This document shows positions 1 through 64,000 of a stretch of 64,000 nucleotides of DNA, piece by piece. The number at the start of each line of letters is the position of its first letter. Position 1 is the first letter of the stretch. This DNA comes from an uncultured Candidatus Saccharibacteria bacterium. Its GTDB lineage: Bacteria > Patescibacteriota > Minisyncoccia > Phycocordibacterales > UBA9973. A program made the translations under genes and the position numbers. The stretch is taken from positions 1,730 to 65,729 of the forward strand of contig CAZUZL010000003.1 in NCBI GenBank assembly GCA_964625065.1, read 5' to 3'. Under the pieces are notes generated by a model. It was not told where the DNA came from and searched no databases. It saw only the letters and a list, made by a program, of their open reading frames with translations.

Positions 1-655
1 TCTGGCAGACTGGGTTACAGAACACTACCCAGCACTAGTTGGTGTGGGCGAACATATGGAATGGACCGACCAAAAAACCAATGAAGTGGTTAAAATACCA
101 CGCCCAGGTATAGTGCACCGATTAGACAAAGAAACTTCTGGTGTAATGATACTGGCTAAAAACGACAGAAGTTTTGGCTACCTTAAAAAACAATTTTTAG
201 AACATAAAATACAGAAAACTTACCGTGCATTTTTATATGGACATGTAACAAAAGATATGGGTACTATCGACGCACCGATAGGGCGTAACAGTGGCGACAT
301 ACGTAAATGGGTAGCCGGACGTGGTGGGCATACTGCTATACGCGAAGCTAATACCCAATACCGTGTTATAAACCGCGGTAAGGACAGTTCCGGGGAAAAG
401 GTTACATATGTAGAAGCCTACCCCATGACAGGCCGTACGCACCAACTACGGGCACATTTTGTGTATATAAACCACCCTATAGTTGCAGATTATTTATATG
501 CTGGCCAAAAGCCTAAATTACTTGGTTTTGAACGTGTTGCCCTACACAGTATGAAGTTAAAAATATCTATTTCCCCTGGAAATGTGCATGTTTTTGAAGC
601 CCCATTACCTGCAGATTTTATTAGTGCTGAAGCTGGGGTGCAAATAGACGCATAA
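1..655 (+). CDS. RluA-family pseudouridine synthase, 5'-truncated by the window edge
   Basis: The frame is open from base 2. The HRLDKETSGVMILAKND motif is typical of the RluA/RluD catalytic core. Stop at 653-655. Confidence 0.8.
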   Translation, partial: LADWVTEHYPALVGVGEHMEWTDQKTNEVVKIPRPGIVHRLDKETSGVMILAKNDRSFGYLKKQFLEHKIQKTYRAFLYGHVTKDMGTIDAPIGRNSGDIRKWVAGRGGHTAIREANTQYRVINRGKDSSGEKVTYVEAYPMTGRTHQLRAHFVYINHPIVADYLYAGQKPKLLGFERVALHSMKLKISISPGNVHVFEAPLPADFISAEAGVQIDA

Positions 656-656
656 A

Positions 657-702
657 CCCCCTCCGCCCTGTCGGGCACCTCCCCCTTATCAAGGGGAGGA
701 AA
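657..702. repeat. GC-rich palindromic mini-element, family A copy 1 (ACCCC..CTCCG..CACCTCCCCCTTATCAAGGGGAGGA)
   Basis: Lies directly after the stop codon. It has a 7-bp CCTCCCC/GGGGAGG stem with a CTTATCAA loop. A near-identical copy is at 45091-45134. Confidence 0.6.
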
Positions 703-764
703 CTTAAAAAATACTAATTATTTCCAACTTGCGATACTTGGCTAAATATGCTAGAGTATCGGCT

Positions 765-1187
765 ATGAACGCAACAATCAAATCTCCGGTAAATATCGAC
801 GAACGCAAAGCTTTGGACTTCAAAGCTGGCGACACTATTCGCGTATGGAGTAAAATTATCGAAAAAGGTAAGACTCGTCTACAGGCTTTTGAAGGCTTGG
901 TACTTGCCCGCAAACACGGCAAAGACGCAGGTGCAACATACACTGTTCGCAAAGTATCAAACGGTGTTGGTGTAGAACGTATTTTTCCACTTTATTCTCC
1001 AGCAGTAGATTCAGTAGAAATATTGAAGCGTGCTAAAACTCGTCGTGCTAAACTTTACTTCATCCGCGACAAAGCTGTTAAAGAAGTTGCAAAACGCCTT
1101 CGCGCAGTTGTTACATCAGCTAAAAAAGGTATAGTTGTTTCAGCCACAGAAGAAGCAGAAGCAATAATCGAAGCTGTTACAGAATAA
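765..1187 (+). CDS. rplS: 50S ribosomal protein L19 with a Lys/Ala-rich C-terminal extension
   Basis: [31 protein letters not shown]...[21 protein letters not shown] is the L19 signature. ATG at 765; the track's 729 start is an upstream TTG. Confidence 0.85.
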
Positions 1188-1271
1188 TTTTAAGAAACTT
1201 TATAAAAATACTTACACATGTAAGTATTTTTATTTGTCTAATTTTAAAATTTTTATGCTAAACTATATATT

Positions 1272-2531
1272 ATGAAAAACGAAGTTGAAGAATATTGGGA
1301 AACTCTTGGTCCTGGACTAACTACCGGTGCATCGGACGACGACCCGTCTGGTATAGCCACATATTCGCAAGCAGGGGCAACATATGGTTTTTCTTTGTTG
1401 TGGATGTCTTTGTTTACATTCCCACTTATGGCAGTAGTTCAGGAAATGTGCGCACGTATTGGTTTGGCAACTGGCCAGGGCCTGGCTGCAAATATACGCA
1501 CGCATTACCCTAAGAAGATTTTATACACAGCTACATTTTTACTTCTTGTTGCAAACATTTTTAATATTGGTGCAGACCTGGGTGCAATGGCCAAAGGCGT
1601 ACAGTTGGTTTTACCAAACGTGTCTTTTGCATTACTTGTAATATTGTTTGGGGTAGGGGGTTTGTTATTACAAGTTTTTGTAGACTATAAAACATACGCT
1701 AAATATTTAAAATATTTAGCCCTAGTTTTGTTTTCGTATGTTGCAACAGCTTTGTTTGTACATATGGACTGGGCGATGGTATTAAAAAATACAGTTATAC
1801 CACATATAACATTTTCTAAAGACCAGATATTTTTAATTTGTGGCATATTAGGTACAACAATATCGCCGTATTTATTCTTCTGGCAAACATCTCAGGAAGT
1901 TGAAGAAGAAATACTTTCGTCCGACCCAACACTGCCACGTAAACATAATCTGTCTGATATGGAGGTTAAAAAAATGCGTACCGACGTATGGAGCGGTATG
2001 TTTATATCAAACGTAGTTATGTTTTTTATTATAGCTACAACAGGTGCAACATTGTTTTCACAGGGTATAACCATAACTACTGCTGCAGATGCTGCACAGG
2101 CGCTACGCCCATTGGCTGGTAACTTTGCATTTATATTATTTGCCATCGGTATTTTAGGTACTGGTATGTTGGCTATACCTGTATTAGCTGGGTCTTCTGC
2201 GTATGCAGTTTCAGAATCTATGGGTTGGAAGTTTGGCTTGTACCGTAAACTTAAGGAAGCCTACGCGTTTTATGGTGTTATAGCATTAGCAACTATAGTT
2301 GGTATAGTTTTAAACTTTGTCGGCATAGACCCAATAAAGGCATTGATATATTCTGCAGTACTAAACGGTATTATTGCACCTATAGTTTTGTATTTTATAG
2401 TTAAGCTATCAAGTAACCCAGAAGTTATGGGTAATAGAGCAAATTCGCGCCTTGTTAAAACTATCGGTTGGCTAACTATTTTACTTATGGGTCTAACTGC
2501 TGTGTCTGTTATTGTGTCGTTTTTCTTATAG
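1272..2531 (+). CDS. mntH: NRAMP-family divalent metal (Mn2+/Fe2+) transporter
   Basis: Has the GPGLTTGASDDDPSGIATYSQAGATYGFSLLW Nramp consensus and is a multi-TM protein. Confidence 0.85.
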   Translation: MKNEVEEYWETLGPGLTTGASDDDPSGIATYSQAGATYGFSLLWMSLFTFPLMAVVQEMCARIGLATGQGLAANIRTHYPKKILYTATFLLLVANIFNIGADLGAMAKGVQLVLPNVSFALLVILFGVGGLLLQVFVDYKTYAKYLKYLALVLFSYVATALFVHMDWAMVLKNTVIPHITFSKDQIFLICGILGTTISPYLFFWQTSQEVEEEILSSDPTLPRKHNLSDMEVKKMRTDVWSGMFISNVVMFFIIATTGATLFSQGITITTAADAAQALRPLAGNFAFILFAIGILGTGMLAIPVLAGSSAYAVSESMGWKFGLYRKLKEAYAFYGVIALATIVGIVLNFVGIDPIKALIYSAVLNGIIAPIVLYFIVKLSSNPEVMGNRANSRLVKTIGWLTILLMGLTAVSVIVSFFL

Positions 2532-2554
2532 TTTGTTTGTGGTACAATAGCCAA

Positions 2555-3067
2555 ATGCAATGGTATACAATACAACATGTTTTATGGGCTGCGAGCGTTT
2601 TGTCGTTTGTTGGTCTTTTTATTTCAACTAAACTACTAGTCGACAAAATACGCCACAGATCAACCATGTGTGCCCGTAATGGCAGTGGTTGCGAAAGGGT
2701 TACTAATAGTCCGTATTCTACATTTTTACGCGTGCCACTAGCGCTGTGGGGTAGTTTGTTTTATTTACTTGTTCTAACTGCAAGTGTGTTTAATTTAATT
2801 ATTATTACATACTATGTAACAGCCCAAGGTATAAACATATCTGCTGGCCTAATGACAGTAAACACATGGTTTACCAGTGTTGTGTTTACTTTAATACCGC
2901 TTGGTGCCATTATATCTGTACGTTTGTTATATCTACAAAAGAAAATAGGTGCATGGTGCCGTTGGTGTGTTAGTCAGGAAGTTGTTGCCATATTGTTAAC
3001 TATAGTTTCTTTTAAACTTACTGTCAGTATGGCATCTATTTTAAAAATGCTTATTACTTTTAATTAA
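2555..3067 (+). CDS. Vitamin K epoxide reductase (VKOR)-family membrane protein
   Basis: A Cys pair (CARNGSGC) is followed by SPYSTF and a G..PLALWG loop, and a later CRWC CXXC motif sits in a TM helix. Start chosen after the upstream gene's stop. Confidence 0.55.
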   Translation: MQWYTIQHVLWAASVLSFVGLFISTKLLVDKIRHRSTMCARNGSGCERVTNSPYSTFLRVPLALWGSLFYLLVLTASVFNLIIITYYVTAQGINISAGLMTVNTWFTSVVFTLIPLGAIISVRLLYLQKKIGAWCRWCVSQEVVAILLTIVSFKLTVSMASILKMLITFN

Positions 3068-3633
3068 TGCTATATACAGGCAAGGGTGACAAAGGAACAA
3101 CTAAACTTTTCGACTCACCATCTGGTGTGCGTGTTTCTAAATCAGACATATTGTTCGACGCATTAGGTACCGTAGACGAATTAAATTCTTTTCTAGGTCT
3201 ATGCAAAGTGAAGAGCCAGTTTGCAGTTATTAGTGAACAGTTTATAGATTTAGTTTCAATAATACATAACGTACAGAATAATTTATTTATTATTCAGGCC
3301 CAATTGGCTGGTGCAGGCAAAAGCATCGAACAAAAAAGTATAGAAGAAATAGAAAAAATTATTAATGATATAGAAACTTCTCTACCACCCATTACTACAT
3401 TCTTTGTTTCTGGGGGTACAGAATTAGCAGCACTTTTCGACACTGCCCGGGCAATATCACGACGTGCAGAACGCGTAGTTATAAAAGTTTCTGAACAAAA
3501 TAGTACTGAAATAAGTAGAACAATACAACCAGAAACATTGCAGTACTTAAACCGGCTTTCTAGTCTACTGTACGCCTGCGCACGGTATGCAAACCATGTG
3601 TCTGGGGTAGGCGACAATGCCCCCACATACTAG
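3067..3633 (+). CDS. ATP:cob(I)alamin adenosyltransferase, PduO-type
   Basis: N-terminus reads MLYTGKGDKGTTKLFDSPSGVRVSKSDILFDALGTVDELNSFLG. Confidence 0.8.
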   Translation: MLYTGKGDKGTTKLFDSPSGVRVSKSDILFDALGTVDELNSFLGLCKVKSQFAVISEQFIDLVSIIHNVQNNLFIIQAQLAGAGKSIEQKSIEEIEKIINDIETSLPPITTFFVSGGTELAALFDTARAISRRAERVVIKVSEQNSTEISRTIQPETLQYLNRLSSLLYACARYANHVSGVGDNAPTY

Positions 3634-3786
3634 ACTTGACTAGACATATAAAAGGTATATGATTTAAATAGATTCATTTTAAGGTTTTGGTTACCTTTTC
3701 GGTGAGCGAAATTTTAGGAGGATAAATTAAAGATCATAATACTCTACTACAGCCAGGTCTCAGTACCTGGTTGTTTTGTTTTACTG

Positions 3787-4395
3787 TTGTGGTATATTTC
3801 GTGTATGAACCATTTCCAAAACATACTTAATTTTCAGAAATTACTTAAGAAATTTAACTTAATATACCGTGACTTGTCTTCTATACATAAACATTCAGAA
3901 CCCGATAATGATGTAGAACATTCTTTTCGTGTTGCCATGCTTTGTTGGATGGTTATCGAGGAATACAAATTAAAATACGATGTTAACAAGGTTATTCAGT
4001 ATGCTTTAGTTCATGACATGGTAGAAATATACGCAGGGGACAAGTCTATATATTCTAAATATAAACAGTCTGACAAAGAAGCAAAAGAACATAAGTCTTT
4101 AATGCGTCTTAAAAAAGAATTTCCTAACCTAAAATCTATATGGAAACTAATAGAAACTTATGAAAAAAGGAATGATGATGAAGCAAAATTTGTTTACGTT
4201 ATAGAAAAACTCGAACCAGTGTTTTCTATAATTTTATCTGAACAAGATCATTGGAAAAAGAGAAACGTATCGATAGATATGTTTGTAGATTTAAAACAAA
4301 GAAAAATAAAAAATATAGATACATTTGCACAAGTATTTAACGACGGATTAGTTACATACTTGAAAAAGAATAAAAAGAAATTTTTTAAATCTTAA
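3787..4395 (+). CDS. HD-domain phosphohydrolase, YfbR-like 5'-deoxynucleotidase
   Basis: EHSFRVAMLCWMV...YALVHDMVEIYAGD matches the H..HD..D metal-binding pattern. Very AT-rich. Confidence 0.7.
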   Translation: MWYISCMNHFQNILNFQKLLKKFNLIYRDLSSIHKHSEPDNDVEHSFRVAMLCWMVIEEYKLKYDVNKVIQYALVHDMVEIYAGDKSIYSKYKQSDKEAKEHKSLMRLKKEFPNLKSIWKLIETYEKRNDDEAKFVYVIEKLEPVFSIILSEQDHWKKRNVSIDMFVDLKQRKIKNIDTFAQVFNDGLVTYLKKNKKKFFKS

Positions 4396-4398
4396 ATA

Positions 4399-4428
4399 TA
4401 AAACAACCAGTTTTTACGGGTTGTTTTA
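4399..4428. terminator. Hairpin between convergent genes
   Basis: AAACAACC / GGTTGTTT inverted repeat followed by a T-run. Confidence 0.45.
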
Positions 4429-5322
4429 TATTTTTTGTAATTTATTTAAAAAAGTATTTATAACATCTTTGTTTGGATCTATCCATATACCCAATTCTCG
4501 AGATTTTTTGTAGGGTGTTTCAATCTCAATTTCTGTCGAGCATCTTTTAGAGGGGTACCATGTTCCACAATAAATTGTGCTATCAATAAAAGCAATGTTT
4601 GTGTGTAAGCGATCAGGTTTTTTATCTGAAAAGGTTACTTCTACGTTACCAAAGGAACCGAAATTATTTTCTTTGTATTTCGGAGATAGAATAAATTTTA
4701 TAGGTATTTTTGTAGAAATATCTCGGAAATCACCCATAATTTTGCATTCTTTGCTGCATGATTTAAAGTAACAAATAATAGAATTTGCTTCATGCATATG
4801 TGATTTCCACATCTCGTTAATTGTATCAATCTTAGTTTTTGGGTCGCGGATCACGATGCCTAATTTCAGTAGTTCAACAGATTCATTTTTTGATATAAAT
4901 TCTTTAGACAACATCATTGCGATATTGCTGTTTTGTATTTTAACCATAGTGTCGTAAGGATTTTGTTGGTTAAACTTTTCTTGAAGGGACGTTGTAAATA
5001 TATAAACAAATAAATTATCGATGATTATATATTTTGAATGTAAACGGTATTCAGATATCATTTTGTACTTAGTAAATAATGTCTTTTTCGGTAAAACAAT
5101 TTCACCCTCAGTATATTTCTTCTCGTCAAAGATAATAGTTAGAGGTATTTTCTCGTCCACTTTATTTTCGATAGAAGTAATAATGTCAATATCAGACAAA
5201 CCTGATAATTCGCAATATATACTGGATTTTGCAGAATTTATTGCATCTAAAATATCCTGCTTAATTTCTTTGTATTGCAAGATGGCAACAGATTTTATAT
5301 GAGGATATTTTTCCATAATCAT
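4426..5322 (-). CDS. Phospholipase D-family (HKD) nuclease or phosphodiesterase-like protein
   Basis: HSKYIIIDN is a canonical HxK(x4)D motif. A second, degenerate motif is LHTNIAFIDSTIYCGTW. AT-rich. Confidence 0.65.
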   Translation of the reverse strand: MIMEKYPHIKSVAILQYKEIKQDILDAINSAKSSIYCELSGLSDIDIITSIENKVDEKIPLTIIFDEKKYTEGEIVLPKKTLFTKYKMISEYRLHSKYIIIDNLFVYIFTTSLQEKFNQQNPYDTMVKIQNSNIAMMLSKEFISKNESVELLKLGIVIRDPKTKIDTINEMWKSHMHEANSIICYFKSCSKECKIMGDFRDISTKIPIKFILSPKYKENNFGSFGNVEVTFSDKKPDRLHTNIAFIDSTIYCGTWYPSKRCSTEIEIETPYKKSRELGIWIDPNKDVINTFLNKLQKI

Positions 5323-5490
5323 TATATATTTTTTACTAATAGGGATATAGACGGGGATAATTAGAAATTTCTTGGGGTCCCGGATATTTCCTTCGTCAGT
5401 TAAGTCGGGAATTGGTCACAAATAAATTTTCAGGAGAAAATTTTTCGCGACCCCGACTCGCCGACCCGAAGGGTGCCCCGGCTCCGTCTT

Positions 5491-5520
5491 TCAATATCCC
5501 GATAGGCACACCAAAAATAT
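5491..5520 (+). repeat. Inverted partial copy of the tRNA-His 3' end
   Basis: TTCAATATCCCGATAGGCACACCAAAAAT versus the tRNA's TTCAATTCCCGATAGGCACCCAAAAAT. The copy is on the opposite strand, 30 bp from the tRNA. Confidence 0.5.
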
Positions 5521-5557
5521 AGTCGTCCAATGTTACACATAGTCCTCGTTATTTTTG

Positions 5558-5630
5558 GGTGCCTATCGGGAATTGAACCCGAATCGAGGGTTCCACAAAC
5601 CCCAGTGTTAACCATTACACCATAGGCACC
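5558..5630 (-). tRNA. tRNA-His (anticodon GTG)
   Basis: Manual fold: an 8-bp acceptor including G-1:C73, a GTGT/ACAC D-stem with a GG loop, a GGGGT/ACCCT anticodon stem with loop TTGTGGA, and a TTCAATT T-loop. CCA is not fully encoded. Confidence 0.85.
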
Positions 5631-5725
5631 ATCGTTCCATCTGAACGGTACTATTAAAGCATATTTTATTGCTTTATTCAAGTTTTCTAATTGGCGATTA
5701 ATTTTTATGTGCTATCATTACTAAT

Positions 5726-6319
5726 ATGGAAAATTGGCTTGTGGAATTTGGTGCAAATCATGCATATATAGTATACGTCGTTATTGCTTTTGTTGGTATT
5801 GCTGAAGGCCCTGTTTTATCAGTGTTAATGGGTGTTTTGCTACGCCTGGGGCATTTTAGTTTTTTGCCAGTCTACATTGCGCTAATGTCAGGCGACCTAA
5901 TAGGTGACACTGTTTTGTACATGCTGGGCTACTACTATGGCCACAACCTAATCAAAAAATTCAAAAGGTGGTTTAATATTTCAGAACAAGGTTTAAGCAA
6001 AATAGAAACTTCGTTTCATAAACATAAACACAAAATACTTATTTTTTCTAAACTTACAAACGGTATGGGTTTAGGTATGGTTGTGTTGGCCACAGCGGGT
6101 ATTGTACGCATACCATATGCGCGGTTTATAGTTATTAATTTTTTTGGTCAGTTGGTTTGGTCTGGGTTATTGCTGTCTATTGGCTATTTCTTTGGGCATG
6201 TTTACAGTCAAGTTTCTTCGGTGTTGTCTAAAATGCTGTTATTAAGTTTGTTTGCAATTATATTTTATATTGCTTATTACTATACTAAAAAAATGCGTAG
6301 TACTGTTATTTCTGAATAG
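5726..6319 (+). CDS. DedA-family membrane protein
   Basis: Multi-TM protein with the DedA / SNARE-associated core pattern. Confidence 0.75.
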   Translation: MENWLVEFGANHAYIVYVVIAFVGIAEGPVLSVLMGVLLRLGHFSFLPVYIALMSGDLIGDTVLYMLGYYYGHNLIKKFKRWFNISEQGLSKIETSFHKHKHKILIFSKLTNGMGLGMVVLATAGIVRIPYARFIVINFFGQLVWSGLLLSIGYFFGHVYSQVSSVLSKMLLLSLFAIIFYIAYYYTKKMRSTVISE

Positions 6320-6356
6320 TAAAACATAGGTTTAGCAAACGTGTTATACTGTATTT

Positions 6357-7166
6357 ATGAATAATGAAAAAACACCTATATTTAAGCCTGAAGAGAAAAA
6401 ACAACTATTAACCCAACTACTTGTTAGTTTTGGTATATTGTTGGTTGCAGTTGGTATAGGGTTTTTGGGTAATAAATTTGAAAACAAAACAAATAACAAC
6501 GAAAATACAAATGTAGACACAAGTCAAAACACCGCAGACGAACTAGGTATTATAAAAATAGAAGACAAAACCGCACCTTATTTAGACATAACAGCCGAAT
6601 ACCCAACAACTGGTGTTGGTTCTGCAAATGTAAAACAAAGTGTACTAGACATAATACAAGCTTTTAAAACAGAAAACGACTTTTCAAAATATACACCAAC
6701 TGAACTAGAAAACATTGGACTTACAGCTGACAGACAATACCAACTTGTAATAAAATATGTAAACACAGCAGGTAAAAATACAGTTACACACCGTATAGAT
6801 TCGTACGCATTTACAGGTGGGGCACATGGTGGCAACTTTGTTGAAACATATACATTTACACCCGACGAAAAAATACTAGCCGTAACAGATTTGTTTACAG
6901 ATTCTACAAAAGGCTTAGACTTAGTTTCTAAAAAAACAGTCGACTACATAAAAAACAACCCAGACTATACAGATGGGCTACCTACAGCATGGTTCGACGA
7001 AGGTGTTGCACCAACTGTTGAAAACTACGCTGCATTTGAATTAACCAAAGACACATTAGTTATAATATTCCAGCAATACCAAGCACTGCCATATGTATAT
7101 GGTAATATAGAAATTCCAATTCCACTGACAGAATTAACCACAGTATTAAAACCAGAGTTTAAATAG
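6357..7166 (+). CDS. Membrane-anchored DUF4163/DUF3298-family protein (RsiV/PdaC-like)
   Basis: N-terminal TM helix and the YAFTGGAHGGNF motif characteristic of DUF3298. Confidence 0.55.
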   Translation: MNNEKTPIFKPEEKKQLLTQLLVSFGILLVAVGIGFLGNKFENKTNNNENTNVDTSQNTADELGIIKIEDKTAPYLDITAEYPTTGVGSANVKQSVLDIIQAFKTENDFSKYTPTELENIGLTADRQYQLVIKYVNTAGKNTVTHRIDSYAFTGGAHGGNFVETYTFTPDEKILAVTDLFTDSTKGLDLVSKKTVDYIKNNPDYTDGLPTAWFDEGVAPTVENYAAFELTKDTLVIIFQQYQALPYVYGNIEIPIPLTELTTVLKPEFK

Positions 7167-7210
7167 TTACTACCCCTGTTCGCTTTTTACTAGTCACTTA
7201 TTACTATATT

Positions 7211-8890
7211 ATGACCCAAGACCAAGCTTTAAAAATAATGAAAACCGGGGTAAATGTTTACCTTACTGGTAGCGCTGGGTCTGGTAAAACATATTTATTA
7301 AACAGATACATTGCATATTTAAAGGAACACGACGTACCAGTTGCCGTTACAGCGTCGACCGGTATTGCCGCTACGCACATGTCTGGTATGACTATACACG
7401 GTTGGGCGGGTATAGGTGTGCGCGAAAAACTGGACCCGTACGACATGGAACAGTTAGAAGAAAAACAATATTTATGGAAACGTTTTGAACAAGCGCGCGT
7501 TTTGATTATAGACGAAGTTTCTATGCTGCATGCGCACCGTTTGGATATGGTAGACAAAGTTTGCCGTAAATTTAAACGTGTAGACAAACCTTTTGGTGGT
7601 TTACAGGTTATATTGTGTGGCGACTTTTTCCAACTTCCACCAGTAACAAAAGGTGGCGACATTAGTGCGCGCGACATGGTTATACATTCTAACGTCTGGA
7701 AAAACATGGGTCTGGCCATTTGTTATATAGACGAACAACACCGCCAGGAAGACGAACAGTTTACACTGTTACTAAATGCAATACGTGACAACACTATCGA
7801 CGAAGGCCACATGGACATGTTGCAACAACGTTACCAGGCAACATTGGGCGACGATGTTCGACCAACAAAACTATATACACATAATAAAAACGTAGACGCA
7901 GAAAACAACAATGAACTTGAAGCCTTAACCACAGGGTCACATGTGTATAGAATGTCTACAACAGGCAAAGACACAATAGTAGATATTTTGAAAAAAAGTT
8001 GCCTTGCTCAAGAAACTTTAATTATAAAAGAAGGTGCTGAAGTAATGTTTATTAAAAACAATTTCGAAGAAGGTTATGTAAACGGCACACGTGGGTGGGT
8101 AAGTGGTTTTACTGAAACCGGTATGCCGATAGTTACAACTTATACTTCTAAGAAAGAAATAATGGTTAGTCCAGCAACATGGGCAATAGAAGAAGACAAT
8201 AAAGTTAAAGCCTCATTGGCACAGTTACCACTACGTTTAGCGTGGGCTATAACTATACATAAAAGCCAGGGTATGTCGTTAGACCATGCAGAAATAGACT
8301 TAACTAATACATTTACATACGGTATGGGTTATGTAGCCCTGTCACGTGTGCGTACATTGGCTGGTATACGGCTAATTGGTTTTAACCCTAATGCATTGGC
8401 TGTAGACCCCGAAGTTTTGTTGTACGACAAATACCTACGTACTGAAAGTAATAAAAACGAACTGCTATTTGCCGACCTTACACCGCAGGCACAAACAGAA
8501 ATGGAACAAACTTTTATTGTACAGATGGGGGGTAGTATAGATGTAACTAAAACAGTAGACGCAAGTGGTAAAGCTAAAAAAATACCGACACTGTTAAAAA
8601 CATTAGAACTTGTTCAAGATGGTAAAACCATAAAACAAATTGCCGACACACGTAACCTAACCACCGGTACTGTTATTAGCCATATAGAACAAATAGTAGA
8701 CCAATACCCAGATGTAAAAATAGACCACATGAAACCCGACGAAAAACATATTCGTTTAATTTCAGAAATCCAAGAAAAACTAAAACCAGCAGATAAAAAC
8801 AAACTAACCCCAATAAAAATAACATTGGAAAAGTCCGGCCATAAACTAAGTTTCGAAGACATCCGCCTGGCACTATTGTTTTGTAAGTAA
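7211..8890 (+). CDS. Pif1/RecD-like ATP-dependent DNA helicase with a C-terminal HTH domain
   Basis: Walker A GSAGSGKT, DEVSML, and the Pif1 signature GDFFQLPPV. The C-terminal segment ...TGTVISHIEQ is HTH-like. Confidence 0.8.
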   Translation: MTQDQALKIMKTGVNVYLTGSAGSGKTYLLNRYIAYLKEHDVPVAVTASTGIAATHMSGMTIHGWAGIGVREKLDPYDMEQLEEKQYLWKRFEQARVLIIDEVSMLHAHRLDMVDKVCRKFKRVDKPFGGLQVILCGDFFQLPPVTKGGDISARDMVIHSNVWKNMGLAICYIDEQHRQEDEQFTLLLNAIRDNTIDEGHMDMLQQRYQATLGDDVRPTKLYTHNKNVDAENNNELEALTTGSHVYRMSTTGKDTIVDILKKSCLAQETLIIKEGAEVMFIKNNFEEGYVNGTRGWVSGFTETGMPIVTTYTSKKEIMVSPATWAIEEDNKVKASLAQLPLRLAWAITIHKSQGMSLDHAEIDLTNTFTYGMGYVALSRVRTLAGIRLIGFNPNALAVDPEVLLYDKYLRTESNKNELLFADLTPQAQTEMEQTFIVQMGGSIDVTKTVDASGKAKKIPTLLKTLELVQDGKTIKQIADTRNLTTGTVISHIEQIVDQYPDVKIDHMKPDEKHIRLISEIQEKLKPADKNKLTPIKITLEKSGHKLSFEDIRLALLFCK

Positions 8891-8973
8891 CTTTATATGT
8901 TATAATATCAAGACGGGGTATATACCGTCGACAGACCCTATATTACTTGATTAAATAAAAGAAATTCACATAT

Positions 8974-9756
8974 ATGCAATCTAAGAAAATTATATCTGGA
9001 ATACTAATGGCAGGTATGTTAGTACCTATGTTGGCCTTTGCTGAAAGCGAAAACAACGGAACACAAACACCAGAACCAACACTAACTAGTGTTACAACAA
9101 CAGCACCTGTAAAACTACGTGGTTTCTGTGCAGACATAACTAAAATCGGTGCAAAAACTGAACAAAAGTTTGCCGAATCAGAAAACAAAAGACTAGACAA
9201 CAAAGACCTTCAAGAAAAGAAAAAAGTTGAACGTCAAAACGTAGTTGACCAAAAACGTATGGAAAACCGTACTAATTCAGATCAGAAACGTGAAGACAAA
9301 AACGGTCAAATGATGGGCAAAGTTTTAACTGATGCACAAAAAACAGCGTTAGCAACATATAAAACAACATTAGACACAGCTGTAGCAACACGCCGCAGTG
9401 CAATAGATGCTGCAGTAAAAGCTTTCCGCGATGCAACTGTAACTGCTATAGCAACACGCCAAACACAAGTAGACGCATTAACTGCAACATACAAAACAGC
9501 AGTAACTGCTGCTGCAGAAAAAGCTAAAACAGACTGTGCTAGTGGTACATCTAGTAAAGATGCGCAATTAACATACAAAACAGCTGTAAAAACTGCTAAA
9601 ACAGCATTAGAAACAGCACGCAAAGCACTTGTAGCTGACACTTCTATAACTGCTGCAAAAACAGTTCGCGACACTGCTGTAAAGGCCGCTGAAGATGCAT
9701 TTAAAACTACAATGGAAGCCGCAAAAGCTACATTAAAAACAGCTTTGCAACAATAA
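8974..9756 (+). CDS. Secreted Ala/Thr/Lys-rich low-complexity protein
   Basis: Signal peptide MQSKKIISGILMAGMLVPMLAFA followed by repetitive TAVTAAAEKAKT-type coiled-coil-like repeats. Confidence 0.5.
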   Translation: MQSKKIISGILMAGMLVPMLAFAESENNGTQTPEPTLTSVTTTAPVKLRGFCADITKIGAKTEQKFAESENKRLDNKDLQEKKKVERQNVVDQKRMENRTNSDQKREDKNGQMMGKVLTDAQKTALATYKTTLDTAVATRRSAIDAAVKAFRDATVTAIATRQTQVDALTATYKTAVTAAAEKAKTDCASGTSSKDAQLTYKTAVKTAKTALETARKALVADTSITAAKTVRDTAVKAAEDAFKTTMEAAKATLKTALQQ

Positions 9757-9770
9757 AATATTTATTTTAT

Positions 9771-9806
9771 AAAAAACAAAACACCATACAAGGTGTTTTG
9801 TTTTTT
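9771..9806 (+). terminator. Rho-independent terminator
   Basis: AAAAAACAAAACACC-ATACA-AGGTGTTTTGTTTTTT. Confidence 0.75.
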
Positions 9807-9823
9807 ATGTTATAATGGTTTTT

Positions 9824-10420
9824 ATGATACAGCACTTGATAAGTTCGCTCTCGCCGGAAACTATATATGTACTTGTGGGTCTAATTTTGTTTTTAGAATC
9901 AGCGATTGTGTTCTTCTTCTTTCTACCAGGCGACAGCCTTTTGTTTTCGTTGGGTATATACATATCGTACGGTTTACTGGACGCGCATGTGTTACTACCA
10001 GTGTTAATAGTGTCTGCAATATTAGGCAACTTGGTGGGTTACTGGTTAGGTAAATATTTTGGCCAAAAATGGATACGCGTTGGTTATACAAAATACATAA
10101 AACCAGAATATTTTAGAAGGTCTGAAAAGTTTTTTAGTAACTATGGTTCTGTTTCAGTTTTTTTGTCCAGGTTTGTACCTATAGTCAGAACTATTATGCC
10201 TTTTTTAGCAGGTATAGCTAATATGAAAAAAAACAAGTTTACTGTGTTCAGTATTGTCGGTGGGGTAGTGTGGGTTTCTGTTGTAGTTTCTGTTGGGTAT
10301 TTCTTTGGTAACACAGTTTCAATAGCTAATGTAGAACGTTTCGTACTGTTACTAATGCTAGCTGTGGTTTTTATAGTGCCATTTGCAATGAAATATATTA
10401 GAAAATATATATTAAAATAA
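9824..10420 (+). CDS. DedA-family membrane protein (second paralog)
   Basis: LESAIVFFFFLPGDSLLF...GYFFG DedA core. ATG at 9824. Confidence 0.75.
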   Translation: MIQHLISSLSPETIYVLVGLILFLESAIVFFFFLPGDSLLFSLGIYISYGLLDAHVLLPVLIVSAILGNLVGYWLGKYFGQKWIRVGYTKYIKPEYFRRSEKFFSNYGSVSVFLSRFVPIVRTIMPFLAGIANMKKNKFTVFSIVGGVVWVSVVVSVGYFFGNTVSIANVERFVLLLMLAVVFIVPFAMKYIRKYILK

Positions 10421-10421
10421 A

Positions 10422-10637
10422 TTACAGTTTAAAAAGTTTTGCCAGTAATGTGGTCCATGTTTTATTTAAATATGTAACAATCAAATATGCTGGTATAAAA
10501 AGCATTGCCAATGCTGCAAATAGCACCAGTTCTACCACCTTGGCAATAATGGTAAATATAACATTGGCAACACCACCAAGTTTTTCAGTGCCTGTTGTCA
10601 TAGCTGCGTCAAATATTTCTATAGCTTTTTCCATATA
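10422..10637 (-). CDS. Small hypothetical membrane protein
   Basis: ORF with one hydrophobic helix; ends opposite the gene at 9824-10420. No recognisable motif. Confidence 0.25.
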   Translation of the reverse strand, partial: YMEKAIEIFDAAMTTGTEKLGGVANVIFTIIAKVVELVLFAALAMLFIPAYLIVTYLNKTWTTLLAKLFKL

Positions 10638-10705
10638 TACATAATACATATTATGGCAAAATATGCTATACTACATAGACTATTAGTAATAAATATAAAA
10701 ATACT

Positions 10706-11290
10706 ATGAATAATGACAACAAAACAATATTTTGGATTTTAGGTGTTATGGTTCTAACTGTTTTGGTGGTTATAGGTATAGTCCGCTACAGTGGTACTAA
10801 AAACAACACCGACCAAAACATAAACGAAACTCCAAATACTACAACCATGAACCCCCCAGCAGGCAGTAACCCTGCCGAAGGCAATGTAAACCCAACAGTA
10901 AACCCAACTAATAATAATCAAACTAAAAAAAATATGGACTACCCAACTAAAGTAAACGAAACAGTAACACGCGCAGACGGGCTTAAAATAACAATGTTAG
11001 CAGAAGGTACAGGTACTGCCGTTAGTAAAGCAGGCGACAGTATTGTAGTTGCATACAAAGGCATGTTAGTAGACGGTACAGTGTTCGACCAAGGTACATT
11101 ACCACCTATGACAGTAGGTGCACCTGGGTTAATAGTAGGTTTCGACCGTGGTATGGCAGGTATGAAAGTCGGCGAAACACGAAGTGTATTTATTCCTAGT
11201 GCCCTAGGTTATGGTACACATGGTGCAGGTGCTTTGATAAAACCAAACACCGACCTTGTTTTTGAAATAACTTTGAAAGAAATTAAATAA
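10706..11290 (+). CDS. FKBP-type peptidyl-prolyl cis-trans isomerase, membrane-anchored
   Basis: The C-terminal domain GTVFDQG...GLIVGFDRGMAGMKVGETRSVFIPSALGYGTHGAG...LVFEITL is the FKBP fold consensus. Confidence 0.8.
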   Translation: MNNDNKTIFWILGVMVLTVLVVIGIVRYSGTKNNTDQNINETPNTTTMNPPAGSNPAEGNVNPTVNPTNNNQTKKNMDYPTKVNETVTRADGLKITMLAEGTGTAVSKAGDSIVVAYKGMLVDGTVFDQGTLPPMTVGAPGLIVGFDRGMAGMKVGETRSVFIPSALGYGTHGAGALIKPNTDLVFEITLKEIK

Positions 11291-11309
11291 TTAATTATAA
11301 ATTATACAT

Positions 11310-12854
11310 ATGTCATTTACTGAAAAAATAAAATTGTTCTGGTCTAAGAAAAGAAACAAATGGTTTGTTGTTCTTGGTATTGTATTATGTATAGTTTTGT
11401 ATTTAATATTTAAACCAAAACCTATTGTAGAAACTTTGGCTACAGCTGAAGTTAAAGACTTGCAACAAACAGTACTGGCAACAGGACAGGTAACCAGTAG
11501 TACAGACCTAGCTATGTCTTTTATAGCTAGTGGTGTTATACACGACATACCAGTTGCTATAGGCCAGAAAGTTAAAAAGGGTGCTGTGTTGGCACGCCTA
11601 GAACAAGGTAACGAAGCCGCTGCAGTTACATCTGCATTAGGCCAACTACGTGTAGCCCAGGCTAACTACCAGAAACTATTAGAGGGTGCAACAGATGCAG
11701 AAATGGCTGTTGTTAAAACAGCACTAGACAATGCCAAAGCAGACTTGGCCCGCACAATACTACAGCAGGCTACCATAGTGTCTAATGCAAAACGCGCATA
11801 CTTAAGCAGTGGTCTAGTTGCAGAACTAGCACCAGGCATAATTTCTACCATGACAGCACCAACTATTTCTGGGGCATACACTAGCGACGAAGAAGGTGTA
11901 TATACAATCAATGTTTATGCAACAGGTTCAGGCAACTATTTTTCTGCTTCAGGTTTAGAAACAGGTTCAGGTACGGCTTCTGCTACGTCTTCTGTACCAC
12001 TAGGGTCTAGGGGGTTGTTTATACAATTTCCAGCCACAACTGTTTCAGGTGTACAGTGGACAGTTAGTGTGCCTAACAAACAGTCTGCTACATTTGTTGC
12101 TAACTACAATGCATATCTAGCCGCTGTTTCTGCACAGGACGCAGCCATAGCAACTGCAAAAGCGTTAGTTGCGTCACGTCAGGCAGACTACGACTTGAAG
12201 GTTTCTAAAGCCCGCACAACAGACATGGCTGTGGCTGAAGCAAACATACTAACAGCACAAGGTAACTACCAAAACGCAGTTGCAACATTAGAAAAACGTA
12301 TACTACGTGCACCAGCAGACGGTACTATAACTAAAATAGATGCACACGTTGGCGACTTGGCCCAAGCATTAAAAAGTGTAATGACACTACAAGACGTAGA
12401 CCACTTATATGTAGAAGCAAACATTAACGAAGCAAACATAAGCGACGTTGTTGTGGGTCAACCGGTAACAATATTCTTCGATGCTACTGGCCCAGAAATG
12501 TCTTACAAGGGGTCTGTTACATCTATAGACATTTCGTCTACACTTGTCTCGGGTGTGGTTAACTACAAAGTTAAAGTTGCACTAGACGGTACAGTTGTTG
12601 TACGTCCAGGCATGACAGCAAGTATGACAATACTGGTTGCAGAAAAAAAAGGTGTAGTAGCTATACCAGCTAGATTTATACGCGAACTAGACGGCAAAAA
12701 ATACGTTGTTGTATTAACAAATGCATCTAAACACACAACAGAAAACCGCGACGTAACACTAGGTTTAAATGCTGACGGTGGGTTAGTAGAAGTTTTAAGT
12801 GGGGTACAGTCAGGCGACCAGATAGTGGGCGAAGTTAAAACAGCAGTAAAATAA
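11310..12854 (+). CDS. HlyD/MacA-like periplasmic adaptor (membrane fusion protein) with an Ala/Thr-rich insertion
   Basis: N-terminal TM helix, coiled-coil and beta-barrel regions, and operon context with MacB-like components. Confidence 0.7.
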   Translation: MSFTEKIKLFWSKKRNKWFVVLGIVLCIVLYLIFKPKPIVETLATAEVKDLQQTVLATGQVTSSTDLAMSFIASGVIHDIPVAIGQKVKKGAVLARLEQGNEAAAVTSALGQLRVAQANYQKLLEGATDAEMAVVKTALDNAKADLARTILQQATIVSNAKRAYLSSGLVAELAPGIISTMTAPTISGAYTSDEEGVYTINVYATGSGNYFSASGLETGSGTASATSSVPLGSRGLFIQFPATTVSGVQWTVSVPNKQSATFVANYNAYLAAVSAQDAAIATAKALVASRQADYDLKVSKARTTDMAVAEANILTAQGNYQNAVATLEKRILRAPADGTITKIDAHVGDLAQALKSVMTLQDVDHLYVEANINEANISDVVVGQPVTIFFDATGPEMSYKGSVTSIDISSTLVSGVVNYKVKVALDGTVVVRPGMTASMTILVAEKKGVVAIPARFIRELDGKKYVVVLTNASKHTTENRDVTLGLNADGGLVEVLSGVQSGDQIVGEVKTAVK

Positions 12855-12857
12855 AAA

Positions 12858-13574
12858 ATGAATCTAATACAACTTACTGATATTAAAAAAGTGTACCATA
12901 ACGAAGGTATAGACACTCCGGTGCTTTTTGATATTAATATTGGTGTTGATGAAGGCGAATTTATTGCTATTATGGGCCCGTCTGGTTCTGGCAAATCTAC
13001 ACTAATGCACATACTGGGTTTTCTAGATCGTTCTACAGATGGCAAATATTTATTCGACGGCATAGACACAACTACATTTACAGACAACGAACTTGCGGCT
13101 ATACGCAACCGACGTATAGGGTTTGTGTTTCAGTCTTTTAATTTACTGCCACGCACAACAGTATTAGAAAACGTTGCATTGCCATTGTTATACGACGACA
13201 GTGTTAAAGATTCTACAACACCAGCTGAAAAAGCTTTGATAGCAGTTGGTCTACAGCACCGTATGGGTTATATGTCCAACCAAATTTCTGGTGGGCAAAA
13301 ACAACGTGTAGCTATAGCTCGTGCATTGGTTAACAACCCGGCTGTAATATTTGCTGACGAACCAACAGGTAACCTAGATTCTAAAAGCGGGGCAACTGTA
13401 ATGCATATTTTGCAAAACTTAAACGATGCCGGTAAAACTATTATTTTAGTTACACATGACCGCGTTGTTGCAGAACATGCAAAACGCATTATATTTGTAC
13501 GCGACGGTCGAATCGAATCCGACGAAATTGTGGCCACACAACGTCGTGCACAAAACATAGTAACCGAAGACTAA
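12858..13574 (+). CDS. ABC transporter ATP-binding protein (MacB/LolD-type)
   Basis: Walker [10 protein letters not shown], signature [15 protein letters not shown], Walker [12 protein letters not shown]. Confidence 0.9.
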
Positions 13575-13575
13575 C

Positions 13576-14847
13576 ATGCATAATTTGCGTGCTAATATTA
13601 TACAAACATTAAAAGGTTTTCGTGCTAGAAAAAGCCGAACTTTTTTAACCATGCTTGGTATTATTATTGGTGTTGCTGGTGTTATTATTATCGTTTCATT
13701 AGGGGCTGGTGCACAGCAGTTAATAGTGGGGCAGGTTAGTAAATTTGGTTCAAACATTGTTGCCGTGTCGCCCGGAAAAAGTAACGAAAACGGCCCACCT
13801 GCATCTGTGTTAGGTGTACGTATTACCACACTAACCATGCACGACGTGCAGGCATTAAAAGACACTGGTTCTGTACCGCATGCTACATATTTTGCACCAC
13901 TTGTTCGTGGTAGTGCAACTGTAATTGCTGGACGCGAAAGTGTAGACACACAGTTTTCAGCAACAAGTGGCGAATACCCTTTGGTGCAAAACATACCTAT
14001 TTCAGAAGGCAGGTTTTTTTCTATAGACGAAGGCGCTACTGGTGCGCAGGTTGTGGTACTAGGTTCTGATGTTCGCACCACTCTTTTTGGTACAGGCGAA
14101 GCACTTGGTAAAATTATAAAAGTTACTCGTACAGATGGTATAGAAACAACCAGCGTATTGTTACATGTTATAGGTGTTGCTGCGCCACAAGGTACAGTGT
14201 TTTTCCAAAACCAAGACGACCAAATATATATGCCCATACTAGTTGGGCAACGTCAGTTGTTAGGTATTAGTTACTTAGAATATTTACGGGTAAAAGTAGA
14301 TGACGTGGCATATATAGACCAAACCATATCTGACATGGAAAGTGTTTTGCGTCGCGAACATAACATACGTAATGCACCAGAGGGCGACGATTTTTCTGTG
14401 CGTAGTACAGCTGAACTTATAAAAGTACTAAGTGGTATTACAGACGGCCTACGCATGTTCCTGGGTGTTATGGCTTCTGTTGCGTTGGTTGTGGGCGGTA
14501 TAGGTATAATGAACATTATGTTAGTTACAGTTACAGAACGCACTCGTGAAATAGGTTTACGTAAAGCCATAGGTGCAACGGGTGAACGCATTCGTAACCA
14601 GTTTTTATTAGAAGCAATATTACTTACAGTAACAGGTGGTATTATAGGTATAGTGTTCGGTGTAATTGTTTCTTTTCTTATTACCATTGGTGTTCGTTAT
14701 GCGGGGTATGACTGGGCGTTTATTATTTCGCCAACAGCTGTTAGTTTAGCACTGTTTGTTTCAGTTGCTACAGGTGTTGTGTTTGGTCTGTACCCGGCAG
14801 TAAAAGCGTCGAAACTTAACCCTATAGATGCACTTCGCAAAGAATAA
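13576..14847 (+). CDS. ABC transporter permease, FtsX/MacB-type
   Basis: N-terminal TM helix, a periplasmic domain, and a C-terminal FtsX 4-TM module. Confidence 0.8.
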   Translation: MHNLRANIIQTLKGFRARKSRTFLTMLGIIIGVAGVIIIVSLGAGAQQLIVGQVSKFGSNIVAVSPGKSNENGPPASVLGVRITTLTMHDVQALKDTGSVPHATYFAPLVRGSATVIAGRESVDTQFSATSGEYPLVQNIPISEGRFFSIDEGATGAQVVVLGSDVRTTLFGTGEALGKIIKVTRTDGIETTSVLLHVIGVAAPQGTVFFQNQDDQIYMPILVGQRQLLGISYLEYLRVKVDDVAYIDQTISDMESVLRREHNIRNAPEGDDFSVRSTAELIKVLSGITDGLRMFLGVMASVALVVGGIGIMNIMLVTVTERTREIGLRKAIGATGERIRNQFLLEAILLTVTGGIIGIVFGVIVSFLITIGVRYAGYDWAFIISPTAVSLALFVSVATGVVFGLYPAVKASKLNPIDALRKE

Positions 14848-14851
14848 TTTT

Positions 14852-16099
14852 ATGCATACATTTAACCAAGCAATTCGCGGACTTACCGCATCGAAATCTA
14901 GAACAGCATTAACTATGTTGGGTATTGTTATTGGTATTTCTGTTGTTGTTTTAGTTGTTTCAGCAGGGGAAGGTTTCAAGTCTTATATAAACACCCAAGT
15001 TGCGCAAATTGGTACAAACACAGTAACTATACAAACCCAAGTTCCACCAGACACAAAACGCCGTGCCAACGGTGGTGGCGGTGCAGACCAGGCCAACCAG
15101 GGTGTAGCTATAACAACATTAAAGAAAAAAGACATAACTGATATTTCTAGAATATCAAATGTATCTGGTGCTTATGGAATATCTACTGGGCAGGTAACTG
15201 TTTCGTACGACAACATCATTAAAAGTGCATATGTAATGGGTGCCGATGCTGAACGTTTTGATATAGACAAAGGTGTAATAGCACATGGTCGTGGTTATAC
15301 AAAAGACGAAGACCGTTCGTTAGCTCAAGTAGCTGTATTGGGTAGTAGTTTGGCAGACAATTTGTTTGGACTGCAGGACCCATTAGGTAAAACCATTCGC
15401 GTAGGCGACTACGCTTTTTCAGTGGTTGGTGTGTATGCACCCAAAGGTGGTTTGGGTGGTGTCAGCGAAGACGACGAAATTTTTATACCAGCTTCAACAT
15501 TACAGAAAAAAATACTTGGCATAGATTATTATTTTTATTTAATTGCTTCACTAACTGACAATACAATAGCAGACACTACTTCGGCAGACATCGCCGATGT
15601 GTTACGCAGTAACCACAATATTTCTGACCCAGCCAAAGACGACTTCAAAGTGCAAACCCAGGCGCAGAATGTTAGTACTTTTGCAACTATACTTTCTGCA
15701 GCACAGATTTTACTACTAGCTATTGCGGCAATATCGTTACTAGTAGGTGGTGTAGGTGTTATGAATATTATGTATGTTGTGGTTACCGAACGCACAGCAG
15801 AAATAGGTTTAAAGAAGGCGCTCGGTGCAACCAATACAAACATACTGTTAGAATTTTTAATTGAATCAGTTTTACTAACTGTAGTCGGTGGTATTATCGG
15901 CGTTTTATTCGGCGCGCTACTGGCATATGGTGTGGCGCGTGGGGCACAGGCATTTGGTTTTGCATGGGCGTATATTGTACCGGTGCGTGGTGTTGTTGTT
16001 GCTATGGCTGTGTCGTGTGCTATTGGTATAGGTTTCGGAGTGTTTCCAGCTAGAAACGCAGCTAAACTTAGCCCTATCGAAGCGTTACGTTACGAATAA
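14852..16099 (+). CDS. ABC transporter permease, FtsX/MacB-type (second copy)
   Basis: Same architecture as the preceding gene. ATG at 14852, just after the upstream stop. Confidence 0.8.
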   Translation: MHTFNQAIRGLTASKSRTALTMLGIVIGISVVVLVVSAGEGFKSYINTQVAQIGTNTVTIQTQVPPDTKRRANGGGGADQANQGVAITTLKKKDITDISRISNVSGAYGISTGQVTVSYDNIIKSAYVMGADAERFDIDKGVIAHGRGYTKDEDRSLAQVAVLGSSLADNLFGLQDPLGKTIRVGDYAFSVVGVYAPKGGLGGVSEDDEIFIPASTLQKKILGIDYYFYLIASLTDNTIADTTSADIADVLRSNHNISDPAKDDFKVQTQAQNVSTFATILSAAQILLLAIAAISLLVGGVGVMNIMYVVVTERTAEIGLKKALGATNTNILLEFLIESVLLTVVGGIIGVLFGALLAYGVARGAQAFGFAWAYIVPVRGVVVAMAVSCAIGIGFGVFPARNAAKLSPIEALRYE

Positions 16100-16164
16100 T
16101 TACCTACACCTATGTTGTGCTATAATGGATACATATTAGATTAACAACCCTATTTGGGAAAAAT

Positions 16165-16974
16165 ATGATACCAGAACAACAAAAACAGAACATATTGAAA
16201 GCCGGTTTTATACTAGCCGGTATAGTAGCAGTATTTTTAATTACACTTATTTTTACAGAAGTTAAAAAGTTTAACCTATTAGGTAGCGACACACCAGCTG
16301 TAAACGTTATTAGTTTTACAGGTAAAGGCGAAGTTACTGCCAGTCCAGACGTAGCAGTATTAACAGCAAGTATAAACGGCGAGGGTATAACACGTGCAGA
16401 TGCTGTTACAAAACAAGCTGCATTAAAACAAAAAGTTACCGAAGTACTAGCCCCTTTTAAAATTGCAGACAAAGACATTAAAACAGACTACATTAGTACA
16501 AACCCAAAATACGAATACAAACAGCCTACAATATACTGTATAACTACACCTTGTCCACAACCAACAGGTAAAAATGTTATTGTTGGTTATACAACAAACG
16601 AACAACTTGTTATAAAGGTACGCAATGTAGACGATGCAGGTGCAGTATACGACGCATTAAGTAAAGTTGGTTCAGTAGATGTGTCTGGTCCAAATCTACA
16701 AATAGACAACGACGAAGCACTAAAAGCAGAAGCTAGAAAAATTGCAATTGCAGATGCAAAAGCAAAAGCAGAAACATTAGCAAAAGATTTGGGTGTAAAA
16801 TTGGTACGCATAGTTAGTTTCAACGAAGACGGTTACGCAAACCCAATGTACAGTGAATCTGGTGGTAATATGTACGACACTAAGGCCATGGTAGCAGCAG
16901 CACCTACAACAAACATTTCAGTAGGGGAAAACAAGATTACTTCAAACGTAACAATTTCTTACGAAATTCGGTAG
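16165..16974 (+). CDS. SIMPL-domain (DUF541 / BP26-like) periplasmic protein
   Basis: TM anchor followed by a characteristic SIMPL region ending ...NISVGENKITSNVTISYEI. Confidence 0.7.
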   Translation: MIPEQQKQNILKAGFILAGIVAVFLITLIFTEVKKFNLLGSDTPAVNVISFTGKGEVTASPDVAVLTASINGEGITRADAVTKQAALKQKVTEVLAPFKIADKDIKTDYISTNPKYEYKQPTIYCITTPCPQPTGKNVIVGYTTNEQLVIKVRNVDDAGAVYDALSKVGSVDVSGPNLQIDNDEALKAEARKIAIADAKAKAETLAKDLGVKLVRIVSFNEDGYANPMYSESGGNMYDTKAMVAAAPTTNISVGENKITSNVTISYEIR

Positions 16975-17022
16975 TTAATCTCCTCCTTGTGGAGGAGGAG
17001 TCCCCGCAGGGGGAGGTGGTGA
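16975..17022. repeat. GC-rich double-hairpin mini-element, family B copy 1
   Basis: TTAATCTCCTCCTTGTGGAGGAGGAGTCCCCGCAGGGGGAGGTGGTGA. A second copy is at 50347-50394 with about 85% identity. Confidence 0.6.
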
Positions 17023-17025
17023 TTT

Positions 17026-17062
17026 TAATACAAAATACCCTTATATAAAAAGGGTATTTTGT
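17026..17062 (+). terminator. Rho-independent terminator
   Basis: ATACAAAATACCC...GGGTATTTTGTAT. Confidence 0.7.
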
Positions 17063-17151
17063 ATATATCGAAGCCATTGACAAAATACATGAAAAAGTAT
17101 ATAATACAGGTATAAATAAACTAGTTTTTTAATTTTTAAACCCCACATATA

Positions 17152-17781
17152 ATGATAGAAAATAACGAATTAGCGGCCATACTTGAGTCGCACGTAAACG
17201 GTAACATTAGTGCCGAAGCCAAAACCATCTTACAGGACGCGATATACCGCATCAAAAACATCGGAAAATATATTTCAAATGTTTTTAAAAAGGGTATCAC
17301 CCTTACTGTACAGGCCACTGAAACATTTACTGTTTCTGAAAAATCTTTGGAAGGTTTGTGGAAAAACATCATTGCCAGAGAAAAAGATAAGAAAAACCCC
17401 GAACCCTGGTTCGACGACGACATCCTGGGCTGGTTCGATGGCAAGACTATGCCGTCAATTACTGCCGAGTCTTCCTCGACTATCCAACGCTTTACCCAGA
17501 CTTTGACCCATGCACAAATTTTACAGGAAGCCGAAAATCTTTCTATCAAGAAAATTTATAGCTGGTTAGAAGCCATAAAGATCATCGAACAAGCGGTGTT
17601 GATGGGCGAAGTTGATGTTAAAGGTTTGGGTGTTATTGTGTACTTCAAAATAGATGGAGATGATACAGTGTACCGCTTCTACGCCGGTCGCAGCGGCGGT
17701 GGCCGGCTCAGCGTGAGCGTCAACGAGTACTTTCCGAGCTTTGAGTGGGATGCCGGTGATGGTGCTTCTTTTAGCAACTGA
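17152..17781 (+). CDS. DGR target (variable) protein; the C-terminal ~35 aa are encoded by VR
   Basis: The 3' end of the ORF is a near-copy of the TR at 18112-18221, with mismatches confined to TR adenines. No other recognisable domain. Confidence 0.7.
   Translation: MIENNELAAILESHVNGNISAEAKTILQDAIYRIKNIGKYISNVFKKGITLTVQATETFTVSEKSLEGLWKNIIAREKDKKNPEPWFDDDILGWFDGKTMPSITAESSSTIQRFTQTLTHAQILQEAENLSIKKIYSWLEAIKIIEQAVLMGEVDVKGLGVIVYFKIDGDDTVYRFYAGRSGGGRLSVSVNEYFPSFEWDAGDGASFSN
17669..17778 (+). repeat. DGR variable repeat (VR)
   Basis: Aligns to TR over about 110 nt. By manual alignment, roughly 19-20 of about 21 mismatches fall where TR has A (codons AAC/AAT/AAG in TR become TAC/GGT/AGC/TTT/GAT etc. 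in VR). Confidence 0.8.
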
Positions 17782-17796
17782 AATATTGTTGCTTAG

Positions 17797-17829
17797 AAAA
17801 TAAGAGTCTTTGTACCTTTGGTACTTAGA
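17797..17829 (+). other. Hairpin immediately 3' of VR
   Basis: AAGAGTCTTTGTACC-TTT-GGTACTTAGACTCTT: an 8-bp outer stem plus a 5-bp inner stem. DGRs commonly carry a stem-loop 3' of VR. Confidence 0.5.
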
Positions 17830-18111
17830 CTCTTTTTAATTTTGTATTTTAAAATACATTAATATTTTGTATACTGATATAGTGATAAAGAAATGTCTGT
17901 GGTTAAGGCTTTAGACTTTTGTCATAAAAATATATATGGCAGAATATTGATGGTTACGGCCATTAGTAGTGTCTATGTATGTCTTTTATAATAAAAAATA
18001 ATTATTGTTGGTGGGTATGCCTGGTGGACTTTTATGTCCAGAATAATATACAGCACAGCTTTTATATATAAAAATATTCAGGTTGGCAGTGGTATAGATG
18101 GGTATGCCCAC

Positions 18112-18221
18112 AAAACCGCTTCAACGCCTATCGCAACGACGATGGCCAGCTCAACGTGAACGTCAACAAGTACAATCCGAGCAATGAGTGGAATGCCGGT
18201 AATGGTGCTTCTTTTAGAAAC
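18112..18221 (+). repeat. DGR template repeat (TR)
   Basis: Intergenic copy of the VR, rich in AAC/AAT codons, lying just beyond the avd stop codon and upstream of the RT. Confidence 0.8.
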
Positions 18222-18239
18222 AATGTTTTTCTTCCTCTA

Positions 18240-18599
18240 TTATTTATATGAGGGAGTTTTTTGTTCTAAAATTTTCTTTTCTATGCCTTTTTTCCAACCA
18301 CCTAACATACGACCTATTTCTTGTAGTTGTGTAGATATTTCAATATATTTTTTCTCTGGTATACATTTGTTTTCAAATGCTAGTTGCAAGAAAAATTTTA
18401 ATGCATCTAGTTTGCTTATAGCATGTTCCAGTCGTATAACTTTACGGTGTATATCTAAATACAATGCAAAAAATATATGTTCAAGTAAATTTAAAAAATA
18501 ATCTTCTATTTTAGAACCCAGTGTGTACCTGTGGGTACGCGGAAAATCGGTGTATAAAACAAACCACAGTTTATATATGCTTTGTGCCTTTTGCAACAC
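18240..18599 (-). CDS. avd: Avd-like four-helix-bundle protein (DGR accessory variability determinant)
   Basis: ...QKAQSIYKLWFVLYTDFPRTHRYTLGSKIEDYFLNLLEHI...IEISTQLQEIGRMLGGWKK matches the four-helix-bundle / 23S-IVS protein family. The true start is uncertain: a GTG at 18599, or an ATG at 18630 that would be in frame only with one extra C in the C10 tract. Confidence 0.7.
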   Translation of the reverse strand: MLQKAQSIYKLWFVLYTDFPRTHRYTLGSKIEDYFLNLLEHIFFALYLDIHRKVIRLEHAISKLDALKFFLQLAFENKCIPEKKYIEISTQLQEIGRMLGGWKKGIEKKILEQKTPSYK

Positions 18600-18611
18600 T
18601 TGCGGTGTTGC

Positions 18612-18621
18612 GGGGGGGGGG
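18612..18621. repeat. G10/C10 homopolymeric tract at the avd 5' end, between the divergent avd and RT genes
   Basis: Ten consecutive G on the + strand; the avd start is out of frame across it. Confidence 0.7.
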
Positions 18622-18647
18622 TAATATTCATAGTACAGTAGTATAAC

Positions 18648-19649
18648 ATGAAAAAGTTTACCAAAACCTACAAACAAATAGTAAATATAGAAAACATATT
18701 TTCTGCGTGGAAAAGTTTTGTCAAAGATAAATCTAAAAAACCAGATGTAATAATGTTCGGCAGTAAAATGATGGACAATGTTTTTGACCTGTATACTGAT
18801 TTGGTAAATAAAAATTATATTCATTCTAAATATAGTCATTTTAAAATAAACGACCCAAAACCCCGCGACATACACAAAGCATCTGTCCGGGACAGGGTAC
18901 TGCACCACTTGTTATATAACGAATTATATCCGTTCTTTGACACTATTTTTATATACGATTCGTATTCGTGTCGTTTCGGAAAAGGTACACACAAAGGCAT
19001 ACAAAGGTTTCGTAGTTTTGTACTAAAAGTTAGTAAAAATAAAACCAAACAGTGCTTTGTATTAAAATGCGATATACGCAAATTCTTTGCAAACATAGAC
19101 CACGCTATATTAAAAAGTATTTTAGAAAAATATATAAATGATGTTGATATTCGGAATCTGTTGTGCAGTATAGTAGACAGTTTTAAAACTAACCAAACTC
19201 CACATAAAAAATCAAGCAGTGAAATAGGTTTACCTTTAGGTAACCTGACTTCACAACTACTGGTAAACATATACATGAACGAATTTGACCAGTTTATAAA
19301 GAGGGAGTTAAAAATACAGCATTACATACGTTACGCTGACGACTTTGTTATTGTTGCAGATACTAAACAGTATTTAGAAAATATATTACCAAAGTTAGAA
19401 AGCTTTCTTATGCAAAATCTAAAACTACAATTACACCCTGATAAGGTTTACATTAAAACTATTTATTCCGGGGTAGATTTCCTTGGGTGGGTAGAATTTG
19501 GTGGGCATAGAGTGTTACGAACTAGTACAAAACACAGAATGTTTAGAAAAATAAAAAATAGTAAAAACATCGAACAAACAAAGACTTCGTACATGGGTAT
19601 GCTGGCCTGGGGTAATGCGAAGAAAATCAGTAGTATTCTTGGTTTTTAA
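18648..19649 (+). CDS. DGR reverse transcriptase
   Basis: RT motifs 1-7: PRDIHKASVRDRVLHHLL, LPLGNLTSQLLVNIYMNEFD (the DGR-type [I/L]GxxxSQ), and RYADDFVIV (YADD catalytic box). About 333 aa with no maturase or endonuclease domain. Confidence 0.9.
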   Translation: MKKFTKTYKQIVNIENIFSAWKSFVKDKSKKPDVIMFGSKMMDNVFDLYTDLVNKNYIHSKYSHFKINDPKPRDIHKASVRDRVLHHLLYNELYPFFDTIFIYDSYSCRFGKGTHKGIQRFRSFVLKVSKNKTKQCFVLKCDIRKFFANIDHAILKSILEKYINDVDIRNLLCSIVDSFKTNQTPHKKSSSEIGLPLGNLTSQLLVNIYMNEFDQFIKRELKIQHYIRYADDFVIVADTKQYLENILPKLESFLMQNLKLQLHPDKVYIKTIYSGVDFLGWVEFGGHRVLRTSTKHRMFRKIKNSKNIEQTKTSYMGMLAWGNAKKISSILGF

Positions 19650-19688
19650 AGTTGAGTTTGATAAAATAAAGATATAAATTTAATATAT

Positions 19689-20078
19689 ATGAAAGATTTT
19701 GATGTATGGAATAAAGAGAAAAAATACATAGAAAACAAGGTTGTTAATCGAGACCTTTTCTTCTATCCTCGTGAAATATGGTGGTGTTCCGCTGGACTTA
19801 ATATTGGAGTTGAATCAGATGGAAAGAATGAAAATTTCGAAAGACCAATGCTAATAATTAAAAAATTCAATGCCGATATGGTATGGGTGTTACCACTTAC
19901 TACAAAAGAAAAACAAAATAAATACCACTATAAATTAGAACATGAAACAATAAAGTCTTGGGTAATACTTTCTCAAATAAAAACAATAAGCACTAAAAGA
20001 CTATTGCGTAAAATTGGTTCTATTTCTGAATTTGATTTTAAGGAAGTTATTAAAAGAGTAAAAAATACATTATTATAA
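19689..20078 (+). CDS. MazF/PemK/Kid-family endoribonuclease toxin-like protein; no obvious antitoxin gene
   Basis: REIWWCSAGLNIGVESDGK..ERPMLIIKKF, VWVLPLTTK, SWVILSQIKTISTKRL and IGSISEFDFKEVIKRV align with the PemK/MazF fold motifs. Confidence 0.65.
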   Translation: MKDFDVWNKEKKYIENKVVNRDLFFYPREIWWCSAGLNIGVESDGKNENFERPMLIIKKFNADMVWVLPLTTKEKQNKYHYKLEHETIKSWVILSQIKTISTKRLLRKIGSISEFDFKEVIKRVKNTLL

Positions 20079-20082
20079 AATC

Positions 20083-20108
20083 GAAAGCCCCCTTACGGGG
20101 GCTTTCTC
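20083..20108 (+). terminator. Rho-independent terminator
   Basis: GAAAGCCCCC-TTAC-GGGGGCTTTC. Confidence 0.75.
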
Positions 20109-20368
20109 GGAGGCCGAAGCCACTAATACATATAGTATACACTATGTATTATACAATGCAAGTTTATTTGTGGTTACGAATTATAATTAATATATTCACT
20201 ATAATATTCATACAATAAAGGGTCTACAGTGTGATGTTGCGTTGTTTTCTAGGGTATGATATAATACATGCATCAGGGGGCCTAGGGGGTCCAAAAAGGG
20301 CCCAAAAGGCCTTTTAAAATTGTAAAGAAAATTACAAAAATTTATAAGAATTAAATTAAGATTAAACC

Positions 20369-20542
20369 ATGTTTACCTACATAAAAGACACAAAAAACGA
20401 ACTTAAAAACGTTGTTTGGCCAACTAAAAAACAAGTTATAACTGTAACTATATTAGTTATGGTGTTGTCAGTTGTTATTGCATATTTCCTGGGCGCACTA
20501 GACTATGTTTTTGCCCAAGCACTAGCGTTTATTCTCAATTAA
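20369..20542 (+). CDS. secE: Preprotein translocase subunit SecE (57 aa)
   Basis: MFTYIKDTKNELKNVVWPTKKQVITVTILVMVLSVVIAYFLGALDYVF...; sits directly upstream of nusG. Below the ORF-track length cutoff. Confidence 0.75.
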   Translation: MFTYIKDTKNELKNVVWPTKKQVITVTILVMVLSVVIAYFLGALDYVFAQALAFILN

Positions 20543-20572
20543 TATTAACTTGAAATAATTTAAATTAAATTT

Positions 20573-21118
20573 ATGGCTAAACAAGACACACAAGGCGCAC
20601 GTAAATGGTATGCAATACATACATATTCTGGTTACGAAAACGCAGTGCTTCGAAACTTAAAACAACGTATAGAATCGTTAGGTGTTAGTGACAAAATTTT
20701 TGATGTTGTAGTTCCAACAGAAAAGAAAATAAAAATCAAACATGGTAAACGTGTAGAAGTCGAAGAAAAAATATACCCAGGTTATATTCTAGTAGACATG
20801 ATAGTGGACGACGATTCATGGTTCGTTGTTCGTAACACACCACGTGTTACTGGGTTCGTTGGTTCAGGTGTAAACCCAGTGCCACTTACTGAATCTGAAT
20901 TAGCTTTTCTATTCCGTGGTAAAGACGAAGGTACTCCACGCCACATGATGGACTTAACTGTAGGTGAACTAATTATAATTACCGAAGGCCCATTTAAGGA
21001 CCTAGAAGGTAAAGTAGAAGACATAGACCGCGAACGTGGCAAGGTAAAGGTACTAGTTTCTATGTTCGGACGCGAAACACCAGTTGAACTAGACTTCCTA
21101 CAGATGAGAAAGCTGTAG
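20573..21118 (+). CDS. nusG: Transcription termination/antitermination factor NusG
   Basis: NGN domain KWYAIHTYSGYENAV plus a C-terminal KOW domain. Confidence 0.9.
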   Translation: MAKQDTQGARKWYAIHTYSGYENAVLRNLKQRIESLGVSDKIFDVVVPTEKKIKIKHGKRVEVEEKIYPGYILVDMIVDDDSWFVVRNTPRVTGFVGSGVNPVPLTESELAFLFRGKDEGTPRHMMDLTVGELIIITEGPFKDLEGKVEDIDRERGKVKVLVSMFGRETPVELDFLQMRKL

Positions 21119-21308
21119 TAACAAGTGTACAGTTTATAGTTTACAGGTTACAGATAGGTAAAATACAAAAGTTAGCCACGCTTGTAATTTTAGTAAATTG
21201 TGATATAGTACACTACGTTACGCACAGCTTCAATTATTATAAATTTAATTTTCAGGATGTTGTTTCCGCTGTACACTGTACACTGTAAACTACAAACTTT
21301 TAATATAT

Positions 21309-21734
21309 ATGGCCGCAAAGAAAATACTTAAAAAAGTAAAACTTCAAATACCTGCAGCAAAAGCTACTCCAGCTCCACCACTTGGACCTGCTCTTGGGCA
21401 AGCTGGTGTTAACATTCAGGACTTTTGTACTAAATTTAACGCCGCTACACAGTCTATGGCAGGTAACATCGTTGGTGTTAAACTAGAAGTTTACGAAGAC
21501 CGTTCATACGATTTCCGTGTAACAACTCCACCAGCTCATGGACTAATACTTAAGGCAGCCGGCCTTGAAAAAGGTTCAGGCAAACCAAATACACAAAAAG
21601 TTGGTAAAATAACAAAGGCTCAAGTTCGCGAAATAGCTGAACTAAAAATGGCCGACCTTAATGCCAAGGACATAGAAGGTGCAATGAAAATTATCGAAGG
21701 TTCTGCACGATCTGCAGGTATCACAGTAGTTTAA
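21309..21734 (+). CDS. rplK: 50S ribosomal protein L11
   Basis: [44 protein letters not shown]. Confidence 0.9.
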
Positions 21735-21743
21735 TACACTTTA

Positions 21744-21777
21744 AAAAACAAACCCCATAAAAGGGGTTTGTTTTTTT
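21744..21777 (+). terminator. Rho-independent terminator directly after rplK
   Basis: AAAAAACAAACCCC-ATAAAA-GGGGTTTGTTTTTTT. Confidence 0.8.
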
Positions 21778-21837
21778 GTAATAAAAAAACCACTACATAA
21801 TTATGTAATGGCTTTGTGATTTTAAAAGTCATGCTTC

Positions 21838-22374
21838 TTAAATAAAATTTTTCCACATCATACTTTCAACCGGATCTTTACCTTGGTCAGCATATTTGGC
21901 ATTTTCTTTTTTATCGTAAGGGTTTATCACAACCCCCTCGATAACATAAAAGATTAATTGACCTATGGGCATACCTGCGTAAATTCGTACAGGCTTTGTG
22001 CTTGAAATTTCAAGCGTCCAGTATCCTTTGAAACCAACGTCTCCCTTGCCGGCCGTTGCGTGTATGTCTATACCAAGTCTACCAGTACTAGATTTACCAT
22101 CGATAAATGGTATGTGGTCGTAGGTCTCGGTATATTCAAGTGTAGAGCCAAGGTATAGGTTACCTGGTCTAAGTACAAAACCTTCCTCTGGTATTTCCCA
22201 AAGTTTAATTTTGTTATGTAGCTTTGCATCTATGACATTGTCTACGTATCCACCTAATTTGTTGCCAAGATGTACATCATAAGAATTACTCCCTAGGTTT
22301 TTTCTATCGAAAGGAGTAATAACAATTCTTTTGTTTTCAATGTTTTCTAGTATTTTACTGTCTGAAATGATCAT
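21838..22374 (-). CDS. dcd: dCTP deaminase
   Basis: NSYDVHLGN, GKSSTGRLGIDIHATAGKGDVGFKGYWTLEI. Confidence 0.85.
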   Translation of the reverse strand: MIISDSKILENIENKRIVITPFDRKNLGSNSYDVHLGNKLGGYVDNVIDAKLHNKIKLWEIPEEGFVLRPGNLYLGSTLEYTETYDHIPFIDGKSSTGRLGIDIHATAGKGDVGFKGYWTLEISSTKPVRIYAGMPIGQLIFYVIEGVVINPYDKKENAKYADQGKDPVESMMWKNFI

Positions 22375-22429
22375 GGGTTATTGGGTTTAATTTTCTTAAC
22401 TTTACCTATATTTAGAATTTTGTCAACTA

Positions 22430-22459
22430 AAAAAGCCCTTCCGTTACAGAAGGGCTTTA
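22430..22459 (-). terminator. Hairpin downstream of thyA
   Basis: AAAGCCCTT-CCGTTACAG-AAGGGCTTT. Confidence 0.6.
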
Positions 22460-22479
22460 GCGTTATTAAAATTTAATAT

Positions 22480-23460
22480 TTAAACTGCAACCGGGGCTTT
22501 TATACCAGAATGGCATTGATAGTTGATTAATTCAATGTCATCAAACTCGAAATCAAGAATGTTTTTGGTTTCTCGATTTATTTTAATCGAAGGTAATGCA
22601 AATGGTTCCCTGGAAAGTTGTTTTGCAACTTGGTTCTTGTGATTATTGTAAATGTGTGCGTCGCCAAAAAAATGATTAAATATTTTTGGTTTCCTTCCAG
22701 TAACTTTTGCCAATAGTATCAGTAACAGGGAATCTTGTGCTGTGTTGAAAGGTACACCAAGAAATGTATCGCAACTTCTTTGGTATAAATTCATGTGCAG
22801 TATGCCTTCTTGGTTTGCAAATACTTGGTAAAAACAAGGGCAGGGTGGTAGTAAAGAATTCTTATTCGCATGCGGGTCCCACAGTGTAATTATATTACGG
22901 CGGTCTTCCGGTTTGTTGCGAATTTTTTCAATAGTTTCCATAAGTTGGTCGATGCCCTCACGGTAAATTTCTCCTTCTGGTGTTTTGACTTCACCAAAAC
23001 GACGAAAGTTATGGCCGTATGTTGGACCAAGTTCTCCGAATTCTTTTGCAAAATCATCATCATTAATAATCATTGTTTTGAATTCAGAAATCTTTTCTTT
23101 CCATTTGTCGGTGTAGTCACTTTTTTCATCATCTATAAACATAGGGAATGTACCAGCCAGTCCGGTTTTATCCAGCCATTTTTTAAATGGCCATTCAGTC
23201 CAAATGTTTATGTCTTTTTTTACCAAACTCTGAATGTTTGTTTCTCCGCGGAGTTTCCACATCAATTCCTCGAATGTCCCGCGCATAAACATTTTTTTAG
23301 TTGTTAATAGTGGGTAATTATGTACAACACCGTTGTCGTCCATGTTTAGTTCGCATGTGTATGCATGACCAGGTAATGCCTGCGTACCAACACCGGTTCT
23401 GTCACCAGTAAAGTAACCTTGGTTCTGGATGGTTTGTAGTAAATTTAAATATTGTTTCAT
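22480..23460 (-). CDS. thyA: Thymidylate synthase (ThyA) with internal insertions
   Basis: MKQYLNLLQTI...DRTGVGT..., LPPCPCFYQVF, and ...HSGIKAPVAV at the C-terminus. Confidence 0.9.
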   Translation of the reverse strand: MKQYLNLLQTIQNQGYFTGDRTGVGTQALPGHAYTCELNMDDNGVVHNYPLLTTKKMFMRGTFEELMWKLRGETNIQSLVKKDINIWTEWPFKKWLDKTGLAGTFPMFIDDEKSDYTDKWKEKISEFKTMIINDDDFAKEFGELGPTYGHNFRRFGEVKTPEGEIYREGIDQLMETIEKIRNKPEDRRNIITLWDPHANKNSLLPPCPCFYQVFANQEGILHMNLYQRSCDTFLGVPFNTAQDSLLLILLAKVTGRKPKIFNHFFGDAHIYNNHKNQVAKQLSREPFALPSIKINRETKNILDFEFDDIELINYQCHSGIKAPVAV

Positions 23461-23564
23461 GATAAAGAAGGGTTTAATTTATACGTACTTTACACTCTTT
23501 CTGTTATTTGTCAAACAAAAAACCCGTAACTTAATACGGGTTAATTTTTAGGTTTTTTGTAATT

Positions 23565-24107
23565 TTATTTTTCAGAAAGTCTAATCATTGCAAATATAGC
23601 GTAGTTTGCCATATCCATATAATTTGCTTCCAGTCCTTCTGACACAGCAACAACGCCATTGTTGTCCTCGATCTCTTTTACACGAATTATTTTTTGAATA
23701 ATTAAATCCGTCAAAGAGCTGATTCTAATAATTCGCCAAGCTCCGCCATAGTCGTGGTTTTTCTTCTTCATTAGCTCAAAAATCTCTGTACATATAGAAA
23801 GGTATGCTTTTTCCATATCTTCCTTTAATGTAGTTTCGATTTTTTCTTTTAAACGAAGGCGCATTATTGCCATAATTGCATAGTTGTATATACCAATATA
23901 TTCGCCTGGTATGCTGTCTGCAACTTTTTGTTCTTTCTTTTCCTCTATACTGCGTATTCGTAACGCTTTGATGTATATCTGATCAGTGTGAGAACTTGGT
24001 CGCATACTGGTCCAAGAAGTTCCATAATCTTTGTTTTTATTTTTGAAAACCTCTTGGGCTTGTCCGCATTCATGCAGATATTGTTTTTCTGTATTTTTAG
24101 GTTTCAT
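23565..24107 (-). CDS. Tandem-repeat protein with two K(N/K)HDYG(x)(S/A)W modules (DUF1599-like, tentative)
   Basis: NKDYGTSWTSMRPSSHTDQIYIKALRIRSIE and NHDYGGAWRIIRISSLTDLIIQKIIRVKEIE are internal repeats. The gene is sandwiched between thyA and folA. Confidence 0.55.
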   Translation of the reverse strand: MKPKNTEKQYLHECGQAQEVFKNKNKDYGTSWTSMRPSSHTDQIYIKALRIRSIEEKKEQKVADSIPGEYIGIYNYAIMAIMRLRLKEKIETTLKEDMEKAYLSICTEIFELMKKKNHDYGGAWRIIRISSLTDLIIQKIIRVKEIEDNNGVVAVSEGLEANYMDMANYAIFAMIRLSEK

Positions 24108-24207
24108 AAAAGAATTGGTTTAATTTATTATACTCTACACCAATATAGAGATTTGTCAAAATAGAAAAAAAGCACCCTACGTTTGGGTAGGGGGCTTGGT
24201 TTTTGGG

Positions 24208-24732
24208 TTATAATATAACCCATGTTTCGAAACGCATAGCGTGCTTGTTTTCAGCATCACTTGCATATTCACGGTAAAGAGTATTTTTAAACTTAGTTTC
24301 GTCGATGGGTGCAAAAAATGCGTCACCATCTACAGTTACTAAAACTCTTGTAATAAATATTGCGTCCACGATGTTTGATTCTAAAGCTTGTTTGTAAATC
24401 TCCGCCCCACCAATAATGTATGTGTGAGATGTAATTTTACGAGCTTCAGACATTGCTTGTTCTAAGCTGTTTACATAAGTTACACCAGAAGTTTTTTCGA
24501 TGTCTTTATTCCTGGTTATAACAATATTATGTCTACCAGGAAGAGGTTTAAACTTCTTAGGTATAGAGTCGAATGTTTTACGACCCATTATAACTACAGG
24601 TGTTTTATTTTCATCAGCATATGATGTTCTTTGTTTAAAATACTCCATATCGCGCGGTAGCCTCCATGGGATTTTGTTTTCAATTCCGATAACTCCGTTA
24701 TCAGAAGCTGCGACTACTAGGTATGTTTCCAT
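24208..24732 (-). CDS. folA: Dihydrofolate reductase
   Basis: METYLVVAASDNGVIGIENKIPWRLPRDMEYFK, VIMGRKTF, and IIGGAEIY. Confidence 0.85.
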   Translation of the reverse strand: METYLVVAASDNGVIGIENKIPWRLPRDMEYFKQRTSYADENKTPVVIMGRKTFDSIPKKFKPLPGRHNIVITRNKDIEKTSGVTYVNSLEQAMSEARKITSHTYIIGGAEIYKQALESNIVDAIFITRVLVTVDGDAFFAPIDETKFKNTLYREYASDAENKHAMRFETWVIL

Positions 24733-24804
24733 ATTTAGAATTTTCTTTAAGTGTACATATTTATAGCATAGATGCAAGTTTTGGCGTTTGTTAAAAGTCG
24801 TTGT

Positions 24805-24862
24805 ACGGGCCTGCCGGGTAGTAGACTTGCCTCACTACCCGGCCTGCCCCGTAGTAAAAATC
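24805..24862. repeat. GC-rich inverted repeat in the folA/argS divergent intergenic region
   Basis: A 10-bp GCCGGGTAGT / ACTACCCGGC stem, and a direct repeat GGGCCTGCCGGGTAGT / CGGCCTGCCCCGTAGT. Confidence 0.5.
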
Positions 24863-24928
24863 ACTAAAATTAAACTAACCACAAAATATGTTTGGTAAAT
24901 TTTTCACTACGGGGTATACTGCCCCTAT

Positions 24929-26659
24929 ATGATACGCGACATAATAACCAGTGCTGTACAGGGTGCCCTAGTTGGGGTGGGTATTTCTGATGCTGTTGTA
25001 CAACTTGAATTTCCAGCCAACAGTGCCCATGGCGACTTTGCTACAAACGTGGCTATGGTGTATGCAAAACAGTTGGGTAAAAACCCAAAAGTTTTTGCTG
25101 AAGAATTAGTTGGCATTTTAAAAACTAATTTGGAAGTTATCCCGCCCCCTGCGAAGGGGGAGGTGGCCGAAGGCCGGAGGGGGTTCATTTCTAATATTAC
25201 TATTGCCGGTCCTGGTTTTATAAACTTTTATGTTGCTGACGAATATTTTATAAAAAACTTGGCGGAAATTTCTGAAAATAAAAACTATGGCAACAGTAGT
25301 ATGTATGCAGGTAAAAAAATACTTGTCGAACATTCTAGTATAAATTTATTTAAACCTTTTCATATTGGTCATGTTATGAACAATGCCATTGGCGAATCTA
25401 TAAGTAGAATTGCTAAGGTCAGTGGGGCAGGTGTAACTGTTATTTCGTACCCATCAGACGTTTCACTTGGTATTGCCAAGGCTGTGTACATAATATTAGA
25501 AGATGGAATAGAAAAATTACAGTCATGTGTAACCGATACTGAAAAACTTGATTATATAGGTACATGCTATGTACGTGGTACAAAAGCATTTGAAGACAAC
25601 CCAGAAACACAAAATAGAATAAAAGAAATTGCAAAACACCTATACGAAAAAACACCTTCACCTGAACTGGATGCATATGAAATAGGTAAAGAAATAAACC
25701 TTACATATTTTAAAAACGTGGCCACACGCCTTGGTTCGCATTTTGATGCATACATATACGAATCTGAAGCAGGTGCTGTTGGTAGAAAAATAGTTATGGA
25801 CAATATTGGCCCAGTGTTTACCCAAAGCGAGGGTGCTGTTGTATACGAAGGCGAAAAAGAAGGTTTACATACACGTGTGTTTATAAACAGCGAAGGTTAC
25901 CCAACATACGAAGCCAAAGACTTGGGCCTATTGTCGTTGAAGTTTGAACGCTACACCCCTGACGTGTCTATATTTATAACCGACCACGAACAAACAGCAT
26001 ATTTTAATGTTGTTAAAAATGCTGCTGGTAAAATAAATAAAGAATGGGAACAAAAAACTGTACACCGTACACACGGACGTATGACATTCAAAGGTCAAAA
26101 AATGTCTTCACGTTTAGGTGGGGTACCTATTGCGTCTGTATTAGTAGACACTATTGTCGAAGAAGTTAAAGAAAAAAACAATACACTGGACGCAGTAACT
26201 TCAGATGCTATTGCTATAGGTGCATTAAAGTTCAGTATATTACGTGCACGTGCAGGTAGTAATGTAGACTTTGACCCAGAAACATCGTTATCGTTCGAAG
26301 GCGACAGTGGTCCGTACCTGCAGTACACAACAGTGCGTGCTAAATCTATATTAGAAAAAGCCAAACAACAAAATATAGTTGGTATGTTAAAAGAACAGGC
26401 GACTGCAAATGAACTTGAAAAACATTTGTCACGTTTTCCGTTTATTGTTGAAAAAAGCATATCTGAATGGGCACCACACTACATAACAGGGTATAGTGTA
26501 GAACTGGCACATTTGTTTAATGCCTGGTATGCAAATACTAAAATTCTTGGCGACGACGCACAACAAACACAACATAATGTTTTTATCACAGACACAGTGG
26601 TTAAAGTCTTAGAAAAAAGTATAAACCTACTGGGTATATCAGTGCCAGAGAAAATGTAA
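24929..26659 (+). CDS. argS: Arginine--tRNA ligase
   Basis: Class I HIGH-like PFHIGHVMN, an MSK-like QKMSSRLGG, and a DALK-type anticodon-binding C-terminus. Confidence 0.85.
   Translation: MIRDIITSAVQGALVGVGISDAVVQLEFPANSAHGDFATNVAMVYAKQLGKNPKVFAEELVGILKTNLEVIPPPAKGEVAEGRRGFISNITIAGPGFINFYVADEYFIKNLAEISENKNYGNSSMYAGKKILVEHSSINLFKPFHIGHVMNNAIGESISRIAKVSGAGVTVISYPSDVSLGIAKAVYIILEDGIEKLQSCVTDTEKLDYIGTCYVRGTKAFEDNPETQNRIKEIAKHLYEKTPSPELDAYEIGKEINLTYFKNVATRLGSHFDAYIYESEAGAVGRKIVMDNIGPVFTQSEGAVVYEGEKEGLHTRVFINSEGYPTYEAKDLGLLSLKFERYTPDVSIFITDHEQTAYFNVVKNAAGKINKEWEQKTVHRTHGRMTFKGQKMSSRLGGVPIASVLVDTIVEEVKEKNNTLDAVTSDAIAIGALKFSILRARAGSNVDFDPETSLSFEGDSGPYLQYTTVRAKSILEKAKQQNIVGMLKEQATANELEKHLSRFPFIVEKSISEWAPHYITGYSVELAHLFNAWYANTKILGDDAQQTQHNVFITDTVVKVLEKSINLLGISVPEKM
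25141..25190 (+). repeat. GC-rich palindromic mini-element inserted in frame inside argS
   Basis: CCCGCCCCCTGCGAAGGGGGAGGTGGCCGAAGGCCGGAGGGGG encodes PPPAKGEVAEGRRG. Local GC content is far above that of the surrounding gene. Confidence 0.55.
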
Positions 26660-26809
26660 TTTTTGATTTTGCAAAATCATGTCGGGTACTGTCCGTATTT
26701 ACCCGACTCAATCACGTCGCGCCACGTCCTATAAGCGCGACGCAATGTGTTTTTTATACATAATATGTTATAATCTATAGATATTATTAATGTATCTATA
26801 AATTGTCCT

Positions 26810-28696
26810 ATGAAGAAATTTGTTTTAACTATAGTAGCAATTGTTTTGTTTTTTAACTCAACACATGTTTTTGCTGCGTATAATGCGTCCGACGTAATCG
26901 GACAACGAACAGCTGGCGATGCAGCTGCGTTTACAACAAGTAATGCTAACAATGGTGGCAGTGTTGGTGCTCGTGGTTTGGGTTCTGAAGTTCGTTCTAT
27001 AAAACTAGACACTGTAAACCACAGGTTGTTTGTAGCAGATCGTAATAACAACCGCGTACTTGTTTATAATTTAGACTCTAGTAACAACCTTATAGACCAC
27101 GATGCAGACAATGTTATAGGTCAAGCAAGTTTAACTGCAACAGCTGCAGTTGCGTGTACTGCTACCAGTGTGGGTTCGCCTTCAGGTATAGAATACGATT
27201 CTACTAACAACCGTTTGTTTGTTGTTTCAAACCATTCTGGTACAAATTCGCGTGTTATGGTTTTTGACCTTTCAGGGGGCATAACAGACGGTATGGCCGC
27301 TACAAATGTACTAGGTCAAACAAACCTTACTACATGTGTAAGTAGTGTATCTAGAACACAGAAAAACTTGTATTTTCCTTTTGACATGCTGTACGACAAC
27401 ACCAGTGGTTTGTTGTATGTATCTGACCTGTCACACAACCGTGTCATGGCATACGACGCCCGTCCAGGTGTGGCTTCAGGTATGACAGTCTGTGGTGCAA
27501 CAACAACAGGTTTAGTAGACAACATGAACGCTTCATGTGTATTAGGTCAACCAGACTTTATTACAGCAACCAGTGGTAACAGCGACATTAAAATAAACGG
27601 GGCACTTGGGCTGGCTCTAGACAGTACACATAACCGTTTGTATGTTTCAGAATATGCAGGTAATAGAATAAAAGTCTACGACACATCGGTATTATCAAAC
27701 GGTATGGCGGCTTCATATGTAATAGGTCAAACTGGTTTTACAACTGCTACAACAGGCACAACAAGTTCTACATTCAACTGGCCAGGTGGCTTAAGTTACG
27801 ACTCTACAACCGGTTACCTTTATGTTTCTGACGAAAACAACCATCGTGTAATGATATTCGACACCAGTTCTGGTGTTAGTACTGGTATGGCAGCAACATA
27901 TATATTTGGTGCAGACGATTTTACTACAGTAAATTCTACCGTAACCGCAGCAACCATGGGCACAGCACATGGTATAGATTTCGATTCTGCTAATAAACGC
28001 CTTTATGTAGGCGACAGTACAAATGCACGTGTTTTAATTTTCCAACCAACAGTAACACTAGTCGACGGTACACTAACAACTGCTATACAAAACAATTCTT
28101 ATACAGCATCTTTTCCAGTTACAGGAGAACAGCAAACAGTTAGTATGACTTTAACAGGGGGTAGTTTACCAACAGGTTTGTCTTTGTCAGGCAGTAATCT
28201 AACAGGTACAGCAACAACACCGGGTACATATTCGTTTAACGTCAAAGCCACAGATTCAGGTATACATGGTATTTTCGAAACATTGTCTTATGCCTTTAGT
28301 ATGTTAGTTAACCCAAAGGGTTCTGGTATGGTACCTTCTGTATACCCAAAGGGTGTAGCAGGTATGCCGGCATCGTTTAGTGTTGTGGGTACTACAGGGC
28401 ATAGTGCAAAAATACAATGGTCTGATGTAACAGATGTTACTGGTATGAGTTTTTCTACTAATGCAGATTTTATAGGTGGAGGTATAGAAAGTTTTGCTAA
28501 AAATTCTACAGTATTGTTGCCTGGCACAGCAAACACAGGTTTACTATATGGCCGAGTGTATTCGCCAACAGGTAACTATACACAGTACGGCCCTGTAACT
28601 GTAAACTTTTCTAAATCAGTTAAAAAACAGGTTTGTAGTACAGTTTCTAAGAAAAACAGTAAAGGTAAAATGGTAAAAGTAAAAGTTTGTAAATAA
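26810..28696 (+). CDS. Secreted NHL-repeat beta-propeller protein with Ig-like/cadherin-like and FN3-like C-terminal domains
   Basis: Signal peptide plus six repeats of the NNRLFV(A/S)D..N.RV.V(Y/F)D type. Confidence 0.65.
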   Translation: MKKFVLTIVAIVLFFNSTHVFAAYNASDVIGQRTAGDAAAFTTSNANNGGSVGARGLGSEVRSIKLDTVNHRLFVADRNNNRVLVYNLDSSNNLIDHDADNVIGQASLTATAAVACTATSVGSPSGIEYDSTNNRLFVVSNHSGTNSRVMVFDLSGGITDGMAATNVLGQTNLTTCVSSVSRTQKNLYFPFDMLYDNTSGLLYVSDLSHNRVMAYDARPGVASGMTVCGATTTGLVDNMNASCVLGQPDFITATSGNSDIKINGALGLALDSTHNRLYVSEYAGNRIKVYDTSVLSNGMAASYVIGQTGFTTATTGTTSSTFNWPGGLSYDSTTGYLYVSDENNHRVMIFDTSSGVSTGMAATYIFGADDFTTVNSTVTAATMGTAHGIDFDSANKRLYVGDSTNARVLIFQPTVTLVDGTLTTAIQNNSYTASFPVTGEQQTVSMTLTGGSLPTGLSLSGSNLTGTATTPGTYSFNVKATDSGIHGIFETLSYAFSMLVNPKGSGMVPSVYPKGVAGMPASFSVVGTTGHSAKIQWSDVTDVTGMSFSTNADFIGGGIESFAKNSTVLLPGTANTGLLYGRVYSPTGNYTQYGPVTVNFSKSVKKQVCSTVSKKNSKGKMVKVKVCK

Positions 28697-28717
28697 AGTA
28701 TTTAAGTATAAACAAAA

Positions 28718-28746
28718 AACACCAGCTATGGTGTTTTTTGTATTTA
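28718..28746 (+). terminator. Rho-independent terminator
   Basis: AAAAAACACCAGC-TAT-GGTGTTTTTTG. Confidence 0.7.
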
Positions 28747-28785
28747 TGTTGTATAGTTGTGTAAACCAAACAATCTTTTATAATC

Positions 28786-29868
28786 ATGAAAAACTATCTA
28801 TTAAAAATCTCTATTTTAACATTTATTTTACTTGTTTTATCTACAAACAAGGCGTACTCCAGCCCTATTACAATAAGTTCATCAGGGACTTATACAAACA
28901 ACGACGGACTAACTTTAAACTTCTCTTCTTACACAGGCACAGCACTTACTTTCTACGACCTATCAGGTTCTCCTGGTAATATAAACACAACAGATGTTGC
29001 GAATATACCTGGTACAACAGGACTTATTGGTCGGTGGGATCTTTGGAGAATTGAAAATGACTTTTTTAGCTCTGTAAGTCATACTGCTAATTTTACCTTC
29101 ACTTTTTCAAATTATGTAAGTTATGGTAATCCTAAAAGTGGTGGAACTTATTATTTAGTTACCCGAGCTGTGGGTGCACCAAATGGAACGCCATGGTCAG
29201 TTGTTACAGGCTCAACTGTGTCAGGTAATACTGTTACATTTAGTAATGTAAACATACCTTTCGGAGACGACGATTGGACATTAGCAAGTCCGGACACTAA
29301 TTCATCCAACAGTCCTTTGCCTGTTAAATTTATTTCCTTCACTGCTAATGCTGTAGGTAAAGATATTATTTTAAACTGGGCAACTGCTACTGAAAAAAAC
29401 AATGAACTTTTTGAAATAGAGAAGAGCTTGGATGGTACAAACTTTGTACCTATTGGTACCGAAAAAGGTGCCAATAATAGCAATAACATACGGAAGTATT
29501 CCTATGTTGATGCTAGTACGGTTACTTCGAACGTTATCTACTACCGGGTTAAACAGGTAGATTATGACAAAAACAACAGCTACAGTAATGTAGCAGTTGT
29601 GAAGATGTATAACAGTAAAACTGTTATTGCAATTTTTCCAAACCCTGCTAACAACACCATAAATGTTGTATTCACTAGTTTCGAGAAATCTCTTACTACA
29701 ATAACACTATCCGACAATGTTGGTTCTGTTATAAAAAGTTTTGATGTTTCTCCTACAGTAGGGGAAAACAAATATGAAGTAGATATTTCCGAAATACCGA
29801 AAGGTATTTATGTAATAAATTTAATCGTTTCTGGTAACAGGCATGCAATTAGGTTTATTAAGAACTAA
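28786..29868 (+). CDS. Secreted protein whose C-terminus resembles a Por/T9SS-type sorting domain
   Basis: Signal peptide. LPVKFISFTANAVGKDIILNWATATEKNNELFEIEKSLDGTNF...YYRVKQVDYDKNNSYS is followed by IAIFPNPANNTINVVF...GIYVINL...IRFIKN. Confidence 0.55.
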   Translation: MKNYLLKISILTFILLVLSTNKAYSSPITISSSGTYTNNDGLTLNFSSYTGTALTFYDLSGSPGNINTTDVANIPGTTGLIGRWDLWRIENDFFSSVSHTANFTFTFSNYVSYGNPKSGGTYYLVTRAVGAPNGTPWSVVTGSTVSGNTVTFSNVNIPFGDDDWTLASPDTNSSNSPLPVKFISFTANAVGKDIILNWATATEKNNELFEIEKSLDGTNFVPIGTEKGANNSNNIRKYSYVDASTVTSNVIYYRVKQVDYDKNNSYSNVAVVKMYNSKTVIAIFPNPANNTINVVFTSFEKSLTTITLSDNVGSVIKSFDVSPTVGENKYEVDISEIPKGIYVINLIVSGNRHAIRFIKN

Positions 29869-29904
29869 AAGTCCTATTATTTCATTTTACTGTATGTGAA
29901 TAAC

Positions 29905-29936
29905 TAACCGCAACGTTGATTCGTTGCGGTTTTTCT
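29905..29936 (+). terminator. Rho-independent terminator
   Basis: AACCGCAACG-TTGATT-CGTTGCGGTTTTTCTTTTTTT. Confidence 0.75.
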
Positions 29937-29949
29937 TTTTTTGTAGTAT

Positions 29950-30140
29950 TGTTTAAGTACAAGTTATAAACGGCCTTTTATAAGGGCATCACCGTTTAGT
30001 CCTGTATAAAAGGGCAGACTTTGGGAAGAACCGGCAACGGCGTAGAACCCATTAATTAAGAAGTAACTAAGGTGGTACCACGAGTAGAAACTCGTCCTTG
30101 GAAGGCAACATTTGTTGTTTTCTGTGGACGAGTTTTTAAT
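29950..30140 (+). promoter_or_regulatory. Candidate T-box-like leader of ileS
   Basis: AAGGTGGTACCACGAG resembles the T-box AGGGTGGNACCGCG. A downstream hairpin (AAACTCGTCC...GGACGAGTTTTT) has a 5' arm that could instead pair with the ACGAGT of the T-box-like segment. Confidence 0.35.
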
Positions 30141-30150
30141 TTTTAAATAT

Positions 30151-33100
30151 ATGCAAAATACAAATAATCAAGAAAATTTAAATAAATCAGCAATATCATT
30201 TCGTGAAGAAGCGGTTTTAGAATTCTGGAAAGAAAATAATATTTTCAATAAGACTTTAGAAAAACCCACTGACGCAGGTGAATACGTTTTCTACGAAGGC
30301 CCACCAACTGCTAATGGTAAACCTGGTATACACCACCTTGAAGCGCGTTCGTTTAAGGACATTATTCCACGTTACAAAACTATGCGCGGGTACCATGTTA
30401 GTCGTAAGGGTGGCTGGGACACACACGGTCTACCAGTAGAACTACAAGTAGAAAAAATGCTTGGTTTAAAATCTAAAAAAGAAATAGAAGAATATGGCAT
30501 AGAGGCATTTAATAAAAAGTGTAAAGAAAGTGTATGGGACTATCTAGACATGTGGAACAGTTTTACTGCACGCATGGGCTACTGGGTAGACATGCAACGC
30601 CCGTATGTTACATACCAAAACAGTTACATCGAAGCCCTATGGGGTGTAGTTGGCCGTGCCAACGAACGTGGTTATTTGTATAAAGACTTCAAGGTTCTAC
30701 CTTGGTGTACACGTTGTGGCACAGCACTGTCTTCACACGAACTAAACCAGCCTGGTGCGTATAAAGATGTGAAGGATCTGTCTGTTTACGTAAAGTTTAA
30801 AATTGTTGGTGTAGAAAACGGGTACTTCGTGGCATGGACTACAACACCATGGACACTACCTGGTAACGTTGCTCTTGCAGTTGGTGCAGATATAGATTAT
30901 GTAGAGGCTAAGAAAGACAATGAAGTGCTTGTGGTTGCCAAAGAAAGAATTTCAGTATTAGGTGAAGGTTACGAAATAATAGCCGAACACAAGGGTAGTG
31001 AAATGGTTGATATGCAATACGAACCACTATACCCATACTTGTCTGAAATCTACCAGCAAACAGCAAACAGCTCAAACTTTGTAAATGCTTTTAAAGTTTA
31101 CGCAGCAGACTTTGTTACTACTACAGACGGTACAGGTATAGTACACACTGCTGTTATGTATGGTGCCGACGACTTTGACTTAGGTACAAAATACGAACTA
31201 CCAAAGTTCCACACTGTAAACGAAGAAGGTAAATTTATTTCAGGTACTGGTTTCCTTGAGGGTAGATATGTTAAAGAAGTAGACGACAAGGGTAAACCCA
31301 CATTGGCAGTGGATATAATAGACGAACTAACTGCACGTGGTTTGTTGTTTAAAAAAGAAAACCACATGCACAGTTACCCACACTGTTGGCGTTGCGACAC
31401 ACCACTACTGTACTACGCACGTTCGTCTTGGTATTTCCGTATGTCTGCATTACGCCAGCAACTATTAGATGCAAATGAAAACATAAATTGGGAACCAGAC
31501 CATATAAAGGAAGGTCGTTTTGGCGAATGGCTAGACGGTATACGCGACTGGGCACTGTCACGCGACAGGTACTGGGGTACACCACTACCAATATGGCAAA
31601 AGTCTGACGGTGGTTATGTTGTTGTCGATTCGTTAGATAAATTAAAAAAACATACACAGACTTCTGGTAATAAATACTATGTTATGCGCCATGGTTTAAC
31701 ACACCACAACGTTGCCGGTACTTGGTCTTGTAATGTAGATAGTAAAGACGGTTTGAATGACACAGGTATAGAACAAGTTAAACAGTCTGCGTCAGCACAT
31801 ACAGATAAAAAAATAGACCTTATAATAGCGTCACCGTTTTACCGTACATTAGAAACTGCAAAAATTGCAGCTGGTGTTTTAGGTCTAAATGAATCTGACA
31901 TTGTTACCGACGCACGTTTAGGTGAATGGAATGTAGGTAGCGAATTTGACGGTAAACTAATAGAAGACTATTTTAAAGTTCGTAACGCCCAGGCTGATAG
32001 ATATAACTTTAAAACAGCCGGTGGTGAATCCTATGCCGACGTATTAGTACGTGCAGGTGCATTTATGTACGATATTGAAAATAAATACAAAGGTAAAAAT
32101 ATATTAATTGTTTCCCATGGTGCACCGACACGTGCCATAGAACTAGTTACTGCAGGGTACACATTAGACACATTGTTCGACGTAACACGAAGTTACAAAA
32201 ACTTTGATAATGCAGAAATACGCAAAGTAAACTTTGTACCACTTCCGCATAATGAAAACTTTGAACTAGATTTCCATAAACCATTTATAGACAATGTAGA
32301 ACTAGTAGATGAATCCGGAAACAAAATGGTTCGAACAAAAGAAGTTATGGACGTATGGTTCGACTCTGGGTCTATGCCATATGCCCAGTCACACAAACTA
32401 GGTGAAGTTATGGATTTTAATCCAGCTCCAGCCGACTACATTTCTGAAGCTATAGACCAAACACGTGGTTGGTTCTATACATTGCATGCAGTGTCTAATA
32501 TGCTGTCTGACGCGCCACGTAATGCATATAAAAATGTAATTTGTTTGGGCCATATACTAGACGCCCAAGGTTTAAAAATGTCTAAGTCAAAAGGTAACGT
32601 AGTAGACCCATGGACCATGTTCGACAAATACGGAGCCGACACAATACGCCTATGGATGTACAGTGTAAACCAACCAGGCGACAGTAAAAACTTCGACGAA
32701 AAAACCGTAGCTGAATTGCACGGTAAAGTGTTTACACTGCTAGATAACTGTTACAAGTTGTTTGAACTATATAAAGACAAAGACTATGTAATAGGTAACA
32801 CCAGTGTAAATGTACTAGACCAGTGGGTAGTTGCACGACTAAACCAACTAATTTCAGATTCTACAAAGTCTTTGGACGAATATAATATATTTAACCCAGT
32901 GCGTGCACTACGCGAATTTATTGCAGACTTTTCTACTTGGTATATACGTCGTTCACGCGACAGGTTCAAGTCAGACGATGTAGTTGTTTATGGTCCAGCC
33001 TTAGCAACTACACATTATGTATTTACCGAATTAGCAAAATTCATGGCTCCATTCGCGCCGTTCTATGCAGAAGATTTGTGGCAGAAAATACGCGACGAAA

Positions 33101-33624
33101 AAGATACTGTCTCCGTACATTTAGCTAACTGGCCGGATTCTCCCCTTGATAAGGGGGAGCTAGAGGGGGTTTTAGAAAACATGCAAAAAATCCGCGACAT
33201 TTGTACCGAAGGTAATGCTTTGCGTAAAAAGTCTACAATACCAGTACGCCAGCCATTGTTGTCTATAACAGTTGTAAATCAAAATTTAGATAATGAATAT
33301 GAAGAAATAATAAAAGACGAACTTAATATCAAACAAGTTTTTTATGGCGCTGAATTTATATTAGACACTGACATAACACCAGAACTAAAAACTGAAGGTA
33401 ACTACCGCGAACTTGTTCGTGCATTACAAGACATGCGTAAAGACATGGGCCTAACACCCGACGAAATAGTTAGTCTAAAAATTTCTGAAAATGCAAAAGA
33501 CCTAATAGTAAAATTTGAAACAGATTTGAAAAAAACTGTTGGCGTAAATACCATTGTATTTACAGACGGGGAAGTGGATACAGCAATAGGCACAGAAATG
33601 TATAAAGTAAGTATAGAAAAATAG
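30151..33624 (+). CDS. ileS: Isoleucine--tRNA ligase carrying an inserted histidine-phosphatase (PGM-like) domain
   Basis: HIGH (GIHHL), CP1 editing region, WALSRDRYWGTPLPIW, KMSKS (KMSKSKGN). Between PIWQKSDGGYVVVD and DVWFDSGS lie about 230 extra residues with RHG...SHG motifs. Confidence 0.9.
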   Translation: MQNTNNQENLNKSAISFREEAVLEFWKENNIFNKTLEKPTDAGEYVFYEGPPTANGKPGIHHLEARSFKDIIPRYKTMRGYHVSRKGGWDTHGLPVELQVEKMLGLKSKKEIEEYGIEAFNKKCKESVWDYLDMWNSFTARMGYWVDMQRPYVTYQNSYIEALWGVVGRANERGYLYKDFKVLPWCTRCGTALSSHELNQPGAYKDVKDLSVYVKFKIVGVENGYFVAWTTTPWTLPGNVALAVGADIDYVEAKKDNEVLVVAKERISVLGEGYEIIAEHKGSEMVDMQYEPLYPYLSEIYQQTANSSNFVNAFKVYAADFVTTTDGTGIVHTAVMYGADDFDLGTKYELPKFHTVNEEGKFISGTGFLEGRYVKEVDDKGKPTLAVDIIDELTARGLLFKKENHMHSYPHCWRCDTPLLYYARSSWYFRMSALRQQLLDANENINWEPDHIKEGRFGEWLDGIRDWALSRDRYWGTPLPIWQKSDGGYVVVDSLDKLKKHTQTSGNKYYVMRHGLTHHNVAGTWSCNVDSKDGLNDTGIEQVKQSASAHTDKKIDLIIASPFYRTLETAKIAAGVLGLNESDIVTDARLGEWNVGSEFDGKLIEDYFKVRNAQADRYNFKTAGGESYADVLVRAGAFMYDIENKYKGKNILIVSHGAPTRAIELVTAGYTLDTLFDVTRSYKNFDNAEIRKVNFVPLPHNENFELDFHKPFIDNVELVDESGNKMVRTKEVMDVWFDSGSMPYAQSHKLGEVMDFNPAPADYISEAIDQTRGWFYTLHAVSNMLSDAPRNAYKNVICLGHILDAQGLKMSKSKGNVVDPWTMFDKYGADTIRLWMYSVNQPGDSKNFDEKTVAELHGKVFTLLDNCYKLFELYKDKDYVIGNTSVNVLDQWVVARLNQLISDSTKSLDEYNIFNPVRALREFIADFSTWYIRRSRDRFKSDDVVVYGPALATTHYVFTELAKFMAPFAPFYAEDLWQKIRDEKDTVSVHLANWPDSPLDKGELEGVLENMQKIRDICTEGNALRKKSTIPVRQPLLSITVVNQNLDNEYEEIIKDELNIKQVFYGAEFILDTDITPELKTEGNYRELVRALQDMRKDMGLTPDEIVSLKISENAKDLIVKFETDLKKTVGVNTIVFTDGEVDTAIGTEMYKVSIEK
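33136..33172 (+). repeat. GC-rich palindromic mini-element (family A, inverted) in frame inside ileS
   Basis: TCCCCTTGATAAGGGGGAGCTAGAGGGGG is the reverse complement of the family A core CCTCCCCCTTATCAAGGGGAGG. It encodes SPLDKGELEG. Confidence 0.55.
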
Positions 33625-33629
33625 AAATA

Positions 33630-33664
33630 AAAAAAGCCGGGCGTATAATACGTCCGGCTTTTGC
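33630..33664. terminator. Bidirectional terminator
   Basis: AAAAAAGCCGGGCG-TATAATA-CGTCCGGCTTTTGCG. Confidence 0.7.
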
Positions 33665-33680
33665 GTTGGAAAGGTTGTTT

Positions 33681-34289
33681 TTAGGCAACTTTTTTCCGTT
33701 GGCTTGTCTTCTTGTTCGGTGTTTTTTTATTGGATGAGAATACTGAAAGTAGATTTCCGAAAATTTCTCCAAAAGTTGTAGGTTTTACTTCGGCTTGAAG
33801 TTCCTTAATCTTTAATTGAGTTTTCTGTTTGAATTTTTCGTTCTCTTCTTTTTCTTTAGCCTTTGCTTCACGTTTCTTTGCTTGCTTCTCAATTTCAGCC
33901 TTAATGGCATCTTCTTTTGCCTTTTCGGAAGCTATCATTGCGTCCCATGTTGTTTTAGATACTTCTCTGCCATTTTCTACACATTCTTTTATGAATGCTT
34001 CGATTTTAGCAACGTTTTTTTCTTGTGCAATTGGCAACAACACTGCTGTTGGCTTTGGATTCCAATGTCTGCAACATGCATCCCATTCATTTTTATCAGA
34101 CATTTTCAGGAATACTCCTAATTTTGTCATCCAAAAATATATGACTATGTTTTGCGTAGTTGTAAGCTTAACCAAGTAATTAGGGTCTGCACCCTTTTCT
34201 TTTGGTGTGCTTACAAGGCACCATTGTTGTACATAATTTGATTTATTCAAATTGTTTTTTGTCGGGGTAAATTCAGGAATATTGTTCAT
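33681..34289 (-). CDS. Hypothetical protein with a K/E-rich C-terminal tail
   Basis: Long ORF with a good terminator; no recognisable motif. Confidence 0.45.
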   Translation of the reverse strand: MNNIPEFTPTKNNLNKSNYVQQWCLVSTPKEKGADPNYLVKLTTTQNIVIYFWMTKLGVFLKMSDKNEWDACCRHWNPKPTAVLLPIAQEKNVAKIEAFIKECVENGREVSKTTWDAMIASEKAKEDAIKAEIEKQAKKREAKAKEKEENEKFKQKTQLKIKELQAEVKPTTFGEIFGNLLSVFSSNKKTPNKKTSQRKKVA

Positions 34290-34437
34290 GTGTATGGTAT
34301 TAATTTAGTTAAAAATCTATTAGTGTTACCTGTATTATATACCTTTTTATGGTATTTGTCAAGTATAAATAACCCAACAAATACAAGTTTTCGATTTCGT
34401 TTAGATGGGTTTTATTTGGTATAATAAGGCTCTAATT

Positions 34438-34983
34438 ATGGCACACCACATATACCACACAACTGCATTTGTTTGTGCTGAGAAGCCCTTGGGCGAGCAT
34501 AATAGGGCATACAAGCTGTTTACACGTGAATTAGGTATGGTTGTGGCTACAGCACAGGCCGTGCGTAAACTGCAGTCTAAGGCACGTCTGGCTATAGTGC
34601 TATACAAGTTTGCCAAGGTGGACATGGTGCGCGGTCGTGCCATGTGGCGCATTGGTAGTACACAAAGCCATGATGTGTCAGACATAGATATACGCCGTGT
34701 GTCTGCACGTATAGCGTCTATATTGTTGCGCCTTATTCCAGAAGAAGAACCAAACGAACCACTTTTTAATGAAATAATTTTACTGTACCCATACCTGGCA
34801 GAAGGTGTTTTTGAACTGGCATTAGTAGCTAGAATTTTGTTTCACTTAGGTTACTGGAACCGCGAATTTACCGACGTACTAATAGTAGGTAACATAGAAC
34901 AATTACGTACATATGGGCAAACCATGGAACGTGCAGATATAGTTCGCAACATAAACACGCTATTGGATGAAACACAATTGTAA
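34438..34983 (+). CDS. recO: RecO-like DNA repair protein (short form lacking the zinc finger)
   Basis: An N-terminal OB-fold pattern (EKPLGEHNRAYKLFTRELGMVVATAQAVRK) and the ALVARILFHLGYW helix resemble RecO. Confidence 0.45.
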   Translation: MAHHIYHTTAFVCAEKPLGEHNRAYKLFTRELGMVVATAQAVRKLQSKARLAIVLYKFAKVDMVRGRAMWRIGSTQSHDVSDIDIRRVSARIASILLRLIPEEEPNEPLFNEIILLYPYLAEGVFELALVARILFHLGYWNREFTDVLIVGNIEQLRTYGQTMERADIVRNINTLLDETQL

Positions 34984-35002
34984 TGTGATATAATAAAAAT
35001 AT

Positions 35003-36892
35003 ATGGAAGATGAAAACAAAAACTCTACACATAGAATAGAAGACATAAAGTCAAAACTTTTTATGTCAAAACCAGACGAAGTGTTACCCAGCCCAGACGG
35101 TGGGGTACTACATGGAGAAAGTTTTAATGTAAACCACGAATGGGCACAAAGCAGTGCGGTAAAAAAAGCAAAAAACATGTTAGGCCATAAAACTTTTTTT
35201 AGAACATTTTTTATAATTTCATTTTCATTCCTAGTTATTGCTATTGGGTTTTTGTACTATTCTCTACAGCAAAAAACAAATATCGTTTCAAACGACCGTA
35301 TAGACCTAACCATTTTAGGTAACTCTTTTGCTCAGGGTGGCGAACAGTTTTCTTTGGAAGTTGCAACAACAAACAGAAACCGTGCCCAACTAGAACTGGC
35401 AGACATTATAGTTACATACCCTAAAGACGCCAGCGACAAGGGTGAAAAACTTCGGGCTAAAATGGACATAGGCACCATAACACCAGGCGAAACAAAACGT
35501 ACAGTTATACCACTAGTTTTATATGGTGAATCTGGAAGCATAAAACCCATCAGTATAATGTTGGAATACCACATAGCTGGTTCTAATGCATTGTTTACAA
35601 AACAAATTCAAAAAGAAGTTACATTGTCAGGGTCCTCATTATCTATAGGCATAGACGGGGCAACAACTGTTGTGTCTAACCAACCATATACATTTATTAT
35701 TTCTATAAACCCGACTTCAGAAGACTTGCTTAAAAACATGGCTGTTTCTGTAGACTTTCCACCTGGTTTTAGTTTCCAAAAGTCTGAACCTGGTGCGTTT
35801 AGTGGTAACAACCTATGGAGTTTGGGCGACTTGATAAAAGGCACTAAAAAAGAAATAAGTATAACAGGTACATTAAACGGTATCAGTGGCGACGAAAAGG
35901 TCTTTCATATTTACATAGGCGAACAAGACAAAAACGGTGCACATGGTCTGGGCGCATTGTATGCACAAAGTTTACAAACAGTTCTAATAGACAAAGCTTT
36001 CTTAGATACACACATAACATATAACGGCACTACTTCAGATGTGTACGCTATTGGTTCTGGTTCTGATGTGCCAGTATCTATTTCATATACAAACAACACA
36101 AACACAGTTGTGCACGACAGTGTTATAACGGCAACTATTTCAGGTAGTGCCTTTGATAAAAAAAGTGTTAAAACAAATTTTGGTACTTATGACGAATCAA
36201 AGTCTACTATAGTTTGGAATTCAGACCAAACGCTAGCACTAGCAGACATAGCACCAGGGGGTAATGGTTATGTGGATTTTAATTTTTCTGCATTACCAGG
36301 CGGTACGGGTGTAGGTGGCGACATAGTTGTAACTGTTTCAGTAACAGGCACACCTATAGATTCTGTTAATTCTGTAACATCGCTTTCAGCATTAGATAGA
36401 AAAATTTTCCGCCTTGGTGCACAAGTAGATTTAGATGCGGTTGGGTATTTTACATCTGGTCCTTTAAAAAACACTGGTGCAAATCCACCAGTAGCTGGAA
36501 GTACAACAACATATACTGTTGGTTGGGTACTATCTAACACAACAAACCCAGTAGACAACGGTGTTGTAAAAGGTATATTACCACGCAATGTAGAATGGGC
36601 GTCCGATTTTTCTCCGAAAGACGAAGTTGTTACATATAACAGTTCTTCACGTGAAGTTACTTGGCGTGTCGGCACATTAAAGAAAAACCCCAGCGACACT
36701 GTTCGTAGGCAAGTGTTTTTCAAGGTTAATCTAACACCAACTACTACAGACGTAGGCAGTGTGCCAACACTACTAACACAGTCTACTTTTACTGGAACTG
36801 ATTCGTACACTACATCGAACGTTCGTATAACCCGCGACCCTGTTACATTACGCCGTATAGAAGGCGCAGGTGACGGCAAGGTGGTTAAGTAA
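35003..36892 (+). CDS. Large membrane-anchored surface protein with repetitive beta-rich (DUF11-like) domains
   Basis: N-terminal TM helix and long Thr/Ser/Val/Gly-rich repeated segments. Confidence 0.55.
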   Translation: MEDENKNSTHRIEDIKSKLFMSKPDEVLPSPDGGVLHGESFNVNHEWAQSSAVKKAKNMLGHKTFFRTFFIISFSFLVIAIGFLYYSLQQKTNIVSNDRIDLTILGNSFAQGGEQFSLEVATTNRNRAQLELADIIVTYPKDASDKGEKLRAKMDIGTITPGETKRTVIPLVLYGESGSIKPISIMLEYHIAGSNALFTKQIQKEVTLSGSSLSIGIDGATTVVSNQPYTFIISINPTSEDLLKNMAVSVDFPPGFSFQKSEPGAFSGNNLWSLGDLIKGTKKEISITGTLNGISGDEKVFHIYIGEQDKNGAHGLGALYAQSLQTVLIDKAFLDTHITYNGTTSDVYAIGSGSDVPVSISYTNNTNTVVHDSVITATISGSAFDKKSVKTNFGTYDESKSTIVWNSDQTLALADIAPGGNGYVDFNFSALPGGTGVGGDIVVTVSVTGTPIDSVNSVTSLSALDRKIFRLGAQVDLDAVGYFTSGPLKNTGANPPVAGSTTTYTVGWVLSNTTNPVDNGVVKGILPRNVEWASDFSPKDEVVTYNSSSREVTWRVGTLKKNPSDTVRRQVFFKVNLTPTTTDVGSVPTLLTQSTFTGTDSYTTSNVRITRDPVTLRRIEGAGDGKVVK

Positions 36893-36934
36893 TACGGTCT
36901 TTAAAAATAACCCCAGATCTGCTATAGTGGGGAA

Positions 36935-38278
36935 ATGGATAAAGACACACTAATGGACAAAATAACTTCACTGGCCAAACGCCGTGGGTTTATTTACCAA
37001 GGCTCTGAAATATATGGTGGCCTGGCTGGTATATGGGATTACGGTCCATTAGGTGTTGAATTACGACATAATATAAAACAATATTTTTGGAAAACTTTCA
37101 TTGCTGACAGAGAAGACATTTACCCTATAAGTGCTGCAATATTAATGCCTGAAAAAGTATGGGAAGCTTCAGGTCATTTAGAACTTTTTACCGACCCATT
37201 AGTAGAATGTAAAATTTGTAACGAACGTGTACGTGCCGACCAACCAGAAGCAATAGACGACCATGAAAAAAATCATAAAGAAAAAGTAACATGGTCAGAA
37301 CCACGTGTTTTTAATTTACTTGTAAGCACTAAACTTGGTGCATCAGAAGCAACTGCAACCAACGTGTATTTACGTGGAGAAATAACCCAGGGAGTGCATG
37401 TAAACTTTAAAAATATTTTGGACTCGATGCATCCGAAACTACCTTTTGGTGTTGGTCAAATAGGTAAAGCTTTTCGTAATGAAATAACTCCACGCGATTT
37501 TCTTTTCCGTCAGCGTGAATTTGAACAAATGGAAATTCAATATTACGTAAAACCTGTAGATGAAGATGCTCAAAAAATATTTGAATACTGGAAAGAATCT
37601 GCACTAGCTTGGTATTATGGTCTTGGTTTTAAAAAAGAAAGTTTACGTCTACGCCAGCATGCGTTAGATGAACGTGCCCACTATGCAAAGGACGCTTGGG
37701 ACATAGAATACAACATGCCTGGCGTTGGCTGGAAAGAAGCCTGGGGTATACACCACCGCGGAGACTGGGATTTGCGTCGCCATAGTGAATATTCAAAAAT
37801 TGATTTGTCGTACTATGACGAAGAAACAAAAGAAAGATACATACCATATGATATCGAATGTTCTGGTGGTGTAGACCGTGCAGTTTTGTTTACTCTTATG
37901 GAAGCATACACCGAAGACGAAATGAATGGTGAAAAGAGAGAGTATTTGAAATTAAAACCATCAATTGCACCTGTTTTGTGTGCTGTGTCGCCACTATTGA
38001 AAAACAAAGTTGAACTTGTAGATAAAGCAAGATTAGTATTTACTGATTTGAAAAAACAATTCGGCAATATTTCCTGGGACGACAACGGTAACATAGGTAA
38101 GCGTTACCGACGCCAAGACGAAATAGGTACACCATACTGTATAGTTGTAGACTTTGACACATTAGGCGAAAACCCTGACCTGTTAGACACTGTTACTGTA
38201 CGTGACCGCGACACTGGTACACAACAACGTATAGCTATAACTGAACTTGCGGATTTCCTTAAAAAGTCTTTGATTTAA
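36935..38278 (+). CDS. glyQS: Glycine--tRNA ligase (class II, alpha2 archaeal/eukaryote-like type)
   Basis: KRRGFIYQGSEIYGGLAGIWDYGPLGVELRHNIKQ, ...FRNEITPRDFLFRQREFEQMEIQYYV. Confidence 0.9.
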   Translation: MDKDTLMDKITSLAKRRGFIYQGSEIYGGLAGIWDYGPLGVELRHNIKQYFWKTFIADREDIYPISAAILMPEKVWEASGHLELFTDPLVECKICNERVRADQPEAIDDHEKNHKEKVTWSEPRVFNLLVSTKLGASEATATNVYLRGEITQGVHVNFKNILDSMHPKLPFGVGQIGKAFRNEITPRDFLFRQREFEQMEIQYYVKPVDEDAQKIFEYWKESALAWYYGLGFKKESLRLRQHALDERAHYAKDAWDIEYNMPGVGWKEAWGIHHRGDWDLRRHSEYSKIDLSYYDEETKERYIPYDIECSGGVDRAVLFTLMEAYTEDEMNGEKREYLKLKPSIAPVLCAVSPLLKNKVELVDKARLVFTDLKKQFGNISWDDNGNIGKRYRRQDEIGTPYCIVVDFDTLGENPDLLDTVTVRDRDTGTQQRIAITELADFLKKSLI

Positions 38279-38406
38279 AGTATATTAAAACACGTCAGTG
38301 GGTATTGACATGTTTTAATAATAGGTATACAGTTTATACATAAACGTGTTCTTTGCGCCCATCAGGGCCAGAGCAGTTTACTTTTTTTTCATTAGTTTTT
38401 GTTCAA

Positions 38407-38437
38407 TAAATGGGTCCCTTGGCCCATTTTTTGTTTT
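38407..38437. terminator. Hairpin plus T-tract between glyQS and the convergent DHH gene
   Basis: AAATGGGTC-CCTT-GGCCCATTTTTTGTTTTT. Confidence 0.5.
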
Positions 38438-38439
38438 TA

Positions 38440-39480
38440 TTATTGTGTGTCTGACCAGGCTTTTAGTATTTGCGCGCGGGCATCGTCAGGCGTTTCGGCT
38501 ACAAATAACGCACCAGCTGAACCTTTGTGGCCACCGCCACCTAGTTTGTTCATAAACAGATTCATGTCATACGAAACGTCATGTTCACCACTGTCTGAAC
38601 GTGCACTAACTCGGAAATTGTTCGGTGTTGTTTCAAATGCAACACAAAGGTTTTTTGCATCGTACATTCTACCAGCCAGGAAACTTGTAATAAAATACGT
38701 GGTTGGTTTTTCTAATCCAACATTTAATATGTCGTTATAGTTTAAAATTATTAAACAAAGTCTGTTGTTATCTACGTATTCACGTTTTGTTAATCCAACT
38801 GAAATTAAATCTAATTCTTTTCTGCCATAGTTTTGCAAAGACGCAATAATACGCGGTTGTATATTAGTTGTCAGTGGGTAACACTGTGCCATTGCAGAAA
38901 CTGTTTTTTCTGTAACATCGTTTATACGTAGCCCAACAGTGTCGCTATACATACCCATGTACAAACATGTTGCAGTGTCACTAGTTAGCGGAAGCCCAAG
39001 TTTAGGTAATAAGTAAAATATTAATTCCGCACATGAAGAAACTTCTACATCAACTAAACGCAATGTTCCATAAGGTCTTTCAGTGTGGTGGTGGTCTATA
39101 ACTAGTATTGGCATGTCTGGTAGGGTAAAACCAGGTTCCTTACATATTTGTGTTGGTGTTGCACTGTCGACTGTTATATACAGGTCGTGTTTAGCAAGGT
39201 TTTCAGAAACTATGTTTTCTTGAACCACTGTTTCGTAGCCAGGGAATATATTTGTCCAGCGTGGTGGTGGCAAGTCGCCTTGGTATACAGTTACAGTTTT
39301 GCCTACAGCACGCAGTGCATGTGCCATACCTAGCGCAGAACCATAGCTGTCGCCATCAGGGCTGGGGTGGAAGTTTAAACATATTGTTTGGGCACTGTCT
39401 ATCATCTGTTTTGCATCTGCCACCATTTGGTCGGTAAAAGGCAAGTCTATATTTGTATTTTGCATCAAAATATTATACAT
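38440..39480 (-). CDS. DHH-family phosphoesterase (NrnA-like)
   Basis: DHH motifs HPSPDGDSYGS and LVIDHHHTERP, plus a DHHA1 C-terminus with GGGH. Confidence 0.8.
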   Translation of the reverse strand: MYNILMQNTNIDLPFTDQMVADAKQMIDSAQTICLNFHPSPDGDSYGSALGMAHALRAVGKTVTVYQGDLPPPRWTNIFPGYETVVQENIVSENLAKHDLYITVDSATPTQICKEPGFTLPDMPILVIDHHHTERPYGTLRLVDVEVSSCAELIFYLLPKLGLPLTSDTATCLYMGMYSDTVGLRINDVTEKTVSAMAQCYPLTTNIQPRIIASLQNYGRKELDLISVGLTKREYVDNNRLCLIILNYNDILNVGLEKPTTYFITSFLAGRMYDAKNLCVAFETTPNNFRVSARSDSGEHDVSYDMNLFMNKLGGGGHKGSAGALFVAETPDDARAQILKAWSDTQ

Positions 39481-39563
39481 CTATGTGTGTTTTATACCAA
39501 GTTTTTAATACATTAGCACTGACAGTGCTTTCATTTTAACCATAGTCGGTGTAATATAGGGGT

Positions 39564-40679
39564 ATGAACAACAAACAACCAATATCTATTTCAACAGGTA
39601 CTATTGTACGAACTATTTTCGTATTGATCGGTTTTTATATAGCCTGGTATACCAGGGGCGTGTTGTTGGTTATAGGCTTATCTATAATCATTGCTTCTTT
39701 TATGGAAGTAGTTGCAAATTCACTTAAACGCAGGTTTGGACTTTCCAGAACATTTGTTGTTATCGTTGCGTACCTTATTGGTTTAGTTGGTTTGGGTTTA
39801 ATTATGTATTTCGTAGTTCCACTACTAGCAGACCAAGTTTCGTCTTTGGCAGACCAGTTGGTAAAAGTTGTACCTAATAATGAATACGTTCAATCGTTTA
39901 AAGCAAACGGTTTGGCTGACAAAGCCACACTGTTGTTCCAAGGTTTGGGTAACAATGCATCTGTTACACAAGTTTTGTCAGGTGCAAAGGGTGTAGCGGG
40001 TAGTATTTCATCGGGTATACTTGGTTCTATTGGTAACGTTTTTTCTGCTGTTGTGCAGTTTGTGTTAGTTCTTGTTATTTCTTTTTTCCTTTCAATGCAA
40101 GAAAGAAGTATAGAAACATTTATACGCACCATCGCACCAGCTAGATACGAAGAATACGTAATAGGTCTATGGGAAAGAACTGAGAAAAAGATAGCACGTT
40201 GGATGCAGGGCCAGCTAATGTTAGGTGTATTTGTTGGTGTAACAGCTTTTATTATACTTAGTTTGTTCCATGTTAAATACGCTTTGGTGTTAGCTATACT
40301 GTCAGGTATATTAGAACTTATTCCGTACGGTATTACATTTGCTGTTATACCTGCGGCAGCAGTTGCGTTGTTTAACAACGGCGCATCTACTGCGCTGGGT
40401 GTATTAGTTTCTTTTGTTGCTATACAACAGTTTGAAAACTATGTATTAGTTCCAGTTTTGTTTAAGAAAATGATAGGTGTACCACCATTAGTTGTTATAC
40501 TGGCATTGCTTATGGGTGGGGCACTGGGCGGGTTTATAGGGCTTATATTGGCTATGCCTGTTGCTGTCTTGGTGTTAGAAATGCTAGACGATGTTTACGA
40601 ACAGAAAATAACCGACCAGAAAAAACTATCAGAACAGCGCGTTATAGAACCTATAGCAGGGGCGAACGAACACGATTAA
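39564..40679 (+). CDS. AI-2E family (UPF0118/PerM-like) transporter
   Basis: Eight TM helices with a typical AI-2E core. Confidence 0.75.
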   Translation: MNNKQPISISTGTIVRTIFVLIGFYIAWYTRGVLLVIGLSIIIASFMEVVANSLKRRFGLSRTFVVIVAYLIGLVGLGLIMYFVVPLLADQVSSLADQLVKVVPNNEYVQSFKANGLADKATLLFQGLGNNASVTQVLSGAKGVAGSISSGILGSIGNVFSAVVQFVLVLVISFFLSMQERSIETFIRTIAPARYEEYVIGLWERTEKKIARWMQGQLMLGVFVGVTAFIILSLFHVKYALVLAILSGILELIPYGITFAVIPAAAVALFNNGASTALGVLVSFVAIQQFENYVLVPVLFKKMIGVPPLVVILALLMGGALGGFIGLILAMPVAVLVLEMLDDVYEQKITDQKKLSEQRVIEPIAGANEHD

Positions 40680-40683
40680 ATTT

Positions 40684-42135
40684 ATGCAAAAAAACTTTTA
40701 TATTACAACAACATTACCATACGTTAATGCGCCGTTACACATGGGGCACGCTTTGGAATTTGTTCGGGCAGATGCAATAGCAAGATATAAAAAAATACTT
40801 GGGTATGATGTATTTTTCAACACCGGTACAGACGAACATGGTTTAAAGATTTATGAAAAAGCTACAGAAATGGGTATAACACCGCAGGAATTTGTGGACA
40901 AAGGTTTTGCAATATTCAAAGAACAACTAGAAATGTTTGGTGTTTCTAATGATATACATTTTATACGCACTACAGACAAACACCACGAATCGGCTGCCCA
41001 GGAACTATGGCGCCGTGTACAGAACAACGGTTACATATACAAGAAAAACTACGAAGCTAAATACTGTGTAGGTTGCGAAATTGAAAAAACAGATTCAGAA
41101 CTGGACGCTAATGGCGAATGTAAAGACCACCCAGGTAGACCACTACAAATAATACAAGAAGAAAATTACTTTTTTAAGTATTCAGAATTTGGACAAAAAT
41201 TATTAGATTTTTATACTAAAAACCCAAACTTTGTTATACCAGAATTTCGTTTCAACGAAATGAAGTCTTTTGTTGTTGGTGGGTTGCAGGACTTTTCTAT
41301 ATCACGCATGAAGTCGAAAATGCCTTGGGGTGTACCAGTACCAGGGGACGAAGACCAGGTTATGTATGTTTGGTTCGATGCATTAACTAACTATATTTCA
41401 ACACTAGGTTGGCCTGACGAAGGTGGCAACTTTGAAAAATACTGGGTTAATGGAACACCCACACAGTACTGTGGTAAAGACAATACACGTTTTCAGTCTG
41501 CAATGTGGCAGGCAATGCTAATGGCTGCAGATTTACCATGTTCACATCAGATAGTGGTGAACGGTTTTATTACTGCCGAAGGTGGTGTGCGCATGTCTAA
41601 AACACTGGGTAATGGCATAGACCCACGCGATGTTGTTGCCGAATACGGCACAGATGCGTTGCGATGTTTTTTGTTGTCAGAAGCTTCATCTTTTGAAGAT
41701 TCACCATTTACTATTAGTCGTTTCAAAGATTTCTATAATGCTAAACTTGCTAACGGTATAGGTAACCTAACAAACCGCATAATGAAAATGGCGGAAACAA
41801 ACTTAGAAACATTTCCACAAATTCCACCAATGCAACTTACTGCTGACTGGGCACCAGTGCTAACAGCTATGGAAAGTTTTAATATTCAAGAAGCAATGCA
41901 AATTGTTTTTGCGCACGTAACTGAACTAGACGAACTTATACAGAATAAAGAACCTTTTAAATTAGTTAAAACTAACAAAGAAGAAGCCATAGAAATAATA
42001 AACGAACTAGTTATAAAGCTACATAACATTGGTACTATGTTGGCACCAGTGCTACCTACAACAAGTAAAAAAATACTAGAAACAATTGCATCAGGTAAAA
42101 TGCCCATAGAACCTTTGTTTTTGAGAAAGGATTAA
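40684..42135 (+). CDS. metG: Methionine--tRNA ligase
   Basis: HIGH-type LPYVNAPLHMGHA and KMSKS-type VRMSKTLGN. Confidence 0.9.
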   Translation: MQKNFYITTTLPYVNAPLHMGHALEFVRADAIARYKKILGYDVFFNTGTDEHGLKIYEKATEMGITPQEFVDKGFAIFKEQLEMFGVSNDIHFIRTTDKHHESAAQELWRRVQNNGYIYKKNYEAKYCVGCEIEKTDSELDANGECKDHPGRPLQIIQEENYFFKYSEFGQKLLDFYTKNPNFVIPEFRFNEMKSFVVGGLQDFSISRMKSKMPWGVPVPGDEDQVMYVWFDALTNYISTLGWPDEGGNFEKYWVNGTPTQYCGKDNTRFQSAMWQAMLMAADLPCSHQIVVNGFITAEGGVRMSKTLGNGIDPRDVVAEYGTDALRCFLLSEASSFEDSPFTISRFKDFYNAKLANGIGNLTNRIMKMAETNLETFPQIPPMQLTADWAPVLTAMESFNIQEAMQIVFAHVTELDELIQNKEPFKLVKTNKEEAIEIINELVIKLHNIGTMLAPVLPTTSKKILETIASGKMPIEPLFLRKD

Positions 42136-42151
42136 TTTTAGAGAGGGGCCG

Positions 42152-42754
42152 GTGGGAAAGGTTGAATTAGACTACAGTATCTTGACATCCAACTACAAAG
42201 CAAGTACTATAAACAAAAATTATAGTATCATGGAAAAATTTGAATATCAAAAAAGGCTAGACAAACTGGCTAATTTTATTGGTCCGGAAGGAAAAACCGC
42301 ATTATCTGCTTTATGTAGTTTAGTGCTTTTGAAAGATCAAACTAAAAGCAAAGAATATGACAACAAAATATCTAACCTTCGAGTACAGTTGATAAATTCA
42401 GTTGTCAAAAAACTTTACGACAAATTGCATGTATGTAAATCCAAGGAAATACTTCATGCGTTAACTACTGGTGACGGAAACCACCTAGGGCCATTGCTTT
42501 TTAGCATGGTAGATGGAATACTGTATGTGTTTGTTGTCGAAAAAGACAAAATCGTTGTTACTACCGGTATTAATAATTCATGTAGTGTTTATATGAAAGA
42601 TTTCGCAAATTGTGGTATAGAAAATATCGAACAATTATCTAATGTTTGTTCGGAAATTAATATTCTGTGGAAAGGATTTGCAAAAATCGATTGCCATAAA
42701 AATAAAAAAGATGACATTGTAAATTTTCATTTTAACACAGAAGATTTATTGTAG
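42152..42754 (+). CDS. Hypothetical protein (AT-rich)
   Basis: ORF with a downstream terminator; no motif recognised. Confidence 0.4.
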   Translation: MGKVELDYSILTSNYKASTINKNYSIMEKFEYQKRLDKLANFIGPEGKTALSALCSLVLLKDQTKSKEYDNKISNLRVQLINSVVKKLYDKLHVCKSKEILHALTTGDGNHLGPLLFSMVDGILYVFVVEKDKIVVTTGINNSCSVYMKDFANCGIENIEQLSNVCSEINILWKGFAKIDCHKNKKDDIVNFHFNTEDLL

Positions 42755-42778
42755 TTTTAAATCAAATATTTTTATTTT

Positions 42779-42806
42779 AGAGCACCTTGCCCCCAAGGTG
42801 CTTTTT
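42779..42806 (+). terminator. Rho-independent terminator
   Basis: AGAGCACCTTG-CCCC-CAAGGTGCTTTTTTT. Confidence 0.75.
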
Positions 42807-42831
42807 TTATTGTTTACTATATAATACCCCT

Positions 42832-43644
42832 ATGGAATTCAACTACATCGACGTGCATTCGCACCTTAACCTAGGCCAGTTTGATACTGACCGGGCACAA
42901 GTAATAGAACAAATGAACCAACAGGGTATAGCAACTATAACAGTAGGTGTAGACTTTGAAAGTTCAAAACTTGCTATAGAACTAGCAGAAAAATATGAAA
43001 ATTTATATGCATGTGTCGGCCTACACCCAGCAGACAATGTAAACGAAATATTTAATAAAGAAGAATACAAAAAACTCGCAGAACATAAAAAAGTTGTTGC
43101 AATAGGGGAAACTGGTTTAGATTATTTTAGACTAGATGGTACTGAAGACGAGATAAAAAATACAAAGCAGAAACAAAAAGAAATTTTTATAAAACACATT
43201 GAACTTGCAATAGATGTAGAAAAACCTTTAATGATACATGCCCGCCCGTCAAAGGGTAGTATGGACGCTTATAACGATGTTTTAGATATTTTAGAACCCT
43301 ATAAGCAAACACCAAAAAGCAAACATCTTGTTGTAAACTTTCATTTTTTTGTAGGCGACATTACTGTGGCTAAACGCATTGTGTACGCGGGGTACACTGC
43401 GTCTTTTGATGGGCCTATAACTTTTACAGATGAATACAATGAAGTTATAAAATACTTGCCACTAGAAAACATAATGGCCGAAACTGACGCGCCTTTTGCT
43501 GCACCTGTGCCATACCGTGGCAAACGTTGCCAACCAGACTATGTGGTGGAAATATATAAAAAAATAGCTGAAATAAAGGATCTAGACCCAGAAATGGTAC
43601 GCCTGCAATTAAACCAAAACGCTATTAGAGTTTTCGGGGTCTAG
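42832..43644 (+). CDS. tatD: TatD-family metal-dependent hydrolase (DNase)
   Basis: IDVHSHL, GLHP, GETGLDY, and a MIHARPS-type motif. Confidence 0.8.
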   Translation: MEFNYIDVHSHLNLGQFDTDRAQVIEQMNQQGIATITVGVDFESSKLAIELAEKYENLYACVGLHPADNVNEIFNKEEYKKLAEHKKVVAIGETGLDYFRLDGTEDEIKNTKQKQKEIFIKHIELAIDVEKPLMIHARPSKGSMDAYNDVLDILEPYKQTPKSKHLVVNFHFFVGDITVAKRIVYAGYTASFDGPITFTDEYNEVIKYLPLENIMAETDAPFAAPVPYRGKRCQPDYVVEIYKKIAEIKDLDPEMVRLQLNQNAIRVFGV

Positions 43645-43656
43645 TTAGTTATTCGT

Positions 43657-43721
43657 ACCTCACCCCAAGTGCTTTGCACTTCACCCCTCTCCTACGTAGG
43701 AGAGGGGGCCGGGGGTGAGGT
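43657..43721 (+). repeat. Compound GC-rich structured element or terminator
   Basis: A 9-bp outer stem (CCTCACCCC / GGGGTGAGG) encloses two hairpins (AAGTGC-TTT-GCACTT and CCCCTCTCC-TACGTA-GGAGAGGGG). Confidence 0.55.
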
Positions 43722-43864
43722 ATAAGGGGCACTGTCTTTGACTAATTGCCTAATATTTGCTATAGTAGCCGGCATAGTCCTATTTGAGCAGTTGCCTGGC
43801 ATATGCTTGGCGCATAACTGTTTACAAAGTCCGAAGTAGGAACTTTTAATAAATAATAAAAAAT

Positions 43865-44389
43865 ATGGAAGATACAAAAACCCAGGTATACGAGTTTTCA
43901 TACCTTTTGATGCCAACAATTCCGGAAGGAGATGTGTCAAAAAAAGTAACTGCTTTAAAAGCGTTAATGGAAAAGTCAGGTAGTACATTTATTTCAGAAG
44001 AATACCCAGAATTTATAAGTTTGGCGTATACAATGATAAAGGTTATAAACAACAAACACGAACGTGTAAACAATGCATATTTTGGTTGGTTCAAAATGGA
44101 AGCACCTGCAACCGTTTTAGAAGCAGTTAAAATGACATTAGACCGCGACGACGACCTAGTTCGTTACTTGTTAATAAAGACAGTAAAAGAAAGTACATTA
44201 GCACCTAAAAAAGTTGCACCAAAACGTGAATCACGTAAACATGCTCCTACAGACGGCAGTGCCGCTGGTGCAGACCCTATTGTTATCGGAGACGAATCAG
44301 TTGTAGAAGAAATTGCAACTATCTCTGATGAAGCTATAATAGAAGATGTAGCAACAGAAAATACTGACACTATTGAAACAACAAGTTAA
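43865..44389 (+). CDS. rpsF: 30S ribosomal protein S6 with an acidic C-terminal tail
   Basis: YEFSYLLMP...; S6 fold pattern; in the rpsF-ssb-rpsR cluster. Confidence 0.8.
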   Translation: MEDTKTQVYEFSYLLMPTIPEGDVSKKVTALKALMEKSGSTFISEEYPEFISLAYTMIKVINNKHERVNNAYFGWFKMEAPATVLEAVKMTLDRDDDLVRYLLIKTVKESTLAPKKVAPKRESRKHAPTDGSAAGADPIVIGDESVVEEIATISDEAIIEDVATENTDTIETTS

Positions 44390-44411
44390 TTAATTAAAAA
44401 ACGAATTCTCT

Positions 44412-44870
44412 ATGTATATCAATAAAGCAACAATTATGGGCAACCTGACTCGCGACCCTGAAATGAAGGCCCTACCATCAGGAATGAAGGTAACATCATT
44501 TTCACTAGCAACAAACCGTACCTGGAAAGACACTAATGGTGCCAAGAAAGAAGCTGTAGAATACCACAACCTAGTAGCGTTTGGTAAACAAGCAGAACTT
44601 ATTGCCCAGTATTGTAAAAAAGGTGGTTCGTTATATGTTGAAGGTCGCATTCAAACCCGTTCATGGGACGATGCCGCTGGTGTTAAAAAATACCGCACCG
44701 AAATAATTGCCGATACATTCCAATTTGGTCCAAAAGTAGACGGTAGTGCAGTACGCCCGGCGTCTGCACCTGCTACTGAATCTACCCCTGCAAAGGCGTC
44801 TCAATCAGACGACATGGATGCAATCGAATACCCAGAAGAAGATATCAACGTAGAAGACATTCCGTTCTAA
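44412..44870 (+). CDS. ssb: Single-stranded DNA-binding protein
   Basis: OB fold GNLTRDPE...YHNLVAFGK, and an acidic C-terminus ending DIPF. Confidence 0.85.
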   Translation: MYINKATIMGNLTRDPEMKALPSGMKVTSFSLATNRTWKDTNGAKKEAVEYHNLVAFGKQAELIAQYCKKGGSLYVEGRIQTRSWDDAAGVKKYRTEIIADTFQFGPKVDGSAVRPASAPATESTPAKASQSDDMDAIEYPEEDINVEDIPF

Positions 44871-44889
44871 TAACTACTATTAAAAATAT

Positions 44890-45090
44890 ATGAAACAAGA
44901 CTTTTTTACCTCAAATAACATAAAGTTTATCGACTATAAAGATACCGATATTCTTAAGAAATTCCTTGCGCCAAACGCCCGTATGATCGGTCGCCGTCGC
45001 TCAGGTCTTTCAGCCTCTAACCAACGCAAACTTACTACAGCAGTAAAACGCGCTCGTTTTATGGGCTTGCTACCGTTCGTAGCTAAATAG
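44890..45090 (+). CDS. rpsR: 30S ribosomal protein S18
   Basis: IDYKDTDILKKFL...RRSGLSASNQRKLTTAVKRARFMGLLPF. Confidence 0.85.
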   Translation: MKQDFFTSNNIKFIDYKDTDILKKFLAPNARMIGRRRSGLSASNQRKLTTAVKRARFMGLLPFVAK

Positions 45091-45134
45091 AAACCCCTCC
45101 GTCTTTCAGACACCTCCCCTTATCAAGGGAGGAA
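45091..45134. repeat. GC-rich palindromic mini-element, family A copy 2
   Basis: AAACCCCTCCGTCTTTCAGACACCTCCCCTTATCAAGGGAGGAAAA lies directly after the rpsR stop. Compare the copy at 657-702. Confidence 0.6.
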
Positions 45135-45138
45135 AAAA

Positions 45139-45172
45139 CAAAAACACCACTAAATATTTAGTGGTGTTTTTG
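45139..45172 (+). terminator. Rho-independent terminator after rpsR
   Basis: AAAAACACCAC-TAAATATTTA-GTGGTGTTTTTGTTTT. Confidence 0.75.
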
Positions 45173-45236
45173 TTTTGTTGTTGTTCCCTCGCCCTGCTAA
45201 GGGGAGGGTTAGGGAGAGGTGCGCGAGTTTTCGCGT

Positions 45237-45284
45237 GGCTAATAAAAAAGACCCATTAGTGGGTCTTTTTTATTAGCCACGCTC
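45237..45284. terminator. Perfect palindrome with a 20-bp stem at the efp 3' end (bidirectional hairpin)
   Basis: GTGGCTAATAAAAAAGACCC-ATTAGT-GGGTCTTTTTTATTAGCCAC. Confidence 0.6.
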
Positions 45285-45854
45285 GACATATTCCCCAGTT
45301 TCTGTGTTTACGACAATCTTGTCGCCGGCTTCTAGAAACATCGGTACGTTTATGTTTGCGCCACCTTCTAGTGTTGCAACTTTGTTACCTCCAGTTGCAG
45401 TACTGCCTTTTATAGCTGGTGGGGCTTCTTTGATAACGAAAGTCATTTTAATAGGTAATGAAACACCAATTATTATTTCGTTTTCGTCTTCATCTTCGTA
45501 TGTAACTAGGTCTACTGTCATGTTTGGTGCTAGAAACTTGGCAGGGGTACCAATTTTTTCTTTTGGTATAGGAAAGCGTTTAGCTGGGTCGTTTTCTTCA
45601 CAGAAGGTAAGTTCACCTTTGTTTTCAAAAAGGAATTTAACTTTACGTTTACCAAGTTCAGCTTCGTCTACCTTGTCAGACACATGGAAAGACACTTCAG
45701 CTACACGGCCAGTAAGTAGGTTTTTAATCTTTGTCGCGTTAACAGGTTTACGTTGTTGTTTGCGGAAAACCCATGAACTTAAAACTTCATAAGGTTCGCC
45801 TTCGTATATTATTACTTTGCGTTCTTTTATTTCACTGTATGCTAACATTGCCAT
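45273..45854 (-). CDS. efp: Elongation factor P
   Basis: KVIIYEGEPYEVL, ...GDKIVVNTETGEYVERG. Confidence 0.9.
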   Translation of the reverse strand: MAMLAYSEIKERKVIIYEGEPYEVLSSWVFRKQQRKPVNATKIKNLLTGRVAEVSFHVSDKVDEAELGKRKVKFLFENKGELTFCEENDPAKRFPIPKEKIGTPAKFLAPNMTVDLVTYEDEDENEIIIGVSLPIKMTFVIKEAPPAIKGSTATGGNKVATLEGGANINVPMFLEAGDKIVVNTETGEYVERG

Positions 45855-46234
45855 AGGTGCCTAGTATACCCCCTAACGGGTTTTTTTTCAAGGTGGGGGA
45901 TAAACCATGGACTACAAAATACTGGTGTGGTATATTACATAGCAAGAGTACAAAAGCTCAAATCCTAATAGTATGAAGACATTATTTCACCTTGGGCTAT
46001 TCTTAGTCCTCTCAGTGTTTGCTCTGGATACTTTTTTGAAAGAGAAAAAAGAAAGATTAATCTATTTCATAAAAGGCAGACCTCAAAACGCCACGGCGTT
46101 AGCTGGTGCAATAGTTTGCACAACCCCTAAATTCATAAAGGTTCTAAATCTGTTTATATAAAACATTAGAACCTAACCCATACCCTGACAGACATTAGTT
46201 CTGGCAGGGTATTGATTTTTATGATTCAGATAAT

Positions 46235-46270
46235 TTAATAATAAAAAAAGCGGTGTATAATATACACCGC
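46235..46270. terminator. Bidirectional terminator
   Basis: AAAAAAGCGGTGTATA-AT-ATACACCGCTTTTTTT. Confidence 0.75.
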
Positions 46271-46282
46271 TTTTTTTATTTG

Positions 46283-46528
46283 TTATTCAGGGTTTTCCAG
46301 TAGGTAACGGGGTATAAAGTTTTCGTCTTCAATATCGTTTTCTCTATAAATAGTAGCTCCTTTTTCCTGTTCCTTTTTACTACCAAAAAGTTCACGGTAG
46401 GGGTCAGTACTATCTGGGTCTACAATATTGTCTAGGTTGTCTTTATAAACATGTGAGTTTCCGTTATATGCTGTTCGCGCGGGTAAGTCTTCATTGTTAC
46501 CGTGGTATCCGTTTTCAAAATTGTTCAT
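46283..46528 (-). CDS. Small hydrophilic hypothetical protein downstream of recA
   Basis: ORF between recA and a strong terminator; acidic, low complexity. Confidence 0.35.
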   Translation of the reverse strand: MNNFENGYHGNNEDLPARTAYNGNSHVYKDNLDNIVDPDSTDPYRELFGSKKEQEKGATIYRENDIEDENFIPRYLLENPE

Positions 46529-46562
46529 ATCGTTTACAGTTTTATTTTGTATAAAATATCGA

Positions 46563-47681
46563 CTATTCGCTACCAGTTTCCATTACTACTTCTTTCATAC
46601 GTTTACGTATTACTTTTAGTATTTCATCGCGAAGTTTTGGATTTTCTTTCATAAATGTACGTGTTGCGTCATATCCACGGCCTAGTTTTATGCCTTCACT
46701 TGTGCCATCTTCGTCAGTAGAAGGGGTTTCTTCAGTACCTTTTTTACCTGCCTTCTTTTCTTTTACTTCTGGCATGTAACTGTATGATGTGCCGGATTTA
46801 ACTATAACACCAAGTTTTTCACCTAAGGCAATAAGTTCGCCCTCTAGACTGATACCTTCGCCATATATAATATCAAATTCTGTTTGTTTAAATGGGGCAG
46901 CGACTTTGTTTTTAACCACCTTTACACGTGTACGACTACCTACTACTTCTTCACCTTTTTTAATCTGGGCAATACGGCGTATGTCTAAACGTACTGATGT
47001 GTAAAACTTCAAGGCTTTTCCACCTGGGGTAGTTTCAGGGTTACCAAACATAACACCTATTTGCATACGAATCTGGTTTATAAATATAACAACTGTTTTA
47101 GAACGTGCAACAATACTAGTTAGTTTACGTAATGCCTGGGACATTAAACGGGCTTGTTTACCCATGTGTTGTTGGCCCATGTCGCCCTCGATTTCGTCCT
47201 TAGGTGTTAGTGCTGCCACAGAGTCTACTACTACAACGTCTATTTTACCCGAACGTACCAAGCTCTCGGTAATTTCCAAACCTTGTTCACCAGTATCAGG
47301 TTGTGATATTAGTAATTCGTTTATTTTAACTCCAAGTTTGCCTGCATAGTCAGGGTCCATGGCATGTTCAGCATCTATATATGCACACACACCGCCCATT
47401 TTCTGTGCTTCAGCTACTATGTGTAGGGCTAGGGTAGTCTTACCTGAGGATTCTGGTCCGAATATTTCTATAATACGTCCGCGGGGCATACCACCAACAC
47501 CTAGCGCAATGTCTAATCCGATGGAACCTGTTGGTATAACATTAATGTCTACCTTGGGTGAATCGCCAAGTTTCATAATGGCGCCTTCGCCAAACTTGGT
47601 CTGTATTGCTTTTATTGTGTCTTCGATGTTTACACTACCTAGTTCACTTTTTGGTACTTTAACTTTTTTTGTGATAGCCAT
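46563..47681 (-). CDS. recA: Recombinase RecA
   Basis: [20 protein letters not shown], plus L1/L2 loop regions. Confidence 0.95.
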
Positions 47682-47690
47682 AATGTTGTT

Positions 47691-48110
47691 TTAGTCTAAA
47701 ATAGTAAATGTTTTTTCTTTCCCTGCAAATCCGACAGAACTTTTAACCGCATCCTTTACTACTATATGATACACCAGCTCGGAACTTTTACCAAAAGCAT
47801 CTTCAGCTGAAACCGTAACTATATTGTAGCCGTCTGGTAGTAGTATCGGTTCGCTGAAGTTTCCTTGTTTGTCTATGCTAATAGGGCTGTTGTTTATCTC
47901 TAATGTGTGTGCCCGTGGGGCAGTGCCTGACAGTGTTAGGGTAGGTGTTGTTACTGTGTCTCCAGTGTGTATGTTGTTTACGGACAGTTCTACACCACGC
48001 ATGTATGGGTAGAAACGGTATACACCATAACTGACGACAGTAAATGCAAACACCCAAAGGGTTGCATTGCGTAACATTGTCTTGTAGTTTCGTTGCATAT
48101 AGGTAGTCAT
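47691..48110 (-). CDS. Hypothetical membrane-anchored protein with a beta-rich extracytoplasmic domain
   Basis: The ATG lies 1 nt after the ftsK stop, and one TM helix follows. The longer track ORF overlaps ftsK. Confidence 0.45.
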   Translation of the reverse strand: MTTYMQRNYKTMLRNATLWVFAFTVVSYGVYRFYPYMRGVELSVNNIHTGDTVTTPTLTLSGTAPRAHTLEINNSPISIDKQGNFSEPILLPDGYNIVTVSAEDAFGKSSELVYHIVVKDAVKSSVGFAGKEKTFTILD

Positions 48111-48111
48111 A

Positions 48112-50304
48112 TTATAGCATATCTGCATTATTCGATATAATATTTTGGCCTGCTTCGTCACGCATAACCCCACCTTCTAATACGTCACGTGGCTTGGCTC
48201 CGTTACCTGGGCCTACTACACCGCGTTCCTCTAGTATATCTATCAGTCGGGCAGCACGTGCATAACCGATACCCAGTTTACGTTGTAGGAAAGAAGTCGA
48301 CGCTTTACGTGTTTCGATAACAATCTGACGAGCTTGTTCATATAGGTCGTCGTCCTCGCTGTTTTTGTCGCCGTCTAGTGTAGAGTCAAATATGGTTTTA
48401 TCCATAGTTGGTGTACCCGACAGTTCTATTGTGTCTTGAAGTTCCTCGCGGTATGCATCCTTCAGATATGCAACAACTTTTTTAACTTCTTGTTCAGATA
48501 TGTATGCCGACTGTAAGCGGGAAGGTTGGCCCTCGCCACCTGAATACAGCATGTCACCTTGGCCAAGAAGTTTTTCAGCACCAGATGCGTCTAATATAGT
48601 ACGCGAATCCATCTGTGTCGGTACGCGTAGTGCAATACGTGTAGGTACGTTCGCCTTGATCAACCCTGTTATAACTTGCACCTCAGGGCGTTGTGTAGAC
48701 AGTATAAGGTGTATACCAACAGCACGCGACATCTGTGCCAGGCGTACAATGCCGGCTTCTAGTTCGCGTGGGTATGCCTGCATTATGTCGGCCAATTCGT
48801 CGATGATTATAACAATGTACGGCATCCTTTCTCCATCGTCACCCTTATTTGTTTTACCGCCAGAAATGTTTGCGTGGTAACTTTCAATGTCACGTACACT
48901 TTCAGCTTGTAGTAGGTCGTAACGTCGATCCATTTCCTTTGCTGCCCATTTAAGTGCCAGTATGGCTTTCTTAGCATCAGTAATAACAGGTGTTAGTAGA
49001 TGGGGTATGTTGTTGTATAGAGTTAGTTCAACACGTTTAGGGTCCACAAATATCATCTTTAGGTCTTCAGGTCCGTTGCGGTATATCAACGAGTTGATAA
49101 TGGCGTGTATAGTTACAGACTTACCAGACCCTGTTGTACCGGCTATCAATGCATGTGGTGCCTTGGCCAAGTTTACAAAGTGTGGTCGTCCAGCAACGTC
49201 ACGGCCCAGTGCTACGGTCAGTGGTTTAGATGCGTTTTTAAATCTCTCATCGGCCATAAGTGAACCCAGTCCAACAGTTGCTTTGGTCTTGTTTGGTATT
49301 TCAATACCTACCAACGACTTGCCTGGTATTGGTGCTTCGATACGAACAGGGTGGGCAGCCAGTGCCAGTGCTAGGTCGGACTGTAGCCCTGCAATGCGGG
49401 ACAGTTTTACACCTGCTGCTGGTTTCAATGCGTACTGTGTAAAAGTAGGTCCAGTTGTAACTTCATCCATTTCAACTTCAATACCAAAGTTCAGTAGTGT
49501 GCGTTTTATAATATTTGCATTTGCCTTCACGTCACCAACGTTTGCTTTGCCACTGTCTGGTTCTAATAGTGCTATCGGTGGGGCATCGTAGTTGTGGGTT
49601 TTGAATGGCTTTTTATTAATTACCATTTCTTCTTCGGTCGCTGTTTCTTTAGTCTTCTTTTGAATAACCTTTTCTTCCTCTTCTTGTTTTTCTGCAGAAG
49701 TTTTTATTGGTTCGGTTGGTACAGATCCATCAGTTATAGTAGGTTCGCGGTTTGGGTCGAACTCGGGTTCTTTCTTCTTAAACAAACCAGCTATGCGGGC
49801 AGTAATAGTACCAATACTTGGTCTGTAGTCGAACAGTATAAAACTTGATATCAACACCAACCCCAGCATTATAATAACTGCAACTGTGGTATCAAACAGC
49901 GCAACAAAAGGTAACGCAATCCAGTGGCCAAAAAGCCCACCTATGCGCATAGTTGCACCACCGAAAATCTCCATCGTACCTAATGCAGATAGTAGCAACA
50001 CACCGCCCGAAATGGTGTGTAGTAGTGGTAGTTCAGGTATGGTCGAACGTATATACGACACACCCAACATGGCAGAAACTATAGGCAACAAATAGTATCC
50101 AAACCCAAACAAACTTGAAAATGCACGGAATATAACGTCGCCCGCAACACCTGCCTTGCCCAATGCCGCCAGCACTAAAAGTAAACAAACTATAAAGTAA
50201 ATTACAGCGTATATACCATGCCGTGTAGCATCCTTCAGACGTGAAGTTTTCTCTGTATCCTCGGTCTCTTTTTTCGGGTTATTTTTCTTAGTTTCTTTTG
50301 CCAT
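48112..50304 (-). CDS. ftsK: DNA translocase FtsK
   Basis: N-terminal TM helices, Walker A GTTGSGKSV, and a C-terminal winged-helix gamma domain. Confidence 0.9.
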   Translation of the reverse strand: MAKETKKNNPKKETEDTEKTSRLKDATRHGIYAVIYFIVCLLLVLAALGKAGVAGDVIFRAFSSLFGFGYYLLPIVSAMLGVSYIRSTIPELPLLHTISGGVLLLSALGTMEIFGGATMRIGGLFGHWIALPFVALFDTTVAVIIMLGLVLISSFILFDYRPSIGTITARIAGLFKKKEPEFDPNREPTITDGSVPTEPIKTSAEKQEEEEKVIQKKTKETATEEEMVINKKPFKTHNYDAPPIALLEPDSGKANVGDVKANANIIKRTLLNFGIEVEMDEVTTGPTFTQYALKPAAGVKLSRIAGLQSDLALALAAHPVRIEAPIPGKSLVGIEIPNKTKATVGLGSLMADERFKNASKPLTVALGRDVAGRPHFVNLAKAPHALIAGTTGSGKSVTIHAIINSLIYRNGPEDLKMIFVDPKRVELTLYNNIPHLLTPVITDAKKAILALKWAAKEMDRRYDLLQAESVRDIESYHANISGGKTNKGDDGERMPYIVIIIDELADIMQAYPRELEAGIVRLAQMSRAVGIHLILSTQRPEVQVITGLIKANVPTRIALRVPTQMDSRTILDASGAEKLLGQGDMLYSGGEGQPSRLQSAYISEQEVKKVVAYLKDAYREELQDTIELSGTPTMDKTIFDSTLDGDKNSEDDDLYEQARQIVIETRKASTSFLQRKLGIGYARAARLIDILEERGVVGPGNGAKPRDVLEGGVMRDEAGQNIISNNADML

Positions 50305-50346
50305 TATCTACACATTTTAACAAAAAAACCTTTGTAAACCAAGGAA

Positions 50347-50394
50347 TTAATCTCCTCCTTGTTGAGGAGGAGTGGCCGTAGGCCGAGGTGGTGA
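50347..50394. repeat. GC-rich double-hairpin mini-element, family B copy 2
   Basis: TTAATCTCCTCCTTGTTGAGGAGGAGTGGCCGTAGGCCGAGGTGGTGA; compare the copy at 16975-17022. Confidence 0.6.
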
Positions 50395-50479
50395 CTCATG
50401 TACTTTACAAATGTCCTTATGGGTATATAATGGACGCACAATCCGGTCGGAATGTTTTAAAAGACATATGTGAAGTATC

Positions 50480-51247
50480 ATGGACAACATAAATCCCATT
50501 ACTAAAAAGACAAAAAATATAGTAACCGCTATATACATGGTTACCGAATATATAAAGGTCAACGACCCAATCCGTCATGAATTACGGACAAGTTCAATTT
50601 CAATACTTAAGGACGTAAACCAAATCAGACATATTTCAAATACAGACCACAAAACCTTACTTAACGATGTCCATGAAAAATTCAGTTTAGTTACAGACTT
50701 GGTACACATTGCACGCGACCTAGGTTTCGTTTCTAAAATGAACGCCACCATACTAGACACTGAAATATCGCTACTTCAAAAATACATCCAGACCTACATC
50801 CACCAAACAACTTTAGAAGACAATTTGTTAAGCGGCATTCGTTTTCCAGACCAACTTTTTGCCGACCATTTACCAAACCCAACACCTACAAACCGCCCAA
50901 CAGTTTTTAGCCCAAACAATATTTCAAATACTTTTTCTAAAAACAAACAGCCAGTTTTCTCTAAACAGATTTCATTTGGTGTAACGGACAATAAAGGACA
51001 TGTAAACCGTGGGGTATATGTCTCTAATCATGAAAAACATGAAGACCGTAAAACCAAGATAATGGACATGGTTCGTGGACATAAAAATAGCGTTACTGGT
51101 GATAGTTCTGTAATGATAAAGGACATAACTCATGCATTTCCGAACATCAGTGAAAAGACTATTCAACGCGAACTTGCCGACCTGGTTGCATCAGGTGTCC
51201 TTAAGAAAATAGGGGAAAAAAGATGGTCAAAATACGTTGTCTCTTAG
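50480..51247 (+). CDS. Hypothetical protein with a C-terminal winged-helix DNA-binding domain
   Basis: C-terminus ...ISEKTIQRELADLVASGVLKKIGEKRWSKYV is wHTH-like. Confidence 0.45.
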   Translation: MDNINPITKKTKNIVTAIYMVTEYIKVNDPIRHELRTSSISILKDVNQIRHISNTDHKTLLNDVHEKFSLVTDLVHIARDLGFVSKMNATILDTEISLLQKYIQTYIHQTTLEDNLLSGIRFPDQLFADHLPNPTPTNRPTVFSPNNISNTFSKNKQPVFSKQISFGVTDNKGHVNRGVYVSNHEKHEDRKTKIMDMVRGHKNSVTGDSSVMIKDITHAFPNISEKTIQRELADLVASGVLKKIGEKRWSKYVVS

Positions 51248-51733
51248 ACCATAAAAACCAATAAATATCAACATATTACAACAACCTGGCACCACCAGGT
51301 TGTTGTAATATTAGGGTGTTTAAAACGTCATCATTATCGACCTACCAGTCTGTTTATATGGGGTGGCTGGTCAAAATGTACATATCATTAAACATGTAAA
51401 ATATGCACGCATTTGTACCACTGGGGCTTGTCCACAGAATTGGTATTATGCTTGCATATGCACATACTAAATGATAATATATAAATACTGTTTATAGGTG
51501 GACTATCGACCATATATACACAGTTCCGAAGACGGATCGAACTTTGATAACAGAATAGAGAAACACCCCTATGATGCCGATATTGGTGTTTTGATCTAGT
51601 TAACAAAAATCCGTCCGTGTTCGGCCATGTCGACACGGCAGATAGTAAGGCTCGTGTGTACTTTTGTCGAAGTACAAACACAGCCGCCATACAATGTATA
51701 GTACATATGTTGTGTGGTCTCAATTTATTTAAT

Positions 51734-54700
51734 ATGAATATAAAAACAATGAAAGCACTTGTAGGTGTATCATTAGTTGCAACAACCCTTATCGGTTCTG
51801 TAGCTAGTGCTGCTATCACAAGTACACTTAAACTTGGTTCACGTGGAGCACAAGTTAAGGAACTTCAACAATTCCTAAACGCATGTTCATCTGACACTAA
51901 AGTGGCAGCAACAGGCGCAGGTTCAGCAGGTTACGAAACTACATACTTCGGACCAGCTACAAAGAGAGCTGTTATAGCTTTCCAAGCAAAAATGGGTATT
52001 AGTCAAGTTGGCCAAGTTGGCCCAGCTACACGTGCTGCTATCGCAGCAGGTTGTGGTACTAATAACAATAATAACAACAATAACAATCAATCAGGTCCTG
52101 TTACAGTAAGTTTGTCTTCTGACAATCCTGCTGCAGGTACAGTTATTACTGGTCAAGCAGCAGCTGATCTTGCACACTTTACCTTCACAGGTTCAGGTGT
52201 AGTTAACTCTGTTACTTTGACTCGTGGTGGTATCTCTAACTCAAGTACACTTTCAAACGTATACTTGTACGATGGTGCTACTCGTTTAACTGATGGTTAC
52301 ACATTCAGTACAAACAGTACTCTAACAATGAATAACCTTAACTTATCTGTTAGCGGCTCAAGAACAATCTCAGTGAAAGCTGATGTTTCTGTAGCTGACT
52401 ACAGTGTTTCAGTTGCGGTTACTTCATTGACTGTAGGTACTTCAGTAAGTAGTGTAAACGTAAAAGGCAATGACATGTACATTGCAATTGGTTCAGGTCT
52501 AGTTGGTACAGCTGCTCTTACAGTAGCTTCACCTTCACCTGCAGCTGCAACTATAAACGCTGGTTCTATGAACCAAAGTCTATGGTCAAACACATTAAGT
52601 ATCGGACTACACAGTTCAAAACTTAATGGTATGACTGTTAAGATGATCGGTTCAGCTCCTTCAAACACACTTACAAACGTAGGTTTGTTCGTAGACGGAA
52701 TCAAACTATCATCTGCTTCAATCAACGCTAACAATCAATTTGTTTTTGATCTTTCAGGTAATCCATTTGTTTTGACTACAGGATCACACTCAATCGAAGT
52801 TCGCGGAGATGTAGTTGCTGGTGCATACCGCAACTTCTACCTATCACTTGAAAAATCAGCTGATCTAGTGATCAAAGATGGACAAGTACAAGGTGGAAAT
52901 GTTGTTGGTCTAACTACAACTTACTCAAGTCTTCCAGTTTCAAATATGCTTGGCGGTTTGGTTACTATAAACAATGGTACACTAACTGTTAATCAAGACA
53001 CTTCGTTCAACAACTCAACTACTCTAGTTGGTGGTTCAACAGGTGCTAAGATGGCAGCATACAAGTTCACTGCATACGGTGAAGATGTAAAAGTTTCAAC
53101 TCTTACATTTACACCTTCATTGACTGGTGGTGCTACTGCAAGTGGTTCAACAACAAAACTTGCAAACGTAGGTTTGTACATAAATGGTGGACAAGTTGGT
53201 TCAAACCAAACTTCTACTCATGGTTCAGCACTTACATTTAGTAGTCTAGGTTCAAATCTTATAGTAACTGCTGGTTCTTCTGTAACCGTAGAAATACGTG
53301 GAGATGTAGTTAATGATACAAACATAAACTATACAGCTGGTACAATCAAGTTTGACCTTGCAGTTGGTTCAAATAACGCACAAGGTGTAACTTCAGGACA
53401 ATTGACATCAACAGCATCAGCTAGTGGTCAATCTCTAACAGTTTCATCAAGTAACGTTACTTTCGCTCAGACTTCAGGTTGGGCAGCATCTTCAATTGCT
53501 CCTAACAAAGCAGGTGTTAAAATCGGTACATACACTATCTCAACTGCTTCTGCAGAAGATATAACAGTAAATAACATTACTGTTGGTATAACTGGTACAA
53601 TGATAACTAACAATCAAATCACAAACATCACTTTGAAAGATGGTAGTACTGTTATAGGTACTCCTATTGGAAATCCAACAGCAACAAATAACTTCTCAGT
53701 TACTTTGCCTGTTTCTAAATCTTCAACAAAGACTATAGATGTTTATGCTGACATTGGTTCAAGTGCTGCTACATACACAGTGATTCCAGCAATGACAATC
53801 ACTTACCGTGGTAACACTTCAATGGTTACAACAACATCATCAGCTGTAACTGGTTCAACAATCACAGCTAACGTTGCAAGTATCATTGCAGGTGGAGTTA
53901 CATTTGTTCCTTCATCATCAATGGTTGCTCAATTCCTAGTTGGTGGTCAATCATCAGTACAAATCGGTACATTCAACATTAAGGCTAACACTCTAATCGG
54001 TGGTGCAGTAATTAAGGATGTTACAGTAACAGTACCTGCTAATACAATCGGTTCAGTAACAATGAACGGTGTAACAGCACAAGTTTCTACAACAACAGCT
54101 ACTCTTTACAATGTAAACATAGTAGTACCAGCAGATGCTTCAGGTATTAACGTACCTATGACAGTTTCTCTAGTTTGTGTAGGTGCTTCAGGTGGTGGAT
54201 GTGCAGGTGTTTCAAACTCAACTGCTACAGCTCAAATCACAACTGTAACTTACTTTGACGGTACAGCTGTTCAAACAATATCTCCTACAGCTATAACAGC
54301 TACTCATAAACTAGTTGCATCAAAACCAACTATCTCTATGACTGGTTCAAATGGTTCTGGATTTACTAATGGAAATATCCAAATTGGTACATTCACAATA
54401 GCTGCAGATGCAGCAGGTGACATCAAGCTTGAAGCTATTCCAGTAACAGTTTCAATCTCTGGTGCAGCTACAATCACAGCTGGTACAATCGAACTTCGCG
54501 ACTCAACAGGTAACACAGTTATCGTTGGTACAGGTGGAGTAAACGGTTCAGCTGGTCTAAGTGCTTCAGGAACATTCCTATTCAATACCGCATCACGCGT
54601 TATACAAAAAGGAACTTCAGAAACATTTACAGTTTGGGCAACATTTGCTTCAGTAGCAGGTGGTTCAAACACAATGAACGAAACATTTGGCCTAGGTGCT

Positions 54701-54802
54701 AAAGCTTCATTCTTGTGGACAGACACTATTGGTGCTGTAACAGGTATCACAGGTGCTCAATTGAACACATACCCTTCATCAACTCAAACAAAGTCTAACT
54801 AA
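51734..54802 (+). CDS. Large cell-surface protein: N-terminal peptidoglycan-binding domain, poly-Asn linker, long Thr/Ser/Gly/Val-rich beta region (S-layer-like candidate)
   Basis: Signal peptide; LGSRGAQVKELQQFLN...TTYFGPATKRAVIAFQAKMGISQVG is PG_binding_1-like; N9 linker. Confidence 0.65.
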   Translation: MNIKTMKALVGVSLVATTLIGSVASAAITSTLKLGSRGAQVKELQQFLNACSSDTKVAATGAGSAGYETTYFGPATKRAVIAFQAKMGISQVGQVGPATRAAIAAGCGTNNNNNNNNNQSGPVTVSLSSDNPAAGTVITGQAAADLAHFTFTGSGVVNSVTLTRGGISNSSTLSNVYLYDGATRLTDGYTFSTNSTLTMNNLNLSVSGSRTISVKADVSVADYSVSVAVTSLTVGTSVSSVNVKGNDMYIAIGSGLVGTAALTVASPSPAAATINAGSMNQSLWSNTLSIGLHSSKLNGMTVKMIGSAPSNTLTNVGLFVDGIKLSSASINANNQFVFDLSGNPFVLTTGSHSIEVRGDVVAGAYRNFYLSLEKSADLVIKDGQVQGGNVVGLTTTYSSLPVSNMLGGLVTINNGTLTVNQDTSFNNSTTLVGGSTGAKMAAYKFTAYGEDVKVSTLTFTPSLTGGATASGSTTKLANVGLYINGGQVGSNQTSTHGSALTFSSLGSNLIVTAGSSVTVEIRGDVVNDTNINYTAGTIKFDLAVGSNNAQGVTSGQLTSTASASGQSLTVSSSNVTFAQTSGWAASSIAPNKAGVKIGTYTISTASAEDITVNNITVGITGTMITNNQITNITLKDGSTVIGTPIGNPTATNNFSVTLPVSKSSTKTIDVYADIGSSAATYTVIPAMTITYRGNTSMVTTTSSAVTGSTITANVASIIAGGVTFVPSSSMVAQFLVGGQSSVQIGTFNIKANTLIGGAVIKDVTVTVPANTIGSVTMNGVTAQVSTTTATLYNVNIVVPADASGINVPMTVSLVCVGASGGGCAGVSNSTATAQITTVTYFDGTAVQTISPTAITATHKLVASKPTISMTGSNGSGFTNGNIQIGTFTIAADAAGDIKLEAIPVTVSISGAATITAGTIELRDSTGNTVIVGTGGVNGSAGLSASGTFLFNTASRVIQKGTSETFTVWATFASVAGGSNTMNETFGLGAKASFLWTDTIGAVTGITGAQLNTYPSSTQTKSN

Positions 54803-54887
54803 CCTTAGATATTTACTGAGCGCTGACGGAAAGTTTATCGAAACTTAAAATCGACTCGGTACTGATCACCTTAATGGAGATCGCTAT

Positions 54888-54922
54888 CGGCAAAAAACCA
54901 CCCTTCGGGGTGGTTTTTTGTA
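54888..54922 (+). terminator. Rho-independent terminator
   Basis: AAAAAACCACCC-TTCG-GGGTGGTTTTTTGTAT. Confidence 0.75.
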
Positions 54923-54934
54923 TTCCTATTTTTA

Positions 54935-54962
54935 CAGGGGCTGAGTCCCTGATTTATCCACA
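54935..54962. repeat. REP-like element: hairpin plus a perfect DnaA-box 9-mer (copy 0)
   Basis: CAGGGGCTGAGTCCCTG then TTATCCACA (54954-54962). Confidence 0.55.
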
Positions 54963-55065
54963 GGTGATTGCCCCAGCAATTGTGTCGCGTAATGTCGATT
55001 GAAACGCGACCCACATGTTTTATCAAAACAGGTGCAAAATTTATAGTTTGTGCTATACTGCCAAA

Positions 55066-55578
55066 ATGGAAAAAATAAAAAATATTATACAGACCAATAA
55101 GAAAAATATCCTTATTGCTATTGGTTTTATCGTTGTTATCATTATATGTGTTATTGCTTTTAGTAAACATAAACCACGTCCGGTTGCACCTGTTGCACCA
55201 GTAACCACTGACGAAACAGTGTTAGATGGTAACACTCCAGAAACTAATGTAAAACCTGTTAAAAAGGCTACTGCAGGTGTTTCTGCTGTATCTATATCAT
55301 ACGAACAAGCTTTGGTTACATATAAAGACTCTCGCATACAGCTTGGTTCTACAGATGCTTGTGCTGCAACACCACGAACTTCAACCTTTAAAAACGGCAC
55401 TACTATAATGGTAGACAATCGCGGTCCAGTAGTACGTACAGTAAAAGTAGGAAGTACATACACTATAAATGCATACGACTTTAAACTTATAACACTTTCA
55501 AGTACAAACCTACCTGAAACTGTATATGTAGACTGTAACAACCAACAAAACGTAGCTACAATACTTATTCAGAAATAA
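55066..55578 (+). CDS. Hypothetical membrane-anchored protein
   Basis: TM helix then a beta-rich domain. ATG at 55066. Confidence 0.45.
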   Translation: MEKIKNIIQTNKKNILIAIGFIVVIIICVIAFSKHKPRPVAPVAPVTTDETVLDGNTPETNVKPVKKATAGVSAVSISYEQALVTYKDSRIQLGSTDACAATPRTSTFKNGTTIMVDNRGPVVRTVKVGSTYTINAYDFKLITLSSTNLPETVYVDCNNQQNVATILIQK

Positions 55579-55582
55579 CATC

Positions 55583-55610
55583 TGTGGATAACTTAGGGGT
55601 CCAACCCCTG
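55583..55610. repeat. REP-like element: DnaA-box 9-mer plus hairpin (copy 1)
   Basis: TGTGGATAA then AGGGGT-CCA-ACCCCT. Confidence 0.55.
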
Positions 55611-55677
55611 TAAAATATAAAAATCCTTATACATTAAGGGTTTTTATATTTTGTATTTCTCATACACTCATAAAATC

Positions 55678-55686
55678 TGTGGATAA
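55678..55686. repeat. Isolated perfect DnaA-box 9-mer (copy 2)
   Basis: TGTGGATAA. Confidence 0.45.
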
Positions 55687-55915
55687 CTAGGCGATTCTGC
55701 ATAATTATAATTATTAGACAATACTGTGTTATAATAAATATATGAAATTTAAAGCCAGTGCACTAGCTAAAATAATCGGTTTCTCGGCTATTATCGGCGT
55801 GGCTCTTGTTACTTTGTATTATATATCAGAACAGCGAGGCGGAACCTTGGCCACACTATTCGACGCACCCACCGAAACCGCTTCTGGCAATACATCTACT
55901 AAAAAATAACCAACC

Positions 55916-55943
55916 TGTGGATAACCCAGGTGTTCGACACCCG
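55916..55943. repeat. REP-like element: DnaA-box 9-mer plus hairpin (copy 3)
   Basis: TGTGGATAA-CCCAGGTGTTCGACACCCGG. Confidence 0.55.
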
Positions 55944-56027
55944 GAAAATTATTTGAGAAAAAGCAGTGAAAATTTACAATAGAATTTCCAAGGAGAGGGT
56001 AATTTATCGACAAAATATTCGCGAGTG

Positions 56028-56036
56028 TTATCCACA
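56028..56036. repeat. Isolated perfect DnaA-box 9-mer, reverse orientation (copy 4)
   Basis: TTATCCACA. Confidence 0.45.
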
Positions 56037-56244
56037 AGATAATTTTAATCAGGTTGCATCTTTTGCCCCATTTTTATATACTGAAAGAGTAGTCGATTGG
56101 CACATTTTTGGTATCTACTATATATTGACATAATCGATTAATAGTGTATACTAGTGATGTGCTTGTGGGCGAAAGCCTTGTTCGGACAAGAGATCTCTAA
56201 GCCGAAGCCAAGCACAATAAAGAATGCCCCTCACGGGGTATTTT

Positions 56245-56754
56245 TTATTTTCTGAGTCTCATTACACTCCAGAATATGATATTTCCAGCGCCAGTTTTTT
56301 TTAATACTACTTTAACTTTGACATCATTATTCCTTCCTACTGTAGCGACAACTGTCCAATATTCCACTTCTTTTTTTGGTCTTTTACTATTGCGTCCAAT
56401 TGGCTCAATCTTTTTCTCATATTCAAATATTGAAGTACATTGCTTTAGCACGGGTATAACTAATGGAAAAAGCTTTATTTTATGTAGAATGTCCGCAACT
56501 GTTCTTGCTTCGCCTCCACCATGATATTTGAAGTGATGGAATCCCTGAGCATTAAAAAATACGTCAGCATTAAGACAAGGACAATAAACCTTACCGATAC
56601 AATCGTATAGAGTACGACATTGATCCAAAGTCTTCTTGCAATGATTTCTCATTTGTTCAGGGGTAAATTTTTGATTCATATATAATCTAACTTTACCACC
56701 ACTTAATAAAAAGTCCACCTTTAATAGTGCAGCGGGGTGGTACTTTAGCAACAT
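56245..56754 (-). CDS. Hypothetical protein (Cys-rich central segment); its start codon abuts a REP/DnaA-box element
   Basis: MLLKYHPAALLKVDFL... The ATG sits immediately adjacent to TTATCCACA on the minus strand. The longer track ORF overlaps the transposase gene. Confidence 0.45.
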   Translation of the reverse strand: MLLKYHPAALLKVDFLLSGGKVRLYMNQKFTPEQMRNHCKKTLDQCRTLYDCIGKVYCPCLNADVFFNAQGFHHFKYHGGGEARTVADILHKIKLFPLVIPVLKQCTSIFEYEKKIEPIGRNSKRPKKEVEYWTVVATVGRNNDVKVKVVLKKTGAGNIIFWSVMRLRK

Positions 56755-56814
56755 TGTGGATAACCCAGGTGTTCGACACCTGGAAAAATAAAGATAAAGA
56801 TTTATAATTAAAAT

Positions 56815-57486
56815 ATGAGAAAACATCCATTGGTAACGGGCGAGGTCTATCATATCTATAATAGGGGCGTAGATAAAAGAGATGTCTTTATGAGTAAAGA
56901 TGATCTTGAACGTTTTGTATTGAGTGTGAAAGAGTTCAATAGAATAAAACCAACAGGAAGTATTCGCGATAAGTATGTGTATAACCCAGGTGCTGAACAC
57001 CTGGGAATAGCGGGAGATGACAATAATCCTCTGGTTTCAATTGTTTGCTATAGTTTTTTACCAAATCATTTTCATTTTATTGTAAAACAGGAAGTTGACG
57101 GTGGTGTATCTGAATTTTTTAAACGTTTATTGGGTGGGTATACTAACTATTTTAATAAAATTTATGAGCGAAGCGGGGTTCTATTTCAAGGACCATTTAA
57201 ATCCCATGTTATTGATAGTGATCAATATTTAATAAAAATACGCCCATATGGAAATATGAATGACCTAGTTCATGATATACCTGAAGATAAAAGGCACTTG
57301 GTTAAAACCAGTAGTGCAGAATATGACTCAATGAATTTTGATATAGTTTCCAAAAAAGAAGCTGAAGAATTATTAAGATTTTACAACGGTAATGAGAATT
57401 TTAAAAAAGAGTGTCTTGAAATTATAAATATAATACGTGAAGAAAGAGGGAGGACTACTTTATCAGCGGAAGATTTATTGCCATAG
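56815..57486 (+). CDS. Y1 (HUH) tyrosine transposase, IS200/IS605 TnpA or REP-associated (RAYT)-like
   Basis: YHIYNRGVDKRDVF N-terminal motif, HUH LPNHFHFIV, and C-terminal GVLFQGPFKSHVIDSDQYLIKIRPY (catalytic-Tyr helix region). Confidence 0.75.
   Translation: MRKHPLVTGEVYHIYNRGVDKRDVFMSKDDLERFVLSVKEFNRIKPTGSIRDKYVYNPGAEHLGIAGDDNNPLVSIVCYSFLPNHFHFIVKQEVDGGVSEFFKRLLGGYTNYFNKIYERSGVLFQGPFKSHVIDSDQYLIKIRPYGNMNDLVHDIPEDKRHLVKTSSAEYDSMNFDIVSKKEAEELLRFYNGNENFKKECLEIINIIREERGRTTLSAEDLLP
56976..57005. repeat. REP-like element inside the transposase coding sequence (copy 6; box degenerate by 1 nt)
   Basis: TGTGTATAA-CCCAGGTGCTGAACACCTGGG. Confidence 0.5.
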
Positions 57487-57598
57487 TCAATTTCCCAGGT
57501 GCTGAACACCTGGGTTATCCACAGGTGGGGTGGAGTATTATGGACATGTTGCTAAATTAATTAGATAATATTTTTATAATAGAATAAATATATTAAAT

Positions 57599-60500
57599 AT
57601 GCGTATATGTAAAGGTATCGCTTTGTCTTTCTGTATCGTTTTGTTTGTTTTTCCATTTATTTCTTTTGCCTCAGGGGAGGTTAGTCTAACTACTTTTTCA
57701 GGTGGAACTGATATTCCAGCCGATACAGCAGGTGTCGGCGGTAGTGGTGTATATACTAAGCTTACCGATTTTTCTATTGCAGAAGGCGGTGTGGGTAATA
57801 TAAAGTCTGGCACTGTTACCATAACTGCACCAACAGGTTTTGAGTTTGATACAACAAACCCTGCTACAGTTACTGTAACTAGCAGTACTGGTAATTCTGC
57901 CACAAATATAAACCATTTAAATTCTGGTGATTTTATACCTTCTGTTACAACTGCAAATTCAATTTATTTTACAATAACTTCACAGAGCACATCTGCCAGG
58001 AATACTTTAACATGGGGTTCTGTTTGGGTTCGACCCGTTGCTATTGCTTCGATTACAAATTCAGACATTATGCTGTCTAGTACTGACAGTATAGTCGGGC
58101 TAGCTTTACCCATGTCTGTAGGAGTGGTGTCTGAGTTATATATACCGCCAACAATTTCAAGTATAAATATAACTACACCCGCTACTAAGTTGGTCTATAA
58201 AGTGGGTGATACGTTGGACATAACAGGGCTAGTTGTAACAGGTACATATAGTGATGGCAGTACTAAGACTGAAAACATAACACAGACAAACATAACAGGG
58301 TTTGACAGTAGTTTACCTGTCAAAGGCCAGATTGTTACTATAGATGTTAGTGGTAAAACTACAACATACTCTGTAGATATAGAAACCCCCGCACCTATAG
58401 TAACTAATATAAAGGATATAAATATAATTTCAGATGTTGTCTGGAAAAAGGAAAACAGCCCATATATTATAGGGCGAAATGTCTCAGTATCTGGTAATGG
58501 AAAATTAACAATTGAAGCTGGTACTACAGTGGTTTTTAATTCTGAAATTAAAGTAAATGGAGGAAAAGTATATGTAAATGGAACAAAGGCCAACCCTGTT
58601 AATATTTCTGGAACCCAGGTGCCGTATACTAGTAGTGTTGGGTTTAATGTTACAAATGAAGGTGAGCTATATACAGAATGGATGAGTTGTAAAACTTTTC
58701 ATATTTGCGTTTTATTGTTACGTGGTGGAAAAATATATATAAACCATTCTGATTTTTCTGATATGAATAACGGAATTGCTTATGGTGAATATGGTGTTTT
58801 GGATGTACAAAATACATATTTCAGAAATGGAAGATTCGGAATAAGCGGTAACTTTGGTACGAGCGGGAACCCGTTCGAGAAATTTACAGGAAATAGTGCT
58901 TTTATACATGCCACATATAACTATTTTGACGGTATGTACCAGGGTGGATACTTCCAATATTCAACCAAACAAGGTTTAGTTAATGTAAATTTTAAAGTTG
59001 AAAACAATACATTTAAAACTAATAACACAGTTGGCGCTGTCTTCGGTGGCAACAGTATAGTTGGTGACTATACTGTAGGTGCAAACTACTATGGCGACCC
59101 AAGTGGACCACATTCAGACGCGAACCCAACAAGCAAAGGCGCACAAATATATTATGGAACTAAGACTATTATAAGCCCGTGGTTAACCACGGAAGTTTTT
59201 CCTGGTGATGGTGACGTAGTTATAAAACCAGTACTACCCGAATGTTGTTCGAGTGTGATGTTTTTCCCTGGTATAGAGGGTAGTAGGTTGTACATGAAAA
59301 ACAGCCTGGGTATAGAAGACCAGTTGTGGGAACCAAATACAGCTAGTGATGTGGCCGATTTATATGCGAATACAGATGGAAATAGTATAAATGATGTTTA
59401 TACGAGGGATATAATAAAGGAAACGAATTTGGTTGGAAATGCCCCTTTTTTGAGAAGACAAATTTACAAAGCATTTTCTGATGATTTAGATAATTTAGTA
59501 AATACAGATAAAATACATGAATGGCAACCCGTACCATACGACTGGCGTATGAGCGTAGACGATATTGTAGATGGCGGGGTAGTTTTAGAAAATGAAACAA
59601 AAAATATTATTACTGAACTAGAACGTATGGTCCATGATTCTGACACTGGTAAAGTTAGTTTGGTAGGGCATTCAAACGGAGGTTTATTGATAAAATATTT
59701 AGTAAAGAAATTAGAAGATAAAGGTGAGGCAGATTTGTTAGACAATGTCGTTTTAGTTGGGTCGCCGGAACTAGGCACACCACAGGGTTTGGTTGCACTA
59801 CTACATGGTTTAGATTTTGATGGGTTGTTTGGTGTTTTGGCACCACGGAAATATAACAGAGAGTTGGCATTAAATATACCAGGGGCGTATTCACTGATTC
59901 CTTCAAGTAAGTCATTTAAAAATAATACTACGCCAATAATTAGTTTCGATAATTCTATTGGTGATTTTGCTGGTATTATTAATGGTTACGGTAATAGTAT
60001 AGACACGTATAAAGAATTAAAAGATTTCATACTTTCAACCAGTGATGATAGAACTATTCCAGATTTTGATAATATTAACATACCGGCTATGGGTAATGAG
60101 TCTTTGTATAATAAGGCTGAGAATTTACATAGTATAATAGATAACTATACTATACCTAGCTTTATAAAAATATATGAAATTTCAGGAACTGGGTTGCCTA
60201 CAGTTTCTGGTATTAAATATTCTAGAAATACACATTGCCTGCTTGATGTATGTACTGATAGACAGTTTCTAGTTCCAGAAATTACTACAACTGTAGACGG
60301 AGATAAAGTTGTATTAAACTCATCTAGTGCTGTACTGCCTGGTACTAGATATTATGTCGACATGAATTCTTATAATAAAGACAATAATGTAAACTTTGAC
60401 CATGCATATATGCTGCAGAACAACAGTATAAAAAAATTAGTTGAAAACATTGTTACAGGTGTGGATGAACCAATACCCTATGTTATCGAAAAAAATTCTT

Positions 60501-61246
60501 TACCCACAATTAAAACAAAACATATTTCCATGCATTCGCCCGTGAATATAGATGTATACGACCAACAGGGTAGACATACCGGCCCGTGTGTAGACCCTGA
60601 CTATCCAGATATGGACTGTGTAGAACAGGAAATACCAAATTCTTCGTATATGGCATTAGGGGAAGACAAGTATATAACAATACCAAATGAAGGCACCTAT
60701 ACATTAAAATTAGACGGTTATGACACAGGTACATTTACCTTAAATATAGATAACTACGAAAATGACAATAAAACTGACAGTGTTGAGTTTAAAGATGTGC
60801 CCATAACCACAGACACCAGTAGCACGGTCGATCTAACAACACTGCCCCAGGAAATATTGTTAGATAACAATAATGACAATGAACCGGATTTAAAGATAAA
60901 TAGTAATAGTGAGGTTATAGATTTGCATCCGAAAAAAGAAAATACTGAGATAGTTGTGGTCAAGCCTATAGTACAAGGTGGCAAACCCATTTTAGATACT
61001 GAAAAAGTAAAAACTACAGATATGCAGCAAAATGTAAACAAAACTGTAGCGGTACGAACTAGAAGCAAAAATGTTATAATAAAAAAGCCAGTTCAGTTTG
61101 TAAATAAACAAATTAATACAAATACCAATACTGTAGCCGCGCCTACAGATAGTATTGAGACAAATATAATGCCTATGTCAGCCAATGTAGGTGATAGTGT
61201 AAATTTTGATTTGTGGAAATTTATTAAAAGATTATTTAATTATTAA
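57599..61246 (+). CDS. Very large secreted protein: Ig-like and beta-helix regions plus an alpha/beta-hydrolase (GHSNGG lipase/esterase-type) domain
   Basis: Signal peptide; NGGKVYVNGT right-handed beta-helix repeats; VSLVGHSNGGLLIKYL is a GxSxG nucleophile elbow. Confidence 0.65.
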   Translation: MRICKGIALSFCIVLFVFPFISFASGEVSLTTFSGGTDIPADTAGVGGSGVYTKLTDFSIAEGGVGNIKSGTVTITAPTGFEFDTTNPATVTVTSSTGNSATNINHLNSGDFIPSVTTANSIYFTITSQSTSARNTLTWGSVWVRPVAIASITNSDIMLSSTDSIVGLALPMSVGVVSELYIPPTISSINITTPATKLVYKVGDTLDITGLVVTGTYSDGSTKTENITQTNITGFDSSLPVKGQIVTIDVSGKTTTYSVDIETPAPIVTNIKDINIISDVVWKKENSPYIIGRNVSVSGNGKLTIEAGTTVVFNSEIKVNGGKVYVNGTKANPVNISGTQVPYTSSVGFNVTNEGELYTEWMSCKTFHICVLLLRGGKIYINHSDFSDMNNGIAYGEYGVLDVQNTYFRNGRFGISGNFGTSGNPFEKFTGNSAFIHATYNYFDGMYQGGYFQYSTKQGLVNVNFKVENNTFKTNNTVGAVFGGNSIVGDYTVGANYYGDPSGPHSDANPTSKGAQIYYGTKTIISPWLTTEVFPGDGDVVIKPVLPECCSSVMFFPGIEGSRLYMKNSLGIEDQLWEPNTASDVADLYANTDGNSINDVYTRDIIKETNLVGNAPFLRRQIYKAFSDDLDNLVNTDKIHEWQPVPYDWRMSVDDIVDGGVVLENETKNIITELERMVHDSDTGKVSLVGHSNGGLLIKYLVKKLEDKGEADLLDNVVLVGSPELGTPQGLVALLHGLDFDGLFGVLAPRKYNRELALNIPGAYSLIPSSKSFKNNTTPIISFDNSIGDFAGIINGYGNSIDTYKELKDFILSTSDDRTIPDFDNINIPAMGNESLYNKAENLHSIIDNYTIPSFIKIYEISGTGLPTVSGIKYSRNTHCLLDVCTDRQFLVPEITTTVDGDKVVLNSSSAVLPGTRYYVDMNSYNKDNNVNFDHAYMLQNNSIKKLVENIVTGVDEPIPYVIEKNSLPTIKTKHISMHSPVNIDVYDQQGRHTGPCVDPDYPDMDCVEQEIPNSSYMALGEDKYITIPNEGTYTLKLDGYDTGTFTLNIDNYENDNKTDSVEFKDVPITTDTSSTVDLTTLPQEILLDNNNDNEPDLKINSNSEVIDLHPKKENTEIVVVKPIVQGGKPILDTEKVKTTDMQQNVNKTVAVRTRSKNVIIKKPVQFVNKQINTNTNTVAAPTDSIETNIMPMSANVGDSVNFDLWKFIKRLFNY

Positions 61247-61247
61247 A

Positions 61248-61628
61248 ATGAAAAATATTTATTTAAAAATCATAGCCGCAGTTATATCCCTAGGATTGTT
61301 TTATTTTGTTGATAAATTGATTTTTTCCGATATATATTCACTTCAATTTTTTGGAATTTTTGTGGTTTTGCCCATAATTCTCTTTAGAGAAAAGATCTTT
61401 AAAGCATGGATTATTGGATATCTTTTATATGTAATATCAAATATTTATATTAAGTTTGTTCCGCCAACCTCAAGTAATTCATGTTGGAGTTTCTGTGGAG
61501 GAGAAAGTAGAGACGAAACATTTTTCATGGTTTATTTTGGCTTGCTGTTTATTTTAGGACTTCTACAGCTGCGAGTTTTTGTCCAAAGGAAAATAGTTGA
61601 AAAAGAATTGAAATCTCAAATTAAATAG
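61248..61628 (+). CDS. Small hypothetical membrane protein
   Basis: ATG 1 nt after the upstream stop; 3-4 TM helices. Confidence 0.4.
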   Translation: MKNIYLKIIAAVISLGLFYFVDKLIFSDIYSLQFFGIFVVLPIILFREKIFKAWIIGYLLYVISNIYIKFVPPTSSNSCWSFCGGESRDETFFMVYFGLLFILGLLQLRVFVQRKIVEKELKSQIK

Positions 61629-61635
61629 AACCCAT

Positions 61636-61664
61636 ATAAAAACACCTTGCAAAATAAGGTGTTT
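61636..61664 (+). terminator. Rho-independent terminator
   Basis: AAAAACACCTT-GCAAAAT-AAGGTGTTTTT. Confidence 0.75.
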
Positions 61665-61671
61665 TTATATG

Positions 61672-61714
61672 CCTGTGGATAACCCAGACGTCCAACGTCT
61701 GGGTTATCCACAGG
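61672..61714. repeat. Perfect palindrome: two opposed DnaA-box 9-mers flanking a hairpin (REP-like copy 8)
   Basis: CCTGTGGATAACCCAGACG-TCCAA-CGTCTGGGTTATCCACAGG. Confidence 0.6.
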
Positions 61715-61715
61715 G

Positions 61716-62003
61716 TTGCGGGGGATGGGGTTTTGTGTTAATGTGTGTTGGTAACGCTAAAGACAGTAGGCCGGGGAGAGAGATCTGCCCACAAGCCCTA
61801 CCGAGGTACAAATACTAGATTATTGCGCATATATGCCCCATAGGGGCCATGTATAGGCAAAAGATATAGAATAGTCCTATTTTGCATTACACCTTTAGAA
61901 ATAAGGGTTTTAGGTCGTTATTTATTAAAAATACTCCTGAAATTAAAGTTGGCCGTCCTTTAATGGACACCGGCCGGCATGATTTCTGGGGAAATCAAAA
62001 ACC
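61716..62003 (+). promoter_or_regulatory. Long structured 5' leader of rplJ-rplL (candidate L10 autoregulatory leader)
   Basis: About 290 nt non-coding, GC-rich hairpins (for example GGCCGTCC...GGACACCGGCCGGC), and positioned before rplJ. Confidence 0.35.
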
Positions 62004-62489
62004 ATGGCTTTAACTAAAAACAAAAAAGTAGAAGTTGTTGATCAATTAGCGAACCTAATCAAGGATGTAAAAACCCTTGTATTCGTTAAATTCGACAAAC
62101 TTACTGTGAAAGATGCGAATGCACTTCGTAGTGATCTACGTAACGAGCAAGTAGGGTACAAAGTAGCCAAAAAGACACTTCTAAAGCGTGTTTTGACTGC
62201 TAACAACTATAAAGGCGAAATGCCTGAACTAGGTAACCAAGTTGCTGTTGCATATGGTACAGACGAAATAGCACCAGCTCGTGGAGTATATGAATTCCAA
62301 AAGACACACAAAGACTACGTAAGTATCGTCGGTGGAGTGTTCGATGGAGAATACAAAACTCAAGCAGAAATGATGGAAATCGCTATGATTCCAGGCATGC
62401 AAGGCCTACGTGGCATGTTTGCAAACGTTATCAATTCGCCAATACAGCGTTTTGTTATAGCGCTTGACCAAATTGCAGCTAAAAAATAG
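62004..62489 (+). CDS. rplJ: 50S ribosomal protein L10
   Basis: MALTKNKKVEVVDQLANLIKDVKTLVFVKFDKLTV. Confidence 0.9.
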   Translation: MALTKNKKVEVVDQLANLIKDVKTLVFVKFDKLTVKDANALRSDLRNEQVGYKVAKKTLLKRVLTANNYKGEMPELGNQVAVAYGTDEIAPARGVYEFQKTHKDYVSIVGGVFDGEYKTQAEMMEIAMIPGMQGLRGMFANVINSPIQRFVIALDQIAAKK

Positions 62490-62517
62490 CATTATAATCT
62501 AATTAAAATCAAATTTT

Positions 62518-62904
62518 ATGGAAGAAACAAATTTTGAAGTACCTGCAAAGTTCGCAAGTATCGTTGCAGAAATCGAAAAAATGTCAGTTCTAGAACTTAA
62601 CGAACTAGTAAAGACATTTGAAAAGAAATTCGGAGTATCAGCAGCTGCAGTAGCAGGCCCAGCAGCAGCTGCAGGCCCAGCAGCAGAAGAAAAAGATGCA
62701 TTTACTGTTGTATTAACATCAGCAGGTGAAGCTAAGATTGCTGTTATGAAAGTAGTTAAGGAAGCTCTTGGACTAGGTCTTAAAGAAGCTAAGGACATCG
62801 TAGACGGTGCACCAGCAACTTTGAAAGAAGGCATGAAAAAGGCTGACGCAGACACACTTAAGAAGCAAATCGAAGAAGCAGGTGGTGCAGTAGAATTGAA
62901 ATAA
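62518..62904 (+). CDS. rplL: 50S ribosomal protein L7/L12
   Basis: [17 protein letters not shown], an Ala/Pro hinge, and a C-terminal ...[10 protein letters not shown]. Confidence 0.9.
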
Positions 62905-62906
62905 TT

Positions 62907-62965
62907 CCACTTACCCCAGATAGGACCTAAAGTCCTATCTAAAAGCCCGGTCGCCTTTGGCGACC
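62907..62965 (+). terminator. Tandem terminator hairpins
   Basis: AGATAGGAC-CTAAA-GTCCTATCT and AAAGCCCGGTCGCC-TTTG-GCGACCGGGCTTTTGCTTTTT. Confidence 0.75.
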
Positions 62966-63077
62966 GGGCTTTTGCTTTTTCTGGTTTTGGACCATTTTTA
63001 TTTGACAATTTGCCGACATAGTTGCTGGGGGTAATCAGTAAGTTGCCCCATATATGCCAAGGGCGTATAATATTGGC

Positions 63078-63671
63078 ATGGAAACACTAGGAAAACTATT
63101 CGGAAGCACACTGCGAGTCAAGTCTATGCGGTATTTTCTGTTAAACGGGGACGGAGCACATTTGGTAGTAGAAGTTGCAACAAGATTGAAACTAAAAACA
63201 CCTATTATAAGCAAAGAGTTGCGCGCGTTGGCAGATTTTGGATTTCTTAAGAAAAAATCTGTGCGTGGCAAAACTGCATATGTACTGAACACTTCGTTCC
63301 AACATTTAGTAGCTATAGAAGCTATAATTCTACACCCAGATTTTCTACGTAAAGACCAATTGGTAAAGTCTTTGAAAAAAGCCGGCAAGATAAAGATGAT
63401 AGTTGCCGCAGGTGTGTTTATGAAAAATTCTGAAAGTAGACTAGATTTGTTTATGGTAGGCGACAAAATGAAACGCCCCGCAGTAGAACGTATAGTACGT
63501 GATTTCCAGACTGAAATAGGCAAGGAAATATCGTACGCGTTGTTTGACACAGACGAATTTGTATACCGTATGAACATGCGCGACAAGTTGGTGTCTGATG
63601 TTTTGGACTTTCCACACGAACAGATACTGGTAACACCAGAGTTTTCCACATATTTGATTGGTGGGCGTTAA
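63078..63671 (+). CDS. Hypothetical protein with an N-terminal winged-helix-like region
   Basis: ORF with no strong motif. Confidence 0.4.
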   Translation: METLGKLFGSTLRVKSMRYFLLNGDGAHLVVEVATRLKLKTPIISKELRALADFGFLKKKSVRGKTAYVLNTSFQHLVAIEAIILHPDFLRKDQLVKSLKKAGKIKMIVAAGVFMKNSESRLDLFMVGDKMKRPAVERIVRDFQTEIGKEISYALFDTDEFVYRMNMRDKLVSDVLDFPHEQILVTPEFSTYLIGGR

Positions 63672-63757
63672 AACATTGTCTGTAAAGGAGTATAATGTAT
63701 GTATAAAGGTATGCCCTTTATAAATAACGTTATTATTTAATTAATTAATATTTTTCT

Positions 63758-64000
63758 ATGTACATCACATCATGGGGCGATGCTTTCATCGCTTCTTTCC
63801 AAAGTTTTAAATGGGCTCTTGCTAGTTTTATACCACAACTAGTTTTTGCACTTATTCTTTTTATAATTGGATGGATACTAGCGCATTACGTTGGTAAAGC
63901 AATCAAGTCTCTTGTAGATAGTTTGAAAATCGACGGTATGTTCCGTTCTACAGGTTTAGAAAAGAACTTAGAACGTGCAGGTATGCATTTGTCAGTTGGT
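63758..64000 (+). CDS. Membrane protein with a conserved TM-helix repeat, 3'-truncated by the window edge
   Basis: MYITSWGDAFIASFQSFKWALASFIPQLVFALILFIIGWILAHYVGKAIKSLVDSLKIDGMF...; frame open to the window end. Confidence 0.4.
   Translation, partial: MYITSWGDAFIASFQSFKWALASFIPQLVFALILFIIGWILAHYVGKAIKSLVDSLKIDGMFRSTGLEKNLERAGMHLSVG

Follow-up and report, generated by a model that had tools for sequence, protein, structure and literature searches.

The question raised by this locus is whether an open reading frame (ORF) whose 3' end (VR) is imperfectly repeated in an intergenic sequence downstream (TR), next to a reverse transcriptase (RT) gene, belongs to a complete diversity-generating retroelement (DGR) and, if so, to which kind, and how such an element would copy its template. 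Within the window, that is, the whole 64-kb stretch of DNA that was analysed, the region 17077-19649 very probably represents a complete chromosomal DGR of the kind already known from CPR bacteria (Patescibacteria). CPR-type DGRs are common in the tiny bacteria of groundwater (CPR/Patescibacteria) and are said to have been first surveyed by Paul and colleagues in 2017; to our knowledge, they form the least understood DGR clade, and we know of no element of this clade that has been reconstituted. [quoted passage not shown] 2018), which correspond to 'DGR clade 2' (Roux et al. 2021). As judged from the sequence, the layout observed here, with the target gene and its VR, TR and the RT gene on the plus strand and avd on the minus strand, is the standard CPR arrangement; given that this B3 layout is known and is common among the metagenomic relatives of the RT, the locus is therefore a further member of the group and not a new system.

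The repeat pair, the reverse transcriptase and related loci

VR (17669-17778) and TR (18112-18221), both on the plus strand, align without gaps over 110 nt at an offset of 443. The exact ungapped alignment contains 20 mismatches among the 110 positions, of which 19 fall on TR adenines (11 A>G, 7 A>T and 1 A>C). A makes up 32% of TR, and under the hypergeometric distribution, 19 or more of the 20 mismatches would coincide with A with a probability of 7e-11. The initial annotation had claimed precisely such an adenine-specific footprint with a single T/G exception, and tabulation of the mismatches by TR base bears this out: the A bias is present, the sole non-A mismatch is T18129>G17686 (codon TAT>GGT), and the codon changes previously listed for TR AAC, AAT, AAG and GAC are all correct. 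When the non-A positions are considered alone, TR and VR are identical at 74 of the 75. No further copy of TR or VR was detected on either strand of the 64-kb window. TR contains 11 AAY codons (7 AAC and 4 AAT), and the theoretical ceiling for the protein variants that could be encoded via TR is about 1e19.

The final 21 nt of VR and TR are one base apart (AGCAAC in VR, AGAAAC in TR). Because two relatives (L001/L002 and L005/L006) have, in their own VRs, the same C at this position (A>C at TR 18218), this substitution may be a fixed difference between TR and VR rather than a mutagenesis event. The GC-rich IMH of the BPP-1 kind is absent from the 3' ends of VR and TR. Two hairpins, at 17773-17793 and 17799-17837, stand 3' of VR, and neither has an equivalent 3' of TR; the single hairpin previously placed immediately 3' of VR is thus present, but it is one of two, the larger of which resembles a terminator of the target gene. 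The shorter one (plus strand) covers the end of VR and the stop codon of the target, with AGCAAC (17773-17778) facing GTTGCT (17788-17793), and is missing at the TR end; in L001 and L006, the stem is retained and the loop is altered, and a role in target recognition is conceivable. The larger hairpin (plus strand, inverted repeat I11), followed by a T run behind the target gene, looks like the terminator of this gene; L001 has a hairpin of a different sequence at the same site.

The RT gene (18648-19649, plus strand) encodes a protein of 333 aa (Pfam RVT_1, 1e-24) and is intact, with the LPLGNLTSQ and RYADDFVIV motifs in place, as originally described. The top PDB match, over residues 7-313, is a 328-aa reverse transcriptase, 8ub7 (one of 9 entries, 8ub7-8ube; E 3.4e-38), which we take to be bRT of the Bordetella phage BPP-1; the LGNLTSQ sequence of the window RT aligns with IGSLTSQ of bRT. 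The next-best matches are a group II intron RT (1.9e-15) and a retron RT (2e-13), so that the RT scores far better against the DGR enzyme than against the group II intron, retron or Abi RTs that had been named as potential competitors, the class being assigned here by the closest solved relative and motif.

Among at least 579 metagenomic relatives of the RT, 80, which are 54-65% identical to it, were kept for comparison. In 75 of the 81 loci (the 80 related RT loci and the window), a minus-strand avd adjoins the RT, and 51 of the 81 show the same arrangement with A-biased TR/VR repeats. There is, then, no essential difference between this element and other CPR DGRs: the gene order and orientation are identical, the sole target is adjacent, carries VR at its C-terminus and lacks a transmembrane (TM) segment, signal peptide or known domain, the element is chromosomal, and the closely related RTs come from groundwater metagenomes. 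The element differs from its relatives in that its target family is shared with only one of the 80 RT relatives (L034) and in the presence of a PemK/MazF-like toxin ORF (19689-20078, plus strand, 129 aa; Pfam PemK_toxin 59 bits, cut-off 23.1) that is missing from all 80 related RT loci. No ORF of at least 50 aa that could encode an antitoxin lies beside this ORF, which, on sequence grounds, is a passenger and not a DGR component. Accordingly, all components of the DGR delineated in the initial annotation at 17152-20078 are present, but that range also takes in this unrelated ORF.

The target protein and its chromosomal setting

The target (variable protein) gene (17152-17781, plus strand) is an intact ORF of 209 codons, of which the final 37 (codons 173-209) are the variable ones, in agreement with the earlier placement of VR at the extreme C-terminus. 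Upstream, at 17077-17105 on the same strand, lies a promoter-like site, TTGACA-17-TATAAT, which matches the consensus at 12 of 12 positions and is identified by this consensus match only; the identical sequence precedes the L001 orthologue. Neither a signal peptide nor a TM segment is visible in the protein. The original description of a target with no recognisable family holds for Pfam and NCBIfam, neither of which has a family for the 209-aa protein, but it requires amendment, inasmuch as the protein does have a family, comprising at least 122 clusters, and its predicted structure, a high-confidence model, is remotely C-type-lectin/FGE-like. The Foldseek search was not significant, Pfam FGE-sulfatase and Lectin_C gave no match to the target, and sequence identity to Treponema denticola TvpA (PDB 2y3c) and to FGE/EgtB/SenA-type domains is only 5-14%; unlike the TvpA-type C-type-lectin proteins, the target has an N-terminal helical region and no lipoprotein or secretion signal. 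The target protein is small and probably lectin-like.

Across the target homologues, the hypervariable columns are the VR columns. The near-identical homologues P0009 and P0144 differ by 11 residues, all inside VR, and the differences between P0005 and P0140 are mainly in VR; the four matching places for P0003 all end at VR or no further than about 65 nt from it, and L034 carries two paralogous targets with 16 of 16 A-mismatches each. The genome relatives of the target come from Ca. Nomurabacteria and Paceibacterota, and no relative was found in 2.9 million viral contigs.

The element is flanked by a MacB/FtsX transporter gene and SIMPL upstream and by secE-nusG-rplK downstream. In the syntenic L001, the order is SIMPL - target (80% identical) - 219 bp - secE - nusG - rplK, so the target gene, kept in L001, belongs to the conserved backbone; absent from L001 is a cassette of 2.4 kb (approximately 17838-20235) that consists of the TR RNA gene, avd, the RT gene and the pemK-like ORF. 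No repeats flanking this 2.4-kb indel were found. Likewise, the target homologues in L003 and L007 have no TR or RT nearby.

A conserved, covarying RNA domain upstream of TR

The spacer of about 330 nt between VR and TR holds a promoter-like site followed by a covarying leader RNA of about 230 nt, so that the stretch from a conserved -10 box to TR is occupied by a conserved RNA domain. The promoter-like site (17848-17875, plus strand; TTTAAA-16-TATACT) shows 9 of 12 consensus matches, and its -10 box is a conserved block of columns across 48 related spacers and is preceded by TG in most of them; transcription of the TR RNA would start around 17881. The structured leader (17881-18111, plus strand), delineated from an alignment of 47 leaders, comprises helices H1 (17895-17915) and H2 (17934-17978), a linker strand (18003-18009), a 12-bp helix H3 (18011-18022 with 18100-18111), the 3' strand of which ends one base before TR (that is, TR starts 1 nt past H3), and, between the strands of H3, helices H4 (18026-18039) and H5 (18053-18055 with 18085-18087). 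The RNAalifold consensus of the 47 leaders includes 43 pairs, with compensatory changes in 38; in the alignment, 91.7% of the cells are paired, compared to 40-50% when the partners are slid, and the covariation score is 0.79 vs 0.13-0.20 in the slid controls. Moreover, a covariance model (CM) made without the window sequence matches 17992-18114 with 83.7 bits (E 6e-14), with no second match in the window better than E 3.8. The same model matches 62 of the 80 RT loci, once in each and always on the plus strand, and does not match any of the target-only loci. In 46 of the 47 loci, the 3' strand of H3 prefers its upstream partner (-16.2 kcal/mol) over the sequence downstream of TR (-8.7). We found no description of a structured leader for the CPR DGR clade in the literature searched; the upstream sequence analysed by Handa et al. 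(bioRxiv 10.1101/2023.10.23.563531) extended no further than 40 nt from TR.

The 3' end of TR with its tail (18219-18262, plus strand) overlaps the stop codon of avd. Its first part, 18219-18225, is predicted to pair with the linker strand 18003-18009 and is followed by a hairpin (CTTCCTC 18231-18237 with GAGGGAG 18250-18256) and a T run; a comparable arrangement, with a predicted hairpin and then a T run (often GAGTTTT) shortly 3' of TR, is seen in most of the 47 relatives. The mean energy of the linker/tail duplex is -7.1 kcal/mol for cognate and -4.7 kcal/mol for non-cognate combinations, the cognate value being reached in none of 10,000 permutations, with a modest cognate edge for the short proximal helix between the linker and the TR end (4.8 vs 4.3 bp). 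The position of the post-TR hairpin agrees with that of the Avd-binding stem-loop located directly downstream of TR in the BPP-1 RNA (Handa et al.); nevertheless, this hairpin could be a plain terminator and not an Avd-binding element.

The avd gene, the activity of the element and a model for copying

The gene for the accessory variability determinant, avd (18240-18599, minus strand; minimal coding sequence from GTG 18599), corresponds to the minus-strand ORF LQEIGRMLGGWKK. The divergent Avd-like gene noted previously beside TR passes Pfam bAvd (64.8 bits, cut-off 40) and falls just under the cut-off of NCBIfam DivGenRetAVD (75.1 bits, cut-off 80). An N-terminal extension to ATG 18631 requires a frame change in the C tract of a homopolymer, G10 on the plus strand and C10 on the minus strand (18612-18621), that lies at the avd-RT junction and is the sole G/C run of at least 8 in the window. 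Since this only upstream ATG is out of frame, owing to the C10 tract, and the frame itself offers GTG or TTG as alternative starts, without an obvious ribosome-binding site, Avd may be off or else expressed by recoding. The tract is found in all 55 distinct scorable related loci (7-12 nt, mode 10), and the most-upstream avd ATG is out of frame in 47 of these 55 elements, which therefore appears to be the normal state of the clade and not decay of this copy. Furthermore, L043 and L044, which do not differ in the 300 nt to either side of the tract, have tracts of 9 and 10 nt, respectively; because tract length varies between otherwise identical sequences, reversible switching is suggested. In many relatives, the RT start codon, on the opposite strand, also follows this tract at a distance of 9-16 nt. 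Conceivably, this conserved, hypermutable G/C tract gates Avd, and perhaps the RT, through either phase variation or +1 recoding at the CCC-C run. The resemblance to the phase-variable loci of Neisseria, Campylobacter and Bordetella lies in a gene with a G/C run of 9-11 close to its 5' end, in the setting of the frame by the run length, and in the variation of that length between otherwise identical sequences; unlike in those loci, the out-of-frame (+1) state predominates (34 of 55), which resembles programmed recoding more than a random on/off switch, and the tract is often shared with the start region of the opposite-strand RT gene. We found no description of such a tract at the avd-RT junction of the CPR clade in the literature searched.

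The out-of-frame avd start could also mean that the locus is a DGR by descent that is now off or decaying, with VR a frozen record of past mutagenesis, and the one non-adenine mismatch between TR and VR, the loss or original absence of the cassette in L001, where the target was kept, and the target homologues of L003 and L007 that also stand alone would be compatible with such decay. However, the RT, with its catalytic motifs, and the target ORF are intact, the TR leader scores high against a model built from relatives, and both the prevalence of the out-of-frame ATG in the clade and the variable length of the tract argue against degradation of this particular copy, so we consider decay unlikely, albeit a scenario to be taken seriously. 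The probability is far lower that this is the DGR of a prophage or mobile element which, as in BPP-1, diversifies a phage receptor-binding protein: the housekeeping genes on both flanks, the target gene embedded in the conserved backbone, the lack of target relatives among the viral contigs and the lack of terminal repeats at the indel all speak against this interpretation, even though, compared with the syntenic genome, TR-avd-RT-pemK forms a 2.4-kb indel and is accompanied by a toxin-like gene.

Least credible of all is a chance or decayed duplication beside an unrelated RT of the group II intron, retron or Drt/Abi type, a reading to which we assign almost no weight. The RT does show sub-threshold similarity to the NCBIfam models of group II intron, Drt2, Drt3a and retron RTs, but all NCBIfam RT models remain far below their cut-offs (135.7 bits for the group II intron RT/maturase, with a cut-off of 300), Rfam detected neither a group II intron nor a retron RNA family in the window, and no extra domain was detected in the 333-aa protein, so that the identity of a group II intron, retron or defence RT was rejected. 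Such a coincidence is further contradicted by the extreme A bias of the mismatches, by the E-value of the DGR bRT, which is 23 orders of magnitude better than that of the next-best solved match, by the adjoining avd, and by the recurrence of the arrangement with A-biased repeats in 50 related loci.

On the preferred reading as a CPR-type DGR, a copying mechanism can be proposed by analogy with BPP-1, using the element order of that phage and the cryo-EM structure of the bRT-Avd-RNA complex (PDB 8ub7 series; Handa et al.). A dedicated promoter would give rise to a distinct non-coding transcript of some 380 nt (roughly 17881-18262), in which the folded leader of 230 nt would precede TR (110 nt), and a short tail and a hairpin with its U tract would follow. 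The RT and Avd would assemble on this RNA, and the strand 18003-18009, directly 5' of H3 and paired with the TR 3' end (18219-18225), would serve as the cis-primer strand, equivalent to Sp47-56 of BPP-1. The cDNA would then be made 3' to 5' through TR, with misincorporation opposite adenines, and its synthesis would halt at the 12-bp H3, the putative counterpart of the BPP-1 'cPRT Stop' duplex; VR would be replaced by the cDNA via homology-guided retrohoming, yielding, at most, the roughly 1e19 variants in the putative ligand-binding face of a small, signal-peptide-free, remotely C-type-lectin-like protein. The assignments of the primer and the stop, the transcript ends and the idea of permutation are analogies backed by covariation, and we give this specific model of priming, stopping and permutation about an even chance of being correct.

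The comparison with the BPP-1 DGR (mtd-avd-TR-brt) reveals both shared and distinct features. In common are the homologous RT with the I/LGxxxSQ motif, Avd, the A-to-N transfer from TR to a C-terminal VR, the duplex of about 12 bp that abuts the 5' edge of TR, where cDNA synthesis would stop, the strand directly beside this stop-like duplex that pairs with the TR 3' end, and the stem-loop just 3' of TR. By contrast, avd is inverted here and lies between TR and the RT gene, the RNA appears to end about 40 nt past TR, and the target is a small cellular protein and not a tail fibre. Moreover, the partner of the stop duplex, the primer-like strand, a short stem-loop, an A-rich single strand and further helices are found 5' of TR, whereas in BPP-1 they belong to the 3' spacer (Sp). 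Thus, the RNA scaffold made up of these parts appears to be circularly permuted relative to that of BPP-1, all of them perhaps having come to lie 5' instead of 3' of TR, and TR itself may be viewed as a loop between the 12-bp stop helix and the primer/template duplex.

In retron msr-msd RNAs, structured RNA precedes the template, the 3' end of which is base-paired back for cis-priming from an internal nucleotide. The predicted RNA of the window would share this topology of a 5' structured RNA and a paired-back template 3' end, but the retron RT belongs to another clade, a stable msDNA is not indicated for this locus, and the product here would be used for retrohoming into VR. As a tentative generalization, to which we give somewhat less than even weight, CPR-type (B3) DGRs would combine a circularly permuted RNA, with the RT/Avd scaffold 5' of TR, and a homopolymer switch gating Avd and perhaps the RT.

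By itself, one more DGR in a clade catalogued in thousands changes little; what makes it useful is that, within about 2.6 kb, it presents the complete set of parts cleanly and compactly: promoter, non-coding RNA, avd, RT and a target of 209 aa. Comparison with its relatives brings out a conserved RNA fold ahead of TR, which suggests how a CPR-type DGR primes DNA copying, and the conserved leader, with the candidate primer strand and stop helix mapped, yields concrete predictions on the priming and stopping of cDNA synthesis in elements with an inverted avd. The target family bears on what CPR cells diversify, and on whether they do so inside the cell. The G/C tract offers a testable idea on the control of a costly mutator: if the homopolymer switch is real, hypermutation of the target would itself be switched stochastically.

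An apparently complete retroelement of a patescibacterial clade

When the variable repeat (VR, 17669-17778) is aligned without gaps with the template repeat (TR, 18112-18221) located 443 nt downstream, 20 of the 110 nucleotides are mismatched, and TR carries an adenine at 19 of these (11 A>G, 7 A>T and 1 A>C), the sole exception being T18129>G17686. Given the TR adenine content of 32%, the hypergeometric probability of finding 19 or more of 20 mismatches on adenine is 7e-11; at the non-adenine positions, VR is identical to TR in 74 cases of 75. The repeat pair, the offset, the adenine bias and the lone T/G exception described in the initial annotation thus all hold when the mismatches are tabulated by TR base. 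No TR-like sequence besides VR was detected on either strand of the 64-kb window when the non-adenine positions were scored. In the VR reading frame, TR contains 7 AAC and 4 AAT codons, and its 20 adenine-containing codons allow no more than about 1e19 protein variants.

The reverse transcriptase (RT; 18648-19649, 333 aa) matches the Pfam family RVT_1 and, among all solved structures, is closest to a 328-aa reverse transcriptase (entries 8ub7-8ube; E 3.4e-38 over residues 7-313), which we take to be bRT of the Bordetella phage; the LPLGNLTSQ motif aligns with IPIGSLTSQ of that enzyme. The next-best structural class, the group II intron RTs, reached only E 1.9e-15, with retron and Drt RTs weaker still, in agreement with the proposed assignment of the RT to diversity-generating retroelements (DGRs); the scores of the NCBIfam RT models against this protein were all far under the cut-off. 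The gene next to TR on the minus strand (18240-18599), which had been described as Avd-like, indeed encodes an Avd protein, with 64.8 bits against the Pfam bAvd model (cut-off 40) and 75.1 bits, slightly below the cut-off of 80, against NCBIfam DivGenRetAVD. The motifs, ORF sizes and orientations quoted previously were all correct. The range of the element had been extended to 20078, and of this range the target with VR, TR, avd and RT stand, whereas the last ORF (19689-20078, plus strand, 129 aa, directly after RT) encodes a PemK/MazF-like toxin (59 bits) that the 80 related RT loci all lack and that is therefore considered a passenger. No antitoxin candidate adjoins it among ORFs of at least 50 aa; a strong hairpin (20083-20106) follows it.

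A DGR clade that is confined to Patescibacteria, is encoded by cells and has targets without recognisable domains has been reported by Roux et al. (PMC8144416). A metagenome scan yielded at least 579 relatives of the RT, of which 80, with 54-65% identity to the window RT, were kept for comparison. In 75 of the 81 loci (these 80 and the window), an Avd ORF is located on the minus strand immediately upstream of RT, and in 51 of the 81 an adenine-biased TR/VR pair is present in the same order, with VR approximately 430-540 nt upstream of TR. The recurrence of this layout, together with the patescibacterial clade in the literature, supports the DGR interpretation: the window holds a true DGR, to all appearances complete, that is ordinary for its clade and belongs to a type already known and highly abundant.

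The variable protein and its relatives without a nearby template

The 209-aa target (17152-17781), of which VR comprises the last 37 codons, had been said to have no recognisable family, and this is true of Pfam and NCBIfam, as well as of sequence relatives in PDB; a family of its own nevertheless exists. No record identical to the target was found. A search of 5.8 billion clusters yielded 11 close homologues (one named from Ca. Pacebacteria), and a profile search extended the family to 122 clusters at 50% identity, nearly all of 110-300 aa, the exceptions being a few shorter fragments and one protein of 384 aa. None of 77 members had a credible Pfam match. Conservation is high up to residue 172 or so, collapses exactly at the VR codons and returns at the AGDGA(C/S)FSN end. 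Structure modelling gave a pLDDT of 85 with 11 sequences in the alignment and 95.6 with 77 sequences. Neither a signal peptide nor a membrane segment is apparent in the target sequence, which is typical of CPR (Patescibacteria) targets (Roux et al., PMC8144416). The genomic relatives of the window's target come from Ca. Nomurabacteria and Paceibacterota, and a search of 2.9 million viral contigs found no relative. A promoter-like site upstream of the target gene (17077-17105, plus strand; TTGACA-17-TATAAT) matches the sigma-70 consensus at 12 of 12 positions and is also present in the syntenic locus L001; this conserved, perfect site suggests that the variable protein may be strongly and constitutively expressed.

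Within clusters of 90% identity, the differences between target homologues are concentrated in VR: all 11 residues that distinguish P0009 from P0144 lie inside it, and those between P0005 and P0140 are chiefly there. The VRs of the two syntenic orthologues in the loci L001/L002 and L005/L006 differ from the window TR mostly at adenine positions, and the few other differences imply that a slightly different TR would be at work there. For another homologue, P0003, all 4 places returned (L005, L006 and two more contigs) stop at VR or within about 65 nt of it. Assemblers break at polymorphic repeats, and a VR that is polymorphic or repeated could account for these contig ends. The only one of the 80 related RT loci with the window's target family, L034, carries two paralogous targets (2635-3171 and 5152-5688 of that locus) on either side of one RT, and the mismatches of each with the common TR (3499-3605) are of the A type in 16 cases of 16. 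On the 24-kb ENA/JGI contig that encodes the homologue P0007, the genes listed are duplicated as a perfect inverted copy around ClpP | ClpP (pyrophosphatase ... trigger factor, target, ClpP | ClpP, target, trigger factor ...), which probably reflects a palindromic misassembly.

The element sits among housekeeping genes, with those for a MacB/FtsX transporter and for SIMPL upstream and secE, nusG, rplK, a dCTP deaminase-like gene and others downstream. In L001, a target that is 80% identical and carries a differently diversified VR is separated from secE by only 219 bp, so that the cassette from about 17838 to about 20235, which includes the TR RNA gene, avd, RT and the pemK-like ORF, amounts to a 2.4-kb indel relative to L001 5631-5848. 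Within the flanks examined, no TR was found near the targets of any of the seven target loci (L001-L007), and the targets of L003 and L007 likewise have no TR or RT nearby. These 'orphan' targets are either served in trans from a remote cassette or have persisted while cassettes came and went. A search for flanking repeats that would attest to transposition of the cassette returned only weak AT-rich matches, and this evidence was discarded. A GC-rich palindromic stretch (GGGGGCCTAGGGGGTCC...GGGCCCAAAAGGCC) occurs at 20270-20320 (plus strand) and at about 5725-5750 of L001, with a conserved TATAAT box that resembles a promoter on one side and secE on the other, in surroundings of 38% GC; the terminator scan marks part of it on the minus strand.

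A length-variable homopolymer at the avd-RT junction

Between the divergent avd and RT genes lies a run of ten G (18612-18621, plus strand; ten C on the avd strand), the only G/C run of at least 8 nt in the 64-kb window. The reading frame of the Avd body runs on as ...YPPPATPQVLQKAQ... across the C tract, and the sole ATG upstream of avd (18631) is in a different frame; a tract of 11 or 8 C would unite the two. The tract is real, conserved and variable in length: every one of the 55 distinct, scorable related loci carries it, with 7-12 nt and a mode of 10, and in L043 and L044, two related RT loci with identical flanks over 300 nt on either side, it has 9 and 10 nt, respectively. The most upstream open ATG of avd is in frame in 7 of the 55 loci, in the +1 frame in 34 and in the +2 frame in 13, with none open in 1; that is, it is out of frame in 47.

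Several roles of the tract are possible. It could be a phase switch at the DNA level or a site of transcriptional slippage, or it could promote +1 ribosomal frameshifting on CCC-C, which occurs via slippage of tRNA-Pro. Another possibility is that avd translation starts at the GTG or TTG just past the tract (18599/18596) and that the tract acts on the opposite strand, where, in many relatives, the RT ATG follows the G run by 9-16 nt, a Shine-Dalgarno-like spacing (26 nt in the window). A conserved peptide of the 'MNKLSHI' type was considered as proof of the upstream avd ATG and rejected: this stretch is antisense to the RT N-terminus in many relatives, so its conservation was not counted as evidence of the avd start.

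A predicted leader RNA upstream of the template repeat

The 'spacer' between VR and TR appears to be an RNA gene. Alignment of 48 spacers revealed about 230 nt of conserved sequence reaching up to TR from a -10 box (TATACT, 17870-17875, plus strand) that was also scored as promoter-like in the promoter scan; in the 80 related loci, the distance from the leader to the downstream RT is about 500-650 nt. The RNAalifold model of 47 sequences has 43 pairs, 38 of them with double compensatory changes; 91.7% of the cells are in standard pairs, versus 40-50% when the partners are slid by 1-3 columns, the covariation score is 0.79 versus 0.13-0.20, and none of 500 shuffles matched the observed pairing and covariation. 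The predicted helices are H1 (17895-17915), H2 (17934-17978), H3 (18011-18022 with 18100-18111; 12 bp, 10 of which covary), H4 (18026-18039) and H5 (18053-18055 with 18085-18087), with the 3' strand of H3 ending one base before TR. A covariance model of the 3' half, built from 39 relatives with the window left out, has a single match in the window (17992-18114, plus strand; 83.7 bits, E 6e-14; runner-up E 3.8). Of the 80 RT loci, 62 have one match apiece, invariably upstream of RT and on its strand; the seven target-only loci have none. No Rfam family matched 17700-18700 at permissive thresholds. A pairing of the leader GAGAGT with an ACTCTC tail was dropped because these bases are already used in the strongly covarying H2.

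Immediately 5' of H3, the linker 18003-18009 (TATTGTT) is complementary to 18219-18225 (AACAATG) at the 3' end of TR and its tail. Cognate linker/TR-end duplexes are more stable than non-cognate ones (-7.1 versus -4.7 kcal/mol), with none of 10,000 permutations as stable, and the two sides change together by clade (AAATGAAGA/TCTTCATTT versus AAATGAAAA/TTTTCATTT versus ACAATA/TATTGT); the short proximal helix alone gives a modest signal (cognate 4.8 versus 4.3 bp; permutation 1e-4). For the 3' strand of H3, pairing with the upstream partner (-16.2 kcal/mol) is favoured in 46 of 47 loci over anything available in the 150 nt past TR (-8.7 kcal/mol). Within about 10-25 nt of its end, TR is succeeded in most of the 47 loci by a predicted hairpin with a T run, for which GAGTTTT is a frequent ending; in the window, this hairpin (18231-18256, then a T run) overlaps the avd stop codon. 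The terminator scan is silent on it and on the hairpin 17799-17837, owing to loop or GC criteria; by sequence and conservation, both may be called terminator-like. Priming by the 3' U-tract of the RNA, folded back onto the GAAAC end of TR, was rejected, the U/A-run complementarity being too generic.

In the Bordetella phage BPP-1, the spacer RNA Sp, located 3' of TR, envelops bRT; a cis-primer (Sp47-56) pairs with TR117-129 and, 2 nt further, Sp59-70 forms the 'cPRT Stop' with the stretch that immediately precedes TR; next come a short stem-loop, unpaired adenosines, a 'thumb ring' of single-stranded RNA and a stem-loop that binds bRT; a stem-loop bound by Avd lies immediately 3' of TR (Handa et al., bioRxiv 10.1101/2023.10.23.563531). 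The leader described here presents the same order of elements, namely, a primer-like strand, one base, a stop-like strand, H4, a conserved A-rich single strand and further helices. However, unlike in BPP-1, these elements are 5' of TR, and only a stem-loop is left on the 3' side. From covariation and by analogy, we infer that the RNA scaffold of the window may be circularly permuted relative to that of BPP-1. The survey of Handa et al. (bioRxiv 10.1101/2023.10.23.563531) covered only 40 nt on the 5' side of TR and 100 nt on the 3' side and would have missed a 5' leader scaffold. Neither this leader or permuted scaffold nor the junction tract was found to have a prior description in the literature searched, the CPR survey of Paul et al. 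2017 aside. What the present analysis adds is a model of the leader RNA, the homopolymer at the junction and the synteny of the orphan targets; all three are apparently undescribed in that literature, and all are testable. The permuted scaffold, if true, would fit the inverted avd gene, which sits where Sp is found in BPP-1.

Follow-up and report, generated by a model that had tools for sequence, protein, structure and literature searches.

MazF/PemK toxins are textbook type II toxins, which are neutralised by proteins. The 64-kb stretch of DNA analysed here (hereafter the window) carries a gene for such a toxin between a DGR, with its reverse transcriptase (RT) gene, and secE-nusG-rplK, and a first-pass annotation of the sequence had described it as a solo toxin, offering as explanations an orphan toxin, an RT-associated RNase, or an addiction or defence module hitch-hiking with the DGR. 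The questions that the locus raises are what keeps this toxin in check and whether the neighbouring DGR has anything to do with it. The reading that we favour, to which we assign a probability of roughly 0.7, is that the ORF encodes the toxin, and a small RNA gene the antitoxin, of a two-component toxin-antitoxin (TA) module, the RNA most likely acting in cis as an antisense RNA, and that the DGR is unrelated to it. The coordinates of the features discussed below are collected in Table 1.

Table 1. Features of the toxin locus and of the adjacent DGR (positions in the window)
Feature	Position	Strand	Basis or remark
PemK/MazF-family toxin gene	19689..20078	+	ORF call, ATG start, 129 aa
Predicted small RNA, ~51 nt, probable antitoxin	20077..20127	-	covariance model R1, 24/24 protein-selected relatives
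P1, 3-bp hairpin with cUUCGg tetraloop	20112..20121	-	within the invariant 5' segment
Invariant 22-nt 5' segment of the small RNA	20106-20127	-	identical in 21/24 protein-selected loci
P2, 10-bp GC-rich terminator hairpin, GNRA loop (GUAA)	20083..20106	-	covariation, terminator scan match
U-tract GAUUUU after P2	20082-20077	-	3' end of the small RNA
-10 hexamer TATACT of the small-RNA promoter	20134..20139	-	TATA(C/A)T in essentially all loci
-35 hexamer TTGCAT, 16-nt spacer	20156..20161	-	weak; relatives TTGAC(T/A)
DGR reverse transcriptase, 333 aa (context, outside the module)	18648..19649	+	RVT_1 match
Avd gene of the DGR	18243-18600	-	bAvd match
DGR TR	about 18117-18221		
DGR VR	about 17675-17781		in target gene 17152-17781

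The assignment of the ORF to the MazF/PemK family, originally made from motifs, was borne out by a profile search and by structure comparison. Pfam PemK_toxin (PF02452) matched residues 28-126 with an E-value of 6.1e-16 (59 bits against a cutoff of 23.1), the alignment spanning profile positions 3-107 of 109, and the MazF/PemK/Kid motifs that had been listed are indeed present in the 129-aa product. An AF2 model of the toxin (pLDDT 76.6) has a beta core with one helix at the N-terminus (residues 4-16) and another at the C-terminus. When the model was compared with the PDB by Foldseek, the top 50 matches were all members of the MazF family (MazF, MoxT, YdcE and relatives; prob 1.0, TM 0.6-0.78), the best of them, at a TM of about 0.7, being the S. 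aureus protein, B. anthracis MoxT, M. tuberculosis MazF-mt1 and B. subtilis MazF. The toxin is predicted from this model to have the MazF/Kid/CcdB-type SH3-like beta-barrel fold. Relatives show little or no variation at the residue pairs R52-P53, T71-T72 and S95-Q96, and the first (invariant) and second (nearly invariant) resemble the MazF motifs 'RPxxV' and 'PxT(T/S)', a resemblance to be read with alignments that reached the C-terminal part only. When we sought to map catalytic residues by sequence, phmmer and profile searches against the PDB, as well as hhalign against B. subtilis MazF, gave alignments confined to the C-terminal third of the toxin or none at all. We presume that the toxin is a single-strand-specific endoribonuclease.

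The toxin also carries an N-terminal extension of ~27 aa with invariant F4, D5, W7, N8, K11 and K12. This extension defines a large subfamily, which comprised 1,250 clusters at 50% identity (E<=1e-10), nearly all of them aligned from residues 1-4. The close homologs number 346 and all belong to Patescibacteria, with ~70-93% identity among the 120 listed. Contigs identical to that of the window occur, for example, in the samples SRR13208889 and SRR13208906.

We searched the surroundings of the toxin gene for a protein antitoxin. The earlier statement that no small antitoxin ORF lies on either side held when ORFs of at least 20 aa were considered on both strands, since none beside the window toxin was both non-overlapping and conserved. 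All-against-all clustering of the ORFs flanking 98 distinct homologs gave no common protein partner; the largest clusters of neighbouring ORFs were either artefact ORFs running through the conserved RNA element described below or tandem PemK paralogs. A 69-aa ORF located 15 nt upstream of a homolog in a Zambryskibacteria lineage was considered as a general partner and rejected, being confined to that lineage, with one fusion (L105) and one fragment (L072); it has no Pfam match. No annotated protein antitoxin was found beside the homologs on the C. jejuni pVir, Nitratiruptor and H. suis plasmids. One could envisage that the antitoxin is a protein encoded in trans, for which the neutralisation of the solitary MazF-mx by MrpC is a precedent (PMC4803016), or that the N-terminal extension, with its helix bearing the acidic/Trp motif DFDxW, auto-inhibits the enzyme, the position of that helix in the AF2 model being uncertain (pLDDT 58-67). 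We regard these possibilities as very improbable: the H. suis plasmid, which carries the toxin among only five genes in 5.8 kb, contains no candidate protein partner, and both leave unexplained the RNA gene that is universally linked to the toxin.

This RNA gene lies immediately downstream of the toxin gene and is convergent with it. The sequence of the predicted RNA is 5'-AUUAGU-(GGC UUCG GCC)-UCCGA-(GAAAGCCCCC GUAA GGGGGCUUUC)-GAUUUU, where parentheses enclose the hairpins P1 and P2, which are preceded by a 6-nt tail and joined by a CCGA linker; the linker region carries CCUCC. The predicted +1, position 20127, is the seventh nucleotide downstream of the -10 hexamer, and the -35 hexamer of the window agrees with the consensus at TTG only. 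An alignment of the loci revealed the same order of blocks on the minus strand, namely TTGAC(T/A), a spacer of 16/17 nt, TATA(C/A)T, six variable bases, AUUAGU-GGC-UUCG-GCC-UCCGA, a hairpin of ~10 bp and GAUUUU. The TATA(C/A)T hexamer ends 12 nt ahead of GGCUUCGG in essentially all loci aligned, and conservation across them begins exactly at the predicted +1. The P2 loop in relatives is often GNRA. The 3' end of the RNA runs into the toxin stop codon (20076-20078); in the window it shares 2-4 nt with the coding region. The 53-nt stretch from 20127 to 20075, which contains the ~51-nt RNA, folded with an MFE of -25.2 kcal/mol (z -3.35). The first-pass annotation had taken the toxin gene to be followed by a terminator; the hairpin is instead the terminator of the opposite-strand small RNA, as its U-tract (GAUUUUAU) is on the minus strand and none follows the hairpin on the plus strand. 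A promoter that fires into a terminator 50 nt away specifies, by definition, a small RNA.

Several lines of evidence indicate that the RNA gene is real. The covariance model R1 found one full-length match in the 64-kb window (76 bits, E about 1e-22), and in 24 loci selected by protein (toxins at least 56% identical, with a range of 56-83%) it found exactly one match directly 3' of the toxin on the opposite strand in every case (54-76 bits). The 22-nt 5' segment was identical in 21 of these 24 loci although their toxins are only 56-83% identical; in the metagenome set described below, the 21-mer is invariant by construction, having served as the search pattern. The P2 stem, on the other hand, drifts freely while keeping its pairing: 38 distinct 5' arms were observed, each with a matching 3' arm. 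In a gapless alignment of 31 distinct stems, which had been chosen for at least 10 pairs and had their loops trimmed to 4 nt for register, double-sided changes were detected in 9 of 10 pairs (74 cells), the observed covariation was reached in none of 500 shuffles, and pairing dropped from 100% to about 60-66% when the partner was shifted by one column. The stem also indicates the strand. In an unbiased count, G.U pairs in the minus sense numbered 46, against 15 A.C cases, the counterparts of G.U on the toxin strand, which were mostly at loop-closing positions, and the GNRA loop, the UUCG loop and the U-tract exist in the minus sense only.

The conserved block is not a hidden ORF, because the lengths of stem and loop vary by non-multiples of three. 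Many toxin homologs are annotated at 145-170 aa owing to C-terminal tails such as KIESPLAGAFSEAEATN or GGFLGGRSH, and both strings can be read, each in a frame of its own, from the window DNA just past the toxin stop, so that what is conserved is nucleotide sequence and not protein. We accordingly rejected the tails as protein sequence and take them to be the RNA element translated in two frames. A search of Rfam 15 gave no match at the RNA position in the window (E<=1) and none at the gathering score in nine other loci.

The same layout, with unrelated RNA sequences, was found beside more distant toxins. Paralogs and distant homologs (38-49% identity) all retain the N-terminal KDFxxW..K motif, and ten of ten (from Peribacteria, Chloroflexia and two alphaproteobacterial MAGs) are accompanied by a sequence-unrelated RNA unit in the same layout; a convergent RNA unit laid out in this way is also present on the three Campylobacterota plasmids (C. 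jejuni pVir, Nitratiruptor and H. suis). In each unit a convergent promoter precedes an RNA with a short 5' tail and a small first hairpin; some of the RNAs also have a middle hairpin, and the terminator ends at the toxin stop codon. The RNA sequences differ, as in UGCC-ACUU-GGCA, GUCUCC-CUUGUC-GGAGAC (with a compensatory variant) and GCC-UUCG-GGC, and the RNAs of class B start with ACA. The 5' segments of the RNAs change along with the toxin classes, and tandem paralogous modules carry distinct RNAs. The R1 model gave no match to the RNAs of the pVir, Nitratiruptor and H. suis plasmids, so that it is the layout, not the sequence, that is common. A tblastn search of plasmids yielded 17 homologs in cultivated bacteria, all of which are annotated as 'type II PemK/MazF family toxin'.

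The pVir homolog allowed a comparison with published transcript data. CJJ81176_pVir0047 of C. jejuni 81-176 is a protein of 134 aa with 37% identity to the window toxin (E 2e-17) and carries its N-terminal FDxWNxxKK motif; neither pVir0047 nor the window toxin matched a profile of the anti-phage defence collection PADLOC-DB 2.0. From a minus-strand extended -10 promoter beyond the pVir0047 gene we predicted an RNA start at about 31119. Dugar et al. (2013) reported an sRNA, CJpv3, running from 31119 to 31043 on the minus strand (77 nt) and positive in Northern analysis (PMC3656092, Tables S5 and S12), and the height of the dRNA-seq transcription start site at 31119 was 16164, compared with 28 for the start site of pVir0047 itself (PMC3656092). 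The mapped start is the position predicted from the promoter; CJpv3 is convergent with pVir0047, ends next to its stop codon, and folds into a 6-nt tail followed by three hairpins. Passages in PMC7826846 and PMC10470494, which cite Shen et al. (2016, Mol Microbiol 101:909), describe cjrA on pVir as a validated RNA antitoxin, namely the antisense sRNA of a type I system with the toxin cjpT. CJpv2, the sole other Northern-positive sRNA of pVir, is without a toxin-like neighbour, and because of this we infer, as the natural reading, that cjrA is CJpv3 and cjpT is pVir0047. A search of the literature for CJpv3 and pVir0047 by name returned nothing relevant.

As judged from the sequences, the window system is built like that of pVir0047 and CJpv3, probably the cjpT/cjrA pair. 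In both, the sRNA is convergent from just beyond the toxin stop and starts with a short 5' tail ahead of its hairpins, and the toxin is without an adjacent protein antitoxin. The two differ in that the window RNA has 51 nt and two hairpins, compared with 77 nt and three in CJpv3, the RNAs having no detectable sequence in common; in that the CJpv3 promoter is of the extended -10 type, unlike that of the window; and in that the hosts belong to different phyla, pVir being a plasmid whereas the window copy is chromosomal.

We next consider how strictly toxin and RNA are linked. A metagenome search with the RNA-sense 21-mer recovered 105 contigs representing 95 distinct sites; no occurrence was found in viral contigs. 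The toxin was present in the fixed convergent geometry at 69 of the 95 sites, 8 sites were at contig ends, and at the other 18 an intact toxin was missing although there was space for one. A recognisable toxin remnant with an internal deletion lay beside an intact RNA gene at no fewer than 7 of the 18 (L055, L071, L094, L113/114, L125 and L137), for example MEKDFDKWNKEKKDVDAKPNFKEVVAKLQNLLKIES at L094, a 76-aa in-frame deletion product at L137, and MHKDFDQ followed by a stop codon at L113/114. The remaining toxin-less RNA genes adjoin NYN, HicA, HigB/HTH, ParE-like, RhuM or ClpS genes, or directly follow rpoC. The converse, an intact toxin without an RNA unit, was not seen among the toxins examined. 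Such decay is what one would predict for a toxin that can be tolerated only in the presence of the RNA, and for an RNA whose retention does not depend on the toxin.

The description of the gene as a solo or orphan toxin is hence not upheld, given that a conserved, convergent small-RNA gene, a probable antitoxin, lies immediately downstream. One might still argue that the toxin is a true orphan and that the downstream element is only a bidirectional terminator next to an unrelated promoter or a small RNA that serves a separate function, or a preferred insertion site. The RNA without the toxin at about 18 of 95 sites, such as those directly after rpoC or clpS, could be taken in this sense; covariation in the stem is expected of any terminator; and solo MazF genes do exist, MazF-mx being an example (PMC4803016). 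However, an RNA unit accompanies every toxin examined, including those with RNAs of unrelated sequence, which argues for co-inheritance as a module and against an insertion-site preference, and at least 7 of the toxin-less sites represent decayed toxins. The promoter, moreover, fires into a terminator 50 nt away, and CJpv3 is an abundant, Northern-positive RNA. An orphan toxin appears very improbable.

If toxin and RNA form a module, the following mechanism can be proposed. The toxin would be an endoribonuclease of MazF/PemK fold that has an additional helix at its N-terminus. A sigma-70 promoter located on the opposite strand ~50 nt past the toxin stop would fire back toward the gene and give rise to the ~51-nt RNA, to which a toxin transcript reading past the stop codon would be perfectly complementary. 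The small RNA would then most likely silence or destabilise the toxin mRNA by cis-antisense, in a type I-like manner, as reported for cjrA/cjpT, and its invariant 5' segment may also be recognised in a sequence-specific way by a further partner, perhaps the toxin protein. We infer the toxicity of the window toxin, its neutralisation by the RNA and the mode of that neutralisation.

The type I-like action is favoured because the convergent geometry is fixed across phyla and because cjrA has been published as an antisense RNA. Since the overlap of the two genes is only 2-4 nt, antisense action would need read-through of the toxin transcript past the hairpin. Pairing in trans between the 5' part of the RNA and the translation-initiation region of the toxin was also considered and was rejected, the mean z being ~0 and the positions inconsistent. 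Pure cis-antisense does not explain an invariant stretch of 22 nt beside a terminator stem that drifts freely, and an additional sequence-specific partner is suggested because this invariance, the co-variation of RNA and toxin classes and the orphan RNA genes are all unexplained by cis-antisense.

These same observations can be read as indicating that the RNA works in a type III-like fashion, its target being not the toxin mRNA but the PemK protein, to which it would bind directly as an inhibitor or pseudo-substrate. The known type III toxins (ToxN) have a MazF/Kid fold. The 5' segment does not vary between toxins of only 56-83% identity, whereas P2 does, and cis-antisense imposes no such constraint; a change of toxin class is accompanied by a change of the RNA 5' segment, and paralogous modules in tandem have RNAs that are distinct; intact orphan RNA genes persist without a cis target; and two stretches of the RNA are single-stranded and as long as those bound by MazF enzymes, the class B RNAs beginning with ACA. 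A purely protein-binding RNA, however, would have no need of the convergent geometry, with the RNA end at the stop codon, that is conserved across phyla. In addition, no ToxI-like tandem-repeat array is present, the window locus having AT-rich micro-repeats only, and the C. jejuni system is described, in the passages mentioned above, as antisense and type I. We consider direct binding as the sole mode of action to be unlikely. A wider reading combines both modes and takes in the whole N-terminally extended PemK/MazF subfamily, which ranges over Patescibacteria, Chloroflexota, Proteobacteria, Campylobacterota and Firmicutes and includes at least about 1,250 clusters: it may be a family with RNA antitoxins that are antisense and also bind the toxin via the 5' segment, as hybrids of types I and III. 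We put this forward tentatively, as a possibility that we would not call probable.

We then examined whether the adjacent DGR is part of the system. The upstream gene is a genuine DGR RT, and the TR/VR pair of the element differs almost only at TR adenines. The toxin gene had been placed just downstream of the RT, 40 nt after its stop codon; the position is right, but the distance from the end of the RT gene (19649) to the toxin start is 39 nt, with both genes on the same strand and no terminator between them. This close spacing would be consistent with a toxin that shares a transcript with the RT and serves the DGR as an RT-associated RNase or accessory factor. Two other lineages (L111 and L081) also have a DGR beside a PemK/sRNA pair, which is above naive chance expectation. 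The three arrangements differ, however. In the window the RT is followed by the toxin and then by the opposite-strand small RNA; in L111 the order is toxin, opposite-strand small RNA, Avd, TR and then an opposite-strand RT; and in L081 a frameshifted toxin is convergent with an RT fragment.

Nor is the association conserved among relatives. Over all material we counted 101 distinct PemK-like genes, of which 57 have at least 1 kb of flanking sequence on both sides; an RT was nearby in only 2 of these 57, those of the window organism and of L111, and in none of the 29 relatives with at least 4 kb on both sides. A profile-guided scan with one genome per species covered 29 loci and detected no homolog of RT, Avd, secE or nusG in the flanks (up to 8 kb). 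The secE/nusG genes, considered as a possible conserved neighbour, were found in no relative outside the window organism. The relatives instead occupy many other contexts, including an rpoC-dnaG context in a Zambryskibacteria lineage, T4SS-like clusters (sometimes with tandem paralogs), TA islands and plasmids. The proposal of an RT-associated RNase is not supported by these counts and arrangements, which largely refute it, and we regard a role of the toxin in the DGR as exceedingly improbable. The first-pass annotation had itself held that a cognate antitoxin nearby would mean adjacency by chance; a probable one is present, and by that reasoning the DGR is therefore a chance neighbour. We conclude that the DGR is an unrelated chance neighbour of a mobile toxin module. 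Of the explanations offered at the outset, an addiction or defence module hitch-hiking with the DGR is a fair description, and such a module, mobile and found in many genomic contexts, would here have landed between the DGR and secE-nusG-rplK.

With the type II systems MazEF, PemIK and Kid-Kis the module shares the fold and Pfam family of the toxin and its presumed RNase activity; unlike them, it has no upstream, co-transcribed MazE/PemI-type antitoxin, and its toxin has the extra ~27-aa N-terminal extension. Because no such antitoxin is present and because of this extension, the 'type II' label that the N-terminally extended subfamily bears in public annotation is probably a misnomer.

The txpA/RatA and bsrG/SR4 systems of B. 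subtilis are 3'-overlapping type I systems in which the toxins are small hydrophobic membrane peptides. Here too the toxin and RNA genes are convergent and overlap at their 3' ends, and the RNA has its own promoter and terminator, but the window toxin is a soluble 129-aa protein with an RNase fold, the RNA is much shorter, and the overlap is small. In terms of the type I class, a cis-encoded antisense RNA gene is recognisable from the sequence, with expression known for the pVir homolog only, whereas the small hydrophobic peptide toxin, a hallmark that is typical but not universal, is replaced by a PemK-fold protein. In the type III systems ToxIN, CptIN and TenpIN, the antitoxin consists of tandem repeats encoded ahead of the toxin gene on the toxin strand, and the toxin processes it (PMC5086642). 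The window module resembles these systems in combining a toxin of MazF/Kid-like fold with a small structured RNA, the conserved sequence of which suggests recognition by protein; it differs in that the RNA is single, non-repeated, convergent and downstream, and in that the toxin belongs to the Pfam PemK family and not to the ToxN family.

In the literature searched we found no general description of a MazF/PemK toxin with an RNA antitoxin, and both the small-RNA family of Patescibacteria and the partnership of the 'type II'-annotated PemK subfamily with convergent sRNAs appear to be undescribed there. These results indicate that a large and widely annotated MazF/PemK subfamily is partnered with small convergent RNAs instead of proteins, a situation with experimental precedent in just one system, that of a little-cited Campylobacter plasmid. 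The apparent orphan toxin of the window is thereby resolved and the speculative link to the DGR removed; the locus is ordinary for DGR biology and noteworthy for the classification of TA systems and for the small RNAs of Patescibacteria. Calls of a 'solo toxin' can be artefacts of protein-only annotation. The 51-nt RNA with its 22-nt invariant segment makes the module a compact test system for the control of a MazF toxin by antisense action, direct binding, or both, and it adds an uncatalogued small-RNA family to Patescibacteria, in which non-coding RNAs are almost unexplored.

The paralogous ORF pair upstream of the target gene of the diversity-generating cassette (DGR) was taken on sight to encode putative MacB/FtsX-type ABC permeases; together with the SIMPL/DUF541 gene, these are ordinary genes and serve as context only. 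Within the cassette, TR (about 18117-18221) has the target gene on one side and the 3' end of avd on the other. At Avd, the longest predicted ORF (18240-18908) runs into the start of the RT gene, so the real start codon of Avd probably lies inside that call. Avd scored 73.3 against the NCBIfam model, slightly below the cutoff of 80.

Downstream of PemK, a hairpin resembling a terminator was called at 20311-20299 on the minus strand, within the GC-rich cluster ahead of secE; the cluster could either terminate read-through from RT/PemK or form part of the secE leader. The Rfam matches in the spacer that separates rplK from the dCTP deaminase gene were all weak and under their gathering scores (STnc370, 37 bits, E 0.016), and the element is probably a terminator-like structure.

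Features of the window and of loci in relatives (L-numbers) that carry PemK homologs and/or the small-RNA gene
Feature	Location	Strand	Setting
Two neighbouring paralogous ORFs, 423 aa each	window 13576-16099		
SIMPL/DUF541 protein (Pfam-confirmed)	window 16165-16974		after the 423-aa pair, just upstream of DGR target gene
DGR Avd gene	window 18243-18600	-	opposite strand to RT
DGR RT	window 18648-19649	+	divergent from Avd gene
GC-rich cluster GGGGGCCTAGGGGGTCCAAAAAGGGCCCAAAAGGCCTTTT	window 20270-20315		upstream of secE, spacer otherwise AT-rich
Sub-threshold Rfam matches STnc370, IS128, MCS4	window 21733-21953	-	rplK / dCTP deaminase gene spacer
69-aa ORF MSANNLILIKEKTKGIYKVSENNYEPDGEIHNIGTFDSLRTAIEKAEEYITNSEMGVEYGIRFTLKKLN	L008 5777-5986; also L009-L015, L029, L074, L140		15 nt upstream of PemK homolog
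NYN-domain (PIN-like RNase) gene, 165 aa	L052/L093		convergent to intact class A small-RNA gene
NYN-domain (PIN-like RNase) gene, 198 aa	L071		convergent to intact class A small-RNA gene
Class B small RNAs	L005 about 5769-5807; L023 about 3280-3310; L094 about 6177; L113 about 4015; L048; L096		

The classic cleavage triplet of E. coli MazF is ACA, and the class B small RNAs, which are unrelated in sequence to the window type, start with it (ACAAGU, ACAAAC, ACAAAU, ACAGUU); they have no U-tract 3' of the hairpin. The linker of class A, the window type, includes CCUCC, the same as the anti-Shine-Dalgarno core, which, going by the title of PMC12274833, is cut by some MazF toxins.

The 69-aa ORF beside the PemK homolog occurs in one lineage, and a counterpart at L105 (about 9164-9367) is apparently fused to a PemK-like ORF. 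It had no match in Pfam, and could be an extra component specific to its lineage. At the NYN-gene sites, the PemK gene is absent or only a remnant, and at L052 a second, degenerate promoter-like remnant lies between the NYN gene and the small RNA. The NYN genes may represent toxin replacement within the PemK/small-RNA module.

Paralogous PemK and small-RNA modules occur in tandem or close by at L005 (5369-6486), L023, L028, L030, L032 and L048, each neighbouring paralog having a separate RNA class, with three RNA variants inside about 3 kb at L048. These loci adjoin T4SS-like genes (PrgI, TraC-like, TraG), and at L005 each module is followed by a large secreted protein, these proteins being paralogous as well. 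The separate RNA classes of the tandem modules and the paralogous followers at L005 suggest that whole modules were duplicated and that the paralogs are insulated from each other.

Follow-up and report, generated by a model that had tools for sequence, protein, structure and literature searches.

The stretch of DNA analysed here, 64 kb long and referred to below as the window, comes from a very small bacterium of the candidate phyla radiation (CPR) and contains two aminoacyl-tRNA synthetase genes, argS and ileS, each with a short GC-rich segment in its coding sequence. In argS, the segment at 25141-25184, CCCGCCCCCTGCGAAGGGGGAGGTGGCCGAAGGCCGGAGGGGGT, lies in frame within the ORF 24929-26659 and encodes the peptide IPPPAKGEVAEGRRGF; in ileS, the segment at 33140-33170, CTCCCCTTGATAAGGGGGAGCTAGAGGGGGT, is likewise in frame and encodes SPLDKGELEG. 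The compositional contrast noticed in an earlier, sequence-only reading of this DNA is real, with a G+C content of 0.80 for the argS copy and 0.61 for the ileS copy versus 0.38-0.39 for the whole genes, and so is the common orientation that it reported, both copies lying on the + strand and being read in the same phase (AAG GGG GAG). The two genes and the parts of their segments are the following.

24929..26659, + strand: host gene argS (arginine-tRNA ligase, 576 aa)
25141..25184, + strand: argS copy, long form, encoding ArgS residues 71-86
25142-25150: pyrimidine (Y) arm of the argS copy, CCGCCCCCT, with one mismatch
25151-25154: loop 1 of the argS copy
25155-25163: first purine arm (R1) of the argS copy, AGGGGGAGG
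25165-25175: hairpin nested in loop 2 of the argS copy, GGCCGAAGGCC
25176-25183: mirror purine arm (R2) of the argS copy, GGAGGGGG
30151..33624, + strand: host gene ileS (isoleucine-tRNA ligase, 1157 aa from the ATG at 30151; the listed ORF starts at the TTG at 30112)
33140..33170, + strand: ileS copy, short form, IleS residues 997-1007 (counted from the ATG at 30151)
33140-33147: Y arm of the ileS copy, CTCCCCTT, followed by the loop GAT
33151-33159: R1 of the ileS copy, AAGGGGGAG, followed by the loop CTA
33163-33169: R2 of the ileS copy, GAGGGGG

The segments had been described as palindromic, a description that missed one of their three arms. Both consist of a hairpin and, after it, a mirrored repeat of the purine arm, in the order pyrimidine arm CTCCCCCTT, short loop, complementary purine arm AAGGGGGAG, second loop and mirrored purine arm GAGGGGG, which in the ileS copy gives a layout of 8/9 + 3 + 9 + 3 + 7. 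Judged from its sequence, this architecture matches a putative class II intrastrand triplex motif (TM) of the BoxC/PIT/TMECO type. The 5' pyrimidine arm would be Watson-Crick-paired to the first purine arm, and the second purine arm, the mirror of the first, would form G·G-C and A/T·A-T triads in the major groove; the base triads follow purine-motif rules (G·G-C, A·A-T, T·A-T). Watson-Crick folding of the single-stranded DNA with ViennaRNA, which works without triplex modelling, yields hairpin 1 in the short forms and hairpins 1 and 2 in the long forms, and leaves the 3' G-rich arm unpaired. Every window copy contains a stable hairpin in these folds, while the argS and ileS copies fold with energies that are unremarkable relative to shuffled sequences (z = -0.76 and -1.15).

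We consider it likely that a short dispersed DNA repeat with this Y-R-R triplex-motif order has at least nine copies in the window and that the segments in argS and ileS are two of them. A generic finder that uses the architecture alone recovered seven window loci at a strict setting versus none in 40 dinucleotide shuffles, and nine at a looser setting (the shuffle comparison covers the strict setting only); the Y-R-R order is present in 9/9 window copies. The arm sequence AAGGGGGAG occurs three times versus 0.17 expected. Chance or base composition as the origin of the motifs is rejected by the shuffle comparisons. The remaining copies are listed here.

656..699, - strand: intergenic long-form copy ("family A"), Y 691-699, R1 678-687, R2 657-664, with a loop-2 hairpin at 665-676, GCCCGACAGGGC; begins 1 base past the pseudouridine synthase stop codon, upstream of rplS
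16979..17020, + strand: second sub-family, CTCCTCCTT GTG GAGGAGGAG, nested hairpin, GAGGTGG; 4 bases past the stop codon of a SIMPL-family gene
43657..43721, one motif per strand: palindromic double TM with the common hairpin CCCCTCTCC TACGTA GGAGAGGGG; between tatD and rpsF
45093..45132, - strand: intergenic long-form copy, CCTCCCTTGATAAGGGGAGGTG-GTCTGAAAGAC-GGAGGGG; between the convergent genes ssb and efp
45186..45219, + strand: degenerate BoxC-like TM, CCCTCGCCC TGCTAA GGGGAGGG TTA GGGAGAGG; ssb/efp spacer
50352..50392, + strand: second sub-family copy, CTCCTCCTT GTT GAGGAGGAG TG GCCGTAGGC C GAGGTGG; spacer upstream of ftsK

Two of the nine window TMs are thus in genes. The unit measures 31-44 bases, and the family consensus is (c/t)CTCCCCCTT-N3-AAGGGGGAG(g/a)-TTA/CTA-(g/a)GAGGGGGT. 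In many copies an additional small hairpin is nested in loop 2, and it is through this hairpin that the argS, 656 and 45093 copies depart from the short-loop-2 form; in the 45093 copy its stem differs in sequence with the pairing kept. The double motif at 43657-43721 folds as single-stranded DNA at -26.8 kcal/mol (z = -7.7). As proposed, the copies in argS and ileS form a single dispersed family with intergenic family A, one with more copies than were first listed, and the statement that the ileS copy is the reverse complement of family A holds for 20 consecutive bases, CTCCCCTTGATAAGGGGGAG, which it has in common with the copy at 656-699.

When one genome per species was scanned, the matches listed put the same motif in more than 119 stretches from many phyla, against a chance estimate of about 6 that assumes uniform base composition. 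It is also present in Nostoc and Leptolyngbyaceae and on 20 IMG/VR viral contigs. Most of the scan copies among the matches listed (83/112) have arms of 9-11 bases and a loop 2 of 3 bases, and an unconstrained CTCC completes a 9-bp stem in 115 of 134 listed matches. Of the 64 cases at unconstrained positions among the matches listed, with matches from different species taken as independent, 52 showed concordant three-way covariation (C-G·G, T-A·A or T-A·T), as compared with a mean of 13.1 and a maximum of 27 in 10,000 permutations. In the CTCCTCC sub-family the third arm has T for A, GAGGTGG standing opposite GGAGGAG, a replacement that purine-motif rules permit (PMC4666352). Searching Rfam at the gathering threshold with the window and 18 motif-bearing loci returned tRNAs only, so that the element matches no RNA family there. 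Full-text literature searches with sequence strings retrieved nothing relevant to the element, and searches of the literature on GC-rich or palindromic in-frame inserts in CPR, Parcubacteria and Patescibacteria, as well as of later work on intrastrand triplexes, turned up no account of gene-internal triplex motifs.

Could these be ordinary REP-type hairpin repeats that act as RNA stem-loops, either as 3'-end stabilisers or as terminators, with an incidental third arm and accidental copies in genes? REP elements stabilise upstream mRNA, the copies at 656, 16979 and 43657 sit 1, 4 and 13 bases past stop codons, and a stable hairpin is common to all copies, which would suit such a role. We nonetheless regard this explanation as unlikely. 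Conservation of the third arm and its covariation with the hairpin (52/64 versus 13 expected) speak against it, and Watson-Crick constraints cannot yield a mirror repeat; moreover, no copy has the REP-typical GTAG/CGTC head, a T-run is absent 3' of the motif, and the orientation to transcription is mixed. The PIT elements of Escherichia coli showed neither promoter nor terminator activity (PMC4666352), which also speaks against a terminator role.

As a class, the element is a dispersed repeat of an already known kind; what is new is the arm sequence variant and the in-gene context. Triplex motifs of the BoxC/PIT type have been known since the 1990s. Those of E. coli (BoxC/PIT/TMECO) belong to class II of the intrastrand triplex motifs and are rich in G/C (Holder et al. 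2015, PMC4666352, citing Hoyne et al. 2000); TMECO forms a triplex in isolated single strands, in vivo DMS footprinting did not show one, and its copies are, as reported, always intergenic and proteobacterial (PMC4666352). Our family resembles TMECO in the Y-R-R order, arms of about 9 bases, a loop 1 of 3-6 bases and a loop 2 of 3 bases, mostly TTA. Both are multi-copy and dispersed, with some inverted pairs and no mobility gene attached, and both show marked presence/absence and indel variation among close relatives. They differ in their arms, which are CTCCCCCTT/AAGGGGGAG/GAGGGGG here and CCCTCNCCC/GGGNGAGGG/GGGNGAGGG in TMECO; the argS and ileS copies do not fit the TMECO pattern CCCTCNCCC N3-6 GGGNGAGGG N3 GGGNGAGGG, and the degenerate copy at 45186-45219, which resembles the TMECO consensus, is the only one in the window to approach it. 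Further differences are the nested loop-2 hairpin of many copies, the occurrence of the family in many phyla, and its frequent in-frame position in essential genes, especially in CPR bacteria.

Three other groups of small repeats invite comparison. Rickettsia palindromic elements (RPEs), which Ogata and colleagues reportedly described in 2000 as plain palindromes of about 100-150 bp confined to Rickettsia, are likewise repeats that lie in frame within conserved genes of an AT-rich, small genome, add surface segments to the encoded proteins and vary in presence between relatives; the units described here are 31-44 bases long, have a mirrored third arm and show no sequence similarity to RPEs. 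REPs are extragenic, carry a GTAG/CGTC head and are linked to RAYT genes. REP/BIME repeats share with our family a short (20-40 base), dispersed, hairpin-forming unit that often lies just downstream of genes, but they differ in that the present family has a third mirror arm, lacks the head and includes in-gene copies. The Nostoc SDRs, hairpin-defined units of 21-27 bases that Elhai and colleagues are said to have found in 2008 in a cyanobacterial subgroup only, are similar as very small structured repeats that insert into other sequences, nested insertions included, but are not known as in-frame copies in conserved genes across phyla.

In argS the copy is a genuine insertion that lengthens the gene, by about 16 codons relative to the empty allele of L001, and falls in a gap relative to the solved ArgRS 6ao8 (PDB). 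Empty argS alleles are found in the closest relative, P0002 (93% identity), and in P0007, and among relatives of at least 79% identity both TM-bearing and empty alleles occur. Close relatives have at least five length variants at the site, or lack the motif, and short-form motifs occupy the same site in ArgS proteins of 55-58% identity. The loop-2 hairpin GTGGCCGAAGGCCGG is common to the argS copies of the window and of its relatives, which are therefore orthologous; the window copy would thus be an old insertion, so that mobility has to be inferred from other loci. The pyrimidine arms of argS copies contain mismatches (CCGCCCCCT, CTCGCCCTT, CCGCTCCCTT) and both purine arms are intact, a drift that would not be expected under strict selection for structure and counts against it. 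The AF2 model of ArgS has coil at residues 68-86, with pLDDT below 50 at 76-82, and the peptide derived from the repeat is, in this model, a disordered loop.

In ileS the situation is different. The copy stands in place of a variable 10-codon linker in the anticodon-binding domain, with a net gain of one codon, and its peptide is present in 0 of 120 IleS homologues. A query with the IleS C-terminal fragment likewise showed the linker to be variable, its matches being all fragmentary, more distant proteins, and no closer ileS alleles were among them. The idea that both peptides are lineage-specific insertions thus stands for argS, in view of the empty alleles of P0002 and P0007, whereas ileS shows a linker replacement; similarly, the placement of the peptides in loops agrees with the modelled ArgS loop, the ileS copy replacing a variable linker.

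One may ask whether selection acts on the protein instead, a PLxKGE...G(R)G loop being useful to tRNA synthetases, for example in binding tRNA or a partner, and the likeness of the DNA being secondary. The N-terminal domain of ArgRS is a tRNA-binding domain. Distant Paceibacteria have a peptide of the same type at this ArgS loop, and the G-run codons (AAG GGG GAG, AGG GGG) are preserved even as the upstream arm drifts. However, the DNA unit is also intergenic, is found on either strand and in each frame that is free of stops, where it encodes unrelated peptides, and is carried by functionally unrelated enzymes; it is missing in the closest relatives, its peptide is predicted to be disordered, and the steady use of GGG for glycine at 38% G+C would be left unexplained. 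We therefore judge an origin in protein-level selection very unlikely.

Copies inside other genes support a DNA repeat. The genome scan placed in-frame copies in IleS, AlaRS, CysRS, U32 peptidase, Mur ligase, IMPDH, KsgA, a Xer-type integrase, GT1 and FemAB, and a metagenome scan placed them in CarB, UvrB, LepA, RecJ, KsgA and Fmt (two sites), with Pfam domains flanking the copies on either side. In the metagenome-scan copies, the 3' 23 bases are nearly identical although they lie outside the search constraint. A fmt-motif-recJ junction in L155 may reflect recombination between genes. The in-gene copies are mostly from CPR genomes: where in-gene assignment at scan loci means a stop-free frame plus Pfam domains rather than curated annotation, 15/33 CPR loci are in genes versus 8/70 in other phyla (p = 2.5e-4, among the matches listed). 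The peptides differ by frame, being LPLxKGExEGV, SPPYQGGxxGG or TPSxSPLxRGR.

The earlier suggestion that the element inserts in a special, frame-preserving manner can be dispensed with. Copy length is divisible by three in 86 of 112 copies among the matches listed, and the proportions in genes (20/23) and elsewhere (50/69) do not differ, so that selection as the sole cause of the multiple-of-three length is rejected. Frame would be kept largely by geometry, since 33, 36 or 39 bases result from three arms of equal length and two loops of 3 bases; as the canonical unit is a multiple of three equally outside genes, no special mechanism is needed. Copies bearing stop codons would be purged by selection. 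These data also bear on the notion that the segments are untranslated intervening elements, bypassed by ribosomes or otherwise removed. GC-rich structured inserts in essential genes of an AT-rich genome have a superficial likeness to the GC-rich "byp" elements of Magnusiomyces mitochondrial genes, reportedly discovered by Lang and colleagues in 2014; but all gene copies inspected are in frame and stop-free, the insert lengths are divisible by three, and no split or frame-shifted genes lie beside the motif at 34 CPR loci (39 CPR copies), which makes bypass or removal extremely improbable.

How, then, does the repeat spread and persist? It probably acts at the DNA level, since it occurs in either orientation and in every frame that lacks stops, and near-identical units of 42-45 bases in unrelated genes suggest that it is copied to new sites. 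Its survival in genes would follow from a length that keeps the frame together with selection, which in gene-dense genomes would retain only those copies that lack stops and lie in tolerant loops. As the most likely mechanism we tentatively favor fold-induced stalling followed by short-patch ectopic templated repair. The G-rich strand, briefly single-stranded at a fork or gap, would fold and stall synthesis, and the lesion would be mended by short-patch ectopic repair templated on other copies, seeding new copies and generating indel variants such as those at argS. Spread of this kind would imply no element-encoded enzyme.

Mobilisation in trans, as a non-autonomous transposon served by a dedicated enzyme encoded elsewhere or on a phage (an HUH single-stranded DNA transposase or a reverse transcriptase, as REPs are by RAYTs), is possible but somewhat doubtful. 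The 42-45-base units in many unrelated genes and both orientations fit it, as do the 20 viral contigs, and one arm sequence over many phyla suggests common recognition machinery. On the other hand, among the neighbor genes inspected, which for this genome are those within 64 kb, no copy has a transposase-like gene beside it, and mobility genes were not found near TMECO sites either (Holder et al. 2015, PMC4666352). Neither target-site duplications nor defined ends were found: when argS, ileS and the 3' spacer of the SIMPL gene were compared between alleles with and without the copy, no duplication or clean junction was visible, the flanks being too diverged or rearranged. The original view of a mobile element is thus upheld as far as near-identical copies in many unrelated genes fit copying, and lacks the target-site duplication or clean boundary that was looked for.

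Repair-templated copying, if taken further, leads to a broader reading that we put forward as a speculation and consider rather unlikely as a whole: that this triplex-forming family of 33-45 bases is a pan-bacterial, enzyme-independent selfish element, whose triple-stranded fold on transient single strands would drive its own copying via host repair. Its codon compatibility would be intrinsic, because three equal arms and two loops of 3 bases add up to a length divisible by three, and in gene-dense CPR genomes it would continue to supply essential proteins with new loops on a large scale and to promote recombination between genes.

The comparative evidence indicates a constraint on the third arm and, with it, on the triplex geometry. 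Conserved genes that have both filled and empty alleles, such as argS in Paceibacteria, make insertion junctions and turnover rates measurable. The repeat accounts for odd G-rich, low-complexity loops in CPR proteins (PLxKGE.., SPPYQGG.., TPSxSPLxRGR), which are otherwise open to being misread as functional motifs or to causing mis-assembly, and annotation should treat such loops as repeat-derived.

The GC-rich segments found in frame in argS and ileS are real, and they rediscover a known repeat class. Judged by the order of their arms (a pyrimidine arm, a complementary purine arm and a mirror purine arm, Y-R-R), the window's elements belong to the class II (purine-motif) intrastrand triplex motifs (TMs), whose E. 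coli representative is named BoxC, PIT element or TMECO (Holder et al. 2015, PMC4666352). In the aligned copies, the pyrimidine arm CCTCCCCTT is followed by a 3-4-base loop, the complementary purine arm AAGGGGGAGG, loop 2 and the purine arm GGAGGGGG, which mirrors the first purine arm instead of repeating it directly or in inverted orientation. The sequence-only reading had called the segments palindromic, which captures the pairing of the hairpin arms but not this mirror. In the long form, represented by the argS, 656 and 45093 copies, loop 2 contains a small hairpin whose stems vary by copy (GGCCGAAGGCC, GCCCGACAGGGC, GTCTGAAAGAC) with pairing always kept; short forms lack it. Folding of the single strand gives hairpin 1 in every copy, with the 3′ G-rich arm left unpaired, and hairpin 2 as well in long forms. 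A finder based on architecture only, requiring a pyrimidine arm, its complement and the mirror of that complement, returned seven loci in the window versus none in 40 dinucleotide shuffles; nine loci, the argS copy among them, were returned at a slightly looser setting, the shuffle comparison applying to the stricter one only. The copies and the two host genes, both identified by Pfam and homology, are as follows.

656-699, minus strand: TM, long form
16979-17020, plus strand: TM with a second arm sequence, CTCCTCC/GGAGGAG/GAGGTGG
24929-26659, plus strand: argS, long ORF with the TM in frame
25141-25184, plus strand: TM in argS, reading CCCGCCCCCTGCGAAGGGGGAGGTGGCCGAAGGCCGGAGGGGGT
30151 (ATG) to 33624, plus strand: ileS, long ORF with the TM in frame
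33140-33170, plus strand: TM in ileS, reading CTCCCCTTGATAAGGGGGAGCTAGAGGGGGT
43657-43721, both strands: inverted pair of TMs with one hairpin in common
45093-45132, minus strand: TM, long form
45186-45219, plus strand: degenerate, BoxC-like TM
50352-50392, plus strand: TM with the second arm sequence, like the 16979 copy

The G+C content of the TM segments is 0.80 in argS and 0.61 in ileS versus 0.38-0.39 across the host genes (37.7% for the whole window), and both copies share the reading phase AAG GGG GAG (K-G-E). The motif AAGGGGGAG occurs three times in the window versus 0.17 expected; its third site, the minus-strand copy at 656-699, has 20 consecutive bases in common with the ileS copy, and to that extent the latter is, as had been claimed, the reverse complement of an intergenic element. 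Judging by ArgS homologues, the organism belongs to the candidate phyla radiation (CPR) class Paceibacteria/Minisyncoccia.

TMECO follows the pattern CCCTCNCCC N3-6 GGGNGAGGG N3 GGGNGAGGG, with loop 2 usually TTA (PMC4666352); the window elements resemble it in architecture and in a TTA/CTA loop and differ in arm sequence. The 23 copies in MG1655 are all intergenic, some as inverted pairs, with no association with mobility genes and with raised local sequence variability among strains; in vitro the strand on its own folds into a triplex, an in vivo footprint was not seen, and G/C-rich TMs of this class are plentiful in cyanobacteria and some other groups (PMC4666352). The literature searched yielded no description of the window's sequence family, which differs from the E. 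coli consensus and may be catalogued in ITxF, the database of Holder et al., and no report of gene-internal triplex motifs.

The core motif recurs not only at the third site in the window. Scanning one genome per species with the pattern CCCTTNNNAAGGGGGAG N2-24 GAGGGGG gave at least 119 stretches versus about 6 estimated by chance under uniform base composition. Among the matches listed, Patescibacteria are numerous, alongside Gammaproteobacteria (Cellvibrio, Aeromonas, Photobacterium, Marinomonas, Psychrobacter), Cyanobacteria (Leptolyngbyaceae, Nostoc), Poribacteria, Planctomycetota, Prevotella and Ignavibacteria; in IMG/VR, 20 viral contigs carry a TM. In 115 of the 134 matches listed, CTCC occupies the four positions 5′ of the pattern that the query left free, completing a 9-bp stem. 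With gaps of at least 5 bases, the unconstrained bases 5′ of the stem, after the first purine arm and before the second form C/G/G, T/A/A or T/A/T triads in 52 of 64 distinct matches listed (permuted mean 13.1, maximum 27; 10,000 permutations). Neither Watson-Crick pairing nor templated copying can make or keep a mirror repeat; this and the three-way covariation combined are the best available comparative argument for constraint on triple-stranded geometry, or on something reading it. Long forms with a self-contained loop-2 hairpin, present in several phyla among the matches listed, fit a need for the loop ends to stay close. Conserved flanks were also seen, AAACTCCGGT 5′ of the TM in Leptolyngbyaceae and Nostoc (compared loci L038, L040, L064, L072, L078, L095, L102, L108) and ATTCATCTGCGCA 3′ of it in Prevotella (L014, L091, L120); in these lineages the TM may be one part of a longer, lineage-specific repeat.

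In ArgS, the TM encodes residues 71-86, modelled as a disordered loop inside the Arg_tRNA_synt_N domain, which has 100 residues here versus 82 profile positions. These residues are a gap in the alignment to the solved ArgRS 6ao8; the AF2 model (mean pLDDT 91.8) has a coil at 68-86 that links helix 53-67 to strand 87-93, with pLDDT <50 at 76-82. Among relatives at 79-93% identity the site is strongly polymorphic: it is empty in the sister ArgS protein P0002 (93% identity) and in P0007/L001, and holds a short-form TM in L003, the window's long form in L124 (GTGGCCGAAGGCCGG in common), the long form with additional codons in L125 and two tandem motifs in L004. Short-form TMs in the same loop and phase are present in the ArgS of L164, L165 and L166, at only 55-58% identity, and absent from their close relatives, which argues for repeated gain and loss or for allele exchange by recombination. 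Such turnover matches the 'instability' reported at TMECO loci. Both purine arms are intact in the argS copies, and the pyrimidine arm often has a mismatch.

Within the anticodon-binding domain of IleS, the conserved SVHL.WP motif is followed by a linker whose length varies across 120 homologues, and this linker is where the ileS copy lies. None of the 120 has a TM-like peptide there, and the linker of three syntenic relatives is unrelated, AT-rich and 10 codons long, so the window copy is lineage-specific, as had been predicted. By sequence it in effect replaces the linker, the gene gaining one codon overall; the proposed lineage-variable loop insert thus describes ArgS, with its empty alleles, alignment gap and modelled coil, but not IleS. 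In L004 (2554-5988), the linker AAA GAA CAG GGA CTA GGT TCT AGG GGT CAG (KEQGLGSRGQ; …GGGACTAGGTTCTAGGGGT…) bears a faint likeness to a decayed TM; if it is one, the site may have been occupied before the window lineage. Separately, IleS residues 510-678 (ORF 30151-33624) are a complete histidine-phosphatase domain (His_Phos_1, PF00300; RHG motif at 'YYVMRHGLTHHN') within the catalytic domain, kept in all syntenic Paceibacteria relatives examined (L001, L003, L004, L164, L165).

Elsewhere in the species genomes, TMs in frame and flanked on each side by Pfam domains were found in IleS (L117, Falkowbacteria), AlaRS (L019, Minisyncoccia), CysRS (L069), U32 peptidase (L101, Magasanikbacteria; L052, Brocadia), Mur ligase (L010), IMPDH (L114, Doudnabacteria), KsgA (L118, L121), a Xer-type integrase (L056), GT1 (L046), FemAB (L025), DegT (L028) and Wzy_C (L085). 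Among the matches listed, in-gene copies make up 15 of 33 CPR loci versus 8 of 70 in other phyla (p = 2.5e-4). Searching metagenomes with the 19-mer CCTTGATAAGGGGGAGGTG gave 18 stretches, all near-identical in the 3′ part left free by the query (CC[AG][AG]AGGCGGAGGGGGT); this unit is in frame in CarB, UvrB, LepA, RecJ, KsgA and Fmt, in Fmt at two distinct sites and in both orientations. A selected peptide or RNA signal is countered by the use of both orientations and every stop-free frame and by peptides unrelated to one another (LPLxKGExEGV, SPPYQGGxxGG, TPSxSPLxRGR), from which we infer that the TM acts as DNA. Genes at the motifs showed neither splitting nor a broken frame, so translational bypass need not be invoked.

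Many of the metagenome matches L146-L161 (e.g. L154, L157, L147) are 'double' motifs, ACCCCCTCC-ttt-CCTCCCCCTT-GAT-AAGGGGGAGG-TG-hairpin-C-GGAGGGGGT, in which, as in E. coli's paired TMECOs, each strand has a full TM; the outer arms can also pair with each other by Watson-Crick bonds, so the unit could instead fold into an extended cruciform. The double motif at 43657-43721 has a degenerate relative 3′ of the SIMPL gene in L001 (~4760-4800, CCCCTCGC…GGAGAGGGGTCGGGGGTGAGGT); the finder gave zero TMs in L001 despite it, so 'no motifs' counts in relatives are lower bounds. In L155 (614-1648, minus strand; JGI contig Ga0209212_1099483), a single ORF fuses Formyl_trans_N (fmt) to RecJ_OB exactly at the TM, and 3′ of the TM the sequence agrees with recJ from L146 and L150. 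Either the assembly formed a chimera across the ~55-base repeat, or the motif mediated a genuine recombination.

Three other features of the window were recorded. A ten-G run at 18612-18621 (GCGGGGGGGGGGT), amid overlapping predicted ORFs, could be a slippage-prone tract. The conserved spacer 5′ of secE-nusG (20230-20320) has a promoter-like TTGCGTTGTTTT..TAGGGTATGATATAAT, common to L001 (~4830-4880) and L003 (1-60), then a G/C-rich CAGGGGGCCTAGGGGGTCCAAAAAGGGCCCAAAAGGCC, common to L001. A 46-base G+C-rich segment at 5444-5489 (TTCGCGACCCCGACTCGCCGACCCGAAGGGTGCCCCGGCTCCGTCT), adjoining tRNA-His (5557-5629, minus strand), is not a TM and has no Rfam match at the gathering threshold.

How does the motif keep the frame, and how does it spread? 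A canonical TM, with three equal arms and two 3-base loops, measures 33, 36 or 39 bases, and 86 of 112 copies among the matches listed have a multiple-of-three length. Because this share is equal inside and outside genes (20/23 versus 50/69, p = 0.26, among the matches listed), frame compatibility is largely intrinsic; the suggestion of an element that inserts while preserving frame agrees with the in-frame gene copies, and no dedicated frame-keeping mechanism need be assumed. Selection would purge copies with stop codons or at intolerant positions, and gene-dense CPR genomes would offer the repeat few other places. Near-identical units in unrelated genes suggest copying from site to site. Our preferred route, put forward tentatively, is that the single-stranded G-rich strand folds, synthesis stalls, and ectopic repair in short patches, templated by other copies, would then generate new copies and indel variants. 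Mobilisation by a trans-acting enzyme, the main alternative, would also account for copying but seems somewhat less likely: neither target-site duplications, at the TM sites compared, nor an associated gene, next to the copies examined, were found. The nearest analogue in behaviour is the Rickettsia palindromic element. Here a repeat class already known occurs in a CPR genome and, as a new context, in frame inside essential genes.
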